Origin: Candidatus Acidiferrales bacterium
GTDB taxonomy: Bacteria > Acidobacteriota > Terriglobia > Acidiferrales > UBA7541
Length of the DNA: 64,000 bases
Direction: 5' to 3'
NCBI GenBank assembly: GCA_035307985.1
Contig: DATGHM010000019.1
Coordinates: forward strand, 16,076-80,075
Part shown: piece by piece, positions 1 to 64,000 of the stretch
Layout: each line of letters begins with the position of its first letter
Numbering within the stretch: the first letter of the stretch is position 1
Notes under the pieces: generated by a model
The model's input: only the letters and a program-made list of their open reading frames with translations
Database searches by the model: none
What the model was told of the DNA's origin: nothing
Made by a program: the position numbers and the translations under genes

Positions 1-1168
1 TGTCGGAGCGATCCAGCGCGGCGCGCAGGTCGGAAGATGAGAATGCAGGGCCCCAGTAAGCATGCTCCATCACAAATTGGCGCGGATGGTGCAGCTCTTG
101 ATGATAGACCGCGAATGCTGCGCCGACGGAGAGTCCGGCATCGCCCGCGGCCGGCTGGACAAAGACGCGCTCAAAGGGCGAGCGATCGAAAACCTTTCCG
201 TTTGCCAGGCAATTGAACGCGACGCCGCCCGCCAGGCAAAGCGCCTTCTGCTTCGTTTTGCGCGAAAGATCAGTCCACATCGAAGCCAAAACTTCTTCGA
301 GCGCGGCTTGCATGCTCGCGGCGAGATTGTAGTGACGCGGGCCGAGCGGCTCACCGTCCTTGCGAGCCGGGCCGAGGCGCTTTTCGAGATACGGCGAAAA
401 AAGCCGCCCGAGCACGGGCGTGCAGTCCGCATCGCGCCACGTCATTTCGGGGCCTTCCGATTGATGCGAAAAATATTCCAGGCCCAGGCGAAACGCGTTC
501 TTCGCATCCGCATGAACGATGCGCCGGAACTCGTCGAGGAATTCGGACTGGCCGTAAGCGGCGAGGCCCATCACTTTGTATTCGTCGCCAAATTTCCAGA
601 AGCCGAGGTATTGGGTCAGGGCGGTGTAAAACATGCCGAGCGAGTGCGGGAACGCGACCTCGCCCAGAGTTTGCATTTGCGGGCCGCGCCCGAGGGCCCA
701 CATGGCGCTGGCGAAATCTCCCAGGCCGTCGGCGGACAGGATAGCCGCCTCCTCGTAGGGCGACACGAAAAACGCGCTGGCCATGTGCGCCGTGTGGTGC
801 TCGATGCGATGAAACACCGCTCCGATTTTCTGCGGATCCAGCTCAAACGCTTGCGCGAGATCTTCGCGAATCCCGGAAAAGCGGCGCATGACACGAAAAC
901 GGTCGAAGGCGAAGCGGGGCATGCGTGCGGCAAACCGAAGCTTCGTGTCGATGCGGGCCCACGGATCGCGAGGGATGGCGATGCGATCGACATCCGTTAG
1001 CTTCGCGCCCGCAGCGTCCAGGCACCATTGGATCGCGCGGACGGGCAAGCCAGCCGCGTACTTGACGCGGTTCAGCCGCTCTTCCTCGACCGCGGCGATC
1101 AGGCGCCCGTCGACCGCGATCGCGGCGGATGCGTTCGCGTGATAGGCATTGATACCAAGGATGATCAT
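1..1168 (-). CDS. carbamoyltransferase (NodU/CmcH family), 3' end cut by window edge
   Basis: Own minus-strand translation from ATG at 1168 reads MIILGINAYHANASAAIAVDGRLIAAVEEERLNRVKYAAGLPVRAIQWCL... and stays open to position 1. It is absent from the ORF track because there is no stop inside the window. The + ORF 62..1000 is its Arg-rich antisense shadow. Confidence 0.85.
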   Translation of the reverse strand, partial: MIILGINAYHANASAAIAVDGRLIAAVEEERLNRVKYAAGLPVRAIQWCLDAAGAKLTDVDRIAIPRDPWARIDTKLRFAARMPRFAFDRFRVMRRFSGIREDLAQAFELDPQKIGAVFHRIEHHTAHMASAFFVSPYEEAAILSADGLGDFASAMWALGRGPQMQTLGEVAFPHSLGMFYTALTQYLGFWKFGDEYKVMGLAAYGQSEFLDEFRRIVHADAKNAFRLGLEYFSHQSEGPEMTWRDADCTPVLGRLFSPYLEKRLGPARKDGEPLGPRHYNLAASMQAALEEVLASMWTDLSRKTKQKALCLAGGVAFNCLANGKVFDRSPFERVFVQPAAGDAGLSVGAAFAVYHQELHHPRQFVMEHAYWGPAFSSSDLRAALDRSD

Positions 1169-1217
1169 CGGGCTCCGACCCTCGCGACGCGCACGATTCG
1201 ATTATGCCGCGATTCGA

Positions 1218-3182
1218 TCATGCGACGCTAACCGGTGCCGTGCCACGGCGCTCGCCGGCGACAGGAGAATGCGCGCGGACGTTTCGTTTCGTCCATTCAT
1301 TCAGGACGAACAGGCTCCACGGGCGTGACCACGTCGTTCGGCCTTCGCGAAAATCGGCCCAAACCGCCCGCGCGAAACGGGAATCGACGTGGCGCTCCAG
1401 GGCCGGTGACCAGTCGTCGAAACTGGCCGAGACGCGCTCGCCCAGTTTGCCGCGCAGCCACACGTTCCACGGAAACGTGAACGTGCGCTTCTTCTGCGCG
1501 ACGATTTCCGCGGGCAGCAAATCCCCGACGGCTTCGATCAGCAACGATTTTGGCCGCTTCGGCTCATACTTCGCCGATTCGGGAAGAGAGAGCACGAATT
1601 CCACGAGTGGCGCGTCCAGGAAAGGCACACGGACTTCAAGCGAGTGACACATGCTCATCACGTCTGTGTCGCGGAGGAGCGTGTTCAGCAGATACGACCG
1701 CAGCTCGAGCCAGGAAACGGCCGTGAACGAATCCATCGAGCGCGTTTGCCGAGCCGCGGACGCCAGCCAACGCGACCATCGCGCCGACTCCCGGCAGAAA
1801 GCGTCGCTCCGCAGCGCGGAGGCAACCGCTTGCGGTGTGAACAGCAAGCGCGTGAAGAAATAAGGATGTGGCAGAAGGTCCGGCTCGAGGATGCCGGCTG
1901 ACGCTTTGCGCAGGACGTCCGCGGAACCGCGGGAAAGCTTCGAATTAGCAATTCGGGCGGCGGCGAACGACCGCAGTCGCTTCGGCAGAATGCGAGCGCC
2001 GCTTGAGAGGCGCGCCATCTGCCGCGTCGATCGAAAGCTCGGGTAGCCGCCGAAGAGTTCGTCGCTGCCGAGGCCTGAGAGGGCGACCTTCAGTCCGGCT
2101 TGCCTCGCGGCCCAGGAAACAAAATACGTGTTCACACCGTCGGCCGTCGGCTGATCGAAGGCGGCGATTGCCTGTTCGAGGCGCGACAGCAGTTCGTCGC
2201 CGGAAATCGACACTTCGCGGTGATTCGTCCCGAGCGCCTTTGCGGTCCGGCGCGCGATCGCGGCCTCGTTGAATTCGGTTTCGGGGAACGCAACGGTGAA
2301 CGTGTGGATGCCGGTCTGGATGCGGCTGGCGAGCGCGGCGATCGTCGTCGAATCGATGCCGCTGCTTAGGAATACGCCCACGGGAACGTCCGCCACCAGG
2401 TGCGTCTCGACGGCCTTCTCCAGGAGGCCACGAACGCATTTCGACGGACTGCTGTTGCCCTGCGGCGTGAACTCAGGGACGTCTTCCGCATCCCAGTACG
2501 GTTTCGGTTCAACTGCGCGCGCGGGCTCGTCTGGACTCACCGACAGAGAATGGCCCGGTGGCAGGGAGAGTACGCCATCGAGAATGCTGGACGGCTCCGC
2601 CACGGAGCCAAACAGGAGATAGGATGCGACCGCATCCCTCGAAAGCGCCGGCTCGATGAGGGCGCTTGAAACCAGCGCCTTCACCTCCGACGCAAAACAG
2701 AAATTGCCGTTCGCAAGAGCATAGTAGAGCGGCTTGATTCCGAAACGGTCCCGAGCAAGAAAGACTTTTGCCGCGCGTCCGTTGCGCCCGTCTGGCAATT
2801 CCACCACCGCAAACGCAAACATGCCCTGCAAGCGCCGAACGCAGCCGTCTCCCCAGGCTTCGTAGGCGTGAACGATCGCTTCCGTATCGGAACGCGTACG
2901 AAAGCGGTGGCCGAGATCCTCCAGTTCGCTTCGCAAGGCGCGGAAATTGTAGATTTCGCCGTTGAACACCACGGCCACTGTGCCAGCCTCGTTCCACACG
3001 GGCTGGCTTCCGCCGGGAAGATCGATAATGCTCAGGCGCCGCGCGCCAACCGCGGCTCGCGGCGCGACCAGAATCCCTTCCTCGTCCGGCCCGCGATGGA
3101 CGATCGATCCCAGCATCGCGCGGAGAATGCCTTCGCCGGCTTCCTTGGATTCGATCCCGATAATGCCGCAGATTCCGCACAT
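1218..3182 (-). CDS. asnB: asparagine synthase (glutamine-hydrolysing), AsnB-type amidotransferase
   Basis: 654-aa track ORF with the MCGICG N-terminal nucleophile, HRGPD, and PP-loop 'FLSSGIDST'. Confidence 0.9.
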   Translation of the reverse strand: MCGICGIIGIESKEAGEGILRAMLGSIVHRGPDEEGILVAPRAAVGARRLSIIDLPGGSQPVWNEAGTVAVVFNGEIYNFRALRSELEDLGHRFRTRSDTEAIVHAYEAWGDGCVRRLQGMFAFAVVELPDGRNGRAAKVFLARDRFGIKPLYYALANGNFCFASEVKALVSSALIEPALSRDAVASYLLFGSVAEPSSILDGVLSLPPGHSLSVSPDEPARAVEPKPYWDAEDVPEFTPQGNSSPSKCVRGLLEKAVETHLVADVPVGVFLSSGIDSTTIAALASRIQTGIHTFTVAFPETEFNEAAIARRTAKALGTNHREVSISGDELLSRLEQAIAAFDQPTADGVNTYFVSWAARQAGLKVALSGLGSDELFGGYPSFRSTRQMARLSSGARILPKRLRSFAAARIANSKLSRGSADVLRKASAGILEPDLLPHPYFFTRLLFTPQAVASALRSDAFCRESARWSRWLASAARQTRSMDSFTAVSWLELRSYLLNTLLRDTDVMSMCHSLEVRVPFLDAPLVEFVLSLPESAKYEPKRPKSLLIEAVGDLLPAEIVAQKKRTFTFPWNVWLRGKLGERVSASFDDWSPALERHVDSRFARAVWADFREGRTTWSRPWSLFVLNEWTKRNVRAHSPVAGERRGTAPVSVA

Positions 3183-3186
3183 AATC

Positions 3187-4146
3187 TTAACTCGCCGGAT
3201 CGACGAACGCCCGGTACGCGCGCTGAAGCCGCATAGGCACGGGAATCAAATCGATGTGCAGACGCTTCCTTCCGTACCATCGAAGCGAAAAGCGCACCAC
3301 GATCAGGCAGAGCACGCCCAAAATCGCCGCGATCATGCCCGCCAGTTCTCTGCGCTCCATCACCAGACTGATCGCAGCGGAGTCTTCCCACCCGGGCGCC
3401 ATGAAGTTGAGCGTTTTTCCAGCCAGGGTTCCGACAAACCTCAGCCCCGCGAGACGGATATGCACCGTGCGCTCAAAGCTGTAGCTCGGATCGTAATGCG
3501 GGATGTTTCGGGTAGCGGCGGCAAAGACAGCGGGATCGGCGAGTTCCCTTCGTGTGAGTGTCTGGCCATCCGCACCGCGGAGGATGACACGGAATGCCGG
3601 GTCCACCACAATCCACCGGCCGTTCACGAATACTTCGGCGTCCACATGCTTGGTGCTGTGATTCGTATCCAGCAGCAAGAGCCGCCGGGTGCGCAGATCG
3701 CTCGTGTCGGCGAGGTTAATGAACGCATTCGTCGCGGTCCCGCAGACTTCCAGCAGAGATTTATAGTTCAGCGTGTCGAGCGGATCGCGATCGTCCGGCG
3801 TCCCGACGATACCCCCCGAAAAGCGAGCGGGCGGATGCGCCATCCAGTCGAGAATGGCCTGAATCTTCTGTTCGGGAGAACCGGACACCGGCACGATCGC
3901 GTCCGAAAATGCATCCACGTAGCGGTGCGTCGAGTATGCCCATAGCGCCGTCCAGGCGGCCACTCCCATAGCGATCAATGAAAGCCAATTCACCAGAACC
4001 AGCGTCAGCCGGAACAAGCGGTGATCTCGTGCGGCAGTGCGTTCATCTGGCAGGCGATCCGGGTTGGACGGCGAGGCCGGACGAAGAGTGGCCGTGCCAG
4101 CCCGAGCGCCCGATGATTGCTCTCCGCTGGCCTGTCCTTTGGTCAC
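3187..4146 (-). CDS. transglutaminase-like membrane protein
   Basis: 319-aa ORF with a 4-nt gap to asnB. TM helix LVLVNWLSLIAMGVAAWTALWA. The Cys/His/Asp layout CGTATNAF...HVDAEV...VVDP is as in the transglutaminase-like cysteine protease fold. Confidence 0.6.
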   Translation of the reverse strand: MTKGQASGEQSSGARAGTATLRPASPSNPDRLPDERTAARDHRLFRLTLVLVNWLSLIAMGVAAWTALWAYSTHRYVDAFSDAIVPVSGSPEQKIQAILDWMAHPPARFSGGIVGTPDDRDPLDTLNYKSLLEVCGTATNAFINLADTSDLRTRRLLLLDTNHSTKHVDAEVFVNGRWIVVDPAFRVILRGADGQTLTRRELADPAVFAAATRNIPHYDPSYSFERTVHIRLAGLRFVGTLAGKTLNFMAPGWEDSAAISLVMERRELAGMIAAILGVLCLIVVRFSLRWYGRKRLHIDLIPVPMRLQRAYRAFVDPAS

Positions 4147-4222
4147 CGGACGTTTGGCCCCGGCCTAACGGTCGCTCTTTCGAAAATCCGGCTCATGGCT
4201 TCGATTCGCGGCATGTCCGGGC

Positions 4223-5434
4223 TCACGCAACCACCTGCTGTCGCACGGGAACCGCAAGGCACCGCTGATACAGCCGCTCGCATTCGTCGAGCGGCATGTC
4301 CCAGGAAAGCTGCTGCGCCGCCTCCGCACAGCCCCTGCGGCATTGCTCGGCGAACTCCGTGTCATCCAGGATGCGGCCAAGCGCTCGCGCAATTTGAGTT
4401 CGATCCAGCGGCACGATCAGCCCGGCGCGCTCCAGAAACAGCGCGACGCCGCAACGGTCGGTGACGATCACCGGCGTGCCGCAGGCCGCCGACTCCGCCG
4501 CGGTGTTTCCAAAATTCTCGTTCTCCGACGGCAGAACGAAAACGTCCGCGTCGCGATACGCTTGCCATTTTTCCCCTGCGAAGAGCGGACCGGGGAAAAT
4601 GACTTGTTCCGAAACGCCGAGCGACTGCGCAAGCGATTTCAAGGAAGCGATGTAACGATCTTCTTCGGCAGGCCCCGCAATCGCGAGGATGGAGCCGCGT
4701 CCGTTCGGGCTCGTCGCTCTCCAGCCTGCAAAAGCCTGAATCAGCAGATCGGGCCGCTTTTTGGAAACAACGCGGCCGAGAAAAAGAATCAGTTTCGCTT
4801 CCGCGGGCACGTTCCAATGGTCGCGGAATTCTCCGCGTGTGGGCGCAATTTCAGGAGTCTCGATTCCGTTCCGGCGAATTTCGATGCGGCTCGCGTCCAC
4901 GCCTGCTTCCACCAGCTCCCGACGTTCCTGCTCGGACGTGGCGATTACGAATCGAGCCCCGGCCACCAGGCGCTTGCCGAACAGCCCGCGATGCAATTTC
5001 TTCAGCGCGATGTTGCGGACGATGGGACGGTACATGCCCATGGGCTCGACGACGTAGGGGATCCCGTTGCGACGGCAGAATTGGCCGGCTGCCGGGCCGA
5101 GCAAATCGTACAAACCGTAAACGTGAACCAGGTCGAAGCGGCCGACGGATACCCCGCAAAATCGTACCACATGCCGGTTCACCGTGAGGGCGCGATAACG
5201 CGCCAGCGTGGGAACGTAAATCGTCTCCACGCCGGGCTCCGCGTATCGCCAGCCCCATTCGCACGCCTCGAACACTCCCTTGGAATTGTGGGCGCGGATT
5301 CCCAGATCGGCCGTCAGGATCGTCACCCGGTGGCCGCGCCGCGCGAGCCCGCGCGCGATAGCTCGCACCTTGAAAACGGTGCCGCCGCGTTCTTCGAACG
5401 GAAAGTAGGACTGGACTGTTTTCAGGATGCGCAT
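4223..5434 (-). CDS. glycosyltransferase family 4 (GT-B fold)
   Basis: 403-aa ORF with N-terminal GGTVFKVRAIARGLARRGHRVTILT and C-terminal LPSENENFGNTAAESAACGTPVIV (E-x7-E-like motif). Confidence 0.85.
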   Translation of the reverse strand: MRILKTVQSYFPFEERGGTVFKVRAIARGLARRGHRVTILTADLGIRAHNSKGVFEACEWGWRYAEPGVETIYVPTLARYRALTVNRHVVRFCGVSVGRFDLVHVYGLYDLLGPAAGQFCRRNGIPYVVEPMGMYRPIVRNIALKKLHRGLFGKRLVAGARFVIATSEQERRELVEAGVDASRIEIRRNGIETPEIAPTRGEFRDHWNVPAEAKLILFLGRVVSKKRPDLLIQAFAGWRATSPNGRGSILAIAGPAEEDRYIASLKSLAQSLGVSEQVIFPGPLFAGEKWQAYRDADVFVLPSENENFGNTAAESAACGTPVIVTDRCGVALFLERAGLIVPLDRTQIARALGRILDDTEFAEQCRRGCAEAAQQLSWDMPLDECERLYQRCLAVPVRQQVVA

Positions 5435-5635
5435 TCGCAGTGGGATCGCGCGACGGAAAAACAGGCCTCTCTCTTCGAATCGCGCGCTGGGAGTGCCTTC
5501 ATCGAGAGAAGCAGAGGAAGGATACTACCGATTTCATTCCGGGGCCAGCGCTGCCGGCGCGCCACCGATTTGAAAATTCGGCGCCGGCGTGGGAAGATTT
5601 TTCCGTGCGCATTTGAGGAGATCGCGCGGAAAAGC

Positions 5636-6064
5636 ATGGATTCCCATCCACCGAACAAGAAGCGCACTCTGATCGTCGTCGCGCTGTCTCTTATTTTCGT
5701 TATCGCGCTGATAGTCGCGTTCGATTCGCTGACGGGATGGAGCGCCCCGTCGTCGGCGCGGAAAATGAAGAATCCGGTTCCGGCTACAGAGTCGGCCATC
5801 GACGATGGCATGTTCAACTACTCGAAGCACTGCAAAAGCTGCCACGGCGTAAATGGCGACGGAAACGGCGACCGCGCCAGCCAGCTTTCTGCGGAGCCGT
5901 CGGATTTTACAGACGCGCGCGAGATGAGCCGCGTGACCGATGGCGAGCTGTTCTGGAAAATCACGCACGGCCACCGTCCCATGCCCGCATTCCAAAACAA
6001 GTTGACCGATGCGGAGCGCTGGGAAGTCGTCGACTACATTCGTACGTTTGCCAAAAAGCCCTAG
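5636..6064 (+). CDS. membrane-anchored monohaem cytochrome c
   Basis: Last 142 aa of track ORF 4343..6064, whose upstream part is antisense to the GT4 gene. ATG at 5636, TM helix TLIVVALSLIFVIALIVAF, haem motif CKSCH, distal RPMPAF. Confidence 0.8.
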   Translation: MDSHPPNKKRTLIVVALSLIFVIALIVAFDSLTGWSAPSSARKMKNPVPATESAIDDGMFNYSKHCKSCHGVNGDGNGDRASQLSAEPSDFTDAREMSRVTDGELFWKITHGHRPMPAFQNKLTDAERWEVVDYIRTFAKKP

Positions 6065-6175
6065 CCAAGCGGGCTGGCGCCGCACCCTCTCTCGCGCGAA
6101 TCCCCGAAAATGAGCCGCCTAATTTTCGCGCCTTTCTCGGGGCCGCGGGCGCGAGCATTTTAGACGGGCCGCGCT

Positions 6176-6634
6176 CTAATGCACCTTTGCCAACACGTCC
6201 GCCACTTCCTTGATGTCCGGCACCGTCGGAATATCGTAATTCTTGAACCAGGCCACCTTTCCCGAGCTGTCGATAATCCCGATCGCGCGCCCCGTGATTC
6301 CCTTATCCGCGAGATACACTCCGAATTTTTCTCCAACCGCCCCGCGCGGCTGAAAATCGGCAAGCAGCGGATAGTGGATCCCCATTTTTTCCGCGAACGC
6401 CTTGTGCGACCATGCGCTGTCGACGCTGATCCCCAGAACCTGCGCGTTCAGTTGCTCGAATCGCCTCATGTCGTTGACCAGGCAGGCGTGCTCGTTCGTG
6501 CAAACGGGACTCCAGTCCAGCGGGTAGAAGACGAGGACAACATTCTTCCCTTTGTAATCGGAGAGCTTCACTTCCTTCTGGTTCTGATCCTTCAGCGTGA
6601 ATTCGGGAGCCGGCGCTCCAACTGAAATGGCCAT
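6176..6634 (-). CDS. peroxiredoxin (AhpC/TSA/Bcp-type)
   Basis: MAISVGAPAPEFTLKDQ...VLVFYPLDWSPVCTNE. The internal ATG at 6634 is preceded by AGGAGG; the track ORF start at 6709 lacks an RBS. Confidence 0.85.
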   Translation of the reverse strand: MAISVGAPAPEFTLKDQNQKEVKLSDYKGKNVVLVFYPLDWSPVCTNEHACLVNDMRRFEQLNAQVLGISVDSAWSHKAFAEKMGIHYPLLADFQPRGAVGEKFGVYLADKGITGRAIGIIDSSGKVAWFKNYDIPTVPDIKEVADVLAKVH

Positions 6635-6881
6635 TCTGGATTCCTCCTGTGATTGCGTATCGAATTGCGACGTCTGGCGCGTGAACTCGGCATAAAACGC
6701 GAGCCGCAATCCATCATAGCCGAACGGCGCGCGGTCACGGAAGCTGCGATTCTGCTTGCACGTCGCAGCGCTGGTGTTTGTACAATCCGCTTGCCCGGCC
6801 GACGGGAGTGAGAGACTTTCGAATCTGCTCCCTTTTCGAATCTGCTAGGATACAAATAGGAAGCCGGAGCCGGAGAGAGAA

Positions 6882-7547
6882 TTGTCGATCGCACAACGCA
6901 CTCGAAACGGCGCGCTCGGAATGACCGCCGCAAAGCTTTCCTGCGAAGCCGCGTATCCGGGCATCGAATTTTCGCCGGGCAGCCGCGGTTTGCTTGCGTG
7001 GCTGAAGGACCGGCCGCCGGAGTGCGTTCACCTGAAGCGCAACGCGCTGTGGGTCGCCACGCTGGTCCCGGACACGTTGTATGTGCGAGGGAAACGCTCG
7101 CCGACGCGCGACTCATTGCGCCCGGAAGTCTCGCTCTGCCGGGACTGCTTCGTCGGGACCGTGGAAGGCGAATTTGCGGCGTACCCGGGAAACGTGGTGG
7201 CGTTCGAGCCGGACCCCGAAGTCTTCTCGCAATATTTTTTCGTTGGCGCTCCGGATTTCGAGCGGGCCGGGCTGCAGCCGGAAGTTGCGCGCGCCATCGA
7301 GCGTCGCTTGCGGCAGCGCGGCGAGACGTGCTCGGTCTGCGATCGAAGCGCAACATGGCTGTGGCTCTCGCGCGAGCAGGTGGCCGGCCTGGATGAGACG
7401 CAACGAATCGGCGAAGCGCCCGGCGAATGGTTTTGCGCCGCGCACGGCGCGCAGACACTGTGCCGCGCGTTTGCCGGAATTCCGGAAGCGAATGTTTTCT
7501 ACATGAATCTTCCGTACGGGGAAGCGGGCGCCTATGTCTGGATCTAA
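6882..7547 (+). CDS. hypothetical Cys-rich protein
   Basis: 221-aa ORF (TTG start, GGAGAGAGA upstream) with protein-like composition and the motifs CRDCF, CSVCDRS and FCAAHG. The overlapping 338-aa minus ORF is Arg-rich junk. Confidence 0.5.
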   Translation: MSIAQRTRNGALGMTAAKLSCEAAYPGIEFSPGSRGLLAWLKDRPPECVHLKRNALWVATLVPDTLYVRGKRSPTRDSLRPEVSLCRDCFVGTVEGEFAAYPGNVVAFEPDPEVFSQYFFVGAPDFERAGLQPEVARAIERRLRQRGETCSVCDRSATWLWLSREQVAGLDETQRIGEAPGEWFCAAHGAQTLCRAFAGIPEANVFYMNLPYGEAGAYVWI

Positions 7548-7588
7548 GCGATCGGCTCTCCGGCAATCCGGTTCTCACGGCGCTATCC

Positions 7589-7665
7589 GTCATCCTGAGC
7601 GAAGTCACGCGCCTTTCGCATTTCCCGCGCGCAACGCGGACGTGGGACGCAGTCGAAGGATCGCT
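7589..7665. repeat. GTCATCCTGAGCGAAG...CAGTCGAAGGATC type intergenic element
   Basis: The sequence gtcatcctgagcgaagtcacgcg...gcagtcgaaggatcgc lies just after the 6882..7547 stop. It shares the GTCATYCYG terminus with the element at 54962..55098. Confidence 0.3.
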
Positions 7666-7718
7666 CTTAGTTCTCTGCCGCGCATTGTGGTTCTTTCAGT
7701 TGCCGCCCTTTTGCCTGG

Positions 7719-7976
7719 ATGCGACCGATGACGGTGCAACTCCAGGAAGTGCTGGAGAAATATCTGGCGGCCAGCGGCGGCTACGACCAAGAAGTTGCCA
7801 TCTCGGCACTCGGATTCTCGCGCGAGGAAGTGGAAGACGTCTTCAGCGCCTTCGACGAGGACTACCACATCGGCCGCTTCTTCCATTTCCGCCAGGCCGA
7901 CGGCGAAAGCTACGCCATCGACGGCTTCCCCCAAACCCACGTTACCATCGACCCCGACATCCAATCCATCCTCTGA
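7719..7976 (+). CDS. hypothetical small acidic protein
   Basis: 85-aa ORF with protein-like composition, followed by a clean terminator. Confidence 0.45.
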   Translation: MRPMTVQLQEVLEKYLAASGGYDQEVAISALGFSREEVEDVFSAFDEDYHIGRFFHFRQADGESYAIDGFPQTHVTIDPDIQSIL

Positions 7977-8040
7977 GGCAGTGGCTAGCGGCGAGTGGCG
8001 AGCATCCGTGATTCGTGACCCTGGACTCGTGATTTGCGTG

Positions 8041-8068
8041 GCACAGCCGCCTCGGCTGTGCGCTTTTT
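8041..8068 (+). terminator. rho-independent terminator
   Basis: GCACAGCCG-cct-CGGCTGTGC (9-bp perfect stem) followed by GCTTTTT. Confidence 0.6.
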
Positions 8069-8115
8069 CCGAATTGTGATCAGGCTATCGATAAGCCTCC
8101 TTGCGTGAAACCCCT

Positions 8116-8350
8116 GGAAAGTGTATCGAGAAGTTTTTTGTCATGTGACTGACTTGGTTGGAGTTAAGCTCATTTTTTTCTCAACACGTGTATCGAGAAG
8201 TTGCGCGGGATGACGATCCCCGCCCCGACCCTGCTCCGCTCGGGACGAACATCCTGCCGGATGCTCGAAAGTGTATCGATCAATTTTGCCAGTTTTGTTG
8301 AGGGCGTTGGATTTACGGCATTTTTTGTTCGACACGTGTATCGATTAATC
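8116..8350. repeat. array of four GTGTATCGA boxes in two ~85-bp units
   Basis: Boxes at 8121, 8188, 8271 and 8336. Each unit reads GAAAGTGTATCGA...T-run...ACACGTGTATCGA. In-unit box spacing is 67 and 65 bp and the unit offset is 150 bp. A related TATCGATA palindrome sits at 8086-8093. Confidence 0.6.
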
Positions 8351-8409
8351 TCGCATCCGTCGCTCGCGGCCGGCGTGCTCCGCGTCTGCTCGTCCGTCTG
8401 CTTCGCGTT

Positions 8410-8621
8410 GTCGGTTTCAGCGCGCATAGAAACGAGCAACGCTAGCACGGAATGGGCGCGGGGCGCGAGATTACGAAAATACCTAGGGCGATAGAGACAT
8501 TTGTCTCTGGACGAAAGTCACTGTGGACGGTGCGACCATTTCAAGGGCTCATTCGCAGGACGCTGGTCGTCAGGTCGGCGGTTTCAGGGCGTATAAAAAC
8601 GGCGCGCGTTAGCACGAGAAT
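8410..8621. repeat. pair of ~45-nt direct repeats (GGTTTCAG...TAGCACG)
   Basis: 8410-8453 gtcggtttcagcgcgcatagaaacgagcaacgctagcacggaat versus 8574-8621 gtcggcggtttcagggcgtataaaaacggcgcgcgttagcacgagaat. Confidence 0.45.
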
Positions 8622-8772
8622 TAACTAAATTGGTGGATTCAAAATCCATGCAGTAGTACTACAACCGAGCGAGTGTCCTACAAAAAGACAGCTTTTCGAC
8701 GTCGATATGCCAAAAGTTGCTGTTGAGGGTCGGGGAAGCTATAATCCGCCATCCCGTGTGCCCGGAGTCCTA

Positions 8773-11115
8773 ATGGTTCCCGGTCTTGCTGGCACGATCA
8801 TCGAGTCCGACACGAACCCTGTACGGTTCGAGGATTTCTGCACGGAGTTGTTCAGCAGCGTAGAGGGCGCGCCGATTCTGCCGACGTCGCTAACGCACGA
8901 CCGCGGGCGCGACGGCAGGAGTACCGCTCGGAGCCGAGGCACCCACGCCGTCGTGCTTTGCGCCACGTTGACCAAGGAGCTCCAGCCGAAATTCCATTCG
9001 GATCTTGAAAGGGTTACGGCTACGTCGGACCCCGACCGTCTCATTTACTGTTGCTCCCAAAGGCTCACGGAGGATGCGACAGATGAACTCTCGCTAGAGG
9101 TAAAACGACACTTGTCGGCGACGTGCAGCACGCTGGTCATTGGATCAATACAGCTCTCGAATCTTGCGGGCAAGTATCCGGATATTTTCGCTAAGTTCTA
9201 CCATGCAGAAATCCGAATGATAGAAGCTGCCGTTTCCGCTTTGGAGGCGCCCGTCGACTCCTCGGATTGCAAGGGACTGCGTCTCGCGGTAATCGCTTTC
9301 GGCTCAAGCGACGCGGCCGCACTTCGCGAGCGCCTGTCGCAGCTGATCGTTCTACAGAGCTGCAAACTTCTCCGAGGCGCGACTACTTCCGGCGTTGCCG
9401 CCCAGATTTCCACTGATCTGCGCCTGCCACGAAATCTTAATCTGGACCGTGTTTCCACTGTGCTCCGCGGCCTACAGGGCGACGGACTAGTGCTTCTTGA
9501 GGCAGGCCAATGGAAAGTAACACCGGATGGTGACAAGAAGTTGGACGAGCTGGCTCCAGAGGCCGCCCGAGAGTTGCTCGCGGGGCGAACTGTCATTCGT
9601 CAGCGATTGGAGCAGCTGATCGGGACGCGATTGACCGATCAGCAATACGAGATCATCTGGTCCACCCTGCTCGATTTCCTGAGTGAGCTGTTTCATTCAA
9701 ATGGGCTGGACACGATTAGGGCCGTGAACAGTCTCCTAGATCCGACCGCCGAGGGGCCGGACGGTTGCAGCGCCCTTCATGGTCTGCTGTCAAGAGGTGC
9801 GCAGCGGATTCGGGCGATAGCTAGCGGCGTCGAGCTTGGAGAAATGCTCGGGCAGGCGGTCCTCGACGTTTTTACCGAGAGGTCGGGGCCTGCGTTCGAG
9901 TGGCTGGCGCGGGTCTGTGAGCGATTCGTGTCCTTGTGTGCGCTTGGGCTTGAGTCGAGCTCCGCCGAGGAGCTACGGCGGGTGGTGCAGCGGCATCACG
10001 TCGTTCTGGACTCGCACGTAATTCTGACCTTGCTCTGCGAGAGCGAGCCCGATTACCTCGGCACGCGGTCGCTCATCGCTCGCTGGCGGAGGGCGGGGGG
10101 GAAAATACTCCTGTCGAGACCCGTGCTTCAGGAGGTGGCACACCACGCCTGGATCGCCGAATCCGAGTTCGCTGAGACAGAATTCTTGCTGGGGAAACTC
10201 CAAAGGGAGGAACTGCGGCGGTACGTGGAAAATGCTTTTGCTCGCGTTTTCCACTTTCATTGTTCGAAGGACCCGAAAAATCGCGACAAGTGGCGGATGT
10301 ATATAGGGCAGTATCGCGGGCGGTCACCCAACGACTATTCGAATCTCTTGCCGTTGCTCCAGTCGGAGCTCGGTGGCGAGCTTTTGCCGGACAGAGTGGA
10401 CCCTCAGCTTGAGGACGAAATTTCGGATTTTCTTTTTGGGTTACGCGCGGAGCAACAGGGGGTAACGGTCCAAGAGCTAGATCGAGCGGATGTTGGCAAG
10501 GCTTCCACAGACGCGAAGTTGCTCGCCAGTATTGCAGCCGGGAACGAAACGTACAGGCAAGCTGGGAATGACGCTACAATCGTGCTGCTATCATCGTCGG
10601 CGCGCCTCCGTCGGGTGCACAACCGCTTCCGCCAGAAGCTGGGGCCCCGCACGATATTGACATTGGGCACCCTATCGTACTTGCTGTCGATGATTCCCGA
10701 CGCACAGTTGGGACCGGGTGCCCTTCGTGGCGCTCTCTTCGACTTCGGCGAAACCGCGCACCTCCAAGATACGGAGCGTCTTGCGCTGCGGGTTATCCGT
10801 GGTTCGGACAATATCGATCTCCCGTGGGCGAGAAGAGGACTGCTCGAAAGGCAGCTCGACGAGGAGCTGCACAAAGAGGCCAAGAGGCGAGATATTAGCG
10901 TTAAGGCGTTCCGGGAAGAGTTCAAAGCTGCGCGACCATCGGCGCACGCTGAGAGGGTCATCGTTGAAGCAGTGAAGGCTTTGGCGCTTTCGGGTCGAAG
11001 CGAGGAGGAACTGGTGAAAGCGCGGCATCAGATCAAGGAACTTGAGGAAAGTGTGGAGTCTCTTCGAGCTGCCGTTCGTGCTGCACGAGTTCAAAAACCT
11101 CGCGGTCGTAAGTAA
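8773..11115 (+). CDS. orphan multidomain protein: degenerate Mrr-like N-domain + winged helix + split PIN-like domain + coiled coil (family not recognised)
   Basis: Track ORF 8707..11115 (802 aa). I prefer the ATG at 8773 because GGAG lies 5 nt upstream and there is no SD before 8707. Lower GC and rarer codons than the neighbours. Motifs are given in the findings. Confidence 0.8.
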   Translation: MVPGLAGTIIESDTNPVRFEDFCTELFSSVEGAPILPTSLTHDRGRDGRSTARSRGTHAVVLCATLTKELQPKFHSDLERVTATSDPDRLIYCCSQRLTEDATDELSLEVKRHLSATCSTLVIGSIQLSNLAGKYPDIFAKFYHAEIRMIEAAVSALEAPVDSSDCKGLRLAVIAFGSSDAAALRERLSQLIVLQSCKLLRGATTSGVAAQISTDLRLPRNLNLDRVSTVLRGLQGDGLVLLEAGQWKVTPDGDKKLDELAPEAARELLAGRTVIRQRLEQLIGTRLTDQQYEIIWSTLLDFLSELFHSNGLDTIRAVNSLLDPTAEGPDGCSALHGLLSRGAQRIRAIASGVELGEMLGQAVLDVFTERSGPAFEWLARVCERFVSLCALGLESSSAEELRRVVQRHHVVLDSHVILTLLCESEPDYLGTRSLIARWRRAGGKILLSRPVLQEVAHHAWIAESEFAETEFLLGKLQREELRRYVENAFARVFHFHCSKDPKNRDKWRMYIGQYRGRSPNDYSNLLPLLQSELGGELLPDRVDPQLEDEISDFLFGLRAEQQGVTVQELDRADVGKASTDAKLLASIAAGNETYRQAGNDATIVLLSSSARLRRVHNRFRQKLGPRTILTLGTLSYLLSMIPDAQLGPGALRGALFDFGETAHLQDTERLALRVIRGSDNIDLPWARRGLLERQLDEELHKEAKRRDISVKAFREEFKAARPSAHAERVIVEAVKALALSGRSEEELVKARHQIKELEESVESLRAAVRAARVQKPRGRK

Positions 11116-11172
11116 CAAGCTACCGCAAACACCTCAGCAAGCATCGCGGCTACCCCCCAGCGCTACAGGTCT

Positions 11173-11930
11173 TTCGCGGGGCTAAAGCCCCGCGCTTCCA
11201 CCCCATGCGAACGGCTGCCGGGCTGAAGCCCGGCGCTACGTTTAAACCTTTAAACCCCTACTTGACGGCGAGGCTTCAGCTGCGGGCGGCGGCTTTTTCG
11301 CCGGGCTAAAAAGCGCCGCGCTTCCACGGAATGCGAACGGCTGCCGGGCTGAAGCCCCCGGCGCTACATCTAAACCTTTAAACCGCGTTTGACGGCGCCC
11401 CTGCACTCGGCACCTGGGGGCAATTCAGAGCCGGCGGGCACAGCGTGCTGTGCCCCTACCCAGAGGAAGGCATAGGACGGCGGACTACTTCAATGCCGCT
11501 GAGGAGTGCAATCGCGATGAAAGCGAATCGTGGGCGGCGGTTTCAGGGGCGGCGGTGCGTTGGAGGCGGGCGGCGGGCGCTAAGAACTAAGAAGACGGTG
11601 CCGGGCTGAAGCCCGGCGCTACGTTTAAACCTTGGAACCCCTACTTGACGGCGAGGCTTCAGCTGCGGGCGGCGGCTTTTTCGCGGGGCTAAAAAGCCCC
11701 GCGCTTCCACCGAATGCGAACGGCTGCCGGGCTGAAGACCCCGGCGCTACATTTAAACCTTTAAACCGCGTTTGACGGCGCCCCTACACTCGGCACCTGG
11801 GGGTAATTCAGAGCCGGCGGGCACAGCATGCTGTGCCCCTACCCAGAGGAAGCGTAGGACGGCGGACTATTTCACTGCCATGGAGGAGCGTTGCAGGCGA
11901 GACGAAAGCGAATCGTGCTCGGCGCGAATC
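11173..11930. repeat. tandem duplication (two ~316-bp copies offset by 384 bp) built of GC-hairpin modules, running into the pckG 3' end
   Basis: 11217-11532 aligns with 11601-11917. Modules are cgcggggctaaagccccgcg-cttccac-...-gccgggctgaagcccggc-gctacgtttaaacc. A 20-nt perfect palindrome gggcacagcatgctgtgccc is also present. Confidence 0.8.
11485..11538 (-). pseudogene. relic of a pckG C-terminal coding end
   Basis: The minus strand reads ..AAHDSLSSRLHSSAALK* against the real pckG end ..AEHDSLSSRLQRSSMAVK*. Frame and stop are retained and one codon is deleted. Confidence 0.6.
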
Positions 11931-13630
11931 GCTGATGGCAAGCGGTTGCCGAACTTGGCGAGGAATTCGCCGGTGGCGCGGGTTTCCTCGACCCAATCGG
12001 CGGGATCGACGCGAAGGAGCTCGTCGAGGGCGTCGCGCCCAATCGGCAGGCCGTCGAGCGTGAGCGATTCGGGAGTGGGAACGAAGCCGATAGGCGTTTC
12101 GGCGGCGCCGGCGCGGCCTTCGATGCGGTCAAGGATCCATTTAAGGACGCGCACATTTTCGCCGTAGCCGGGCCAGAGATATTTGCCGTTCGCGCCTTTG
12201 CGGAACCAGTTCACGTGAAAAATTTTCGGCTGGCGCTTGATTTTCGGACCCATCTCGAGCCAGTGCGCGAAATAGTCGGCCATGTTGTAGCCGCAGAACG
12301 GGAGCATGGCCATGGGGTCGCGCCGCGTGACGCCGACCGTGCCGGTGGCCGCGGCGGTGGTTTCCGAAGCCATGGTGGCCCCGACGAAAACTCCGTGCTG
12401 CCAGTCGCGCGACTGGTAAACGAGAGGCGCAAGCCTTCCACGGCGTCCTCCGAAAATAATCGCGGAGATGGGAACGCCGGCCGGATCGTCCCAGTGCGGG
12501 GAAATGGATGGAGAGTGGGATGCGCGGACGGTGTAGCGCGCGTTGGGATGCGCGGCGGGACCCGAATCGGGGGTCCAGCGCTCGCCCTTCCAGTTGATCA
12601 GGCCATCGTGCGGCGGGCCGTTGATGCCTTCCCACCAGGGCTCGCGCTCAGCCGTCATGGCGGTGTTGGTGAAGATGGAATCGTGATGGAGCGCGGCGCG
12701 GACGTTGGGATTCGTAGTGGCGTTGGTGCCGGGAGCGACGCCGAAAAATCCGGCTTCCGGATTCACGGCGCGGAGCGTGCCGTCGCCGGCGACGTGCATC
12801 CAGGCGATGTCGTCGCCAACGGTGAAGACGCGGTAACCCCGATCGGCAAGGGCGGAAACCATCATGGCGAGATTCGTCTTGCCGCAGGCGCTGGGAAACG
12901 CGGCGGCCATGTAGGTGACTTTGCCCGAGGGATCTTCGAGGCCGAGGATGAGCATGTGCTCGGCCATCCAGCCTTCGCGGCGCGCCATGGAACTGGCGAT
13001 GCGCAGCGCGAAACACTTTTTGCCCAGCAGCGCGTTGCCGCCATAGCCCGAGCCCACGCTCCAGATCAGATTTTCCTCGGGAAAATGGAGGATGAAGCGG
13101 CGGCCGGGATCGAGGTCGCCGAGGGAATGCAGGCCGGGAACGAAATCGGCGGACTTGCCGAGACGGTCGAGCGCGATCTTGCCCATGCGCGACATGATGC
13201 GCATGCTGGCTACAACGTACGGGCTGTCGGTGATCTCGACGCCGATCTTGCTGTAGGGCGAAGCGGCCGGGCCGAGAATGTAGGGCACGACGTACATCGT
13301 GCGGCCCTTCATGGCGCCGTCGAAGAGCGGGCGGACTTTGGCCTTGGCGTCTTCGGGAGACATCCAGTTGTTGGTGGGGCCGGCGTCGTCTTTCGCGCGC
13401 GAGCAGATGAAGGTGACGTTTTCGGTGCGGGCTACGTCGTTCGGATTGCTGCGATGAAGGTAGCAGCGGGGATATGTGGTTTCGTTGAGGGCGATGTAGG
13501 ACCCGTTGCGAAGCATTTCCTCGGTGAGGCGGGCGTTCTCAGCGTCGGAGCCGTCGCACCAGTGGATTTTGCCGGGCTTCGTCAGTTGCGCGGATTCCTC
13601 AACCCACTTTTCGAGCGGCGTCGACACCAA
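11867..13630 (-). CDS. pckG: phosphoenolpyruvate carboxykinase (GTP)
   Basis: 587-aa ORF, recognisable over its full length as GTP-PEPCK (..YPRCYLHRSNPNDVARTE..GPTNNWM..AFPSACGKTNLAMM..). Confidence 0.95.
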   Translation of the reverse strand: MVSTPLEKWVEESAQLTKPGKIHWCDGSDAENARLTEEMLRNGSYIALNETTYPRCYLHRSNPNDVARTENVTFICSRAKDDAGPTNNWMSPEDAKAKVRPLFDGAMKGRTMYVVPYILGPAASPYSKIGVEITDSPYVVASMRIMSRMGKIALDRLGKSADFVPGLHSLGDLDPGRRFILHFPEENLIWSVGSGYGGNALLGKKCFALRIASSMARREGWMAEHMLILGLEDPSGKVTYMAAAFPSACGKTNLAMMVSALADRGYRVFTVGDDIAWMHVAGDGTLRAVNPEAGFFGVAPGTNATTNPNVRAALHHDSIFTNTAMTAEREPWWEGINGPPHDGLINWKGERWTPDSGPAAHPNARYTVRASHSPSISPHWDDPAGVPISAIIFGGRRGRLAPLVYQSRDWQHGVFVGATMASETTAAATGTVGVTRRDPMAMLPFCGYNMADYFAHWLEMGPKIKRQPKIFHVNWFRKGANGKYLWPGYGENVRVLKWILDRIEGRAGAAETPIGFVPTPESLTLDGLPIGRDALDELLRVDPADWVEETRATGEFLAKFGNRLPSAIRAEHDSLSSRLQRSSMAVK

Positions 13631-13764
13631 ACCTCCCGGAATCTACAAAGGCGCTTTGCCCGGCTCACCCACCGGACGGGGGTTACATTAGCAGGCCAGA
13701 ATACGTTTACAAAAAAAAGTTTATGGCACAAAGGCGGGAATTGCAAGATGGCGTGATTGTTTCG

Positions 13765-13985
13765 CCGGAGCTAAAGCTCCGGCCTCCTGAAGCCGAGATT
13801 GTTCGTCGGAGCTAACAGAACGCTGAAAAAGTCGAACGGCAGCTTCAGGGGTTAAAACCCCTGACACAAAACGCCCACTTACGGCGCGGTTAAAACCCCG
13901 CCTCCTGAAGACAAGGCGTTTTTCAGCGAAAGCACGATGTTCGCCGTGCTTGTTTACCGGAGCTAAGCTCCGGGCTCCTGAAGGC
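13765..13985. repeat. cluster of four short GC hairpins with TAAA-type loops (REP-like)
   Basis: ccggagctaaagctccgg-cctcctgaag, tcaggggttaaaacccctga, gcggttaaaaccccgc-ctcctgaag, ccggagctaagctccgg-gctcctgaag. Confidence 0.6.
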
Positions 13986-14025
13986 GATTGCTGAAACGTC
14001 CTAAACTCCGTTGACGAGATGGATC

Positions 14026-16449
14026 CTATTCCTCGCGCAGGGCTTGCATGGGATCGACGCGAGCGGCTCGATGCGCTGGAACGTAGCAGGCCAGGAGCGC
14101 GGAAAACATCAACAGAGCGGCGACAGAACTGAACGCCGCGACGTCCATGGTGCCGACGTCATAGAAGAGGGAGTGCATGGCTCGTCCGACAAGGTAAGAA
14201 CCGCCGAGGCCCAGCGCAAGCCCAATCAGCGCCAGGATCATTCCTTCGCGCAGGATCAGACCCACGACGCGGCCAGCGCTCGCGCCCAAAGCCATGCGCA
14301 ACCCAATCTCGTGAGTTCGCTGGGCCACGGCGAAGGACATGACGCCGTAGATTCCGAGCGCCGCGAGCAGCAGCGCGATTCCCGCAAAGCCTCCAAAGAG
14401 AAATGCAGTAAAGCGGTCGCCGGCCATGGATTCATCCATGATTTGATCCATGGTCTTGACGTCGGCGAGGGGCAAGTTCGGGTCGAGCGACTGAACGATG
14501 TCGGCGATGCCTTTGCTGAGGGCGGCGGGATCGCCTGCGGCGCGCACTGCGATGGCGGCTTGCGGCCAGGGACTCTGCCAGAACGGCACATCGATTTCGG
14601 GGAAATCGTTTTTCGGGCCGCCGTTGCGAACGTTGTGATAGACGCCCACGATTTGCCACGAGATGTAGGGACCTAGGTTCGTGACGCCGGGGATGAGCTG
14701 CTCGACTTGAATGCGGTGCGAGAGCGCGTCCCCGGCGGGAAAGAATTTTTTCGCGAACTCTTCGTTGACGACGGCGACCGGAACACTGCCTGCGATGTCC
14801 TGCTCGTTCAACGGGCGTCCGCGGTCGATACGGATGCCGAACGTGCGGTAATAATCCGGCGTCACCATGTTGAAGCCGGCGCCGGGACGCTGCGAGGGAT
14901 CATTCACGGGCTTTCCTTCGATGACGAACGGCATGCCGAAGTTCACGCCCTGGAGCGGCATACCCTCGGACGCGGAGACCGACGAAACACCCGGGAGGGC
15001 CTGGACTCTTTCGAGAAGCTGGCGATAGAAGGCGGTGATTTGCTTGGGGTCGGTGAGGCGGCCGCTCGGCACCGGCAGAGAGAACGTGAGCAGATGATCG
15101 CTGCGGAAGCCGAGATCGACGTGAGCCACGTTCCACAAGCTGTGAATGGCGAGGCCGCCTCCGGCGAGCAAACTGAGCGCCAGCGCGAATTCGGCGACGA
15201 CGAGGGTGCGGCGCAAACCGTGGCGGCCGGCACTGAGCGCGGAGCGGCCGCCCTCTTTCAAGACCTCGTTCAGGTTCATGCGCGCCGCCTGCCAGGCCGG
15301 GGCGCAACCGAACAGGACGCCAGCGAGCAAACTTGCGGCGACAGTGAAGAGCAAGACGGGAACGTTCAAGCGGATGTCTGCTTCGGTCGGAAGGGTGAAG
15401 GGCGGCATCATCGCGATGATGACTTTCAGCAGCAGCCAAGCCAGGCCGATGCCGACCACGCATCCGGCGGCAGCCAGCGCAACACTTTCCGCCAGAAACT
15501 GGCCAAACAGCCGTTGGCGCGAGGCGCCGAGGGAGGCTCGCACGGCGACTTCCTTCTGGCGCGTGGTGGCGCGCGCGAGCAGAAGATTCGCGACGTTCGC
15601 GCAGGCGATGAGAAGGACGAAACCGACGGCGCCCATGAGCAGCCAGAGACCGCGGATGACGTCGCGGTCGAGAAAATCGTTCTTGAGCGGCTCGACGCTT
15701 GCGCCCCAGCCTTTGTCCGATCTGGGATAGACCTCGGCGAGGTGGCGCGTGACCGCGTCCATATCGGCGTTCGCTTGCGCGAGGGTTACGCCGGGCTTGA
15801 GGCGGCCCATAACGAGCAGCCAATGAAAGTCCTGATTGATCTGGTCGGGCTGGAACGCCAGCGGGACATTCAAATCGCTCTGCCCGCGGTCAGCGGGACC
15901 GGGCGCGAGCACGCCGACAATTGTGTACGGCTCGCCGTTCATTTGAACTTGCCGGCCGATGATGCCGCGGTCCGCGCCGAAGCGGCTCTTCCACAGCTTG
16001 TTCGTCAGGACGGCTTCGTGGTCCTTCCCGACCTGGCCTTCGTCGGGCAGGAAATCGCGGCCAAGGAGAAAGCGGTACCCGATCATGGAGAGGAAGCCGG
16101 GCGTGGCAGTCTGCGCGCGCACCTGCTCGGGGCGGTTCGAGGTCGCGAGATTGATGCTCATGCCGCTCCAGGCGCACAAGTGCTGGAAAGCGGTGCTCTC
16201 GCGCTGCCAGTCGAGGAAATTACCGGCGGCGGTGACGTTGCGATTGCCCTGGATCTTCGACCAGACCATCACCAACTGCTCGGGATGAGGGTAGGGCAGA
16301 GGCGCAAGCAGCGTGGCGTAGACGACGCTGAAGATGGCGGTATTCGCGGCGATGCCAAGGGCAAGCGCGAGAACAGCGACGGAGGCGAATCCGGGATTCT
16401 TCAGCAGCAGCCGGAAGCCGAAGCGGAGGTCCCGCAAGAGATTGTTCAC
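14026..16449 (-). CDS. ADOP-family duplicated FtsX/MacB-type ABC transporter permease
   Basis: 807-aa ORF with the N-terminus [41 protein letters not shown] typical of acidobacterial duplicated orphan permeases, and two FtsX-like TM bundles. Confidence 0.9.
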
Positions 16450-16788
16450 ATTGCACCTCGTCTTCTAGAAACTGCTGCCGCAGGTTGAGTTCGACCGCAT
16501 CGCCCCGATGCTTGGACGAAGAAAGAGAAACAAGGAAAGGCAATTCTTGCACCAAGGCTTCACCGTTACAAGCTGTAGCGATAAAGGACTTATGATTCGG
16601 AATTGGGATTCGCGCGAGTCCGACTGTTCGAATTCGATCGAGGAGATGTCCATTTGCGGACAGCCTACGCAACAGAATCAAGGAAACGGTATCCACGTAG
16701 TGCTTGAGCGCGGCCTGCAAATGGAGATACTGTTCGCGCGAGGCAGAAGTTCCCTAAAAAAGAAGCTCGTTCAGAGAAGGAGCGAACG

Positions 16789-17448
16789 ATGAGCCGGAAG
16801 CGTGTGACGGTAATCGGAATGGTTCTGCTTGGGATGGTCGCGATGGCCGGGGTGTGCGCGCGGGGTCAGGATGCGGGATGGAAGGAGCTGTGGAACGGCA
16901 AGGATTTTACGGGCTGGAAGCACGTGGGGCCGGGGAAATTCGTCGTTGAAAACGGGTTGCTCAAGAGCGTGGGCGGGATGGGCCTGCTGTGGTATACGCC
17001 GCGGAAATTCGGGGATTGCACGATCCGCGTGGTGTACAAGACGCAAAAGAAGACCGACAACTCCGGCGTGTTCATCCGCATTCCGGAAAAGCCGACGGAA
17101 GAATGGATGCCGGTGAACAAGGGCTACGAAGTGCAGATCGATGATTCGGCGGACCCGTACCATGTTACGGGTGTGCTGTACTCGTTGACGAAGGCGATGT
17201 CGCGCCCCGGGGAAACAGGCAAGTGGAACACGATGGACATCACGATCGCGGGGCCGCGCACAACCGTGACGTTGAACGGAGTTGGGGTGACGGACTACAC
17301 GGAAGGCCAGCCCGTCCCGAAGAAGGAGAAGAGCTACGAGCCGGATCGCGGGCCGCGTCCCAATGCGGGCTATATCGGGCTACAGAACCATTCCAACGCA
17401 GACACGGTGTTTTTCAAGAGGATCGAGGTGAAGCCGCTGCAGCACTAA
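16789..17448 (+). CDS. DUF1080 (3-keto-disaccharide hydrolase-like) secreted protein
   Basis: 219 aa with a signal peptide, WKELWNGKDFTGWK...GLLWY...SGVFIR...GYEVQI...GYIGLQNH...FKRIEVKPL. Confidence 0.85.
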   Translation: MSRKRVTVIGMVLLGMVAMAGVCARGQDAGWKELWNGKDFTGWKHVGPGKFVVENGLLKSVGGMGLLWYTPRKFGDCTIRVVYKTQKKTDNSGVFIRIPEKPTEEWMPVNKGYEVQIDDSADPYHVTGVLYSLTKAMSRPGETGKWNTMDITIAGPRTTVTLNGVGVTDYTEGQPVPKKEKSYEPDRGPRPNAGYIGLQNHSNADTVFFKRIEVKPLQH

Positions 17449-17546
17449 GGCCGAAAATCGAAATTCAAAACGATAGAAAGCAGAAACTGGGAAATAGGAA
17501 TGAGCGGTCAGATTGGCCGGCGTGGTCCGGCGGGGAAGAGCCGAAC

Positions 17547-17810
17547 GTGTACGCGAGGAAATTGCAGGTCGATATTGTGATTGAAGGCGAGCGGCGAGCG
17601 GCGCCGCTCGATTGGCTGGACAGCTTTTGCATGCGGAATTTTACGGGCTCGGCGGAATTCGACGACACGCTTCCGACGGGCGAAGGGCGGCTTGAGGCGG
17701 GACTGCGCGTCGAACCGGCTCGGCTGGCACAGGCGATAAGCGAATGGCTCACGAAACGCGGGAAGGGGAATGGGAAGCCAGTGAAGGTCGAGATTCGGAA
17801 GGCGAGCTGA
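17547..17810 (+). CDS. hypothetical small protein (uncertain)
   Basis: In-frame GTG inside track ORF 17223..17810, after the DUF1080 stop. Composition is protein-like and no homology was recognised. Confidence 0.3.
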   Translation: MYARKLQVDIVIEGERRAAPLDWLDSFCMRNFTGSAEFDDTLPTGEGRLEAGLRVEPARLAQAISEWLTKRGKGNGKPVKVEIRKAS

Positions 17811-18178
17811 ATGGCTCGGTTAGCCACAGAGGCACAGAGACGTAGAGAAAAGGCGACCATCGCGGAGAAAACCTACAAATCGCACGGGGCGGGCAGTTTG
17901 GGCAGCATCTGCGACTGAGAACTCAAGGAAGAACCGGGCCGTCCCCGCGACGACTGGGGCGTTGCAGCGGCCGTCGCGAAGGGCCCGGTTCCTCACACAG
18001 GATTCGACGCGGGAGTCGAGCGGAGGTTAGCAACGTTCCAACTAGCGCCGAGTCTCAACCTTTTGAATGCCACAGCGCACTTTCAACAAGAACCGAGAAA
18101 TTCGGATTTTGGCTTCCGGTGAGAACCCCGGGGAAAATCAGCCGATTACGGCGCCGTCTCCCGGTGCGCCGTCCGCAT

Positions 18179-19105
18179 TCATGCCTTCACGGGCGAGCGG
18201 GCTCGGCTGGAGGCGCTGCCATCGTAGTTTCCGCGCAGTCGACGCGCGATTGCGGCGCGAATTTGCGGGATGGCGGCTTTGGTGGCGGCCATGCCGGCCG
18301 CGACGAGCTGCGGCGTCTTGACGAACTCATCCCAAAGAATATCGTGAACATCCGGTTCGATCAGGACGTCGGTTGCATCGCGCCAGGGTTGGTGCGCCGT
18401 CTGTTGCATGATGGAAAACGAACGGCTGATCACTTCGATGGTATTGCGAGGCGGGTTGCTGAGCACGCCGGGCTCAAGATTCACGGAGATGACCACCTGC
18501 GCGCCCATCCGGCGGGCGCACACCGCGGGTACCGACTCCGTCAGGAAACCGTCGACCAGCACGCGATCGTGATCCGCGATGGGCAGAAAGAGGCCGGGAT
18601 AGGCGCAGGAGGCGCGAATGGCGGGACCGATTTCGCCCTTCGTGAAATAGGAGGAGTCGCCGGCCAGCAGGTTGGTGGCGACGATGCCAAGAGGGATTTT
18701 CATCTCCTCAAAATGGCGCAGGAGGGTGAACTTGCGGAGGAAATCCTCGAGGCGCTCATTGGAGGCCATGCCCATGCGGGAAATGGTCCAGCGGCCGAAA
18801 TCGCGGAAGCGGGTCTCGGCACCCTGGCGTTCCATGTCCTCGGTGGTGCTGCCGCTGGCGTAGGCGGCCGCGATCAGTGCGCCAACGCTGGTGCCGGCGA
18901 TGCAATCGATGGGAATGCCGCTCAGTTCGAGTTCGCGAATAACGCCGACGTGAGCGATGCCGCGCGCGAAGCCTCCTCCGAGCGCGAGGCCGATGAGAGG
19001 GCGGTTCTCTTCGCCGGCGTAGGCGAACGAACGCAGGCCTTTCACAGCACTGTCGATCCATTTGAACACAGCGCCCAAGGTTGTCCCCACCGTTCCTGAA
19101 TACAC
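18179..19105 (-). CDS. patatin-like phospholipase
   Basis: GGGFARG oxyanion motif, GTSVG nucleophile elbow, VDGF catalytic Asp. Confidence 0.9.
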   Translation of the reverse strand: MYSGTVGTTLGAVFKWIDSAVKGLRSFAYAGEENRPLIGLALGGGFARGIAHVGVIRELELSGIPIDCIAGTSVGALIAAAYASGSTTEDMERQGAETRFRDFGRWTISRMGMASNERLEDFLRKFTLLRHFEEMKIPLGIVATNLLAGDSSYFTKGEIGPAIRASCAYPGLFLPIADHDRVLVDGFLTESVPAVCARRMGAQVVISVNLEPGVLSNPPRNTIEVISRSFSIMQQTAHQPWRDATDVLIEPDVHDILWDEFVKTPQLVAAGMAATKAAIPQIRAAIARRLRGNYDGSASSRARSPVKA

Positions 19106-19260
19106 TCTAGCGCACTTCTCGCCCGGCAGCGTTTCCGATTGACCGCGCGGCGCTGGGTTTGCAACGATGTCCGTTCCCGCGCCGGCACGGAACCAATCAT
19201 TTGCCGGAAATCGAAAGGGCCTCCGAGCCGCGGCGAAGAAAGCGTGAGGCTCAAAAATCC

Positions 19261-21684
19261 GTGAAGCAGCGAATCGATCGAGTGGCCGTACTGGGAGCCG
19301 GAACGATGGGCGCGCGCATCGCCGCGCACCTGGCGAACGCCGGCGTTCCCTGCTACCTGCTCGACATCGTTCCTCCTGAATTGAACGCGGAAGAAAAGAG
19401 GAAGGGACTGAGTCTCGAAAGCGCTGCGGTGCGGAATCGCATCGTGGTGGCGGGACTCGAGGCGGCGAAAAAGTCGCGGCCCGCGGCGCTCTTTACCCCG
19501 GAAACGGCCCGGCTGATCACGCCTGGAAACCTGGCAGACAATCTCGCGTGGTGCGGCGAAGTGGATTGGATCATCGAAGCGGTCGCGGAAAACCTGGAAA
19601 TCAAGGGAAGGCTTTTCGAACGAGTCGAGACGGTGCGCAAGCCGGGCACGATCGTGACAACGAATACGTCGGGCCTGCCGATTCGCCTGATTGCGGAGGG
19701 TCGTTCGGCGGATTTTCAGGAACATTGGGCCGGGACGCACTTTTTCAACCCTCCGCGCTACATGAAACTGGTCGAGCTGATTCCCGGGCCGAAGACGCGG
19801 CCCGAGGCGCTCGATCTTCTGAGCGAGTTTTGCGACCTGCGGCTGGGCAAAGGCGTGGTGGTGGCGAAAGACACGCCAAACTTCATCGCGAATCGTGTCG
19901 GCACATTTTCCGTGCTCAACGTGCTGCGACAGATGCAGGAGCTAGACATGACGATCGAGGAGGTGGATGCGTGCACGGGGCCGGCCATCGGCCAGCCGAA
20001 GTCGGCGACGTTTCGAACGGCGGACATTGTGGGTCTGGACGTGCTGGTCCACGTGGTGAGGAATATTTACGAGAACATTCCAGACGACGAATCGCGCGAG
20101 ATGTATCGCCTACCGCCTCTCGTCGAGGAAATGATCAAGCGCGGCCTGCTGGGCGAAAAGACGGGCGGCGGATTCTACAAGCGGGTGAAGAGGGGCGGCG
20201 AATCGGAAATTCTCACGGTCGACTGGCACACGATGGAGTACCGGCCGCGACAGAAGGCGAAGTTCGGGTCGATCGAGGCGGGGAAAGCGGTTGAAGACAC
20301 GCGGCAGCGATTGCGCATGCTGGTTGGGCCGGCGCTGGAGGGCAAGGCCGGCGACAAAGCCAATCAACTGCTGTGGGCGACGCTGAGCGAAACGTGTTTG
20401 TACGCGGCGCGGCGCGTTCCTGAAATCGCGGATTCGATTGTGGACGTGGATCGCGCGATGCGCTGGGGATTCGCGTGGGAACTGGGGCCGTTCGAGGTGT
20501 GGGACGCGATCGGCGTCGAGCGTATGACGAAGGCGCTCGAGCGGGAAGGCAAGGCCATTCCACCGATCGTGGAAAACGCGCTCGCGTCGCCCAAGAAATC
20601 CTTCTACGAAAGCGAAAAGGGCCGGACGGGCTACTTCGATCTCGGGAGCGACGCGCTGAAGCCGGTCGAAGAACCGGCGGGAATCATCGTCCTGAAGGCT
20701 CTGAAAGAGCGGACGGGCGTGGTGCAGGAAAATGCGGGCGCGAGCCTGATCGATCTGGGCGACGGCGTTTTGTGCTGCGAGTTCCACTCGAAGATGAACG
20801 CGATCGGGGCGGACATCGTCGCGATGATTCATGCGGGCGTCGGCCGGCTGGGCGCGCAATTCGACGCGATGGTGATCGCGAACCAGGCGCCCAATTTTTC
20901 CGTGGGCGCGAACCTGATGCTGCTGCTGATCGGCGCGCAGGAAGGCGAATGGGAAGACATCCACCTGGCGGTGCGGCAATTCCAACGCTGCAATATGGCC
21001 ATCAAGTATGCGCCGGGGCCGGTGGTGGTGGCGCCGCAAGGCATGGCGCTGGGCGGCGGATGCGAGATCAGCCTGCACGGCGCGCGAATCCACGCCGCAG
21101 CGGAAACGTACATGGGCTTGGTCGAGGCAGGAGTGGGATTGATACCCGGAGGCGGGGGGACCAAAGAAATGCTGATCCGCGCGAACGAACACGCGGCGGG
21201 CGGCGAGGACCTCGACCTGTTCCACACGCTGAAGCCGGTATTTGAGACGATCGCGATGGCGAAGGTGTCGACCAGCGGCGAGGAAGCGCGGTCGCTCGAC
21301 TTTCTGCGGCGTTCAGACCTGATCGCGATGAATCGCGACCGGCAGGTGGCGGACGCGAAGGAGACGGCGCTCGCCATGGTCCGAGCGGGATACCATCCGC
21401 CGGCGCCTGCGGAGATTCGCGTTCTGGGCGAGGAGTTTCTGGCGGCGGCGAAACTCGCGATTCACATGATGGTTCGCGGCGAATACGCGAGCGAGCATGA
21501 CGCGGTGGTTGCGCGCAAGCTGGCGTATATACTGGCGGGCGGCGGCATCACCGCCCCGCAAATCGTATCGGAACAATACGTTCTGGACCTGGAGCGCGAG
21601 GCCTTCGTCAGCCTGTGCGGCGAACGGAAAACGCAGGAGCGCATCGCGCATACACTCAAGACGGGGAAGCCGTTGCGCAATTGA
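19261..21684 (+). CDS. 3-hydroxyacyl-CoA dehydrogenase / enoyl-CoA hydratase fusion (FadB/FadJ-like)
   Basis: Track ORF 19159..21684. The likely start is the GTG at 19261, just before the Rossmann motif VAVLGAGTMGARIA. A crotonase-like C-terminal half follows. Confidence 0.9.
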   Translation: MKQRIDRVAVLGAGTMGARIAAHLANAGVPCYLLDIVPPELNAEEKRKGLSLESAAVRNRIVVAGLEAAKKSRPAALFTPETARLITPGNLADNLAWCGEVDWIIEAVAENLEIKGRLFERVETVRKPGTIVTTNTSGLPIRLIAEGRSADFQEHWAGTHFFNPPRYMKLVELIPGPKTRPEALDLLSEFCDLRLGKGVVVAKDTPNFIANRVGTFSVLNVLRQMQELDMTIEEVDACTGPAIGQPKSATFRTADIVGLDVLVHVVRNIYENIPDDESREMYRLPPLVEEMIKRGLLGEKTGGGFYKRVKRGGESEILTVDWHTMEYRPRQKAKFGSIEAGKAVEDTRQRLRMLVGPALEGKAGDKANQLLWATLSETCLYAARRVPEIADSIVDVDRAMRWGFAWELGPFEVWDAIGVERMTKALEREGKAIPPIVENALASPKKSFYESEKGRTGYFDLGSDALKPVEEPAGIIVLKALKERTGVVQENAGASLIDLGDGVLCCEFHSKMNAIGADIVAMIHAGVGRLGAQFDAMVIANQAPNFSVGANLMLLLIGAQEGEWEDIHLAVRQFQRCNMAIKYAPGPVVVAPQGMALGGGCEISLHGARIHAAAETYMGLVEAGVGLIPGGGGTKEMLIRANEHAAGGEDLDLFHTLKPVFETIAMAKVSTSGEEARSLDFLRRSDLIAMNRDRQVADAKETALAMVRAGYHPPAPAEIRVLGEEFLAAAKLAIHMMVRGEYASEHDAVVARKLAYILAGGGITAPQIVSEQYVLDLEREAFVSLCGERKTQERIAHTLKTGKPLRN

Positions 21685-21929
21685 TTGGGCGGATGCCGCA
21701 CGAATCGACGGAACGCTGAAGAGATCGAACCGCTTTTGTTCTGCGGCCTCCATTTGCTCTCCGAATCTTGGTTGGTGAATTGGCTATGCGGCGGTTGAAG
21801 ACAGGTAAGCCTTTGCGGAATTGATAAGGCGGATGCGACACGAATCGACGGAACGCTGAAGAGATCGAACCCCTTTTGTTTTGCGGCCTCCATTTGCTCT
21901 CGAATTTTGGTTGGCGAATTGGCTATGCA
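21655..21929. repeat. 140-bp tandem duplication including the last 9 codons plus stop of the fadB-like gene
   Basis: ctcaagacggggaagccgttgcgcaattga (gene) versus ttgaagacaggtaagcctttgcggaattga at 21795. Both are followed by near-identical ~105 nt. Confidence 0.8.
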
Positions 21930-21988
21930 GCGCCACCTTGCTATCCAGCAGTCTTTCAGGGTCTGTGTCTGATGTTGCGGAAGGAACA

Positions 21989-22165
21989 ATGAGAGCGACG
22001 GCGAATGCAGAGGCAAGGCTTGATCGATGGATGTGGGTCTTCGCCAGGGTTTGGGGATACGTCGTTCTCTTGACTGCGTCGGTGATCGTGCCTCTGAATT
22101 TATGGCTTGCTTGGCAGGACGATGACAGTCAAAACGAGCGTTTCGGCAGGCTTATCTGCACTTGA
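21989..22165 (+). CDS. hypothetical small membrane protein (uncertain)
   Basis: Internal ATG of track ORF 21881..22165 with GGAAGGA upstream. One TM helix, WVFARVWGYVVLLTASVIVPL. Confidence 0.3.
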   Translation: MRATANAEARLDRWMWVFARVWGYVVLLTASVIVPLNLWLAWQDDDSQNERFGRLICT

Positions 22166-22424
22166 GCCACGAAGCGGGCAACTTTTCTCGCGGGAAGGTG
22201 TTCTTACATTGCGGAAACCGACTCATGGGGTTGGGAGTCCAATAATGGGAAGGGTGATTCTGGGGCGAGTGTCTGGGCTGTACTTCGGGAACTTATTTCA
22301 AGAGATCGTGGAATAGTAAGGCGGGGCCTAAGGCGACCGCGAACCGGCGTGTCCTAGCGTGGGGCCGCCGGCAGGCACAGAAATAGCCGCAGGATGACGC
22401 CCTGACCGCAATCTGGAGAAGATC

Positions 22425-22943
22425 ATGATTCGGTGTTGGAAGTCGTGGATACCATTCGTTCTGTTGGCGCCGGCGATAGGCCTGGTGGGTGCGCATTCGC
22501 TGAATGCGCAGACGCGGTCTTCAGCCGGAGTGCCGACGAGTAATACGATGGTTCCTTCGTACGACCTGGCCAAGGAAGTAAGGGTACAGGGCACGATCGA
22601 GAAGATCGACGGCTTCGGAACGAGCGGGCCGATCGGGACGCACATTTACATTCAGACCGCCGCGGGAACCATCGACGCGCATCTGGGATTCGGAGCGGCG
22701 AGCAAGCCCGGCCATCTCGGCATTGCGCCGGGGCAGAGCGTAACGGTCATCGGAATGATGGAAATCGTTGGGCGCACGAATGTCCTGATTGCGCGAATCC
22801 TGACGACGCCGAACCATATTTTCGTTCTCCGAAATGAGCACGGGGTTCCGATTCGCGGAATTCCGCACGGAAGCGCGCGCGCAAAGACCTTTTTCAGCTA
22901 CGCACCTTCCACCGGCCGAGAAAGCGCGTGGAAAACTCTGTGA
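22425..22943 (+). CDS. secreted hypothetical protein
   Basis: 172 aa with GGAGAAG RBS and signal peptide WIPFVLLAPAIGLVGAHSLNA. Confidence 0.6.
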   Translation: MIRCWKSWIPFVLLAPAIGLVGAHSLNAQTRSSAGVPTSNTMVPSYDLAKEVRVQGTIEKIDGFGTSGPIGTHIYIQTAAGTIDAHLGFGAASKPGHLGIAPGQSVTVIGMMEIVGRTNVLIARILTTPNHIFVLRNEHGVPIRGIPHGSARAKTFFSYAPSTGRESAWKTL

Positions 22944-23005
22944 AGTCACACGGCAGTATTCTGCTGCGTTCGCTGTTTTCCTCACAGTTTGCCGCAAGAA
23001 CTTCC

Positions 23006-25057
23006 ATGGCGGTCGTGTTTTGCGCGTTGTGCGTGATGTGTGTGGGCGGATGCGGGAGCAGTGGGAACAGCGGTTCGGGATCCGGAGGAGGATCGGGAGG
23101 CCCCACGCCGAGTTCGAGCGGACTGACGATCTATCCGGCGATGGCGAGCGTTCCGGTGGGCGGCCAGGCCGTGTTCACGGGCTACGTTCCGAGTCAGCCC
23201 AATTCGACGATCACGTGGGCGGTGAGCGGATCTTCCAACGGCACGATCAGTTCCAGTGGCGTGTACACCGCGCCTTCTTCAGTGCCGAGCCCGGCGCAGA
23301 TCGCCGTGACCGCGACATCCGGAAATTTTTCGGCGACTGCGGTAGTGACCGTGACGTCGACGCAAGGGCTGGCAGTGAGTCCGGCAGCCGTATCCGTCCC
23401 GGCGGGAGGGCAGACGATATTCGCCGCTACGATGAATGGCGCACCAGCCACAGGCGTGACCTGGGAAGTGAACGGCACCCCGGGCGGCGACGGCGTTCAT
23501 GGAACGATCGACAGCAGCGGCACTTATACGGCGCCGCCTTCACCGCCCCCGGGCGGCTCGACCGTGATTACGGCGACGGCGGGAGGAAGCTCCGGCACGG
23601 CGACGGCGACGATTGTTTTCTCGAATGCGTCCCTGAACGGAAATTACTCGTTTTCGTATGCCGGCGACGACGGTTCTGGATTTTTCGCGATTGCCGGACA
23701 GTTCACGGCGGATCCCAATTCGGGGACGATTACGGGAACGGAGGACTCAATCGATGGGGCGAATGGTCCGTCGAGGGGGCAAGCGGTGAGCGGCACGTAT
23801 TCGATCGGCCCCGATGGGCGAGGTTCAGTGGACCTGACAGGCAGCACCGGCGAGATCCTGCAGATTGTCCTGTCCTCCGATCAGCATGCGCTGCTGATCA
23901 ATTTCAATCAGGGGAACGCGACAGGAAGCGGGACGATCGACCAGCAAACCAGCGCTACGGCGCTCGCGACGGGCCGCTATATCTTTCAGCTTTCGGGGCT
24001 GGACGGAAGTGGCGCTACAACCGGAACGGTCGGAACGTTCACGAGTTTCGGCAGCGGAACGCTGGCCCCGGCTTCGGGTGGGAACGTGATCGATGTGAAC
24101 GACGCCGGGTCAGTGACCAGCGACGACACATCCCTGACCGGCACGTACAGCACAGCCAGCCTATCGCTGCAGAGCAGCGCCCTGACAACGCTCACCGGCG
24201 GCACGGCGACCTTCGACTACTTCGTGGTGAACGCGCGGCATCTTCGCCTGATCGAGACGGACGGGAACGCGTTCCTGGTGGGAGACGTCTTCGCGGCGCC
24301 GGTCGTGCCTTCGGGAGGCTACAACTCGACACTGCTGGCGAGCGGAAGCTACGCCTTTACAATAGGCGGTGCGACGAATAGCCCGTACGCCGCGGGCGGC
24401 GTCTTTGTCTCGGATGGCGGCGGGACAAGCGCGACCACCAGCGGCAACATCACCGGGGGCGTGTTCGACAACAATAACGGCGGCGCCCACTTCCAAACGG
24501 ACGCCGCGCTGAAGAGTACGACGTATGGCGTGGACCAGAATACGGGACGGATATCGAGTTCGATCAGCACCGCCGCGGGCACGTTCGATTGGGCGGGATA
24601 TGTCACCTCGCCGGTCGATCCGACGAAGCCGAATTCGGTGGAGGTGCTGATGTTGGAAACGGACTCGAATGCGAGCGCGAGCGGCGTGGCCTATCTTCAG
24701 TCGTCAACGGCGCAGCCGAGCGGGAGCTTCGGTCTCAACTTGACCGGACAAGCGATCGGGAACACTGCCGGGGAGCAGGACGTGCTGGCGCAGATCGGGC
24801 TCAGCGGAACAACGTTGACGGGCACCATGGATATCAACAACTTCGCGCTCGGCCAGATCCAGAGCGGACTGAATATCGCGAGCAGCCGGAGCACGATTAC
24901 GTCAACGGACGGGAACGGCCGCGGAACCGCGACAATCGCGGCCGCCAATGGCGCATCGTTCCCCGTGGCCTACTATGTTGTGGATTCCAATTCCGTGCTG
25001 ATGCTTGAGACCGACAACCAGCGGGTGATGACGGGAATCATGCTGAAACAGTTCTAG
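23006..25057 (+). CDS. Ig-like (Big_2-type) repeat lipoprotein
   Basis: Track ORF 22928..25057. ATG at 23006 gives MAVVFCALCVMCVGGC (lipobox). Repeated ..V.F.A.V.G..N..V.W.V..G.I...G.YTAP.. modules. Confidence 0.75.
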   Translation: MAVVFCALCVMCVGGCGSSGNSGSGSGGGSGGPTPSSSGLTIYPAMASVPVGGQAVFTGYVPSQPNSTITWAVSGSSNGTISSSGVYTAPSSVPSPAQIAVTATSGNFSATAVVTVTSTQGLAVSPAAVSVPAGGQTIFAATMNGAPATGVTWEVNGTPGGDGVHGTIDSSGTYTAPPSPPPGGSTVITATAGGSSGTATATIVFSNASLNGNYSFSYAGDDGSGFFAIAGQFTADPNSGTITGTEDSIDGANGPSRGQAVSGTYSIGPDGRGSVDLTGSTGEILQIVLSSDQHALLINFNQGNATGSGTIDQQTSATALATGRYIFQLSGLDGSGATTGTVGTFTSFGSGTLAPASGGNVIDVNDAGSVTSDDTSLTGTYSTASLSLQSSALTTLTGGTATFDYFVVNARHLRLIETDGNAFLVGDVFAAPVVPSGGYNSTLLASGSYAFTIGGATNSPYAAGGVFVSDGGGTSATTSGNITGGVFDNNNGGAHFQTDAALKSTTYGVDQNTGRISSSISTAAGTFDWAGYVTSPVDPTKPNSVEVLMLETDSNASASGVAYLQSSTAQPSGSFGLNLTGQAIGNTAGEQDVLAQIGLSGTTLTGTMDINNFALGQIQSGLNIASSRSTITSTDGNGRGTATIAAANGASFPVAYYVVDSNSVLMLETDNQRVMTGIMLKQF

Positions 25058-25160
25058 CCGCCGGCGGTCGTCTTTTTAGGTCGCTTTTCCGATCGTTCTT
25101 CTGTTTGGCAATTCAAAACACGGTTTCGACTCCTGCCGTGCGGCAATCTCTATACGATGT

Positions 25161-26105
25161 ATGCTGAACGAACCTGCTATGCGCGTCCTGCCTGCGCGAT
25201 TTCGCGGATTTCCGCTCGTAATAGTAGCGGCGCTGCTTTTCGTTTCGGGCTGCGCGAATCGCGCGTCTGACGACGGCAGCAGGAAAGAGGCGGGTCCGCG
25301 CACGCTCGTCTTCATGACGGACTTTGGCACCGCCAATGATTCCGTGGCGATTTGCAAGGCGGTGATCCTCGGGATTGCTCCGGACGCGCGGATCATGGAC
25401 ATCACGCACCGGGTGACGCCCTACTCGATCGAAGAAGGCGCCCGCTTCCTCGCGGGCGTGACGCCGTATTATCCGGCGGGAACGATTTTTCTCGCGGTGG
25501 TCGATCCGGGAGTGGGAACGTCCCGGAAAGCGGTGATCGTGAAGACGAGAAAAGGACAATTTTTCGTGCTGCCGGACAACGGGCTGATCACGCCCGTAGC
25601 CGACCGCGACGGGATCGAAGCGGCGCGGGAAATCACGAATCAGGCGTGGATGATCGGGGACGCGATTTCGTCCACGTTCCACGGGCGGGACATTTTCTCC
25701 CCTGCAGCAGCGCACCTGGCCGCGGGTGAGGATTGGACGCTCGCCGGGCCTGAGGTGAGGCAACTGGTCCGGTTAAGCCCGCGGACCGCGACAGTCGAAA
25801 AGAAGGGGATCACGGGCGCCGTAATCGGGCTGGACGATCCGTTTGGAAGCCTGATCACCAATATTTCAGGAGAGGATTTCCGGAAGCTGGGATACACGCT
25901 CGGCGAAAAACTGAACGTCAAGATCGACAAGGTTTTCTACACGATTCCGTACGTGAGGACGTTCATGGACGTTCCAGTTGGGGAGCCGTTGCTCTACGCG
26001 AATTCCCGAGGCTTTGTGGGAGTGGCCCTGAATCAAGGCGACTTTTCCGCGAAGCACAAAATCAACCCGCCAGTCCCCATATTCATTCCCCGCAAAGGCG
26101 AGTGA
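25161..26105 (+). CDS. SAM hydrolase / SAM-dependent halogenase family protein (DUF62) with lipoprotein signal
   Basis: LVFMTDFGTANDSVAICKAVI..IMDITHRV..FLAVVDPGVGTSRKAVIV..FFVLPDNGLIT matches the DUF62 core. The N-terminus is RFRGFPLVIVAALLFVSGC. Confidence 0.85.
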   Translation: MLNEPAMRVLPARFRGFPLVIVAALLFVSGCANRASDDGSRKEAGPRTLVFMTDFGTANDSVAICKAVILGIAPDARIMDITHRVTPYSIEEGARFLAGVTPYYPAGTIFLAVVDPGVGTSRKAVIVKTRKGQFFVLPDNGLITPVADRDGIEAAREITNQAWMIGDAISSTFHGRDIFSPAAAHLAAGEDWTLAGPEVRQLVRLSPRTATVEKKGITGAVIGLDDPFGSLITNISGEDFRKLGYTLGEKLNVKIDKVFYTIPYVRTFMDVPVGEPLLYANSRGFVGVALNQGDFSAKHKINPPVPIFIPRKGE

Positions 26106-26273
26106 CTTCCCAGGTCACAAGCACGTCCCTTCTCCAGAGACTTTCGTACACGAAAAGATCACCCGCCGGTACGAAAGTACTATTGCTATGGTTCTAGTAC
26201 TCCATGGACAATCGAACCTCAAACGGGCAGGACCTAACCACAAGGGGCCGGCCGAACGGCCGCGAATCTCAGA

Positions 26274-28082
26274 ATGGCGCCAGTGACCAAGGAAACGCTT
26301 GAAGTCGGCAACTCCACGCAGCCATCCGCACAGCCAGAATCCAGTTTGCAACCGAAGGGAAGCGCCGGACATTCGCGATCCGATGTAGTTTCGCTTGAAG
26401 TGCCGGTGAAGGTGCACGGTTCGCGCTACGTCTCGGGCGATGACGCGGCTTCGCAGACGGAGCGGTTCGAAGAGCAGACCGCCACGATGATCGTTTTCCC
26501 GGAGGGTGGCGTGCTGCGAATGGCGACCGCGGTCAGCGCCGGGCAAATGCTGGTGCTCACGAACTTGAAATCGCGGCAGGACGCGATTTGCCGCGTGGTG
26601 AAGGTCCGCAACTTCCCGAACGCGCACCATTATGTGGAAGTGGAATTCACGCGGCCGCAACCGGGATATTGGGGCGTTTATTTTCCTTCGCAAGGCCACG
26701 TGAGCGCACCCAAGCCTTCCACGGGTCAAACGGCGCCGCAGGCAAGCTCAAAAATCTCGCTCGAAGCTCCGCCAAAGGCCGCAACACCACCGCCGCCGCC
26801 CGCAGCGAGACCGGTGGAAACGAGACTCGATTCGAAAGAAGCCAGGCCGACGACAAGGCCGCCCGCCCCTGCGACTCGGGCGCCAGCGGCGAAACCGGCG
26901 TCCACATTTGTCTCGCTGGGAACGAAAGAAGAAGTCCAGCCGGCCGCCGCGGCGACACGCGAACTGCATCCCGGCGGGACATCCCGGGAACTCGGGTCCA
27001 AGACCTTCCCGATCGAAGAGACCACAAAGAGCGCTGATGTGGCGCTGGAGTCGACGACCACGGACGCTACGTCTGCCGACGTGGATTTCTCCTCTGAGGA
27101 CCTGAACGGCGCGTCGGGGAACCCGACACCCGCTGCGGAAGGCGCGAGCGAGTTCGGCGAATTCTTTGGAGCCCACAGGGGCTCCGGAAGCGCAGCCGAA
27201 GAGTCGACTTCCCCCGAACGGTACCAGAACTGGATGCTTGTTGCGGTGGGCGTCGCAGCTCTGTTCGTCACGGTTGCCGGGGGCGCATGGTTTTTCCACG
27301 CGAGAACGGCTCGGAACAATGGCAGTGCGAGCAATCCCGCGGCAACGGCGGCGACTTCCTCGGTTGAGCAGCGAAACGCTTCGGTACCGCAGCAATCTGC
27401 GGTTCCAGTAGCGCCAGTGCCTGCTCCGAGCGGCTCAAGTGCGGCCGAGACGCATGGACCGGCGGGCACACAGCGCGAGCCGCAACTGAGCGCCTCGTTG
27501 CGGGCAACCGCTCCTGCGGGGAGATCTGCCTCTGGGCCTGCGCAGGAAACCGCCAATCGCGCTCCGGCAGCACAAGCGCAACCCGCTGCGGTGCAGACGT
27601 CACCTGCGGCGGCGGCAGAAAATCCACGGAGGCTGCTCAGCGCGGCGAGCCTGAAGGCGCACCCGCTCTCTTCTCAGCGTCCGACTAGCTCGGTCAACCA
27701 GGCGCCTGTGATTGACGCAACGGCAGACGCTTCCCAGCCAGGAAGCGTGCCAATTCCCGGATCGTCCAGTCTGGCCTTGCCGCCCCCAACGCCCGAAGGT
27801 CCCGTTCGTGTCGGTGGGACGGTGAAGGAGCCACGGCTCATCTCGACTGTCATGCCGGTCTACCCGTTGGCTGCCAGAACGGCACACATTCAGGGTGACG
27901 TCCTGATTGACACGCAGGTCAGCAAGAGCGGAAGGGTCGGGCATATGAACGTGGTTTCCGGGCCGATGATCCTGCGCCAGGCGGCCCTGGACGCGCTTCG
28001 GAGGTGGAAGTACGAGCCTTCCCAACTGGACGGCAAGCCCGTCGACGTTGAGCTGTTGATTAAGATCCAGTTCCGCCTGTAA
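26274..28082 (+). CDS. TonB-family protein with long Pro/Ala-rich linker and N-terminal beta-rich domain
   Basis: The C-terminus VYPLAARTAHIQGDVLIDTQVSKSGRVGHMNVVSGPMILRQAALDALRRWKYEP is a TonB_C domain. One TM helix, NWMLVAVGVAALFVTVAGGAWFF. Confidence 0.8.
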   Translation: MAPVTKETLEVGNSTQPSAQPESSLQPKGSAGHSRSDVVSLEVPVKVHGSRYVSGDDAASQTERFEEQTATMIVFPEGGVLRMATAVSAGQMLVLTNLKSRQDAICRVVKVRNFPNAHHYVEVEFTRPQPGYWGVYFPSQGHVSAPKPSTGQTAPQASSKISLEAPPKAATPPPPPAARPVETRLDSKEARPTTRPPAPATRAPAAKPASTFVSLGTKEEVQPAAAATRELHPGGTSRELGSKTFPIEETTKSADVALESTTTDATSADVDFSSEDLNGASGNPTPAAEGASEFGEFFGAHRGSGSAAEESTSPERYQNWMLVAVGVAALFVTVAGGAWFFHARTARNNGSASNPAATAATSSVEQRNASVPQQSAVPVAPVPAPSGSSAAETHGPAGTQREPQLSASLRATAPAGRSASGPAQETANRAPAAQAQPAAVQTSPAAAAENPRRLLSAASLKAHPLSSQRPTSSVNQAPVIDATADASQPGSVPIPGSSSLALPPPTPEGPVRVGGTVKEPRLISTVMPVYPLAARTAHIQGDVLIDTQVSKSGRVGHMNVVSGPMILRQAALDALRRWKYEPSQLDGKPVDVELLIKIQFRL

Positions 28083-28215
28083 TTCTCTCCGCAAGCAACG
28101 ACCCGGAATCCTGTCGCCAAAGTATCCGGAGCGAACGCCGGCAGTTGCTTTTTCCATCGCTGCGGCATCCAATGCGTTGGGCTCATTCCCATGCAAGTCC
28201 AGGTTGAGGTGACGT

Positions 28216-29424
28216 ATGCGCGAAGCTGTGATCGTGAGTTCGGTGCGGACGGCAGTGGGCAAAGCGCCAAAGGGAACGCTGCGCGCGACGCGCCCCGATG
28301 ATCTTGCGGCGGTCGCCATCAAAGAAGCCGTGTCGCGCGCGAAGGGGCTCGAACCGCGACAAATCGAAGACGTGATTCTCGGTTGTGCCATGCCTGAAGG
28401 CGAACAGGGAATGAACGTCGCGCGAATCGCGTCGCTGCGGGCGGGTTTGCCGGTGGAATCGTCGGCGATGACGATCAACCGGTTCTGCTCGTCGGGCCTG
28501 CAAGCCATCGCGCTGGCCGCTCAACGGATTATCGCGGGACAAGGGGATGTGGCCGTTGCCGGCGGTACCGAGTCGATGAGCATGGTGCCGATGGGAGGCA
28601 ACAAGATTGCGCCGAACCCCTGGCTGATGGACCACTACCCTGACGCGTACCTGGGCATGGGCTTGACCGCGGAGAATCTGGCCAAGAAGTACGGGATCAC
28701 ACGCGAGCAGGCCGACGAATTTTCGCTCGCGAGCCATCAAAAAGCGCTCGCCGCGATCGCCGACGGGAAATTCGAGGACGAGATTGTGCCCGTCGAGGTG
28801 AGCTACACGCAGCTTGAAAATGCCGCCGGGGTGAATGGAAACCCCAGCAGCGCGCGAACGAAAACAGTGAAAGTCACATTCGATACCGATGAAGGGCCGC
28901 GGGCAGACACGTCGCTCGACGCGCTGGCAAAACTGAAGCCTGCTTTTCACGCTCACGGCACAGTTACGGCCGGAAACAGCTCGCAAATGAGCGATGGCGC
29001 GGCGGCCGCGATGGTGATGAGCGCCGAGCGGGCTCGCGAACTGGGACTCAAGCCGATGGCGCGGTTCGTCGCGTTTGCGACGGCGGGATGCCCGCCCGAG
29101 GAAATGGGGGTGGGTCCGGTGTTCGCGATCCCCAAGGCGCTGAAGATTGCGGGGCTGAAGCTCGAAGACATCGACGTGATCGAGTTGAATGAGGCTTTCG
29201 CGGCGCAGGCGTTGAGCGTGATCAAGCTTGCAGGACTCGATCCGGCACGCGTGAACGTCAACGGCGGCGCGATCGCACTGGGGCACCCGCTCGGATGCAC
29301 GGGCGCCAAGCTCACGGCAACGGTTCTTCGGGAGCTCGATCGGCGCAATGGCCGCTACGGCCTGGTGACGATGTGCGTCGGCGGCGGCATGGGCGCCGCG
29401 GGGATTTTCGAGCGCGTCCCATAG
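28216..29424 (+). CDS. acetyl-CoA C-acyltransferase (thiolase)
   Basis: 402 aa with [11 protein letters not shown] (active Cys), [27 protein letters not shown] and CVGGGMG. Confidence 0.95.
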
Positions 29425-29524
29425 ATTTGGGAAAAGAGCCCGAAGCTTGCGTTGCTCTCTGCGGCGGGTTCCCGGTAACATAAGATTCGCTCGGATTTGT
29501 TCCGGTCCTTCAGCGAGACAACTT

Positions 29525-29974
29525 ATGGCTGCTGCCTGGTATTTTGCCTATGCGAGCAACATGAATCGCGCGCAGATGCGGTCGCGCGCAGGGGAGATTC
29601 TCGAGGAGAAGCTCGGGCGCCTGGAAAATTACGAGCTCGCTTTCAACAAGAAAGTGCGCGGCGGGACGGCCGGGGCGAACGTTCGCCCCGCGCCGGGCAA
29701 GTTCGTCGAAGGCGTGCTCTACAAGATCAACGAATCGGCGTTCCGCAATCTGGATCGGGCCGAAGGGGCGCCCGTGCACTACAGGCGCATCCAGGTGACG
29801 GTGAAAGATCGCGACGGCAAAGACACGGCCGCGCAGGCCTTCATCGCCGCCAAAGTGGAAAAAGGATTACGCCCGGCCGGCCATTACCTGAAAACCATCC
29901 TCGAGGGAGCGACGGAGCACGGCTTGCCCGCGGAATACATCGAATCGATCAAATCGTCGGCCGAGGCGGGCTGA
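29525..29974 (+). CDS. gamma-glutamylcyclotransferase (AIG2/GGACT-like)
   Basis: Internal ATG 29525 of track ORF 29447..29974. YFAYASNMN...YELAFNK...EGVLYKI pattern. Confidence 0.8.
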   Translation: MAAAWYFAYASNMNRAQMRSRAGEILEEKLGRLENYELAFNKKVRGGTAGANVRPAPGKFVEGVLYKINESAFRNLDRAEGAPVHYRRIQVTVKDRDGKDTAAQAFIAAKVEKGLRPAGHYLKTILEGATEHGLPAEYIESIKSSAEAG

Positions 29975-30046
29975 GCCCGGGCGTTTGCTCTTTGCGGTTC
30001 CAGGCGAGACAATCGCGGATAGCCGGCGGTACAAATCGAGGGAGTC

Positions 30047-31852
30047 ATGGCCACTAAACCTTCCGAACCTGCGGCGCAAACTCTGAACCGCGGCGGCGCG
30101 TTCCTGACCGCCGCATGCACTCCGGACGACGTTTTCACTCCAGCTGATCTCACGGACGACCAGCGGCTGATCGGCCGGACGGCCGAGGAGTTTGTCGCCA
30201 AGGAAGTGGTTCCGAATATTCCCGAGCTCGAGCAGCACAAAGAAGGGCTCATGGCCGAGATGTTGAAGAAAGCCGGCGAGCTTGGCCTGCTCGGCGGAGC
30301 GATTCCGGAAGAATACGGCGGCGCGGCGCTGGACAAGGTTTCCGCGACGATCCTGGCCGAGAAACTCGCCGGTTACGCCTCCTTCGCGGTTTCGCACGGC
30401 GGCCACGCCGGCATCGGCACGATCCCGATCGTTTATTTCGGCACGGAAGAGCAGAAGACGCTTTTCCTGCCGAAGATCGCCACCGGCGAAAAACTTGCCT
30501 GTTATTGCCTTTCCGAGCCGCAGGCCGGTTCGGATGCGCTCGCCGCGCGCACGCGCGCCGTTCTGTCGCCCGACGGAAAAAGCTGGATTCTGAACGGTCA
30601 GAAAATGTGGATCACGAACGGCGGCTTCGCGGACGTATTCACCGTGTTCGCGAAAGTGGATGGCGAGAAATTCTCCTGCTTTATCGTCGAGAAAGGCACG
30701 CCCGGCTTCTCTGTCGGCGCGGAAGAGAAAAAGATGGGCATCAAGGGCAGTTCGACTGTGCCGATCTTTTTCGAGAACGCGGCGATTCCGAAGGAAAACC
30801 TGCTTCATGAAGTCGGGCGCGGGCACATCGTCGCGTTCAACACGCTCAACGTCGGCCGTTTTTCGCTGGGTGCATATTGCCTCGGCGGAGCAAAGCACGT
30901 TCTTGCGGCGGCTTCGAAATATGCGAAGGAGCGGACCGCTTTCGGCAAATCGATTTCCGAATTCGGCCTGATCAAGGCGAAGCTCGGCGAAATGGCGATT
31001 CGTATCTACGCCGTGGAGTCGATGATCTATCGATCCGCCGGGATGGTGTCCGCCGCCGTGGCCGAACCGAAATCCGGCGCGGACAAAACGCAGCAGGCCA
31101 TGCAAGTCCTCGAGGAGTATGCGATCGAGAGCTCGATCAGCAAAGTCGCAGGCAGCGAGACGGCCGATTACTGCGTGGATGAAGCGGTGCAGATTTTCGG
31201 CGGTTATGGATATCACGAGGATTATCCCGTCGCGCGCGCCTACCGCGACAGTCGCATCAATCGGATTTTCGAAGGCACCAACGAAATCAACCGGATGCTG
31301 ATCATCCAGATGCTGATGAAGCGCGCCATGGCGGGCGTCCTGCCGCTGATTCCCGCGGCGATGAAGCTGGCGGACGAGGTGCTGTCGGGACCGTCGTTTG
31401 AGGAATCGCCATCCGGCGCGTTTGCTGAGGAAGAACGCTCGCTCGCGCAGGCGAAGAAGATTTTCCTGCTGGCGGCCGGCTCGGCGGTGCAGAAGTATCG
31501 CGAACAACTCTCCGATCGCCAGGAAATCGTGGCAGCCCTGGCGAATATCGCCATGGATGTTTACGCGATGGAATCCTCGCTTCGCCGGGCGCAAAAATCA
31601 TCCGCAGTTCGGGGCGAGAACGCCGGCGCTCTAAGCGATGCGGCGCGCGTGTTCGTCTACGACGCGATGGATCGCGTGGAAAAAGAAGCGCGCGCGGCGC
31701 TGGCGGCGACCGTCGATGGCGATACGCTTCTCACCCAACTCGCTGTGCTCCGCAGATTCGCCAAGCACTCCCCGCTCGACACGATCTCCATGCGCAGGCG
31801 TATTGCTGATGCTGTACTCGCGCAGGATCGCTATCCTTTCGAGGGACGTTAG
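30047..31852 (+). CDS. acyl-CoA dehydrogenase (long ~600-aa type)
   Basis: CYCLSEPQAGSDA, WITNGGFADVF, QIFGGYGYHEDYPVARAYRDSRINRIFEGTNEI. Confidence 0.9.
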   Translation: MATKPSEPAAQTLNRGGAFLTAACTPDDVFTPADLTDDQRLIGRTAEEFVAKEVVPNIPELEQHKEGLMAEMLKKAGELGLLGGAIPEEYGGAALDKVSATILAEKLAGYASFAVSHGGHAGIGTIPIVYFGTEEQKTLFLPKIATGEKLACYCLSEPQAGSDALAARTRAVLSPDGKSWILNGQKMWITNGGFADVFTVFAKVDGEKFSCFIVEKGTPGFSVGAEEKKMGIKGSSTVPIFFENAAIPKENLLHEVGRGHIVAFNTLNVGRFSLGAYCLGGAKHVLAAASKYAKERTAFGKSISEFGLIKAKLGEMAIRIYAVESMIYRSAGMVSAAVAEPKSGADKTQQAMQVLEEYAIESSISKVAGSETADYCVDEAVQIFGGYGYHEDYPVARAYRDSRINRIFEGTNEINRMLIIQMLMKRAMAGVLPLIPAAMKLADEVLSGPSFEESPSGAFAEEERSLAQAKKIFLLAAGSAVQKYREQLSDRQEIVAALANIAMDVYAMESSLRRAQKSSAVRGENAGALSDAARVFVYDAMDRVEKEARAALAATVDGDTLLTQLAVLRRFAKHSPLDTISMRRRIADAVLAQDRYPFEGR

Positions 31853-31906
31853 GCGCGATACCGGGGAATTCCGTTTTTACAGCTGCTCCGATAGCCATCG
31901 CAGGGG

Positions 31907-32191
31907 CTTGAAGAGTTTAAACTCTTTTGGTTTGCGGCCTCCATTCGCGCTCCGAACTTTGTTTGACGATTTGGCGAGGCGCGGCTGGCTCCCTGGCGCG
32001 CTGAAAACACGGGCACGGTGTGGCGTTCCTCGCAGATTAACCGCGTGAGGGCTGGTTAGGGCGAGGCTCGGCGCCCTTCCTATCGTCCAATGAACAGAGC
32101 GCCAACCCCCGAGTGATAGAAAGGAAGTCGTGCCATGCCAGTTCGCGAAAAGTAAGTTCGAAGCACGAATGGAGGCTGCAAACAAAAAAAC
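31907..32191. mobile_element. MITE-like element: two ~70-80-nt inverted arms of a dispersed repeat family
   Basis: Left arm ..cttttggtttgcggcctccattcgcgctccgaactttgtttgacgatttggc. The right arm read in reverse is gtttttttgtttgcagcctccattcgtgcttcgaacttacttttcgcgaactggcatggcacgacttcctttctatcac. Confidence 0.55.
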
Positions 32192-32231
32192 GGTTCCGAA
32201 TTTCTCAAATCGAAGCCACACCTGCAGCCGA

Positions 32232-32975
32232 TCAGACGGTCTTGTCTTTCGAGTAACAAATTTTCTCGAGATTGCATTCGAGGCACTTCGGCTTGCGCGC
32301 CTGGCAAACTCGCCGCCCGTGCCAGATGAGCTGGTGGGAGAACAAGATCCACTTTTCCTGAGGGATTACCCGCATCAAGTCCCGCTCAATTTTCTTGGGA
32401 TCGGTGTTTGTGCTCAGGTCCAGGCGACCGGCAAGCCGCAGCACGTGCGTGTCGACGACCACGCCGGCGGGAATTCCGAACGCCGTGCCGAGAACAACGT
32501 TCGCGGTTTTTCGCGCGACGCCCGGCAGCGTCAGCAGTTCGTCCATCGTTTTCGGCACCTGGCCGTCGAACTCCTCCACGATTTTCTTGCTCGCGCCCAT
32601 GATCGATTTTGTTTTGTTCCGGAAGAACCCGGTCGGGCGTATTTCCTTCTCCAGCTCAGCGGGATTCGCGTAGGCGAACGCCTGCGGGCCTGGATACCTG
32701 GGAAAGAGCGTGGCTGTGACCTGGTTGACGCGCTCGTCGGTACACTGCGCCGAAAGAATCGTCGACATCAGAAGCTGAAAGGGATTTTCGTGCACCAGCG
32801 CGCAGGTCGCGGCGGGATAGGCTTCGTCGAGCTTCTGCAGGATCGCGCGAACGCGCGCCGGATCGGTTCCCCGCCCTGCGCCCGGTTTCGACTTCCCCTT
32901 CGTGCGGCGGGAACCAGCGGCGGCTTTCTTAAGGCGCGAAGGCTTGGGCGCGAGCTTCTTCTTCGTTTTCGCCAT
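32232..32975 (-). CDS. nth: endonuclease III
   Basis: HhH-GPD LTLPGVARKTANVVL and 4Fe-4S cluster loop CQARKPKCLECNLEKIC. Lys-rich N-terminal extension. Confidence 0.9.
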   Translation of the reverse strand: MAKTKKKLAPKPSRLKKAAAGSRRTKGKSKPGAGRGTDPARVRAILQKLDEAYPAATCALVHENPFQLLMSTILSAQCTDERVNQVTATLFPRYPGPQAFAYANPAELEKEIRPTGFFRNKTKSIMGASKKIVEEFDGQVPKTMDELLTLPGVARKTANVVLGTAFGIPAGVVVDTHVLRLAGRLDLSTNTDPKKIERDLMRVIPQEKWILFSHQLIWHGRRVCQARKPKCLECNLEKICYSKDKTV

Positions 32976-33017
32976 GGCGCGAAAAACTATAACACACGCG
33001 CAATTCTCATCCCGGAG

Positions 33018-33998
33018 CTAGTCCGCGAAGAAGAGGGTCTGCGCAAAGGGCCATTCCGCGTCGCACCACTGGCCCGCGCGACGGAAGCCTGCGCGCTCTC
33101 CCATGGCGACGACCTCTTCGCGATCGTACTTATGCGAGCTTTCCGTCCAGATCGTCTCGCCTTCGCGAAGATAGAGGCGAAAACGGGCCTGATGGATCGT
33201 GACGCGCTGCCAGTCCGTCGAGCGAAGATGCATCTCGACGCGCCGCTCGGATTCATCCCAGCGGACCACGTGCTCGAAGCGCGACAGGTCGAAATCGGCG
33301 CCGAGTTCGCGGTTCATGCGCGAGAGCAGGTTCTTGTTGAAGGCGGCGGTCACGCCCGCAGGATCGTCGTACGCCAGGAGAAGCTGCGAAACGGGCTTCT
33401 CGAGATCGGTTGCGAGCAGCAGCGCGTCGTCCGCACGCAGGGTCGCGCGAACCTGCCCCAGAAATTGTTCGCCGGCCGGCCGGTCGAAATTGCCGATCGT
33501 GCTGCCGAGAAACAGCACGAGCAGGCGTTCGTCGTTGAGACGCCGCGCAGCAACTTCGCGCAAACCTTCCAGGTAGGCGCGCTCGAAACCGACGATGCTC
33601 ACCGAGTCGATCTGCCCGAGTTCCTTTTCGCATCGATGGAGAGCCGATTCGGAGATGTCGATGGGGTAATAATTCACGCGCTGCCGGCGCGCGAGCGCTT
33701 CCAGCAGCCAGCGAGTTTTCTGGCCGGTCCCGCTGCCGAGTTCCGCCACGATCACCGGCTCGGGAATCTTTTCCACGATTTCCGCGGAGTGCTTCCGCAA
33801 CAAACGCATGCCAGCGCGGCTGAGACCGTACTCTGGCAGAAGACAGATCACGTCGAAGAGCGCGGAGCCCACCTCGTCCCACAAATACTTCGACGGAAGT
33901 TCTCTCTGGCCGGGCTGGCTCAAGCCCGTCACAACGTCGGAAGAAAATTCAACGAGCGCGCCAGTCTCGGGCTGCGGCATCCGCGGAGCGGAACTCAT
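33018..33998 (-). CDS. egtD: L-histidine N-alpha-methyltransferase
   Basis: Internal ATG 33998 of track ORF 33018..34217. LPSKYLWDEVGSALFDVI..YGLSRAG..ELGSGTGQKT..LGSTIGNF..SHKY. Confidence 0.9.
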   Translation of the reverse strand: MSSAPRMPQPETGALVEFSSDVVTGLSQPGQRELPSKYLWDEVGSALFDVICLLPEYGLSRAGMRLLRKHSAEIVEKIPEPVIVAELGSGTGQKTRWLLEALARRQRVNYYPIDISESALHRCEKELGQIDSVSIVGFERAYLEGLREVAARRLNDERLLVLFLGSTIGNFDRPAGEQFLGQVRATLRADDALLLATDLEKPVSQLLLAYDDPAGVTAAFNKNLLSRMNRELGADFDLSRFEHVVRWDESERRVEMHLRSTDWQRVTIHQARFRLYLREGETIWTESSHKYDREEVVAMGERAGFRRAGQWCDAEWPFAQTLFFAD

Positions 33999-34000
33999 GG

Positions 34001-35347
34001 CTATTCCTCCACGCAACGGAACGTCGAGTAAATGTACGGATAGTGCGGCTGAAACCAATTGCGGAACGAGCGCCTCAGCATGCAGGCGTCGGTGCGGTGC
34101 GATCCGCCTTTCATCACGAAATGTTTTCCGTCGAAGAAATTCGCGGAATAACCGGGATAAAACGAGAAAGGCTCGAATCCGGGCAGCGGACCGAAGGGCG
34201 TCGAGGTCCACTCCCAACCGTTCCCAAGGAGATCCTGGACGCCATAGGCGCTGGCACCCGCCGGATGGGCGTCAACGGGGGATGCGGTCCAACGCTCGTG
34301 ATGAAAATTGCCACGCGTGTCGTCCGGTGGCTCTTCGCCCCAGGGATAGGACCGCTCGGTTGCTTCTGCCGAACCGTAGGCGGCGCGATGCCACTGCGCC
34401 TCCGTCGGCAGTATCTTGCCGGCCCAGCGGCAGAAGGCGGACGCCTCCGCATAGCTTACGAAAACCGGCCAGGAGCGCGGCAGTGGGATCGCGCCGAACA
34501 TCGTCCGGTATTCCCAGCGGATGTCGGGATCTGTGGTGGGAGACGCCGAGCGCCGCAGCCAGAAATGCGGGTGATCGAGGCGCTGGCTGCGTTTCCATTC
34601 CCAATCTTCGCTCGCCCAGTACCTGGCGTCCTCGTATCCGCCGGCCTGAACGAATTTCAAGTACTCTCCGTTGGTGACGGGGAAGACGTCGATCGAGAAA
34701 GCCGGCACGAACACCTGTTTCAGCTCGAATTCGTTGTCCCAGCCGAACGCGGATGCGTCCTTGAGCTGTCCGAGGGTCGCCACGCCCGCGGGGATCCTGG
34801 CGCGGAGTTGTTTCGGCTCGGGCCGCGCATCCGGCATTGGGGCCGGATGAGGGGATTTCCTGGCGACGGGCATGTTGTGCAGCAGGTAGGCGAGTGTCTC
34901 AGCATGCATCAGGCGGTGCTCGATCGCGACGTTCAGAAGTCTGCCGTCGGCGACGGGGGAGCCGGCAGAGCCGAAGGCGTAGGCATTGCGTAGTGCCTCG
35001 TCCAGCGCAGCGCGACCGTGGTTGTTGTACTTTTCGATGCGCGCGATATTCGGCCAATCGTCGGGAGTATCCGACGGCAGGCCGGTGCCTACGGGATCGA
35101 TGCCAAACGCGAACAGCTTATCGAATTCGGGATTCTCGGAGGCAAGTCCAAGCGGAGCGGCGAGCAGATTCCAGTCGAAAGCCTCCAAATGACCGAGATA
35201 GAAAATCATCCGGTGGCGCTCGGGGATAGGACGGTCGTAGAACGAATTGGGCGGCAGCAGTTTGAACAAGGCGTCCGTGCGAGACCGCGCCTCAGTCACT
35301 CTCGCGAGAAGAGCCGGTTGGGGCTTGGCAGCTGTCGGGGACGACAC
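34001..35347 (-). CDS. egtB: ergothioneine biosynthesis sulfoxide synthase EgtB (DinB + FGE-sulfatase domains)
   Basis: 448 aa with IFYLGHLEAFDWN (DinB His) and a C-terminal FGE-like region WEWTSTPF..GGSHRTDACMLRRSFRNWF. The stop is 2 nt from the egtD start. Confidence 0.85.
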   Translation of the reverse strand: MSSPTAAKPQPALLARVTEARSRTDALFKLLPPNSFYDRPIPERHRMIFYLGHLEAFDWNLLAAPLGLASENPEFDKLFAFGIDPVGTGLPSDTPDDWPNIARIEKYNNHGRAALDEALRNAYAFGSAGSPVADGRLLNVAIEHRLMHAETLAYLLHNMPVARKSPHPAPMPDARPEPKQLRARIPAGVATLGQLKDASAFGWDNEFELKQVFVPAFSIDVFPVTNGEYLKFVQAGGYEDARYWASEDWEWKRSQRLDHPHFWLRRSASPTTDPDIRWEYRTMFGAIPLPRSWPVFVSYAEASAFCRWAGKILPTEAQWHRAAYGSAEATERSYPWGEEPPDDTRGNFHHERWTASPVDAHPAGASAYGVQDLLGNGWEWTSTPFGPLPGFEPFSFYPGYSANFFDGKHFVMKGGSHRTDACMLRRSFRNWFQPHYPYIYSTFRCVEE

Positions 35348-35445
35348 GGATCACCTCCGGGGAGGGAGTTCTTTTTTTACCTTGCCGCAGCCTTTGGAAG
35401 CAATACATTTGTGATTTGATGCAGGATCTTCTTGGGGAGTCGCGA

Positions 35446-36117
35446 TTATCCCGCCGAGGGGGAATTTTTGAGGATTTTCAGGGCTTTCCTAAATGCTTTC
35501 CCTCTATGGCTATACACGTTCTTCTCGGAGGGACTGACTTCGGCAAAGGTGCGGCCAAGCTTGGGAAAGAAAAAAATGGGGTCATAGCCGAAACCATTCG
35601 AGCCGCGGGGTTCGTCGGCCAGGAGGCCCTCCGCTCGATCGGACACGACCGCCAGAGCCCTGCCGCGTCGAGCGAGCGCAACAACGCAAACGAATCTCGC
35701 GCTGCGTTGGCCGCCCTGCTTACCTGTCATCTCGTGCAGCAGCTTGAGGTACCGATCCTCATCCGTCGCGCTCGGTCCCGCGTGTCGCGCCGAATGTACC
35801 CCCGGGGCGCCGCCCAGGGCCGGAACGACCAATCCCGAATCATCTGCAAGCACGATTTCGGGCGTGTACCGGCTGTAGTGGAGCGCCTTTCCGGCCGCAT
35901 TTTCCGCGAAGGTGGGCGCCGATTCGTCGAACGGCGGCAGTTCGGAAAAGTCTGGCAGCAATTCGAGTTGGAACGGCGAACCCGCCGCCATCTCCCGATA
36001 TTCGCGAAGCTTTCCCGGATTGGACGACGCCAGAACGATGCGAATGGGGCGATTGGGGGCCGACTCAGGCGTTTCGGGCAGGGAATTGTCGCCGACTCTG
36101 GAGCTGCTATCGCACAC
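35446..36117 (-). CDS. rdgB: non-canonical purine NTP pyrophosphatase (RdgB/HAM1)
   Basis: [14 protein letters not shown]...[21 protein letters not shown]...GFGYDPIFF. Overlaps the rph stop by 11 nt. Confidence 0.85.
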
Positions 36118-36838
36118 TGAAGTTCATGTGCAGCACGTCTTGCTGCACCTGGGTGAGCTTGCGGATTCCGCCCGCCGCCAGATCGATCAAGCGCTGCAAT
36201 TCCTGATTCGTGTAGGGCCGCCCTTCGGCGGTGGCTTGAACTTCGACGAAGCGGCCGCTCCCCGTCATCACGACGTTCATGTCGACCTGCGCGCGCGAAT
36301 CCTCTTCATAAGCCAAATCCAGCAGCAATTCGTCGTCGACGATACCGACGCTGATCGCCGCGACGGAATCGAGCAGTGGAACCTTGCGCAGAATCCCCGA
36401 GGCCACCATGCGCTCAAACGCCAGCGCCACCGCCACAAACGCTCCGGTGATCGACGCGGTTCGCGTTCCGCCGTCCGCCTGGATCACGTCGCAATCGAGC
36501 CACACCGTCCGTTCGCCGAGCGCTTTCAAGTCCGCCACAGCGCGCAACGTGCGTCCGATCATGCGCTGAATTTCCAGGGTGCGGCCCGACTGCCGTCCAC
36601 GGGATGCCTCGCGAGGAGTGCGATCCTCGGTGGCGCGCGGCAGCATTCCGTACTCGCCCGTCATCCAGCCCTTTCCCGATCCCTTCAGGAACGAAGGCAC
36701 GCCGTCGTCAACGCTGGCCGTCACAATGACGCGCGTGTGGCCCGCCTCGATCAGAACACTTCCTTCCGCGTGCGTGATGAAGTCCGGCGTGATCTTAACC
36801 GGCCGCAAGTCGTCATGCGCGCGCCCGTCTGCTCGCAA
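36107..36838 (-). CDS. rph: ribonuclease PH
   Basis: [38 protein letters not shown]...[12 protein letters not shown]...[12 protein letters not shown]. Confidence 0.95.
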
Positions 36839-37234
36839 TAAAAATCTCCTTTCGGATTGCGTCCGGGACGGGCCGCGCGGCCGCGTCGCACGAACGGTTT
36901 TGGCCGAAGCTCACATACATGCAGACCGCATTGTCCGGCTGATCAGGAATTTCCTGGACACAAAGCCGAGGCCGCCTTAGTTTGCCGAGCGGATGAAATG
37001 CTGTCAAATCAATTTGGGGCAGAAAGCGGCGCGCCGTGAAGCCGAGAATTGCAGAGCCGGCATTCCAATTGTGCGGTGGGCCGACTTACCGGCGTTGACC
37101 AGATTCAAGTGGATATTTCCGGACACGAGCGGAATTTGCGGATTACAGGGGGCTAGCCGCATCGGATTTCTGAGTGGCACGCCAGTGCCTGAGGAGGAAT
37201 GCCGGGGAGGCCCTGTGCAACCCGCGCGCACTTT

Positions 37235-39574
37235 TTACGGAGAAGCGTTCGACGGCGAGGCAAGGCGCGCAACGTCATTCAAACGCGCGGTTGCGCGGAG
37301 CAAAGCAGCCGTGAGCGAATCAGCCTCCCGCGTGAACAGAGCCGGGTTGCGGCCAAAGGATTCGCTGACGCCGGGAAGCATCTCCGCGTCGTAGCCCGCA
37401 TAGCTGCCCGGCGCGAAGATCGTATGTTTGTACCAAGGACGCCCGGCAAGCCCCTCGGGCGCAAGGAGCGCCTGATCGATACTGTCGAGCGCGTCATTGA
37501 TTGCGTTTTCGGTTTCTGGCGCCGGCATTCCCGAGCGAAGTTGACGTAAAGCCTGCGTCGCGCGCGTTGCCGCTTGCGCGAACTGCGCGGACGCGTCGGA
37601 CAGAGCCTTCAGAGCCGGGTCCTGATTCCCCGGTGTGCCACTCGTTCCACCGAAGCTGGCGCGGGCGGAAAGCTCGTCCGTCGCCTGAGTAATTTCCGAG
37701 GCGTACTCCGCATAATCGAAGGGCAAAATATCCGCTTCGTCGAGGCGCAGAGCGAGAACGCCGAGAACGCGCGCGAGCGCCGTCTCATACTGAAAGGTCG
37801 GGTCGCCAAACTGCTTCATCCAGTAAAAATCGTCGTACAGCGAATGGTAAACGCCGTAGGGTCCGGTGAAGCTGACGTCAATCGAAGGGATGCCGGCGTG
37901 GTCGAAAAACGGGCAAAAATCCGAGCCCGCGCCAAGCGCGCCGATCGGGACTTCGCCCGGCGGCCCCGGAGTCAGGGGAAGAGCGGGATGCTGGTCCCGT
38001 CCGCGCGGAGGAATCTGGCCGTACTTCGATTGCGTATCGCGCGTCTGCCAAACGTCATAAAGGCTCTTGCCGGAAGCCGGGTCTTTCACTTCGCGCGCGA
38101 CGTCGCGAACCAGCTCGTTCAGCGAAGGCGTGGCCGCCGCGCTGAAATCCTGACCGGTGACGCCGACATCCGTGTTGATGTAAGCGACGGCCTTCTTCTG
38201 CAGTTCCGCCAGATTCCCCTCGACCCACTCCGTCGAGCCGATCAGCCCCGGTTCTTCCGCGTCCCATTCGCAAATCACGATCGTACGCCGCGGCTTCCAG
38301 CCCGACCGCGCCAATTCGCCCAGCGATCGCGCAGCCTCCAGCATCGCGGCCGTGCCGCTGCCCGGGTCGGCGGCGCCGAAGACCCACGCATCGTGATGAT
38401 TGCCCAGAATCACCCACGCATTGTCGTCCGCGCCCCGCAGCTTCGCGATCACGTCGTAGACGGGCCGCTGCCGGTAATCCATCGCGAGGTTCAGATGAAT
38501 CTGCGCATCGCCCGGGCCAATGTGATACGTCAGCGGAAGGCCGCCCTGCCACCCGCGCGGAACGTTCTTGCCTCCCAGATTGGTCAAAATCGCGGACGCA
38601 TCCTGCGCGCTCAGTGGAACTGTGGGGATGCGCGGCAGATCGGAAGCCTCTGCCGGGGTGATACGTTTCGCGTCCGGAGTCGCTGCCGCTCCCGGCGTGA
38701 GCGGATCGCCGGGGTAAATCTGTGTGTAGAGGATCGAACCGCGCTGGATCCCGCTGAGAGGCCGCCACGGCCCGCGCGGGTACGGATCACCTGCAACGTA
38801 ACCGTCGTCCTCCGGATCGGAATAGATCAGCAATCCGGCCGCTTCGTGCTCTTCGGCGAGCTCCGCCTTGATGCCGCGATAATTGCGCCCGTAGCGCACG
38901 AGGACGATCTTCCCCGCGACGTCCACGCCCAACGATTCCAGCGCGCGATAATCTTCCGCGGTTCCGTAGTTGGCATACACAACGGGCGCAGTCACGTCTC
39001 CGGAAGGTGAGTACGAATTGAATGCGGGGACGACACGCGAATCGTATGTGTCCTTGTCTCCATCGTAGGGTTGCTCGGGCGTACCCAGTTGCTTTTGCGT
39101 CGGCGCGACCATCTCCACCTTTATTGCGCGAGGGAGCGGCATCCACGCGCTGTACGTGACGATCTGCGCGTCGAAACCGAAGCTGCGGTATTGATCGCGC
39201 AGCCATTCGGCGACGCGATGGCTTGCTTCCGTGCCTGCCAGGTGCGGCTCTGCGGTCAAATGGCGAAGATCGGATTCGGTGCGCGCGGGGTCGGGAATCG
39301 TCTCGAGCTTATCTTCCAGTTTGCGCTCCGCCGAAACGTGCGCAGGTGAAAATCCGCGGAAGAGAGTGCGCGGTTTTCGCTTCGACGCAAGGGACGGCGT
39401 GAACAGAGCGAGCGCGACAATCGCCCCGACGAAAGCTGCGCAGAGCTTGTAGCTGTGATTTCGCACGAAAACTGCACATTCTAACCGAATGTGGAGCGAG
39501 TCGCGAATCTGCCGATGAACACTGTTTCGTGTCAGGGCACGACTTCTCGCCCCGTGTCGGTCCAGGACCGCCAT
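37235..39574 (-). CDS. M28-family peptidase, glutamate carboxypeptidase II / transferrin-receptor-like
   Basis: 779 aa with PA domain, the Zn-ligand region GNHHDAWVFGAADPGSGTA and EWDAEEPGLIGSTEW, and a C-terminal dimerisation helix domain. The true start may be downstream (signal-anchor near residue 40). Confidence 0.85.
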   Translation of the reverse strand: MAVLDRHGARSRALTRNSVHRQIRDSLHIRLECAVFVRNHSYKLCAAFVGAIVALALFTPSLASKRKPRTLFRGFSPAHVSAERKLEDKLETIPDPARTESDLRHLTAEPHLAGTEASHRVAEWLRDQYRSFGFDAQIVTYSAWMPLPRAIKVEMVAPTQKQLGTPEQPYDGDKDTYDSRVVPAFNSYSPSGDVTAPVVYANYGTAEDYRALESLGVDVAGKIVLVRYGRNYRGIKAELAEEHEAAGLLIYSDPEDDGYVAGDPYPRGPWRPLSGIQRGSILYTQIYPGDPLTPGAAATPDAKRITPAEASDLPRIPTVPLSAQDASAILTNLGGKNVPRGWQGGLPLTYHIGPGDAQIHLNLAMDYRQRPVYDVIAKLRGADDNAWVILGNHHDAWVFGAADPGSGTAAMLEAARSLGELARSGWKPRRTIVICEWDAEEPGLIGSTEWVEGNLAELQKKAVAYINTDVGVTGQDFSAAATPSLNELVRDVAREVKDPASGKSLYDVWQTRDTQSKYGQIPPRGRDQHPALPLTPGPPGEVPIGALGAGSDFCPFFDHAGIPSIDVSFTGPYGVYHSLYDDFYWMKQFGDPTFQYETALARVLGVLALRLDEADILPFDYAEYASEITQATDELSARASFGGTSGTPGNQDPALKALSDASAQFAQAATRATQALRQLRSGMPAPETENAINDALDSIDQALLAPEGLAGRPWYKHTIFAPGSYAGYDAEMLPGVSESFGRNPALFTREADSLTAALLRATARLNDVARLASPSNASP

Positions 39575-39616
39575 TTTGACTCAAGAACGGCTATTCTTTA
39601 CGGCAGAAGCGGAGGA

Positions 39617-40537
39617 ATGAACGAATTGAGAATCCTGATTTCAGGCGCGTCCGGCTTGGTAGGAGCGGCGGCTACGATTGCTCTGCGTGCCGACGGTCAT
39701 GAGGTGGGGCACCTCGTGCGCTCGCGCGGAAGCCTTTCGACCGGTGATGTTCGATGGGATCCGGCGGCGGGAACCGCGGATCAGGAAGCCATGGAAGGCG
39801 CCAGCGCGATCGTTCACCTAGCCGGGGCGGGCATCGGCGACAGCCGGTGGGCCGAAGCTCGCAAGAAAATCTTGTGCAGCAGTCGCGTCGATTCCACGCG
39901 AATTCTTGTGGATGCGATTTCGAAGTTGCGGCAAAAGCCTCGCGTGCTGCTCGCTGCGTCGGCCACAGGCTTCTACGGAAACCGCGGCGACGAGTTACTC
40001 GCAGAATCGAGCGCAGCCGGCAGCGGCTTTCTGGCGGTTCTCGCGCGCGCCTGGGAAGGGGAGTCGTTGCGCGCGGAGTCGCTCGGCGTGCGAACCGTGC
40101 TGCTGCGGTTCGGCATGATTCTTTCTGCGCAGGGCGGGGCGCTCCCGAAGGTGATCACGCCATTCAAGTTTGGCGTGGGCGGTCGGCTCGGCAGCGGCAA
40201 TCAATGGATGTCGTGGATTGCGCTCGACGACGTTATAGGCGTGATTCGCGCGGCGCTAGCCGATGAAGCGTTCAGCGGCCCGGTGAACGTCGTAGCGCCG
40301 AATCCGTTAAGGAACGTCGATTTCACACGCGCGCTGGCGCGAGCGCTGCATCGCCCCGCGATCCTTCCCGCTCCGGCATTCGCTCTGCGTCTCGCGCTCG
40401 GCCGCGAAATGGCCGACGAACTGTTGCTCTCGAGCCAGCGCGTCCAGCCGCAGAAACTAATCGCCGCAGGCTATGCCTTCCGCTTCCCGGAACTCGATCC
40501 CGCGCTCAAAACAATTCTGACCCAGCGTGACGCGTGA
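39617..40537 (+). CDS. TIGR01777/YfcH-type NAD-dependent epimerase family protein
   Basis: ATG 39617 with GGAGG 2 nt upstream. ILISGASGLVGAA Rossmann motif and a DUF1731-like C-terminus. Confidence 0.85.
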   Translation: MNELRILISGASGLVGAAATIALRADGHEVGHLVRSRGSLSTGDVRWDPAAGTADQEAMEGASAIVHLAGAGIGDSRWAEARKKILCSSRVDSTRILVDAISKLRQKPRVLLAASATGFYGNRGDELLAESSAAGSGFLAVLARAWEGESLRAESLGVRTVLLRFGMILSAQGGALPKVITPFKFGVGGRLGSGNQWMSWIALDDVIGVIRAALADEAFSGPVNVVAPNPLRNVDFTRALARALHRPAILPAPAFALRLALGREMADELLLSSQRVQPQKLIAAGYAFRFPELDPALKTILTQRDA

Positions 40538-40617
40538 AACTCCAAGCTGACGCCTGAAACCTGGTATTCACCGCGCCCGAAGCTGCCGCAGGGCGATCGG
40601 GTCTGTGACCTGCCCTC

Positions 40618-41280
40618 TCACTTCAATACCGTCAGCGTCACATCGACCTTCAGCACGTGTCCGGTGACGGGATCAACAGCAGATGCGCCCTCGACGGTCT
40701 GCCCATTCCTCAACACAATGCTGAAGTTGTCCCGAAAGGACGGCATCAGAGGGCGGGGTGTACGATCATCCGAAGTGTCCGCTCCTCCCCCAGTGGTTCT
40801 CACGGCTGCCCCCGTGTTCGTCTGTAAGGCACTTTCCTTTTCATCATCCGGCATCCCGACCCAGGAGCGGTCAATGGTGAACACTAACTGATAATCGCCC
40901 CCGGCGCGTTCGTAGGCCCCGTAGTCTATGTTGGTACCCACGTTCTGATAGTTGAAATCGTGGCTCCCAGCCGGAATCGGAACTTTGACACCGTAGCGCA
41001 GGGAATTTCGGGGGCCGCTATACGGCTTTGCGGGTCCTTGGCTCACTGTGTACAAGGTGTACGGAAGACTGCTGGTTTTCTTTGAACCCACAAATTCGCT
41101 GATCACCACAAGAATTTTCAGGGGAACTCCCGGCTCCTCCGGACGAGCCGTTAGTTCGTGTGCGGCCTTATCGTTCGTTGCCGTTTGGCCTTTGTCTTGG
41201 CCGTTGTCGTTCTGCCCATACGCACCCGGCAGAGCGAGCACAATCGCGAGCATCCCCAGTGCAGTCCGTAATGATTTCAT
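40618..41280 (-). CDS. secreted hypothetical protein (last gene of the ECF module)
   Basis: 220 aa with signal peptide MKSLRTALGMLAIVLALPGAYG, beta-rich. Confidence 0.6.
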   Translation of the reverse strand: MKSLRTALGMLAIVLALPGAYGQNDNGQDKGQTATNDKAAHELTARPEEPGVPLKILVVISEFVGSKKTSSLPYTLYTVSQGPAKPYSGPRNSLRYGVKVPIPAGSHDFNYQNVGTNIDYGAYERAGGDYQLVFTIDRSWVGMPDDEKESALQTNTGAAVRTTGGGADTSDDRTPRPLMPSFRDNFSIVLRNGQTVEGASAVDPVTGHVLKVDVTLTVLK

Positions 41281-41350
41281 TTGGCGGTCATCCTTTCGCT
41301 GTTGGCGGAGTTAGGTTCTGCATAGGAGACGCCATGCACGCAAACTTCGT

Positions 41351-42175
41351 TCAGTGAAGCGCCGAATCCACCGCCGACTGCGCTGGCGGCAGATCGGGGT
41401 TCGAAGTCGGTGGGGTAGTCTCGATCGACTTGATCTCTAGCGGCTGAATCCTCAATGGTTTGTCCATGTCCTTCTGCGCGGCGATGAGCTGCTTGCCATC
41501 GATGCGGCCGGAACGAATCTCCGCCGCGAATTGCATCACCGCTTCGAGCTGGCCCGCTGGAACAAGCACTTCCGGCTCCGCGGGCGAACGAAGTTGGCGA
41601 GCGGCGTGACTTTGACGCGACACCAGCCGGGCCACGCTCGATTCGCGATGCCCGGGGAGCTCGTCGCGGGCCCGAACCTGCCGTTGATTCGTCGAGGACC
41701 CTTCGGTTTTCAGGGACTTCTCAGGAATTTGAGGCCGTGCGTTCGAAGCCGTGTCGACCCTAGGCCGAGTCGTTTGAAGCGCTGGATAGGGATGCCACGG
41801 CATCCACAAAACGACCGCGACAGCCAACGCAAGGGCGACCACCAGCGCCCCGGCCAGAGGCTCCAATGTCAGCCACGCAAGACGCTGTGCCGGCAGTTCT
41901 TCGGCAATTCGCGCGCGCAAACGAGCGTCAAAATGCGGAGATGGTTCGCCGGCCACCAGCGATTCGACTCCGTGATCGACCAGGGCCACCAGTTCGCGGG
42001 CGTGTTCGTAGGCATCGCGACAGGCATCGCATTCGCCGACATGCGCGAGCAACTCGCGTTCGCGCCGTGGCGCAAGTGCCCCGAGCGCCGCATCGCGCAT
42101 CCAGTCGCCGTATTTTTCGCAGCTCGTAGTGTTTTGGGAGTGCGGCAGCTTGCTGCCGCTTTCTGCTTCTCGCAT
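41351..42175 (-). CDS. anti-sigma factor (zf-HC2 type), single-pass membrane
   Basis: Internal ATG 42175 of track ORF 41351..42241. HVGECDAC (H-x3-C-x2-C) and TM helix LEPLAGALVVALALAVAVVLW. Confidence 0.7.
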   Translation of the reverse strand: MREAESGSKLPHSQNTTSCEKYGDWMRDAALGALAPRRERELLAHVGECDACRDAYEHARELVALVDHGVESLVAGEPSPHFDARLRARIAEELPAQRLAWLTLEPLAGALVVALALAVAVVLWMPWHPYPALQTTRPRVDTASNARPQIPEKSLKTEGSSTNQRQVRARDELPGHRESSVARLVSRQSHAARQLRSPAEPEVLVPAGQLEAVMQFAAEIRSGRIDGKQLIAAQKDMDKPLRIQPLEIKSIETTPPTSNPDLPPAQSAVDSALH

Positions 42176-42182
42176 AGGCCCC

Positions 42183-42866
42183 TCAGCCGGGCAGATTTCT
42201 GTCCCGCGTAATCGCATCCTGTCGCTTGCCATCGACCCCAAGCAGATCGGTTCGACGCAAGGACTCAGCCAATCGTTTGCGCGCCAGATGCAGTCGCGAT
42301 TTGACGGTGCCTTCCGGCACGCCCAGCAGTTTCGCCACCTCGCGCGTGTTGTGGCCCTCGATCGCCGCGAGGACGATCACCATGCGCAGTTTTTCGGGCA
42401 ATTCATCCAGCGCGGCAGCCAGATAGCGCTCGAACTCGCGCGTCGCCACAACGCTTTCCACCTGTGCTACGCCGCGGCCCTCGACGACCGCGCGCTCCCG
42501 GCGCTCGCGGCGCCCCGCCGATCGGATGCGATCGAGCGCCAGCCGCCACGCCGTGCGTACCAGCCATCCGCGAAAGCTGTCGCGATCGCGCAGGCGGTGA
42601 AAATTTCGGTACGCCCGAAGCATGGCCTCTTGCGCGATATCCTCCGCTTCCGCGGAATTGCGCAGCACTCCCAGCGCGACCCGATACGCCAGCTTGGGAC
42701 AATCCGCCAGGCGCCGCTCAAATTCCTGTTCGAGCGAGGCGTCCTGGGTCACCGCGCTTCCCGGAAGGCTGGCCGCCAGAGCATCCATTTCGGTCCCATT
42801 CAGCCAGACGCCGGCCATAAGCTTTTGGTTCACGAGTTTCCGATCCCCAGCGAATTCGAGCGACAA
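42183..42866 (-). CDS. ECF-type RNA polymerase sigma-70 factor
   Basis: Region 2 AEDIAQEAMLRAYRNFHRL..FRGWLVRTAWRLALD. Region 4 NTREVAKLLGVPEGTVKSRLHLARKRL. The start may be an internal Met. Confidence 0.85.
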   Translation of the reverse strand: MSLEFAGDRKLVNQKLMAGVWLNGTEMDALAASLPGSAVTQDASLEQEFERRLADCPKLAYRVALGVLRNSAEAEDIAQEAMLRAYRNFHRLRDRDSFRGWLVRTAWRLALDRIRSAGRRERRERAVVEGRGVAQVESVVATREFERYLAAALDELPEKLRMVIVLAAIEGHNTREVAKLLGVPEGTVKSRLHLARKRLAESLRRTDLLGVDGKRQDAITRDRNLPG

Positions 42867-43018
42867 ATCAGCAACGAAGCGTACGTCTCAGGTAGCGCGT
42901 TTCGTCTTCCGTCGGGCCTGCATAAAAGATTGTCTTTCTGAGACCCCCCTTTGGGCCGAAGAATCTCTCTTCGCCCGCTCGTGTCGGCTGACAGATAGAA
43001 GCGGCGGATGCCACGCCC

Positions 43019-43393
43019 CTACAAGTCGAGCCGCGAGAGCAGCTCCGCCAGATTCGAATCATCCACGATCAGCTCCGGCCGCGATGTGGCAAAATTCTCC
43101 AAATCATCGAACGCCTGAAAGAGACGCATCTTGGCGATGGCGTACTCCTCGGTGCCGGTCAAGACGCGTCCGTTCTCGTTGGTCCACGCGTCGAGCGCGC
43201 TCCGCCGAATAAAAATGCGAATCGGGAACATCGTCTTGCGGTCGGCGGAAACGTAGTAGATGTATTCGTTGCCGGGGATTTCGGGCCTCACCGATGGATG
43301 CGCGTCCTGAAATTGATACTGATAGACGTAGCCCGTCGCCGCCGAATAGGACTTGATACGACGCACCGTCTCCGGCTTCGCCATGATCGGCAT
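43019..43393 (-). CDS. hypothetical protein
   Basis: 124-aa ORF with protein-like composition; no family recognised. Confidence 0.55.
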   Translation of the reverse strand: MPIMAKPETVRRIKSYSAATGYVYQYQFQDAHPSVRPEIPGNEYIYYVSADRKTMFPIRIFIRRSALDAWTNENGRVLTGTEEYAIAKMRLFQAFDDLENFATSRPELIVDDSNLAELLSRLDL

Positions 43394-43664
43394 TATTTTG
43401 CCGAGTCGCTCATCCTGTCAACGGCCGTTCGCCGGCAGGAAGGGCCGTCGCCAGGTGGAGAACGGGAAAAACGAAGCTGCGGCTGATTCCCGAAGCGGGA
43501 CCGGCGCGTTCCAATGTGAAACTGCCGGCAGCTCGGCGACCCAACTCGCTCCCCAATCGATCAACGGCGAGAGACCTGCACTCACTCGCCTCATCTTGAT
43601 CGTAAAAGCCTGATTCCATAGGTGTCTCGCATCCCAAATCCGCAAGGGAGCATTTGCGTAGGTC

Positions 43665-46085
43665 GTGCCGCTTAGAAACTGCGCCCTTATGGCACATCGC
43701 TTGCCTCTCGCCAGCCGCATGGAAACGCGGAACAAAAACGCGGTGCTGGGCGCGGCACCTCCACGAAGCACGCGCCATCTACATCGGAATCGAATCCGCG
43801 ATCTCAGCCTACTTGCCCTGGCGCTGTTCGAGACGACTGCGCTTGTTGCGTGCGCCGGAACCGTGGGGCGGGACGGCCCCAGCCCGGCAACGCCGCCTTC
43901 GTCAATCACGATGTCGATTCAGCCCGCAAGCGCGAGCCTCTTTCTCGGCCAGGCGCAGCAGTTTCAAGCCGCCATCGGCGGCACGTCGAACGCGAGCGTC
44001 AACTGGGAAGTGAACGGCGTCGCCGGAGGGAATTCCACTCTCGGCACGATCTCGAGCAGCGGTCTTTATACCGCCCCGGCCATTCTTCCCGCGAATCCGG
44101 CAGTGACAATCGCGGCCGTGAGCGCCGCCGATTCGACAGATTCGGCATCTGCGAGCGTCGCTCTCCAGGACGACATTGTCGTTGGCGTCTCGCCCGCCTC
44201 CGCCAGCGTTCCCGCTGGAGGCACGCAAGTCTTCACCGCCGCGGTGGCGGCTTCGGGCAGCCCCGCGACCAGCGTTACGTGGACTGTGAACGGAATCGCG
44301 GGAGGCAGCAGCGTCGTTGGCACGATAACGGCAAACGGAGGCGACTCCGCCACCTATACGGCCCCCGTTGCGCCGCCATCTCCAACCACCGTCACGATTA
44401 CGGCCACAAGCGTGGCGGACTCGGCCAAAAGCGGCACGGCGAACGTGAGCATTACGTGCGCGAACCTGATTTCGCCAGCGACCACAAGCGTTTCGCTCGG
44501 CCAGACACAGACGTTCGCGGCTTCGCTCTGCGTCGTCGCTGGCGCGGCGATCACCTGGGATGTCGACGGAATCGCCGGCGGCAACGCGAGCCTCGGAACG
44601 ATTGCCCTCGACCCATCCAGCGGACAAACGAACTCGGCGATTTACACCGCGCCCGCCGATCTCCCTTCGGCCGATCCCATCACCATCCACGTGACGGCTG
44701 GAGCCGCGTCGGCAGCCGCCACGGTGACTCTTACAAGCGGCGTCAGCGTCGTGATTTCGCCCGCCTCCGTCACCGTGAGCGTCGGGCAGCGCGCCACCTT
44801 CGCGTCAAACGTGACGAACTCCCCCGACACGTCGGCCACGTGGAGCGTCAACGGCGTGCCGAACGGCAGCCCAACTGTCGGTGAGATCTGCATCGTCGGC
44901 TCAAGCCCCTGTGTTTCGCCAAACGGCGCAGTCTCAGGCAGCATCGACTATGTCGCCCCAGTCGTCGCACCCATCGTGAACCCGGTCACAATCACGGCAA
45001 CGAGCAAAGCGGATCCGTCTCGCACCGGAAGCGCGAGCGCATTCATCGCCGCGCAGACCAGCCCGGTTTCCGTCTCCATTTCGCCGGCATACGCCTTCGT
45101 GGTTCCCTCGAGTGCGCAGCCCAGCACGCTGCAATTTTTTGCCGTGGTTTCGGGAACGACCGCAGGCGCAGTCGCCTGGAGCGTGCAAAGCGCGGTCGGC
45201 GGCCAGGGCTGCGGTGGCGCGGCGTGTGGATCGATTGACGCGAGCGGCCTCTACGCCGCGCCGTCCGGCGCGCCTTCGCCGAACGCGATTGCGGTGATCG
45301 CCACCAGCCTTGCCGATCCAACCAAAAGCGCCACGGCGACGGTCTCCATCACCAGCGGCCCCACGATCACCGCGCTTCTCCCTTCGAGCGTGATGGCGGG
45401 AGCAGTGCAAAGTTTTCCCTTCGAGGTGAAGGGCGTAAATTTCGTCGCAGGAGGCGGCAGCGGCGGCTCAGGCTCCACGATCTTGCTTAACGGCGAGCCG
45501 CGCAGCACCACGTGCGCCAGCGCCGGCGCGTGCACCACCGCGATCAATCCTTCCGACGTCCAGTCCGCCGCCACAATCACCGTCCAGATACGCAATCCCG
45601 GCTCGCCCGGCGCTCTCTCGAATCTCGTCCCCTTCGTGATCGTTCCGTTCGACGTTTCGAGCGGCATAATTTCGCTCGCCGAATCGCAGCCGGCCGCAAG
45701 CGATCAGAACATCGTCGTTGTCGAGCCCACCACCGCGGCCGCTTCATCGCCGATCAATGTTGATTTCGTCGGCTTTCTCAGCGCGGGCAATTGCGGCGCC
45801 CAAGGCTCGCCGCTCACCATCACGCGCCCTTCCTCAGGAAGCACCGCCGTGAGCTTGTGCGTGCACGGAAACGGGCTCGATCCGGCTTTCACCTATACAT
45901 TCAGCGGCCCCGCTGGAGGCGCCGACATTGGAGTCGTCGCCTCGGCCGTCGCCGGAATCTTTCCCAACACGATCGAGCTCGATCTCACGATCTCGAACGT
46001 CACTCTTCCCGGAGTTCGCTCGCTCTTCGTCACCACCCTGAACAACGATCGCGCTGTCGCGACCGGAATGCTGGAGGTCAAATGA
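43665..46085 (+). CDS. Ig-like repeat lipoprotein (about 8 tandem domains)
   Basis: Lipobox LVAC after LSLLALALFETTA. Repeats of ..A.F.A.V.G..N..V.W.VNG..GG....G.I...G.YTAP.. The start may be the Met at 43719. Confidence 0.75.
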   Translation: MPLRNCALMAHRLPLASRMETRNKNAVLGAAPPRSTRHLHRNRIRDLSLLALALFETTALVACAGTVGRDGPSPATPPSSITMSIQPASASLFLGQAQQFQAAIGGTSNASVNWEVNGVAGGNSTLGTISSSGLYTAPAILPANPAVTIAAVSAADSTDSASASVALQDDIVVGVSPASASVPAGGTQVFTAAVAASGSPATSVTWTVNGIAGGSSVVGTITANGGDSATYTAPVAPPSPTTVTITATSVADSAKSGTANVSITCANLISPATTSVSLGQTQTFAASLCVVAGAAITWDVDGIAGGNASLGTIALDPSSGQTNSAIYTAPADLPSADPITIHVTAGAASAAATVTLTSGVSVVISPASVTVSVGQRATFASNVTNSPDTSATWSVNGVPNGSPTVGEICIVGSSPCVSPNGAVSGSIDYVAPVVAPIVNPVTITATSKADPSRTGSASAFIAAQTSPVSVSISPAYAFVVPSSAQPSTLQFFAVVSGTTAGAVAWSVQSAVGGQGCGGAACGSIDASGLYAAPSGAPSPNAIAVIATSLADPTKSATATVSITSGPTITALLPSSVMAGAVQSFPFEVKGVNFVAGGGSGGSGSTILLNGEPRSTTCASAGACTTAINPSDVQSAATITVQIRNPGSPGALSNLVPFVIVPFDVSSGIISLAESQPAASDQNIVVVEPTTAAASSPINVDFVGFLSAGNCGAQGSPLTITRPSSGSTAVSLCVHGNGLDPAFTYTFSGPAGGADIGVVASAVAGIFPNTIELDLTISNVTLPGVRSLFVTTLNNDRAVATGMLEVK

Positions 46086-46654
46086 AACGGAACGTGAGAT
46101 TTTGCATTTACCTGCTCTGCGCCGAATTGTTGCTCTGCTGCTGCGCGTTACGCGCCACAACGCTGGAGCGCATGTCGCTCGCCCGGATGGCTCAGGCGGC
46201 GCAGGTCATCGTGCGCGCCCGCTGCATTTCGAATTCCACCGGGTGGGCAGTGGGCGAGATTTGGACCTTCACCACTTTCGAAGCCGGAGAAACCTGGAAA
46301 GGCGACTCGACCGCGCGAGCCCCCGGAATGATTACGATTCGCCTCCTGGGAGGCACGGTTGGCGCGCTCACGTCGCACGTTTCGGGCGTGCCGCGATTTC
46401 ATCCGGGAGAGGACGTCCTCATCTTCCTGGAGCCAACCTCGCGCAACGACTTCTCCGTGCTCGGCTGGGCGCAGGGGACGTTTCGCATCCGGCGCGACCC
46501 GCGGACCGGGGAGCAAATCGTCACGCAGGACACCGCCGCATTTGCCACCTTCAACCCCAAAACGCGACGATTCGAAACCGCGGGCATCCGAAATCTGCCG
46601 CTTGCTGCGTTTCGCGAGCGCGTCCAGTCTGCCATCGCGCGCAATGGAGAATGA
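46082..46654 (+). CDS. secreted hypothetical protein
   Basis: The ATG at 46082 overlaps the upstream stop (ATGA). Signal peptide FCIYLLCAELLLCCCALRA. It is the last 190 aa of track ORF 45791..46654. Confidence 0.6.
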   Translation: MKRNVRFCIYLLCAELLLCCCALRATTLERMSLARMAQAAQVIVRARCISNSTGWAVGEIWTFTTFEAGETWKGDSTARAPGMITIRLLGGTVGALTSHVSGVPRFHPGEDVLIFLEPTSRNDFSVLGWAQGTFRIRRDPRTGEQIVTQDTAAFATFNPKTRRFETAGIRNLPLAAFRERVQSAIARNGE

Positions 46655-46657
46655 GGA

Positions 46658-47881
46658 ATGAAGCGGCTCGCAGCTCCACTCATCGCCACAGTTTTGATCT
46701 TCGTCATCGCAGCCGGTCCCGCGCTGCACGCCTATGTCTTCGATACCACGATCCCGTCCGCCGGCGGGTGCCCGCAACCGGATCGCTGGAGCCTGTCGCT
46801 GGCAAATCCACTGACACGCCAGTGGAGCACGTCCCTGCCGCTCGCTCCGCCAACCATCATCACCGCCGCACCGGCGCAAACCGACGCGCAACTCGCCGAG
46901 ATCGAGCAAGCCATCGCGGACTCATTCGCGGCATGGACGGGCGTCTCCGACACCACATTCAACGCAACAGCATATCCCGGCCTCTTCGCTCCTATCGCGC
47001 GCGTCAGCGCTCAGAATGCTTGCTCGAACGACGGCGAGACGAATGTCGACGGGCTGAATACGATCTGCTTCAACCAGGCGAGCGCGGCGTTCACCACCGG
47101 CGTGCTGGCCTTCACGCGCGTGATCACCGCGAATGCTCCGGGCGTGTCGGTTGGATCCAGTGTGACGTCAACTTTCGCGGGGCAGATTCTCGATGCGGAC
47201 ACGCTCTTCCGTCCGGACGGGCAGGGCACATTTGCGACTCCCGCCGGGCTCGCCACAACGCAAGGAAAGGGCGCGTACGATCTCGAATCGATTCTTGCGC
47301 ACGAGCTCGGTCACTGGTTCGGGCTGGATCACTCGGCGGTATGGCGAGCGATGATGTTTCCCTACGCGCCGCCTCCCGGGCAATTCCTCGGTGATCGTCC
47401 CACGGCGCAAACTCCCGACGGCCCGCTTTCCGACGACGATCGCACCGCCATTCGCGCCCTCTATCCCGATCCAAACGATTCGCTCGACGCCGGCTCCATC
47501 CGCGGACGCATTTTGCCCGCGAATCCCTTTGCGCTGGCCGCAATTCCGCCCACTTCCGCCGGCCGTTTCGTCACTGGAGTTGTCGGAGCGAGTGTTGTGG
47601 CAGTCGACGCGGACTCGGGTTCGGTTGTTGCGGGAACGCTCAGCGGCTGGACCTGCAATGCCTCGAACCCGCCGCTTCAATTCGACGGTTCATTCGACAT
47701 CGAGCGGCTTCCCCTCGGCCACAATTACGTGCTTTATGCGGAGCCGCTGGACGGGCTGGTGACGCCCGCTGACCTCGGCGACGCGCTGGACACGCTCTGC
47801 CCCCAGAACGGCCCCGCGGCGTGCGCGCTGCCGCCGGTGAACGCGAATTTCAACCCTCGGGGGTTGCCGAGCAGCCAGTAA
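46658..47881 (+). CDS. matrixin-like (M10) zinc metalloprotease
   Basis: Signal peptide and AHELGHWFGLDHS (HExxHxxGxxH). Starts 3 nt after the previous stop. Confidence 0.8.
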   Translation: MKRLAAPLIATVLIFVIAAGPALHAYVFDTTIPSAGGCPQPDRWSLSLANPLTRQWSTSLPLAPPTIITAAPAQTDAQLAEIEQAIADSFAAWTGVSDTTFNATAYPGLFAPIARVSAQNACSNDGETNVDGLNTICFNQASAAFTTGVLAFTRVITANAPGVSVGSSVTSTFAGQILDADTLFRPDGQGTFATPAGLATTQGKGAYDLESILAHELGHWFGLDHSAVWRAMMFPYAPPPGQFLGDRPTAQTPDGPLSDDDRTAIRALYPDPNDSLDAGSIRGRILPANPFALAAIPPTSAGRFVTGVVGASVVAVDADSGSVVAGTLSGWTCNASNPPLQFDGSFDIERLPLGHNYVLYAEPLDGLVTPADLGDALDTLCPQNGPAACALPPVNANFNPRGLPSSQ

Positions 47882-47961
47882 TGCCCGGCGAGGTTTAGCG
47901 CCGCGGTCGTTTTTGGCAAAATAGCGAAGAAAAAGAGAAGGCGAAAAAACGGATTTTTTAT

Positions 47962-48016
47962 CGAGTAGAAATTCGCCCGAGCTGTGTTTTCAGGAGGTTA
48001 CGGGGATTTCTACTCG
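47962..48016. repeat. 11-bp perfect inverted repeat CGAGTAGAAAT / ATTTCTACTCG
   Basis: Arms at 47962-47972 and 48006-48016 in an AT-rich gap. A third TATCGAGTAGA lies at 48024-48034. Confidence 0.5.
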
Positions 48017-48166
48017 CAGGCATTATCGAGTAGACGTTCACTGTGGCGTAGGGACTTTCCTCCGCTGGGCGGCGGCCGCGCTGGCGCAAGGGGCAAAAGG
48101 TGATGAAGCGCCGGGGTCGCGATCGCGGGCACTTCCCCTTCGGGTCCCTTAGCTCTGACCCCTGCT

Positions 48167-48566
48167 CTACTGCTGGTTCGAGCCCGCTCCGGCATTCGCA
48201 GAAGCATTGTCCGCAGGCTTCTTTTCCAGCGCGGCCTTTTGCGACTCGAGCGCCTGCTGTTCTTTCTTGGTGGACTCGATGGCTTGCATGCGTTCTTTGA
48301 TCCGGTCGCGTATATGCTGCTGCTCCGATTCCGGCGCGGTTTCGAGTTCCTTTTGTAGCTTCTCGACGAATTCCGTCTGGGCATCGATGTCGCGCTGTTC
48401 CCACGAGATCATGCTGTCCGCGCGTTCCACGGTCTTCGGGTTCGAGAGCGCCGGGGGAGCGCTGGGCGTCTTGTCAACCTTGGCCGCTGAGTTCTGCGCC
48501 GGCGCCGCCTTGGCAGCCGCCTCTTTTGCTTCCCTCGCTTCTTTCTGTTTCTCTGACTCCTGCTCC
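48167..48566 (-). pseudogene. 5'-truncated paralogue of the secreted coiled-coil gene 48992..49549
   Basis: ..TVERADSMISWEQ...QKAALEKKPADNASANAGAGSNQQ* parallels ..TVQQADGMIAQKQ...QKDALAKKAAAENVSANDGSGSNQP*. No signal peptide. The frame runs into the antisense of the matrixin fragment. Confidence 0.5.
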
Positions 48567-48751
48567 ACATCGAGCGACTTCCCCTCGGCCACAATTACGT
48601 GCTCTATGCGGAGCCGTTGGACGGGCTGGTGACGCCCGCTGACCTCGGCGACGCGCTGGACACGCTCTGCCCCCAGAACGGCCCGTCGGCCTGCACCCTT
48701 CCGCCCGTAAACACGAATTTCAATCCGCGCCAGTTGCCGCACAGTCAATGA
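48567..48751 (+). pseudogene. orphan 3' fragment (last 60 codons plus stop) of a matrixin paralogue
   Basis: 185 nt colinear with 47697..47881, same length, same frame, stop at the same codon. Confidence 0.7.
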
Positions 48752-48991
48752 TGGTGGAAGCGGAGCCCTTCAGGCCCGCGAAGAACAGCGCCCGCTCCCC
48801 GGTTTCAGCTGCTTGCGGGAGGCGCTGTTAGGAGGTCGAAGCAAGAATGGGCACGATCTTGCAGCAGCGGAAAAGATTCGGGCGGTCTTCGGTGGAAGGA
48901 CAGGGCCTGCCTTTTGGCAGACAGACTTCAGCCCGGCGAAAAAAGGCCTAGCCCCTGGGATCGGGCTTCCATATCCCTGGGCTTCGACTGC

Positions 48992-49549
48992 TTACGGTTG
49001 GTTCGAACCTGAACCATCGTTCGCCGAAACGTTTTCTGCGGCAGCTTTCTTTGCGAGCGCATCCTTCTGTGCCTGAAGCTGCGCGACATCGGCCTGAGTT
49101 TGTTGCGTGGTCGCAGTGTAAGACTTCAGTCGCCACTCAAGACGAGTCTTTTCCAGGCCCTCGGTCGCGGGATCGCTTACCTGCTTCTGTAGCGTCCGCA
49201 AGTATTCCTTTTGGGAGGCGAGAAGCTGCTGCTTCTGGGCAATCATACCGTCCGCCTGCTGAACCGTTGTGGGTTTTTGCTCCGTTGGTCCGGCTGGGGC
49301 TGTCTGAGATGCGGATTGCTTTGCGGCAGCTTGCTCCACGCTTTCTTTCTGCCTCTGGATCAGATAATCATCGGACGGCGAGCGGACCGAATCTATGTTG
49401 TCGTCGGTCCACACCTTTGGCTTTTTCGCTTTTTGCGCCGCCTGCTCAGGCGTTTTTTGCTCTTGCGAAGGGGCTTGGGCGAAGGCACCCGAAGCCGTTG
49501 CGGCTAGAGCCGCGAAGATCACCGCAACACGAATCATGTTCTTCTCCAT
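48992..49549 (-). CDS. secreted Gln/Ala/Lys-rich coiled-coil protein
   Basis: 185 aa with signal peptide MIRVAVIFAALAATASGAFA. The start is 9 nt after the pilX-like stop. Confidence 0.65.
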   Translation of the reverse strand: MEKNMIRVAVIFAALAATASGAFAQAPSQEQKTPEQAAQKAKKPKVWTDDNIDSVRSPSDDYLIQRQKESVEQAAAKQSASQTAPAGPTEQKPTTVQQADGMIAQKQQLLASQKEYLRTLQKQVSDPATEGLEKTRLEWRLKSYTATTQQTQADVAQLQAQKDALAKKAAAENVSANDGSGSNQP

Positions 49550-49558
49550 TTTGTGCCT

Positions 49559-51184
49559 CTACTTCGAGATCTCTTTCGCGGACAAGAGTTTGTAGTACTG
49601 GGGCTTCTGGACATAGTTGATCCAGCAACTGTTGTAATAAACTCCGTTTCCGCCTCCGCCATTGATCGTGAAATCCGCAGGTCCGTAAGTGCCCGCCGGA
49701 GTGCCGGCGGTGTTGGCAACGAAAATCGCCCCGTTAAACTGCCCGTTTCCGCCGCCGTTCTGGAGATATGTGGTCAGGCCGTTGCCGACCACCAGGATGA
49801 TTCCGTTCCAGCTCGAATTACCGTCATAAGTCAAATTGCCGGTGACAACGAGGATCCCGGAACCGGAGGTATTACCGCTGATGTCCATGTTTCCGTTTAC
49901 GTAAGTCACCTGCGGGTTAGTCGCCATTTGGCTGCCGCTCATGTTTGTCCACAGACTGCCCGGCGCGCTCACGATGCTGGAGTAGGTGTATGACCCCCCT
50001 CCCGTTCCCCCGCATCCCAGGCATACGTTTGCATTCTGCTGGAGAAGTTGCAACTCCTGTTGCAGCGCTGTGGGGTTCGCCAAGTTGCTGGGGAGCGAAG
50101 GCGTGCTGACGCTGGGAGAGGTGCCCGTTGTGCCTGGGTAATTGCTATCACGGTTGGTCGGAATCTGGCCGTCGACGTAATTCACGTTCGTTTGGTTCCC
50201 GGCATTGTCGTTTCCGGTCGATACGCCGACAGCCGGCCCTCCGCCAGATGACGTGCTGCAGCCCGTGACCGCCGGCGGCCGAGTGAAAGAACAGCCCGAA
50301 ATGCTGGTGAGTTGAGAGGTGTCGTTTCCGTCCATACAGTAGCCGCTCGAGTTCGGTGGGTTGAAGCTTCCAATGGGCCCCGGCAGCGTCAGCGCGGACG
50401 GAAAATTTAAGTTGAAGGTGAATGGAGCGACCTCGTCTTGCACCATCCGTTGCGTGCCGTTCGCCGTTACCGCAAACGAAGTGATCTCATAGACGGGCTG
50501 GAGGTTACTCGCCGTCAAGCAAATCCCGCTTCCGGACACGCATACCGTGCCGCTGGTCGGGTCATAGAAGACTTGTTTCGTCGCGGCCTGTGTTGGGTTC
50601 ACCCAGCGCGCTGTCCCAGTGGTGGTGTCGAGCGTCTCGTTGAGCTTCAGATTGATTCGCACCCACTGGTAAGCCAGAGGATTCGACGACGGCCCGGAGT
50701 AGCTCGAGTTCGTCGTGTAGGAGGAGTACCACGTTGAGCCGCTCGGCGCGGAAGCGCCGGCTGCGGTCATCTCGTTGACGAATTCCTGGTCGTAGGTGGA
50801 CACATTGCCGTTCTGCGTCGATATCGTGCCGCTGCTGGACCATGGCGAAACGCCCGAAGCGACCAGATACGTGGCGTAGTTGGTTGTGGTGCATCCGCTA
50901 GCCGCGACGCCGGCGGGAGTAACGCACGGCGGCGTAATCGCATTGGAATTGCTGGGCAGCAACCGATCCCGTGCTTCCTGCAAGCCAGCTTTTGCTGCGA
51001 ACAAGGCCACCTGCTGATCTCGGTAGTTTGCGTCCACGCTGGTCTCGCTATTCGAGATGAGGATCATCCCGGCCGCGACGGCGGTTATCAGAAGTAGACC
51101 GATGATCGCAATCACCAGGGCGACGCCGGCTTCGTCTCTCGATTGGCTGCAAACAGCCTGTGACCGGGGGTTGAAGTTGTTCAT
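49559..51184 (-). CDS. PilX-like type IV pilus minor pilin / pilus assembly protein
   Basis: Internal ATG 51184 of track ORF 49559..51349. N-terminus DEAGVALVIAIIGLLLITAVAAGMILI (PilX_N-like) and a large Gly/Asn/Thr-rich C-terminal domain. Confidence 0.7.
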   Translation of the reverse strand: MNNFNPRSQAVCSQSRDEAGVALVIAIIGLLLITAVAAGMILISNSETSVDANYRDQQVALFAAKAGLQEARDRLLPSNSNAITPPCVTPAGVAASGCTTTNYATYLVASGVSPWSSSGTISTQNGNVSTYDQEFVNEMTAAGASAPSGSTWYSSYTTNSSYSGPSSNPLAYQWVRINLKLNETLDTTTGTARWVNPTQAATKQVFYDPTSGTVCVSGSGICLTASNLQPVYEITSFAVTANGTQRMVQDEVAPFTFNLNFPSALTLPGPIGSFNPPNSSGYCMDGNDTSQLTSISGCSFTRPPAVTGCSTSSGGGPAVGVSTGNDNAGNQTNVNYVDGQIPTNRDSNYPGTTGTSPSVSTPSLPSNLANPTALQQELQLLQQNANVCLGCGGTGGGSYTYSSIVSAPGSLWTNMSGSQMATNPQVTYVNGNMDISGNTSGSGILVVTGNLTYDGNSSWNGIILVVGNGLTTYLQNGGGNGQFNGAIFVANTAGTPAGTYGPADFTINGGGGNGVYYNSCWINYVQKPQYYKLLSAKEISK

Positions 51185-51282
51185 TGAGTGGCTCCTTGAT
51201 CCTTGCTGAAGCTGCTTTGTGCTTCTCGTCAGTATGTCCAGACACGTGCAGGAAACCTGAGATCCGGCGTTCGCGAAAATCC

Positions 51283-52065
51283 TCACTGGCACGTCATCTG
51301 CATTCCCGCAACGTTTGCCACCGTCGCGGTGGTTGCCGCCATCGAGCAATTCACAATTTGAACGTCGCCGCTAAGATCGGCTTCCAACTGGTGGCCAGTG
51401 CGTGGATCGACCGAGGTCGGGTTTGCCACACTCAGGTTGATCTTGATCAGCCTGACTTGTGCGGTATGCGGTGCGTCACTGGTGATATCGACCGGTAGAT
51501 TGATCACGCCACCCGCCGCGTCGTAAGCTGAAAATATCGCATTTGTGGTCAGCACGTTCTGAACTTCCTGAACGTAAGAGCCGGCTGCGATACTTCCCAC
51601 GCTCGTGAGCGGATTGGCGGCGTTCGGCTTTGGCTCTTGGAACCGCTCCATGCACTTCGCACAGAGGCCATCTCCATTGAGTTTGTAGCTGACAAGCGAC
51701 ACGCCGCTGCCGTCGATGTCACCCTCGAAATCCAACTCCGTATTCGTGAGCTTGACGAGGCCGACCGCCAGCCCGGAATCGTTGATGAGCGGCAACGGCC
51801 AGGTTGTAGAGTTCGAAGTATCGAAATTATTCACGTTGGGATAGCCCATCTGCCGGGCCTCGCGAACCACCTGAGCCATAAAGTCCCGCGCCTGCTGGAA
51901 GTCGTCGACTCGGCCCTGCTCCGCCGTCGCCCTTTGCTGCGCCTGGTCGATTTGCGTGAGAAGTGCCGCCATCACGACGGTGATCATCGCAACGACGACC
52001 ATCAGCTCAACCAGCGAGAATCCACGAACAGGGCGTGTGTTTTTTACGTTGTTTGTGATTTTCAT
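51283..52065 (-). CDS. prepilin-type minor pilin (PilW-like)
   Basis: ATG 52065. VRGFSLVELMVVVAMITVVMAAL prepilin cleavage/methylation motif. Confidence 0.75.
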   Translation of the reverse strand: MKITNNVKNTRPVRGFSLVELMVVVAMITVVMAALLTQIDQAQQRATAEQGRVDDFQQARDFMAQVVREARQMGYPNVNNFDTSNSTTWPLPLINDSGLAVGLVKLTNTELDFEGDIDGSGVSLVSYKLNGDGLCAKCMERFQEPKPNAANPLTSVGSIAAGSYVQEVQNVLTTNAIFSAYDAAGGVINLPVDITSDAPHTAQVRLIKINLSVANPTSVDPRTGHQLEADLSGDVQIVNCSMAATTATVANVAGMQMTCQ

Positions 52066-52066
52066 G

Positions 52067-52624
52067 TCAGTTCCCGTCATTGCCGACAATCGTGCGGATG
52101 TTGACCGACGAAGCGCGCTGCAGTGCCGTTCCAGACGTGTCCATCGAGCGAGCCCCGACAACTACGAACTCTGTCTTAGCGGGACTCCCGATAGATTTGA
52201 TGTTCCAGCGCACGTCGTAAACTGTCTTGGTTCCGGTGTTGACGCCGCAAACCGTGTACGGCATGGCATAGTTCGCCGTCACGCTGCTGAAGCTTTGACT
52301 GAAATCGACTTTGCCTGCTGATGTGAGGTTTGCGCCGCTGCCGGTCGTTGCCCCGGTCGTAGCTATAGTTAAGTTGTTGTTCGCGCAATCCGTGATCGTC
52401 ACAGTGGACACGCCGCCCCCAACCGGAACGGAAGAAATCCGGCTGATGACCATTTCCGCTAGCGCCGTGCTCGTCGTGTCCTTCTTGCTTCGCGAATTGC
52501 TGCCGATCGCCACGCCCACCACGGCCACTGAGCCGACCAGGCCGATGGTCAGCACCAGCAGCGCGATCAGCATTTCAATCAGCGAGGTTCCGCGTTCTTT
52601 CTTCGATCCACCAATTCGGCGCAT
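52067..52624 (-). CDS. prepilin-type minor pilin (PilV-like)
   Basis: ATG 52624. ERGTSLIEMLIALLVLTIGLVG. The stop is 1 nt before the next start. Confidence 0.75.
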   Translation of the reverse strand: MRRIGGSKKERGTSLIEMLIALLVLTIGLVGSVAVVGVAIGSNSRSKKDTTSTALAEMVISRISSVPVGGGVSTVTITDCANNNLTIATTGATTGSGANLTSAGKVDFSQSFSSVTANYAMPYTVCGVNTGTKTVYDVRWNIKSIGSPAKTEFVVVGARSMDTSGTALQRASSVNIRTIVGNDGN

Positions 52625-52653
52625 TTCGAGTCCTTTACCTTGGAGCCGTTGGC

Positions 52654-53250
52654 TCATTGCCATTTGGCTCCGGTCCATATCCACACTTTGCTGCGTCCCA
52701 AGGGCGAAACCGACACCGCTGCCCAGTCGCCATAAGGATCCGTGACGCAGAACACCACTCCGACCGTAGCGGATTCCAAACCGAGCGAATTAAATGAAAG
52801 AGTCGCTGATGTTGATGGCGTGAAGCCGATCACGGAACTGAGGTTCCCCGGGGCGTTCGAATATGATCCGCTTGTCACGTTGGCCGGGTACGTGGCGTAG
52901 ACATCCCCCGCGTGGAACGAACTCCCGGATCCGGTCGTATCGGCAAATGCGCCGGTAGAACCACCAGCGACGGCTCCCACGTAGATGTTGACCGTCGTGT
53001 TCTTACGTTCAGCAAAAGCGCGCGCCTGCTGAACCACCGACAGCACAGCGTCGGCGCCGCTCCGCGTGCGCGACACGTGGACCGCAGTGATGAGCTTCGG
53101 CACCCCGATCGCAGCCACGACAAACATGATCCCGACGACCGTCAGAAGTTCAACCAACGTGAAGCCGCGATGGCTCGCTGGAAGCGAGAAGGTATTACCC
53201 TCGTCCAGATTGCTCGATCTGGTTCTGCTCTGGGATTTCGTGCCGCTCAC
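52654..53250 (-). CDS. GspH/FimT-like pseudopilin
   Basis: HRGFTLVELLTVVGIMFVVAAIGVP. I prefer the GTG at 53250 (GGAG 4 nt upstream); the track ORF extends to 53334. Confidence 0.7.
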   Translation of the reverse strand: MSGTKSQSRTRSSNLDEGNTFSLPASHRGFTLVELLTVVGIMFVVAAIGVPKLITAVHVSRTRSGADAVLSVVQQARAFAERKNTTVNIYVGAVAGGSTGAFADTTGSGSSFHAGDVYATYPANVTSGSYSNAPGNLSSVIGFTPSTSATLSFNSLGLESATVGVVFCVTDPYGDWAAVSVSPLGRSKVWIWTGAKWQ

Positions 53251-53560
53251 GTCGCTCCTCGAATGGTTCGTTCTGCCGGGGTGTCCTTGACTGCCCGCTG
53301 GAATGCCGCCTTGGACGCCGCCTGGCTCAATCACAAGGGCACACCGCCTGCCAGTCTGTCCTTGCGCTGCAACTGACAGACTCTAGATGGTTTAAGCCGG
53401 TTGTTACGGAGCGGAACAGGAGGGCAATCGCCTGGGTCGGTGGGTAGAAACGTAACCGACACAGAGTCGCGCTACAGGATTCAATGGGGGCGAAAGTAGA
53501 TCGAAGCTGGGGGCAATTACTGCGACGAGATGTTTCCTCCGCGAGGGGAAACGTGGGGTT

Positions 53561-53632
53561 TAGCGCTAACGGGAATCGAACCCGTATTTCGGCCTTGAAA
53601 GGGCCGCGTGCTAACCGTTGCACCATAGCGCC
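53561..53632 (-). tRNA. tRNA-Glu (anticodon UUC)
   Basis: 72-nt cloverleaf read on the minus strand: GGCGCTA TG GTGC AACGGTTA GCAC G CGGCC CTTTCAA GGCCG AAAT ACGGG TTCGATT CCCGT TAGCGCT A. G1-U72 wobble; no encoded CCA. Confidence 0.85.
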
Positions 53633-53773
53633 ACGGATTCAGAAGTGCCCTCTAGTTTAGCAGAGAACCGGGCGGCGAATCTCGATTTGCATTGGGATAC
53701 GGCGCTCGCATGCGCGCCCGCGCCAATGATCAAAGCAGGCTTTTGACTCTCAACCCTCAACCGTCAACGGACA

Positions 53774-54316
53774 TCATCGCCAGCCGTTTCGCTCGCGCAG
53801 CGAAGTGATGTGCGCCACATGATGCCGGCCGTGCCACGCATAGAGCTGCAAAGTTTCCTCGAGAGTCATCGTGCCGCGTTCCGGATGGCGGAACGTGCGC
53901 TGCCAGTCGGCGGCCTTCAGCGACTTCAGAAGCACGAGCCAGCGCTCGTGCAGGTTCTCGAGCAGAAGCAGCGACGGCTCGATCGGCCCCTTTGCATCGG
54001 CGAGTTCAGCCCAGCGCGCCTCATCATAGGGCTTGATCGTCGGCTCATTTTCCGTGAGGGCGAGCTTGAAACGCACCAGGGAGTTCATGTGGCTGTCCGG
54101 AACGTGATGGACCACCTGTCGCACCGTCCACCCGCCCGGACGATAGGGCGTGTCGAGTTGCTCCTCGGTCAATCCAGTCGCCGCGGCTCTCAGTTTCGCA
54201 GGCGCTTCCGCAATGGCGGCAATCAACGCGGTTCGCTGCGCATCGCTTACGCCCTCTGTTTTCTTGAATTTTCCGATTGGGTATCGCAGATCAGCTTCCA
54301 TCGTCCCTCCCGGCAT
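53774..54316 (-). CDS. DinB/YfiT-family metal-dependent hydrolase (bacillithiol-transferase-like)
   Basis: RYPIGKF...GGWTVRQVVHHVPDSHMN...LYAWHGRHHVAHI (His triad). Confidence 0.85.
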   Translation of the reverse strand: MPGGTMEADLRYPIGKFKKTEGVSDAQRTALIAAIAEAPAKLRAAATGLTEEQLDTPYRPGGWTVRQVVHHVPDSHMNSLVRFKLALTENEPTIKPYDEARWAELADAKGPIEPSLLLLENLHERWLVLLKSLKAADWQRTFRHPERGTMTLEETLQLYAWHGRHHVAHITSLRERNGWR

Positions 54317-54485
54317 GCTTCGCGTCCCGACAAGATAGAACCGTCACGAGGATTATTCATGCGACGGTTGCGACACGCAATCCCGCCAACTGTATGCGAT
54401 GAGGCCTTCTGAGGACAATTTGGATGGTGCGTTAACCAGCCCAGAACAGCGCCGGCACCCGGTAGTGGCTCGGCCGATGCGGAAA

Positions 54486-54815
54486 TCAAGCCGTGAAGGA
54501 GGTACCGCAGCCGCAGGTTCGCGTGGCCTGGGGATTCTGGAAAACAAAGCCTTTACGCATCAGGCTTTCCTGATAATCCAGCGTCGTATCGGCAAGGTAC
54601 GCGTAGCTCTTCGGGTCCACGAAAACGCGCGCGCCGTACTCCTCGATAACGTTGTCGCGTCCCCGCGGCTCGTTCTCCAGCCTCATCGCATACGTGAGCC
54701 CGGAACAGCCGCCGCCGCGAACGCCAATGCGCAGCCCGCCGGACTCGGCTGGCACGCCTTCCTTCACCAGCAGTTCGCGAATTTTGACCGCCGCTTTTTC
54801 CGTGACGTGAATCAT
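54486..54815 (-). CDS. A-type iron-sulfur cluster carrier (IscA/ErpA/HesB)
   Basis: 109 aa with GGGCSGL and the C-terminal CGCGTSF. Confidence 0.9.
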   Translation of the reverse strand: MIHVTEKAAVKIRELLVKEGVPAESGGLRIGVRGGGCSGLTYAMRLENEPRGRDNVIEEYGARVFVDPKSYAYLADTTLDYQESLMRKGFVFQNPQATRTCGCGTSFTA

Positions 54816-54961
54816 CTCTACCTGAGTGGGATGCCGGAATTGACTCCTACGACTCTTCTATTCTAACCCGGGCCAAGAGGAACTGCACGCCGCAGTATAG
54901 GTCGCGTCACTAAGCCTTAAACGCGGCTAGCGCGCGTTGAGCCCGGGACCTCCGCACGCGT

Positions 54962-55098
54962 GTCATTCCGAAGAGGAGCGGCCCGATCTCCGCGCCTACA
55001 TTTGTCCGCTGTGCGGAAATCGGGCGAATTGGCGACGATGAGGAATCGCGGCGCCGGAACGGCGCACACCCGGCTCGCGATGTTTTCGACAGGATGAC
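54962..55098. mobile_element. small element with GTCATYCYG terminal inverted repeats (MITE-like, tentative)
   Basis: gtcattccgaagagg at the left end; gtcatcctgtcgaaa at the right end when read in reverse. Lies in the 298-bp iscS to iscA-type gap. Confidence 0.35.
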
Positions 55099-55113
55099 GA
55101 CAAATTCAGGCTT

Positions 55114-56310
55114 CTAGTTACGATGGCTCTCTTTCGCCGTTTCGTACAATGGCGAAAGCTCGCGCAGGCGCTTCACCGTCTCGACCACGCGCGCGCTGAC
55201 GTAGTCGACTTCCTCTTCGGTATTGAAACGCCCCAAGCCGAAGCGAATGGAAGAGTGGGCCATGTCGTCGCTCAGGCCGAGAGCCTTCAGGACGTAGCTC
55301 GGCTCGATATTCGCGGAGGTGCACGCCGAACCGCTGGAAACGGCGACATCATTGATGCCCATCGTCAGCGACTCGCCATCCACATGCGCGAAACTCACGT
55401 TCAGGCTTTGTGGCAGGCGGTGAGTCATCGACCCATTGATAAAGACTTCGTCGAGGCCCGACAAGATCCCATTCTTCAGGCGGTCCCGCAGCGCCAGCAA
55501 TTTTTTCGATTCTTCCTGCATTTCTTTTTGGCACAGCTCGCACGCTTTGCCGAGCCCGACAATCCCCGGAACATTGAGAGTCCCCGAACGCATGCCGTGC
55601 TCGTGGCCGCCGCCGTCGATGATGGAAGCGAGCTGCACCCGTGGATTCTTGCGGCGCACGTACAGTGCGCCTACGCCCTTGGGCCCGTACATTTTGTGCC
55701 CGGAGATCGAGAGCAGGTCGATGCCGTCCGCCTGCACGTCGACGGGAATTTTCCCTGCCGCCTGCGCCGCGTCCACGTGAAAAAGAATGCTGAGCTCCTT
55801 CGCGATTTTCCCGATTTCGGCGATGGGCTGAACCGTGCCGATCTCATTGTTCGCGTACATGATCGAGATCAGAATCGTTTTCGGCGTGATCGCTCCGCGC
55901 AGCGAATCGAGATTGACGCGTCCATCCTTCTCCACCGCCAGATACGTCACCTTGAAGCCGGATTTTTCGAGGCGCTTGCAGGTGTCTAGCGTGGCCTTGT
56001 GCTCCGTCACCTGCGTAACGACGTGGTTCCCCTTGTCGCCGTAGATTTCAGCGGCGCCTTTCAGGGCGAGATTCGTCGATTCCGTCGCGCCGCTCGTCAG
56101 GATGATTTCCTTCGGCGAAGCATTGATCAGGCGGGCGATCTGGGCGCGCGCGTTTTCGACAGCCTCTTCGGCCTTCCAGCCGAACTCATGGCTGCGGCTC
56201 GCGGCATTGCCAAATTTCTCGCTGAAATAGGGCAGCATGGATTCAAGCACGCGCGGATCGACGGGCGTCGTCGCGTGATAATCCATGTAGACTGGAAGTT
56301 TGACCGCCAC
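55114..56310 (-). CDS. iscS: cysteine desulfurase
   Basis: 398 aa with [27 protein letters not shown] (PLP Lys) and SSGSACTS (active Cys). Confidence 0.95.
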
Positions 56311-56362
56311 TGGCTTTTCCTAACCGGCTGAGATGTCCCGTCCGCGCCGTAACTATACCATT

Positions 56363-57364
56363 TTAGTCGGACCGCAAGGCGTCTGCCAAGTCATCCACAG
56401 GAGATCCCGCGGCGCGCGCAAGTTCGTCGAAATAGGATCGCAATTCGACCGGCGCCGGAGCACGAAATTCGACACGCTTGCCGGTGCGCGGATGCGCGAA
56501 GGCAATCCGGGCCGCGTGCAGGAAGTTGCGTCCGAGCGGCGGCAGCAGGTTCCCGCCGACGCGCTCCTGCCCCGGCGCGCCATAAAGCGTGTCACCCACA
56601 ACGGGAGCGCCCAAAGCCGAGAAGTGAGCGCGAATCTGGTGCGTGCGTCCGGTGTGGAGGTCTGCCTCGACCAGGGTACACGCGTCGAGCCGCAGCCGGA
56701 TTCGCCAATCGGTGCGCGCCGGACGTCCTTCGCGGCGGCGCGTGGTCATTCGCGTTCGACGGCGTAAGTCGCGCGCAATCGGCATGTCGATGCGCCCCGA
56801 TTCGCCCTTCACGCGCCCGTGCAGCAGCGCGATGTAGGTCTTTTCCACCTCCCGGTCGCGAAACGCTTCGACCAGCCTCTTGTGCGCCGGGTCGTTGCGC
56901 GCAATCACCATCGCGCCGGACGTTCCTTTATCCAACCGGTGCACGATTCCGGGTCGCAGCGGTCCGCCCACGGTTGAAAGTCCATCCATTCCGCCAAACC
57001 GGTGGAGCAGGGCGGCGACCAGCGTACCGGCGTCCCTGCCCGCTCCCGGGTGAACGATCATGTTCGCCGGTTTGTTGATCACCGCGATATCTGCGTCCTC
57101 ATAGATCACGTCGAGAGCGATGGGCTCGGCCTCGACGCCCGCCGGCGCAGCGGGCGGAATTTCTACCGTGACGCTCTCGCCGGGCTGAACGCGATAGGAA
57201 GCCTTCGGCGCAATCCCATTCAGGAGCACACGCCCTTCATCGATCAGCGACTGGATTTTCGTGCGGCTCAGCTCGGGAAGCTGCGCGGCGAGAAAGCGGT
57301 CGAGGCGCGCTCCTGCATCTTCCGACGGTACGACGAACCCGCGATTTTCGATCGGAGATTTCAG
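56363..57364 (-). CDS. rluD: RluD-type 23S rRNA pseudouridine synthase (S4 domain + catalytic domain)
   Basis: The track ORF starts at GTG 57229, but an S4 domain (RLDRFLAAQLPELSRTKIQSLIDEGRVLLNG) is encoded in frame upstream. Catalytic HRLDKGTSG. The 5' limit is set at an in-frame CTG; see the finding. Confidence 0.8.
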   Translation of the reverse strand: MKSPIENRGFVVPSEDAGARLDRFLAAQLPELSRTKIQSLIDEGRVLLNGIAPKASYRVQPGESVTVEIPPAAPAGVEAEPIALDVIYEDADIAVINKPANMIVHPGAGRDAGTLVAALLHRFGGMDGLSTVGGPLRPGIVHRLDKGTSGAMVIARNDPAHKRLVEAFRDREVEKTYIALLHGRVKGESGRIDMPIARDLRRRTRMTTRRREGRPARTDWRIRLRLDACTLVEADLHTGRTHQIRAHFSALGAPVVGDTLYGAPGQERVGGNLLPPLGRNFLHAARIAFAHPRTGKRVEFRAPAPVELRSYFDELARAAGSPVDDLADALRSD

Positions 57365-57509
57365 CGTTTCTCTCCCGGCTCACCTTACCATGCCGGGCGA
57401 ACTTGCCGAAAAGACCGCCCGGCCGATCGCTCTCCAACCCAAAAAAAACACTTTGTCATCAGAGTCCTCTGCATAGTAGAGTACTCTAACCGAACAAAAG
57501 GAGACTCAC

Positions 57510-58064
57510 ATGTCGATTCCCCCTCAAGAAGCGGCTCACGCGTTGCGCGACATCGAGCATGCCCAGCGGCACAGCGCCGGGGCTTATCGAGATCAGAAGT
57601 TTTCGCCCCATCTGTTCCTCTGGGGTGCGATCTGGATCGTCGGCTATGCCGGTACCTACATTTGGCCGGGAGCGTCGGCGATCTGGCTCGCGCTGGTCCC
57701 CATCGGCATGATCGGCAGCTTCTGGATGGGTTCGCGCGGCGCTGGCGATCGATCGCGTGCGTTCTCCGGCTGGCAATATGCCGCGACCGCGCTCGCCATC
57801 TTTCTTTTCATTAGCGCGCTGATGGCGATTCTGCCGCCGAAGTCCGGCGCACAGATTGGCGCGTTAATCCCGGTTCTTGTGGCGTTCTTTTACGCGGTCG
57901 TGGGAGTGTGGACGCGCGGCACGCGAATCGCTTTGCTCGGCCTGGCGCTTGGTGTGCTCACGGTCGGCGGGTATTTCTGGCTGCCGCAATATTTTCTGCT
58001 GTGGATGGCGGGCGTAGGCGGCGGCGCGTTGATCCTGGGCGGCTTTTGGCTCAGGAGGGTTTGA
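57510..58064 (+). CDS. hypothetical polytopic membrane protein
   Basis: 184 aa with about 5 hydrophobic helices. GGAG-containing RBS (aaaggagactcacATG). Confidence 0.6.
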   Translation: MSIPPQEAAHALRDIEHAQRHSAGAYRDQKFSPHLFLWGAIWIVGYAGTYIWPGASAIWLALVPIGMIGSFWMGSRGAGDRSRAFSGWQYAATALAIFLFISALMAILPPKSGAQIGALIPVLVAFFYAVVGVWTRGTRIALLGLALGVLTVGGYFWLPQYFLLWMAGVGGGALILGGFWLRRV

Positions 58065-58068
58065 ACGA

Positions 58069-58368
58069 ATGGACCAGCCCGATCCCATCATCCATCAGCC
58101 GGCGCGGCTAAAAATCATGGCCGCGCTGAGGGCGCTGCCTTCGCGCGAGCAGCTCGAATTCGTGCGGCTGAAGGCCATCGTCGGGATGACCGACGGCAAT
58201 CTCGGCGCGCACATCGTCACGATCGAGGAGGCCGGCTATCTCGAAGTCGAAAAAGATTTCGTGGGGAAGAAGCCGCGCACGCGCGTGCGCCTCACAAAAG
58301 CGGGCCGTCGCGCCTTCGAGAACTACGTCGCCTTCCTGCGCGAGATTGTCGGAAACGAGTCGTCCTAG
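58069..58368 (+). CDS. winged-helix transcriptional regulator (HTH_34-like)
   Basis: 99 aa. IHQPARLKIMAAL...FVRLKAIVGMTDGNLGAHIVTIEEAGYLEV. Confidence 0.75.
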   Translation: MDQPDPIIHQPARLKIMAALRALPSREQLEFVRLKAIVGMTDGNLGAHIVTIEEAGYLEVEKDFVGKKPRTRVRLTKAGRRAFENYVAFLREIVGNESS

Positions 58369-58369
58369 A

Positions 58370-59179
58370 TCAAACGGAGGGCACGACCGGCTGAAGGGAC
58401 GACGCGCCGCGCAAGCCGCGATACCACAGGAAGCCGCCCGCCAGAATCAGACCCATGCTGACCACCTGCATCAGCGAAAAAGAATTATGGAACAACATGG
58501 TGCGTCCCGGATCGCCGCGAAACAATTCGATCGTGCCGCGCTCCGCGCCATAAAGCAGAAAATAGGTTCCCAGAAGCTGGCCTTTGAAGCGCTGGCGCCT
58601 GCCCATCCAGACCAAAATCAGGAAATTCACGAACTCCGCTCCCGCTTCGTAGAGCTGCGTCGGATGCAAACGGATGTCAAGCGGCGTGCCTGCGATTTGC
58701 GCGGCCAGCGGATTCGAGAATGTGACGCCCCAGGGAAGCGTCGTCGGTTTGCCGTAACAACATCCCGCTGCGAAGCAACCCAACCGCCCGATGGCGTGGC
58801 CGATGGGAAGCGCTGCGGCAAACGTGTCGAGGACGGAAATGAGCGGCATATCGTAAATGTACGAATAAACGAGGATGACGAGCGCCGCTCCGAGCACCCC
58901 GCCGTAGAAGTCTCCACCGGACTGAATCGTCGCGAGGCTCAGAATCTCGCGCGGGTTCGCCGTGTAGTAGCCCCAATCGCTGAACACGAGCCAGGCTTTC
59001 GCCACGAAGAGGGCCGCCAGGATCGCGTAAATGCCGATGTTCCACACGCGCAGGGGATCGAGCCCCGCACGCCGAGCCTGCCGCCGCGCGCACCACAACC
59101 CGATGACCACGCCGGCCGCGACCAGCACGCCGTAGGTGTAGATCGGGATCGAGCCGAGCTTGAACAGGACGGGAAGCAT
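58370..59179 (-). CDS. lgt: prolipoprotein diacylglyceryl transferase
   Basis: 269 aa with GRLGCFAAGCCYGKP and HPTQLYE. Confidence 0.9.
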   Translation of the reverse strand: MLPVLFKLGSIPIYTYGVLVAAGVVIGLWCARRQARRAGLDPLRVWNIGIYAILAALFVAKAWLVFSDWGYYTANPREILSLATIQSGGDFYGGVLGAALVILVYSYIYDMPLISVLDTFAAALPIGHAIGRLGCFAAGCCYGKPTTLPWGVTFSNPLAAQIAGTPLDIRLHPTQLYEAGAEFVNFLILVWMGRRQRFKGQLLGTYFLLYGAERGTIELFRGDPGRTMLFHNSFSLMQVVSMGLILAGGFLWYRGLRGASSLQPVVPSV

Positions 59180-59241
59180 TCAATTACGCAAGCCGATTCT
59201 TGTCGGGCACGAGTTCATAGATTTTGAAATGTTCATAACTG

Positions 59242-59285
59242 CTTTTGGTTTGTGGCCTCCCGCGACGCGTTGAGAATCTGGAAGC
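59242..59285. repeat. solo partial arm of the dispersed repeat family
   Basis: cttttggtttgtggcctcccgcgacgcgttgagaatctgg resembles the arm starts at 21735, 31925 and 59308. Confidence 0.4.
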
Positions 59286-59307
59286 ACTGTACCAAAAACC
59301 TGAATTT

Positions 59308-59578
59308 CTTTTTGTGTGCAGCCTCCAGTGGCTCTTCGAATCTTGTTTCGCGAATTGGCAAGGGACGGCTTCCTTTCTATCTTTTTTTCTGAAGAATCCT
59401 GTAGTCCCGGTACCTAATTTGAAGCCTGCCTATCGGCAGGCGAGCGCTGGAGGTCGCAAAAAGTCGGTTCGTAGTATCTCTCACTTGGCCAAAACCGGCG
59501 GCGACTAGCAAGGAAACGGGTGCCATGCCAATTCGCAGAGCAATATTCGACGCGCCGCGGGAAGCTGCAAACAAAAAG
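59308..59578. mobile_element. MITE-like element: inverted ~70-nt arms of the dispersed repeat family
   Basis: Left arm ctttttgtgtgcagcctccagtggctcttcgaatcttgtttcgcgaattggcaagggacggcttcctttc. The right arm in reverse is ctttttgtttgcagcttcccgcggcgcgtcgaatattgctctgcgaattggcatggcacccgtttccttg. Confidence 0.55.
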
Positions 59579-59659
59579 CAGTCCCGATCTTCACTCGGAC
59601 GTTATTTCGCGCAGCTCAAATCTAAGCCTAAGCGGCAGAGACGTTTCCTTCTTAACTCG

Positions 59660-60178
59660 CTACGAGGCCCTTTCCTGGCTCGGATGATGCCAGTCGCGGA
59701 ACAATTCGAGGACCACGAGGGCGGCGCCGATCACGATGGCCGAATCCGCCAGGTTGAACGTGTACCAGTGATGGCTGCCAATGTAGAAGTCGATGAAATC
59801 GGTGACGCTGTGCCGCAGAACGCGGTCCAGCACGTTTCCGGCAGCGCCGCCTAGAATCAGCGCCAGCCCGCAACGTCCCAGCGAGCCGCCGGCGCGGTTC
59901 GTCACCAGCAGCCACACTAGCAGGACGATCACCGCCAGCGAGAAAACGATCAGCAGTGGCGCCATCCATGGCGCGGTGGAGTCCGCGCCCAACCCGAATG
60001 CGACACCCGGATTGCTGGTGTGCGTCAGGCTGACGAGTCCAGGAACGATGACGTGCGAGGAATCGAACGCCACCCACCGGTCGACGACGTATTTGCTCGC
60101 CTGGTCGGCCACCAGGGCCGCCGTCGCAATCAGGCCCAGGCGGCGCCATCCGGATGCGGAAAACTGAGACATCAGCAC
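59660..60178 (-). CDS. lspA: signal peptidase II
   Basis: 172 aa with NPGVAFG and FNLADSAIVIG. Confidence 0.9.
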   Translation of the reverse strand: MLMSQFSASGWRRLGLIATAALVADQASKYVVDRWVAFDSSHVIVPGLVSLTHTSNPGVAFGLGADSTAPWMAPLLIVFSLAVIVLLVWLLVTNRAGGSLGRCGLALILGGAAGNVLDRVLRHSVTDFIDFYIGSHHWYTFNLADSAIVIGAALVVLELFRDWHHPSQERAS

Positions 60179-60190
60179 GGAAAAACTCCC

Positions 60191-63022
60191 CTAAATTATA
60201 CCGCCCTCGCGTTCGATCTCGTCCAGGGCGACGGCGCAGCGTTCGCACACCGTTGGATACCTGGTATTTTCCCCGACGTGCACCGAATAGTTCCAGCAGC
60301 GGTCGCATTTTTTCCCGAGCGCCCGCCCAGCCTCCACCTGAAGTGACTCAACTCCGTCTCCGGGAGTGCCGTTTCCGTCCAGGCCCGCGAGCTCAACTTG
60401 CGAGACGATGAACATGGCCGGAAGCTGCGCTGCATACTCCCGCAGGATCGAGGCAAGCTTGCCCGAGGCTCGCAAGGTGACACGCGCTTCGAGATTCGCC
60501 GAGATCGTCTTCGCCGCGCGCAAAGGCTCGAGCGCCTTCAGCACCTCGTTCCGGACGCCAAGCAGCCGTTCCCAGTTTTCCGCGCGCTTTTCATCGAGTG
60601 CCAACTCGAATTCCTGCGCCTCCGGAAACAGGGTTATGTGAACGCTCACCGGGTCGCCCGCAACGCGCGGCAGGAATTTCCACGCTTCTTCCGACGTGAA
60701 CACCACCGCCGGCGCGATCAGCCGGATCAGCGCGTTCGCAATGCGATACACGGCGGTCTGCGCGGAACGCCGCCGCGGATTCTTCGCCGCAAACGTGTAC
60801 AGCCGGTCCTTCAGCACGTCGAAATAGAACGCGCTCAGGTCCACGGTGCAGAAGTCCTCGATCGCGTGATACACGCGATGAAATTCGAAATTGTCGTACC
60901 ACTCGCGACATCGCCGGATCAGCGCGCCGGTGCGCCGCAGCATCCACGCGTCCATTTCCCACAGCTGGGAATCGGGCAGAGAATCCCGCGCAGGATCGAA
61001 ATCGTAGAGATTCGACAGCGCGAAGCGGAACGTGTTGCGAATCTTGCGGTACGCGTCGGCGAGCTGCTTCATCATCGGCTCGGACAGCCGCACGTCGGAC
61101 GTATAGTCCTGCGACGCCACCCACACGCGCAACAGGTCCGCGCCCCACTTCGTCACGATTTCGTTCGGCTCCATCGCGTTGCCCAGCGACTTCGACATCG
61201 GCTGGCCCTTGTCGTCGAGCGTCCAGCCGTGCGTCACCACCTGGCGATACGGCGCGCGCCCCTTGGTGCCTATCGCGACCAGCAACGAGCTGTGGAACCA
61301 GCCGCGATACTGGTCGGGGCCTTCCATATAAACGTCCGCGGGCCGCCACGAGCCGTCCGGGTTGCTCACCGCTGAATTCGTCAGCACGTAGAGATGCGTC
61401 GAGCCCGAATCGAACCACACGTCGAGCACGTCCTCTTCTTTCTTCCACTTCGACGCACCACACGCGCATTGGGCGCTCGATCCCAGCAATTCCTGGGCGG
61501 AATGCGTGAACCACGCGTCGGCGCCCTCGTGCTCGAAGAAGGGAAGTACGTGCCGCAGCGCCTGGAAATCCTTGAGCTGCTCGCCGCACGCCTCGCAGTA
61601 GAAAATGATCAGCGGGACGCCCCAGAACCGCTGCCGCGAGATGCACCAGTCGGGCCGCTCGGCCACCATGTCGTGGATGCGCGCCTCGCCCCATTCCGGC
61701 TTCCATTTCACTTTGGCGATTTCCGTCAGGGCCCTCTTGCGCAAATTGTCGTGATCGAGTTCGATGAACCATTGCTCGGTCGCGCGGAAGATCACGGGAT
61801 TGTGGCAGCGCCAGCAATGCGGATAGCTGTGCGCGAGCTTCTGTTCGCCCACCAGCATGCCGCGCCGCTTCAGCAGATCAATGATGATCGGATTCGCCTC
61901 GAAGACGGTCTTCCCCTTGTATTCGGGCAAGCCTTCCGTGAAGCGGCCGTCGTCATCCTGCGGCGCGTAGGCTTCGAGACCGTATTTCTGACCCGTGTAG
62001 AAGTCTTCCGCGCCGTGCCCCGGAGCGGTGTGCACGATTCCGCTGCCCTGCTCGAGCGTTACGTAGTCCGCGAGTACGCCCGGCACCTCGTAATCCAGAA
62101 ACGGATGCCTGAACTTCGCACCCTCGAACTCGCGGCCTTTCCAGCCGCCGGTCGCGCCGCGAATCTCGATCCCCAGTTCCGAAGCGAGCGCGTTCACGCG
62201 CTCCTTGGCGAGCAGCAGCTTGCCCGCCGCCGTATCCACAACCACGTACTCGAACTCCGGATGAAACGCGAGCGCGCGGTTTGCCGGCAGCGTCCACGGA
62301 GTCGTGGTCCAGATCAGCGCGCTCACGTCCTGGGAGCGCCAATCTCCTGATTGGCGGTGTTCGGCAATTGGGAATTTCACCCACACAGACGGGCTGGTGT
62401 GGTCCTCGTATTCGACTTCCGCTTCCGCCAGCGCCGTGCGGTCGTAGATGCACCAATAGACCGGCTTCAGCCCGCGATACACATATCCCTTCTCGAGGAA
62501 ATCGATGAACGCAGCGGCCGTGCACGCCTCCATACCGAAATCCATCGTGAGGTACGGCCTGTCCCATTGCCCGAAAACGCCCAGCCGCCGGAAGTCGCGC
62601 TTGTGCGCCTCGACGTACCGCAACGCATACTCGCGGCAACGCCGTCGAAATTCCGCCGCCGAAACTTTGGTCGTTTTGCCGCCGAGTTCCTTCTCGACTT
62701 TCGTCTCGATCGGCAACCCGTGGCAATCCCATCCCGGAATGTACGGTGACCGGTATCCCGCCATCGTCTTCGACTTGACGATCATGTCCTTCAGAATCTT
62801 GTTCAGCCCGGTGCCCAGGTGGATTTCGCCGGTCGGATACGGCGGCCCATCGTGCAGGACGAACGGAGGGGAATCCTTCCGCGCCTCCAGGATGCGGTCA
62901 TACAGACGCATCTCTTCCCACGCGGCAAGCTGCTGCGGCTCGCGCTCCGGCAGTTTTGCTTTCATGGGAAATTCGGTGCGCGGCAGGTTCAGAGTGCTTT
63001 TCAGGTCCAGAGTCTTCGTCAT
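60191..63022 (-). CDS. ileS: isoleucine--tRNA ligase
   Basis: 943 aa with HLGT (HIGH-type), KMSKS as PMSKSLGN, and a C-terminal Zn finger CDRCW...CERC. Confidence 0.97.
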   Translation of the reverse strand: MTKTLDLKSTLNLPRTEFPMKAKLPEREPQQLAAWEEMRLYDRILEARKDSPPFVLHDGPPYPTGEIHLGTGLNKILKDMIVKSKTMAGYRSPYIPGWDCHGLPIETKVEKELGGKTTKVSAAEFRRRCREYALRYVEAHKRDFRRLGVFGQWDRPYLTMDFGMEACTAAAFIDFLEKGYVYRGLKPVYWCIYDRTALAEAEVEYEDHTSPSVWVKFPIAEHRQSGDWRSQDVSALIWTTTPWTLPANRALAFHPEFEYVVVDTAAGKLLLAKERVNALASELGIEIRGATGGWKGREFEGAKFRHPFLDYEVPGVLADYVTLEQGSGIVHTAPGHGAEDFYTGQKYGLEAYAPQDDDGRFTEGLPEYKGKTVFEANPIIIDLLKRRGMLVGEQKLAHSYPHCWRCHNPVIFRATEQWFIELDHDNLRKRALTEIAKVKWKPEWGEARIHDMVAERPDWCISRQRFWGVPLIIFYCEACGEQLKDFQALRHVLPFFEHEGADAWFTHSAQELLGSSAQCACGASKWKKEEDVLDVWFDSGSTHLYVLTNSAVSNPDGSWRPADVYMEGPDQYRGWFHSSLLVAIGTKGRAPYRQVVTHGWTLDDKGQPMSKSLGNAMEPNEIVTKWGADLLRVWVASQDYTSDVRLSEPMMKQLADAYRKIRNTFRFALSNLYDFDPARDSLPDSQLWEMDAWMLRRTGALIRRCREWYDNFEFHRVYHAIEDFCTVDLSAFYFDVLKDRLYTFAAKNPRRRSAQTAVYRIANALIRLIAPAVVFTSEEAWKFLPRVAGDPVSVHITLFPEAQEFELALDEKRAENWERLLGVRNEVLKALEPLRAAKTISANLEARVTLRASGKLASILREYAAQLPAMFIVSQVELAGLDGNGTPGDGVESLQVEAGRALGKKCDRCWNYSVHVGENTRYPTVCERCAVALDEIEREGGII

Positions 63023-63187
63023 TTCGGGTACTTCATCCGCCCTTTCTCGGGTTCAGGTTTGCTCGACGAAACTTGAGCTGAAACGGGTTTCAGGGTTTGC
63101 CCCGCAAACCCTGACCAAAGTTGCTCCAGGATTTGCCCCCAAGGCTGTTTCCGCGAGGGAAACTCAAAAACCGGGTCAAGCATCGTA

Positions 63188-63196
63188 TGTTACAAT
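63188..63196 (+). promoter_or_regulatory. possible extended -10 element TGTTACAAT
   Basis: The only sigma70-like -10 I can see in the ileS / TonB-like divergent gap. The -35 is weak. Confidence 0.25.
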
Positions 63197-63270
63197 GATT
63201 CCAGAAACCTGTCAGCGGCGGTCCCGGCGTTTGAGCCCAACGATCGAGCGCAAGGACCGATACATCCTTT

Positions 63271-63295
63271 TTAGACGCCCGGCGTCTAACTTTTG
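63271..63295 (+). terminator. perfect hairpin TTAGACGC-ccg-GCGTCTAA plus CTTTTG (leader terminator/attenuator candidate)
   Basis: 8-bp perfect stem and a short T-run, 29 nt upstream of the ATG at 63324. Confidence 0.3.
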
Positions 63296-63323
63296 GGTGC
63301 TGGCAGAGGCCAGGTAACCAGCT

Positions 63324-64000
63324 ATGTCGAACTCGCCTTCTCGTCTCGATGATGTGGGAACTTCCGACGCCCGGTCGACTCTCAGACTCGGGCGGCTCCC
63401 TGCCCCATCGCGCGAATCGTCTCTAACGAGCCTGATTTCCAATCTCAAGGATTTCCTCACGGAACGTCCCGTGAAGCTGCGTCCCGGCCAGGAGACTGCC
63501 TTTCAGATGCCGACGTTCGGCGACAGCCTCCGCGAGAATTTCTCCGAATTTCTGAAGCCGACGCCGCAGAACGTGCAGTCGGAGTTGCTGGTCGGCTGGA
63601 CCCAGTACAGCTTCTGGCAGAACGTGCGCGACGCGCTCTTCCCCAGGAAGCTTCCTCCTCTGCAGGTGACCAGCAAGCCCGTACCCGTAAAGGACATCTG
63701 GACCAGGGACACGCAGTTCACGCGCGTGCAGGCGCTCTCCGTCACCGTGCACGTCGCCGTGCTCGTTTTGATCATCGTGCCGCTGCTGCCGGAGATCTTT
63801 GCCCCCTCGCCCACCAAGGCCAGCAACCTGGAAGTCACGCAACTCGACAATGTTTCGCCTTACCTGCCCCGCCTGAAACCTGCCGCGAAGAAAGCCGGCG
63901 GCGGTGGCGGTGGCGGCCAGCACATGCAGGTTCCGGCCAGCAAGGGCAAGCTGCCCAAGTTCGATTGGAATCAGATTACTCCGGCCATGGTGAAGGCTCC
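63324..64000 (+). CDS. membrane-anchored protein with TonB-family-like N-terminal organisation, 3' end outside window
   Basis: Own translation gives MSNSPSRLDD...VKDIWTRDTQFTRVQALSVTVHVAVLVLIIVPLLPE...KKAGGGGGGGQH... It is open to the window end, so it is absent from the ORF track. Confidence 0.5.
   Translation, partial: MSNSPSRLDDVGTSDARSTLRLGRLPAPSRESSLTSLISNLKDFLTERPVKLRPGQETAFQMPTFGDSLRENFSEFLKPTPQNVQSELLVGWTQYSFWQNVRDALFPRKLPPLQVTSKPVPVKDIWTRDTQFTRVQALSVTVHVAVLVLIIVPLLPEIFAPSPTKASNLEVTQLDNVSPYLPRLKPAAKKAGGGGGGGQHMQVPASKGKLPKFDWNQITPAMVKA

Follow-up and report, generated by a model that had tools for sequence, protein, structure and literature searches.

A solitary gene for a large protein with a predicted VapC-like PIN domain and a possible toxin- or defence-like role

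In the 64-kb stretch of DNA analysed here (the window), a long open reading frame on the plus strand (8707-11115) lies by itself between two repeat-rich non-coding regions, which raises the question of what kind of protein it encodes and whether that protein serves genetic conflict or the ordinary economy of the cell. A sequence-only reading had described its product as an orphan with a degenerate Mrr-like N-domain, a winged helix, a split PIN-like domain and a coiled coil, and had compared it with single-gene anti-phage or addiction modules. We propose, at a little under an even chance, that the gene encodes a self-contained and horizontally mobile nuclease with a PIN effector, which belongs to an unnamed family and is toxin- or defence-like. 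At present the product is a well-described hypothetical protein with an inferred function.

The gene and its family

The reading frame is real and intact, as had been claimed, running to full length without a frameshift, and the peptide motifs quoted from it are all found in the translation. The 802-amino acid form gives way to a shorter one; the translation start is most likely M23 (nt 8773), giving a product of 780 amino acids, since the homologues all begin there, a GGAG motif lies 5 nt upstream and the exact 780-aa product is already on record, having been called on three metagenome contigs. Residue numbers in this text follow the 802-aa frame, which starts at nt 8707. From the N- to C-terminus five parts can be distinguished in the one chain: 1) a restriction endonuclease-like domain; 2) a winged helix; 3) a helical region; 4) a VapC-like PIN domain with an insertion; and, 5) a C-terminal helix (Table 1). 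The protein has no Walker A motif ([AG]x4GK[ST]), in agreement with the earlier reading, and no NTPase family of Pfam matches it, leaving a P-loop NTPase module of the STAND/Avs type without support.

The description of the protein as an orphan is refuted by 49 close homologues and by a profile search that returned 929 clusters at 50% identity; of the best 150, almost every one is ~760-800 aa long and matched over a single stretch. Homologues are co-linear with the window protein from end to end (31 close and 104 diverse sequences), with strong purifying selection along the whole length of the sequence. Most of the family, which is dispersed among soil bacteria, comes from Acidobacteriota, the rest being spread thinly over other phyla, and a scan of GTDB recovered it from at least 19 of 185,579 species representatives (Acidobacteriota, Chloroflexi, Dormibacterota, Janthinobacterium and Polyangiales), a lower bound because the scan used only three peptide patterns from one alignment.

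That the protein could not be placed in a named family was confirmed, as Pfam, NCBIfam and PADLOC are all without a model for the family. Specifically, NCBIfam gave no match to the protein, the window protein falls below every Pfam threshold, and PADLOC-DB v2 contains no system model that spans it, its matches being partial and confined to the N-domain (Aga_REase and PDC-S73). Sequence searches of the PDB with the single sequence, a full-length profile and an N-domain profile returned nothing usable, the only hint being the winged-helix protein eS19 (E 0.47), and the literature searched for defence proteins combining Mrr and PIN held no description of this architecture. What is defined here is an unnamed family with a fixed architecture of ~780 aa.

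Table 1. Predicted features of the gene, its product and the flanking DNA (window coordinates; residues in 802-aa numbering).
Feature	Residues	Nucleotides	Strand	Basis
Upstream non-coding region, presumed to hold the gene's own promoter		8012..8772	.	Repeat analysis
Terminator-like hairpin upstream of gene		8041-8061		Sequence
Coding sequence, 780 aa + stop (most likely start)		8773..11115	+	ORF scan, homologue starts, GGAG at 8764-8767
PD-(D/E)xK-like N-domain	23-180	8773..9246	+	Pfam, PADLOC, AF2, BFVD, column counts
Winged helix-turn-helix	203-272	9313..9522	+	AF2, Foldseek, Pfam in members
All-helical middle region	273-429	9523..9993	+	AF2, alignments
PIN-like nuclease domain	430-662	9994..10692	+	Pfam, AF2 domain model, Foldseek, columns
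Codon of D435	435	10009-10011	+
Codon of E476	476	10132-10134	+
Helical insertion in PIN domain, ~100 aa	495-592	10189..10482	+	AF2, conservation
Codon of D602	602	10510-10512	+
Helical C-terminal region	663-802	10693..11112	+	AF2, weak coiled-coil matches
Long charged helix	766-795	11002-11091	+	AF2, low pLDDT
Downstream non-coding region between convergent gene ends		11116..11866	.	Repeat analysis

Domains of the predicted protein

The assignment of residues 430-662 to a VapC-like PIN domain, with a three-layer α/β/α fold and a parallel five-stranded sheet in the structural model, is well supported. A PIN domain split by an insertion of ~100 aa had been read from the sequence, and this is borne out by an invariant acidic trio, by Pfam PIN matches in family members and by VapC as the top fold match. 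Pfam PIN (PF01850) aligns with the window protein over residues 432-498 at 12.8 bits (E 0.19), below the gathering threshold of 23.6 bits; PIN is matched by 8 of 63 members (E <0.01) and PIN_3 by 6 of 63, a total of 14 member-hits, and one relative (P0180) rises above the PIN gathering score at 24.7 bits. When an AlphaFold2 (AF2) model of residues 395-700 (pLDDT 85.5, pTM 0.81) was compared with the PDB using Foldseek, it matched VapC 5x3t_B with a probability of 0.98 (TM to target 0.59), the Rrp44 PIN domain with 0.91 and VapC 7vwo_A with 0.89, at E-values of only 0.14-0.4. The PIN fold emerged only with this second, restricted model, whereas a Foldseek search of the PDB with the full-length model gave winged-helix matches only. 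In the model the PIN strands fall at residues ~430-434, 466-469, 557-558, 624-628 and 650-651, and the helical insertion carries the conserved residues N509, R513, W529 and D543.

Across 104 sequences, with identity down to 22%, only five residues are invariant, namely W318, G333, D435, E476 and D602, and the last three, which lie in the PIN domain, are all kept in the window copy. Two of them, D435 and D602, are the aspartates of the VLDSH and TDAKLL motifs whose conservation had been suggested as a check on the PIN reading. D435 directly follows strand S1, E476 starts a helix (471-494) after the strand 466-469, and D602 is found in the helix RDGxLLASIA. The acidic positions of PIN domains comprise an Asp after S1, a VapC-type Glu on the helix following S2 and an Asp at the N-terminal end of H4 (Matelska et al., 2017; PMC5499597), and the three invariant residues of the family sit at the positions set out in that work. 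This conservation pattern suggests that D435, E476 and D602 form a putative metal-dependent catalytic centre. The canonical acidic residue after S4 is missing family-wide, the strand 624-628 being followed by S/T at 629, S at 630 and S/A at 631; column 638, the closest one that is frequently acidic, is mixed (E29/D17/C13/A10/G8 among others) and is His in the window protein. We assume that E447, which is near-invariant, or D437 may substitute for the missing residue.

The best fold match is to VapC-type PIN toxins (PF01850 PIN, PF13470 PIN_3; M. tuberculosis VapC, 5x3t chain B), which have, like the family, an Asp following strand 1, a Glu in the helix that strand 2 leads into, and an Asp where the next core helix begins. 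However, VapC proteins are ~130-140 aa long and have a separate VapB, whereas the PIN domain of the family is embedded in a 780-aa chain with an insertion and no partner, and the family lacks the acidic residue after strand 4.

Two substitutions close to the putative active site raise the possibility that this copy is in decay or inactive. Position 437 is His in the window copy and Asp in 96 of 104 sequences, and position 601, beside D602, is Thr instead of the Arg found in 89 of 104. We regard either as very improbable, given that the reading frame is undamaged and the invariant acidic residues are all retained; moreover, His occurs at 437 in 7 of 104 members, and both D437H and R601T are present in an intact homologue with 76% identity (P0001), which marks them as a trait of the lineage.

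There is weaker support for a restriction endonuclease-like fold in the N-domain, and here the evidence comes from profile and structural-model comparisons. The claim that this region is Mrr-like stands in a weak form: Pfam Mrr_cat aligns residues 37-128 of the window protein with profile positions 5-97 at 12.4 bits (cut-off 21; E 0.17), with the FE and D-x-G-x-D motifs brought into line by an offset, and reaches E 1.3e-5 in its best member, while the PADLOC models Aga_REase and PDC-S73 give E 3e-5 and 2.7e-3 for the window protein and 2e-6 and 1.9e-6 for their best members. The three models are matched by 8, 5 and 3 of 63 members, the 3 being those of Mrr_cat. The AF2 model has the element order α-β-β-β-α-β-α-β, which is compatible with that of the PD-(D/E)xK fold, and matches in BFVD include Rpb5-N (probability 0.92-0.97), FokI-like (0.99) and T7 endonuclease I-like (0.66) folds, all at E >0.1 and reported without residue ranges. 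A relationship to Mrr of the E. coli type was not recovered: profile-profile alignment of the N-domain by hhalign gave a probability of 1.3% with an Mrr alignment that is too narrow to settle the matter (28 sequences, 70-79% identity), and was not significant with the single E. coli Mrr sequence. A search with the N-domain profile alone recovered only eight short fragments and no new architectures.

The earlier reading had noted that the catalytic lysine is absent from its usual place, and this is true family-wide: no (D/E/Q)-x-K is present in strand 3 in any of the 104 sequences, where positions 85-87 read C (76), A or L, then C/A/S/T/V, then S (57) or T (40), with no Lys or acidic residue. 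The word degenerate does not fit, however, because the domain is strongly conserved. E42, T60, D65, D69, K95, D99 and E122 are near-invariant; the acidic positions of the PD motif, D-x-G-x-D in Mrr, are present (D65 in 103 of 104, G67 in 92 and D69 in 102), and D65, D69, K95 and D99 are each found in 102-103 of 104. As the near-invariant K95-x3-D99 pair lies on the helix that follows strand 3, the label of an inactive sensor is not secured.

These residues could indicate that the N-domain itself is a catalytic DNA nuclease with a relocated K95/D99, acting in the manner of type IV restriction, with the winged helix and PIN domain providing binding or a second activity. The set of E42, D65, D69, K95 and D99 (99-103 of 104) is kept as well as an active site would be, lysine relocation occurs in some PD-(D/E)xK families, and the nearest model, Aga_REase, describes an effector-type nuclease domain of Argonaute-associated proteins. 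We nonetheless think this unlikely, as strand 3 is without the defining (D/E)xK motif, the loop D65-D69 has a pLDDT <50 in the model, the comparison with the narrow Mrr alignment failed, no relative was found among PDB sequences, and the three residues kept most strictly across the family are in the PIN domain instead. The likeness to Mrr_cat (PF04471) and to the PADLOC model Aga_REase-TIR-PNTD1-PNTD2 extends to the FE on helix 1, the D-x-G-x-D motif and the order of secondary structure, but not to the (E/Q)xK of strand 3, in place of which the family has K95 and D99 on the following helix, nor to scores above the Pfam cut-off. E. coli Mrr has the reverse domain order, the nuclease-like domain of the family standing before its winged helix. 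PDC-S73, a candidate single-gene system in PADLOC (752-position model), is similar in length and matches the N-domain with its first ~130 positions, although the remaining ~600 positions have no match to the family; the literature searched made no mention of it.

A winged helix is well supported by modelling, in keeping with the earlier pattern-based claim. The AF2 elements (H203-222, H227-238, H246-258, E262-265 and E268-271) form three helices and a β-hairpin wing, Foldseek matches residues 203-272 to PadR, LmrR and MarR structures with a probability of 1.0 (TM to target 0.6-0.67, RMSD 2-4 Å, E >0.1), and two Pfam families of this type, HVO_A0261_N and HTH_45, are each matched by three members. 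PadR and MarR are small dimeric repressors, whereas here the fold would lie inside a large nuclease, and neither a PadR-type ligand pocket nor a dimer helix was identified. Both W318 and G333, which are invariant, fall in the helical region that follows, as does the best-conserved stretch of the family (ERSGPAFEWL..CERFV.LC.LGLE). At the other end of the chain the last 80 residues include 21 K/R and 13 D/E, and the AF2 helix 766-795 is probably a coiled coil, as had been suggested for this charged C-terminus, with weak matches to coiled-coil families in the window protein and in scattered members.

Composition, flanks and genomic setting

The gene differs in codon usage from 12 other genes of the window, as the sequence-only reading had judged by eye: CTA, TTA, ATA and AGA together account for 28 per 1000 codons compared to 0-12 per 1000, and GC3 is 0.657 compared to 0.72-0.80. 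The lower-GC islet proved to be lower but only mildly so (gene GC 0.585, neighbours 0.60-0.65). It is indeed a lone plus-strand gene, the upstream unit being closed by a terminator-like hairpin and pckG converging from the opposite side, and the flanks are repeat-filled as described, with both intergenic regions (~760 and ~750 bp) rich in local repeats that are absent elsewhere in the window. Upstream there are two tandem units of ~148 bp, each with two GTGTATCGA motifs (8121, 8188, 8271 and 8336), and a motif of ~45 nt that occurs twice (roughly 8405-8455 and 8572-8622); this region has no match to a sigma-70 consensus promoter. Downstream lies a direct repeat of ~330 bp (11211-11539 and 11595-11924) in which hairpin units of ~100 nt are nested; the second copy overlaps the final ~58 nt of pckG. 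Neither flank has an Rfam family above its gathering score, and the matches downstream are all sub-threshold.

The absence of an operon partner, first proposed for this locus, extends to the family. No neighbour of ≥80 aa within 7 kb is conserved across 23 loci, no small ORF of ≥30 aa within 1.5 kb is conserved across 23-24 loci, and there is no conserved flanking DNA; in contrast to type II VapBC systems, an adjacent antitoxin gene is absent within these limits. Neighbour clusters shared between loci were rejected as partners, as they consist of ABC transporters and histidine kinases of a generic kind whose position varies. ABC transporters, methyltransferases, hydrolases and two-component proteins make up most of the 130 neighbours at 17 loci, among which no family is conserved and defence genes are not enriched; their PADLOC matches (mad2/3/8, PD-T4-6, RtcR and a kinase model) seem to reflect generic domains. 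Searches of 72,556 plasmids and 50,697 phage records turned up no copy of the gene.

One possibility raised by this setting is a fused, self-regulating gene of the toxin-antitoxin kind, in which the winged helix would repress its own promoter like VapB, the PIN RNase would be held in cis, and the outcome would be selfish persistence and not immunity. VapC as best fold match, the long private upstream region with its four GTGTATCGA repeats as candidate operators, and the solitary occurrence in variable contexts beside IS elements are consistent with this. Addiction normally requires a separate labile antitoxin, however, and there is none here; conservation of the upstream repeats does not extend to other loci, the protein is 5-6 times the size of VapC with extra conserved domains that would go unexplained, and no copy turned up among the plasmids searched. 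We consider such an addiction gene distinctly improbable.

In the nearest relatives the gene is missing from the slot between pckG and AhpC, as determined by the presence/absence check that had been suggested for it: relatives keeping the backbone o19159-o18119-MacB-pckG ... hyp221-AhpC have other genes in the slot, and a homologue was found at 0 of 80 pckG loci. Exact-protein look-ups of pckG, AhpC and a Methylibium N-domain fragment returned no record. IS3 transposases abut the gene at two loci (L007 and L015), truncating it in L007, and at a further one (L001, one of five annotated loci) it is adjoined by a serine recombinase and a type I R-M system. The distribution of the gene is patchy and its chromosomal slot variable. 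Given its solitary occurrence, the IS3 elements or recombinase beside it at some loci, its spread over phyla, its absence from the slot of its relatives and its atypical codons, the gene is probably horizontally mobile.

Alternatively, the protein could be an accessory housekeeping nuclease, for example in stress-induced RNA processing or DNA repair, unrelated to genetic conflict. Such a role would fit the mostly ordinary metabolic and transport neighbourhoods with no defence-island signal, the strong purifying selection along the full length, and a locus at which lexA is divergently adjacent, 190 bp away. Set against this are the few GTDB species representatives in the three-pattern scan, the syntenic slot without the gene, the atypical codons, and the IS elements and recombinase at three loci, which together make a housekeeping role quite doubtful in our opinion.

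A possible mode of action

In the toxin- or defence-like reading that we prefer, the PIN domain would act as the effector and carry out metal-dependent catalysis through D435, E476 and D602, together with E447 and residue 437. Nucleic acid would be bound by the winged helix and N-domain, which would also control access to the PIN site in cis, a role that in VapC belongs to the separate antitoxin, and the C-terminal helix would drive oligomerisation. Once triggered, the protein might cut RNA or DNA and so serve in conflict as a nuclease of a toxin-like, abortive-infection or defence kind. In its most specific form, which we offer tentatively and hold to be rather unlikely as a whole, this would be a new single-protein immune or abortive-infection system of soil bacteria, in which a variant REase-fold domain, with its Lys and Asp moved onto a helix, and the winged helix sense foreign or damaged nucleic acid and unlock an antitoxin-free PIN domain in cis. 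The anti-phage or addiction role first suggested is hypothetical; the solitary, patchy occurrence in a variable slot agrees with it, but the lack of a defence-island signal at the 17 loci and of copies in the plasmid and phage collections does not.

If the mechanism is correct, a VapC-type PIN toxin would be controllable within one polypeptide, with no separate antitoxin, and a toxin or defence candidate would be added from Acidobacteriota, whose immune repertoire has, to our knowledge, barely been explored. The conservation analysis also yields a short list of mutable residues, comprising D435, E476 and D602 in the PIN domain and D65, D69, K95 and D99 in the N-domain.

Start and extent of the family

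The focal ORF runs uninterrupted for 802 codons on the + strand (8707–11115), and all the motifs quoted in an earlier, sequence-only reading are found in its translation. We place the actual start of the protein at M23 (nt 8773, 780 aa; residue numbers follow the 802-aa ORF), because the equivalent methionine is the first residue in 30/30 aligned homologues, a GGAG lies 5 nt before its ATG and the exact 780-aa product is called on three independent metagenome contigs; no Shine-Dalgarno-like sequence precedes 8707.

The protein had been taken for an orphan, which does not hold: a word-indexed search returned 49 homologues (30–76% identity, mostly 760–800 aa), and an exhaustive profile search covering 1.84 billion representatives gave 929 clusters at an E-value limit of 1e-3 and 328 at one of 1e-30. 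Contig fragments aside, almost every one of the top 150 clusters matched end to end in one stretch, and purifying selection acts on a five-part architecture that is fixed across the family. Sources name the members no more precisely than ‘hypothetical protein’ or ‘predicted nucleic acid-binding protein’. The window protein shares a cluster at ≥90% identity with a fragment whose annotation reads Candidatus Acidoferrales, and no model in Pfam, NCBIfam or PADLOC covers the family. Homologues occur in at least 19 GTDB species, a lower bound from a scan with only three peptide patterns; most are Acidobacteriota, joined by one Chloroflexi, one Dormibacterota, one Janthinobacterium and one Polyangiales MAG. 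Plasmid and phage collections held no homologue.

Domains of the product and a proposed mode of action

The N-terminal domain (23–180) had been described as degenerate and Mrr-like. The strand-3 (E/Q)xK is indeed missing family-wide, positions 85–87 being C, then C, A, S or T, then S or T; ‘degenerate’, however, does not fit, as E42, T60, D65, D69, K95 and D99 are kept in 99–103 of 104 sequences. Given this absence and this retention, we call the domain a conserved variant of the restriction-endonuclease-like type, of putative activity. It might alternatively be the true DNA nuclease of the protein, with a relocated lysine, which we consider unlikely. Against membership of Mrr_cat, hhalign with a narrow, E. 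coli-type Mrr alignment gave a probability of 1.3%, and profile searches found no PDB sequence relative. The window protein matches Pfam Mrr_cat below threshold (residues 37–128, E 0.17), the REase part of a PADLOC model for an Argonaute-associated protein (Aga_REase) better, at E 3e-5, and, through its N-domain, the first ~130 model positions of the candidate system PDC-S73. Among 63 diverse members these models were matched by three (best E 1.3e-5), eight (best E 2e-6) and five (best E 1.9e-6), respectively. Membership of Mrr_cat as defined is rejected because (E/Q)xK is lacking and the score is below threshold, and that of a PADLOC system because the N-domain matches are just partial. The AF2 model orders the domain alpha-beta-beta-beta-alpha-beta-alpha-beta; against BFVD the full model retrieved Rpb5 N-terminal domains and one FokI-like and one T7 endonuclease I-like protein at high probability and E >0.1, matches that in our reading would belong to the N-domain, the output carrying no residue ranges.

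Residues 203–272 are modelled as three helices and a beta-hairpin, with Foldseek matches to PadR, LmrR and MarR at probability 1.0 and matches to Pfam wHTH families in several members, which confirms the winged helix proposed earlier. The C-terminus is helical, its last helix being charged (766–795, 30 residues, low confidence); sporadic matches to coiled-coil families support the suggested coiled coil. As also noted, the protein has no Walker A motif.

Judged by sequence conservation, the PIN-like site (domain 430–662) is the family's most conserved feature. W318, G333, D435, E476 and D602 are the only invariant residues in 104 sequences, down to 22% identity, and the last three, acidic and kept in 104/104, coincide with the PIN acidic sites of Matelska et al. 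(2017; PMC5499597), namely an Asp after S1, a Glu of the VapC type on the helix that follows S2, and an Asp at the N-terminus of H4. Position 447 is E in 100/104 and D in 4/104, and no acidic residue after strand S4, a defining PIN feature, is conserved in this set. The domain-only model (pLDDT 85.5, pTM 0.81) has M. tuberculosis VapC as its top PDB match in Foldseek (probability 0.98, TM to target 0.59); next in rank are the Rrp44 PIN domain and a second VapC, and the E-values are just 0.14–0.4. Pfam PIN is matched by 8/63 members and PIN_3 by 6/63, one member (P0180) exceeding the curated PIN cut-off (24.7 vs 23.6 bits). The ~100-aa split was read correctly, helices 495–592 breaking up the core. 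At position 437 the window protein has His where 96/104 sequences have Asp, the three invariant acidic residues being in place, and we regard an inactive window copy as highly improbable.

Known domain kinds are joined here in an undescribed combination, and literature searches found no description of the architecture. We propose that the PIN domain would be a metal-dependent effector, that the winged helix and N-domain would bind nucleic acid and hold back the PIN site in cis, as VapB does in VapBC, that the C-terminal helix would oligomerise the protein, and that the role may be toxin-like or defensive; as a whole we offer this tentatively, as quite possible. The nearest likeness in working would be to a VapC-type PIN toxin in fusion with DNA-binding and regulatory modules of its own. 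Membership of VapBC is rejected, since there is no antitoxin gene; that the gene is a fused, self-regulating addiction gene seems quite unlikely to us. The family is unnamed and its domain logic has appeal, but candidate families of such kind are many.

The genomic slot and the neighbourhoods of homologues

The focal gene is solitary, its distribution patchy and its slot variable. Its codon usage is clearly atypical, as had been noticed by eye, with CTA+TTA+ATA+AGA at 28 per 1000 vs 0–12 per 1000 and GC3 at 0.657 vs 0.72–0.80 in 12 comparison genes; the lower-GC islet is real but only mild (0.585 vs 0.60–0.65). We compared 80 metagenomic loci with the closest, though fairly distant, pckG relatives. 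One (L036, pckG 76% identical) retains the backbone o19159-o18119-MacB-pckG ... hyp221-AhpC and holds, in a 5.2-kb pckG-hyp221 interval, a peptide deformylase, an alpha/beta-hydrolase-TPR protein and a 601-aa hypothetical protein; the occupant is a 719-aa hypothetical protein in L035 and a HEAT-repeat protein in L040. Because the occupants differ and 0/80 of these fairly distant loci hold a homologue, the slot is variable and the gene accessory in the window; the presence/absence comparison suggested earlier thus finds it neither syntenic nor universal.

Annotated neighbourhoods differ in all five homologues inspected: a serine recombinase, type I R-M genes and an HTH protein (L001), a ribonucleotide reductase (L002), aminotransferases and AhpC (L004), a divergent lexA (L006), and an IS3 element truncating the homologue (L007). 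An all-against-all comparison of flanking ORFs at 23 loci found no conserved partner gene, since the multi-locus clusters consist of generic ABC transporters and of histidine kinases whose distance from the homologue varies; no small ORFs or flanking DNA are conserved around homologues. The 130 pooled neighbours at 17 GTDB loci belong to ordinary families of metabolism and transport and carry no signal of a defence island. An accessory housekeeping nuclease has in our view a slim chance. The sequence-only reading was careful and mostly correct, and the family is real and conserved; the context of its members lends defence no support, and that role is a putative one.

Several contexts were seen once or twice. 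IS3-family transposases (HTH_Tnp_1 + rve, or HTH_21 + rve) lie immediately 3' of the homologue at L007 7129–10545 and L015 12489–13925, and at L007 and L008 the insertion cuts the homologue to 714 aa. At L006 alone, the divergent lexA (LexA_DNA_bind + Peptidase_S24; 7191–7811) lies 190 bp away on the 5' side of homologue P0025. Only one context is common to two loci, a class II ribonucleotide reductase immediately 5' of the homologue (L002 4326–7430; L010 ~7140–9950); at L010 it appears broken into several ORF pieces, perhaps through frameshifts or errors of assembly.

Repeats and other features of the flanks

The gene stands alone between repeat-filled non-coding blocks, as first read. A terminator-like hairpin closes the upstream unit, ~760 bp of non-coding DNA then lead to the gene, and pckG (11867–13630, −) is convergent ~750 bp downstream. 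The repeats of both stretches are absent from the rest of the 64 kb window.

Repeats and hairpins flanking the focal gene (window positions)
Feature	Positions	Remark
Hairpins with identical 7-nt stem GCACAGC...GCTGTGC	8041-8061, 11438-11453, 11821-11836	
Two tandem units, ~148 bp each	8107-8350	Pair of GTGTATCGA per unit
GTGTATCGA motifs	8121, 8188, 8271, 8336	Upstream non-coding region
Twice-repeated ~45-nt motif (CGGTTTCAG..CATAGAAAC/TATAAAAAC..TAGCACG)	8405-8455 and 8572-8622	Upstream non-coding
Exact 14-mer CGGCGGTTTCAGGG	8576-8589 and 11535-11548	Direct repeat, one copy either side of gene
Hairpin-rich units, ~100 nt	11172-11270, 11296-11397, 11679-11780	Nested within ~330-bp repeat
Direct repeat, ~330 bp	11211-11539 and 11595-11924	92-95% identical, 3' of gene

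The GTGTATCGA 9-mer has its four copies in the tandem units and none elsewhere in 64 kb (0.16 expected), the second motif of each pair being enclosed by the palindrome ACACGTGT; they could be operators or a promoter region that has been duplicated, and are not conserved upstream of homologues. The 7-nt-stem hairpins number exactly three in 64 kb (0 expected) and bracket the gene, the upstream one having a T-rich tail and the look of a terminator. The 14-mer has no further occurrence in the window, also when one mismatch is allowed (0.07 expected); its 3' copy abuts the end of a duplicated pckG 3' fragment, and the pair could be a scar left when an insertion or rearrangement brought the gene here. 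Of the ~330-bp repeat, the copy nearer to pckG reaches ~58 nt into the pckG coding 3' end, so 11487–11539 is a decayed duplicate of that end. All three contigs with an identical gene end within ~1 kb 3' of it, which may be assembly breaks at the downstream repeats. A sub-threshold match to the Rfam DUF3800-VII RNA motif (11170–11262, −; 22.5 bits vs gathering 36.2, E 0.1–0.6) falls on a ~100-nt hairpin unit, repeated and structured, and is probably due to chance.

Upstream lie genes for 221-aa and 82-aa proteins (6882–7547 and 7727–7976, both +), as called on the metagenome contig L030, with no Pfam match. The former is kept beside AhpC at the equivalent place in L035 and L036 (50–58% identity) and therefore belongs to the backbone, not to the inserted gene. 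A polysaccharide-type cluster, with an asparagine synthase and, as seen on the identical contig L030, a carbamoyltransferase, includes a GT4 glycosyltransferase (4223–5434, −). This enzyme has a further match to Pfam GT4-conflict (PF20706, E 8e-14), probably through generic GT4 similarity.
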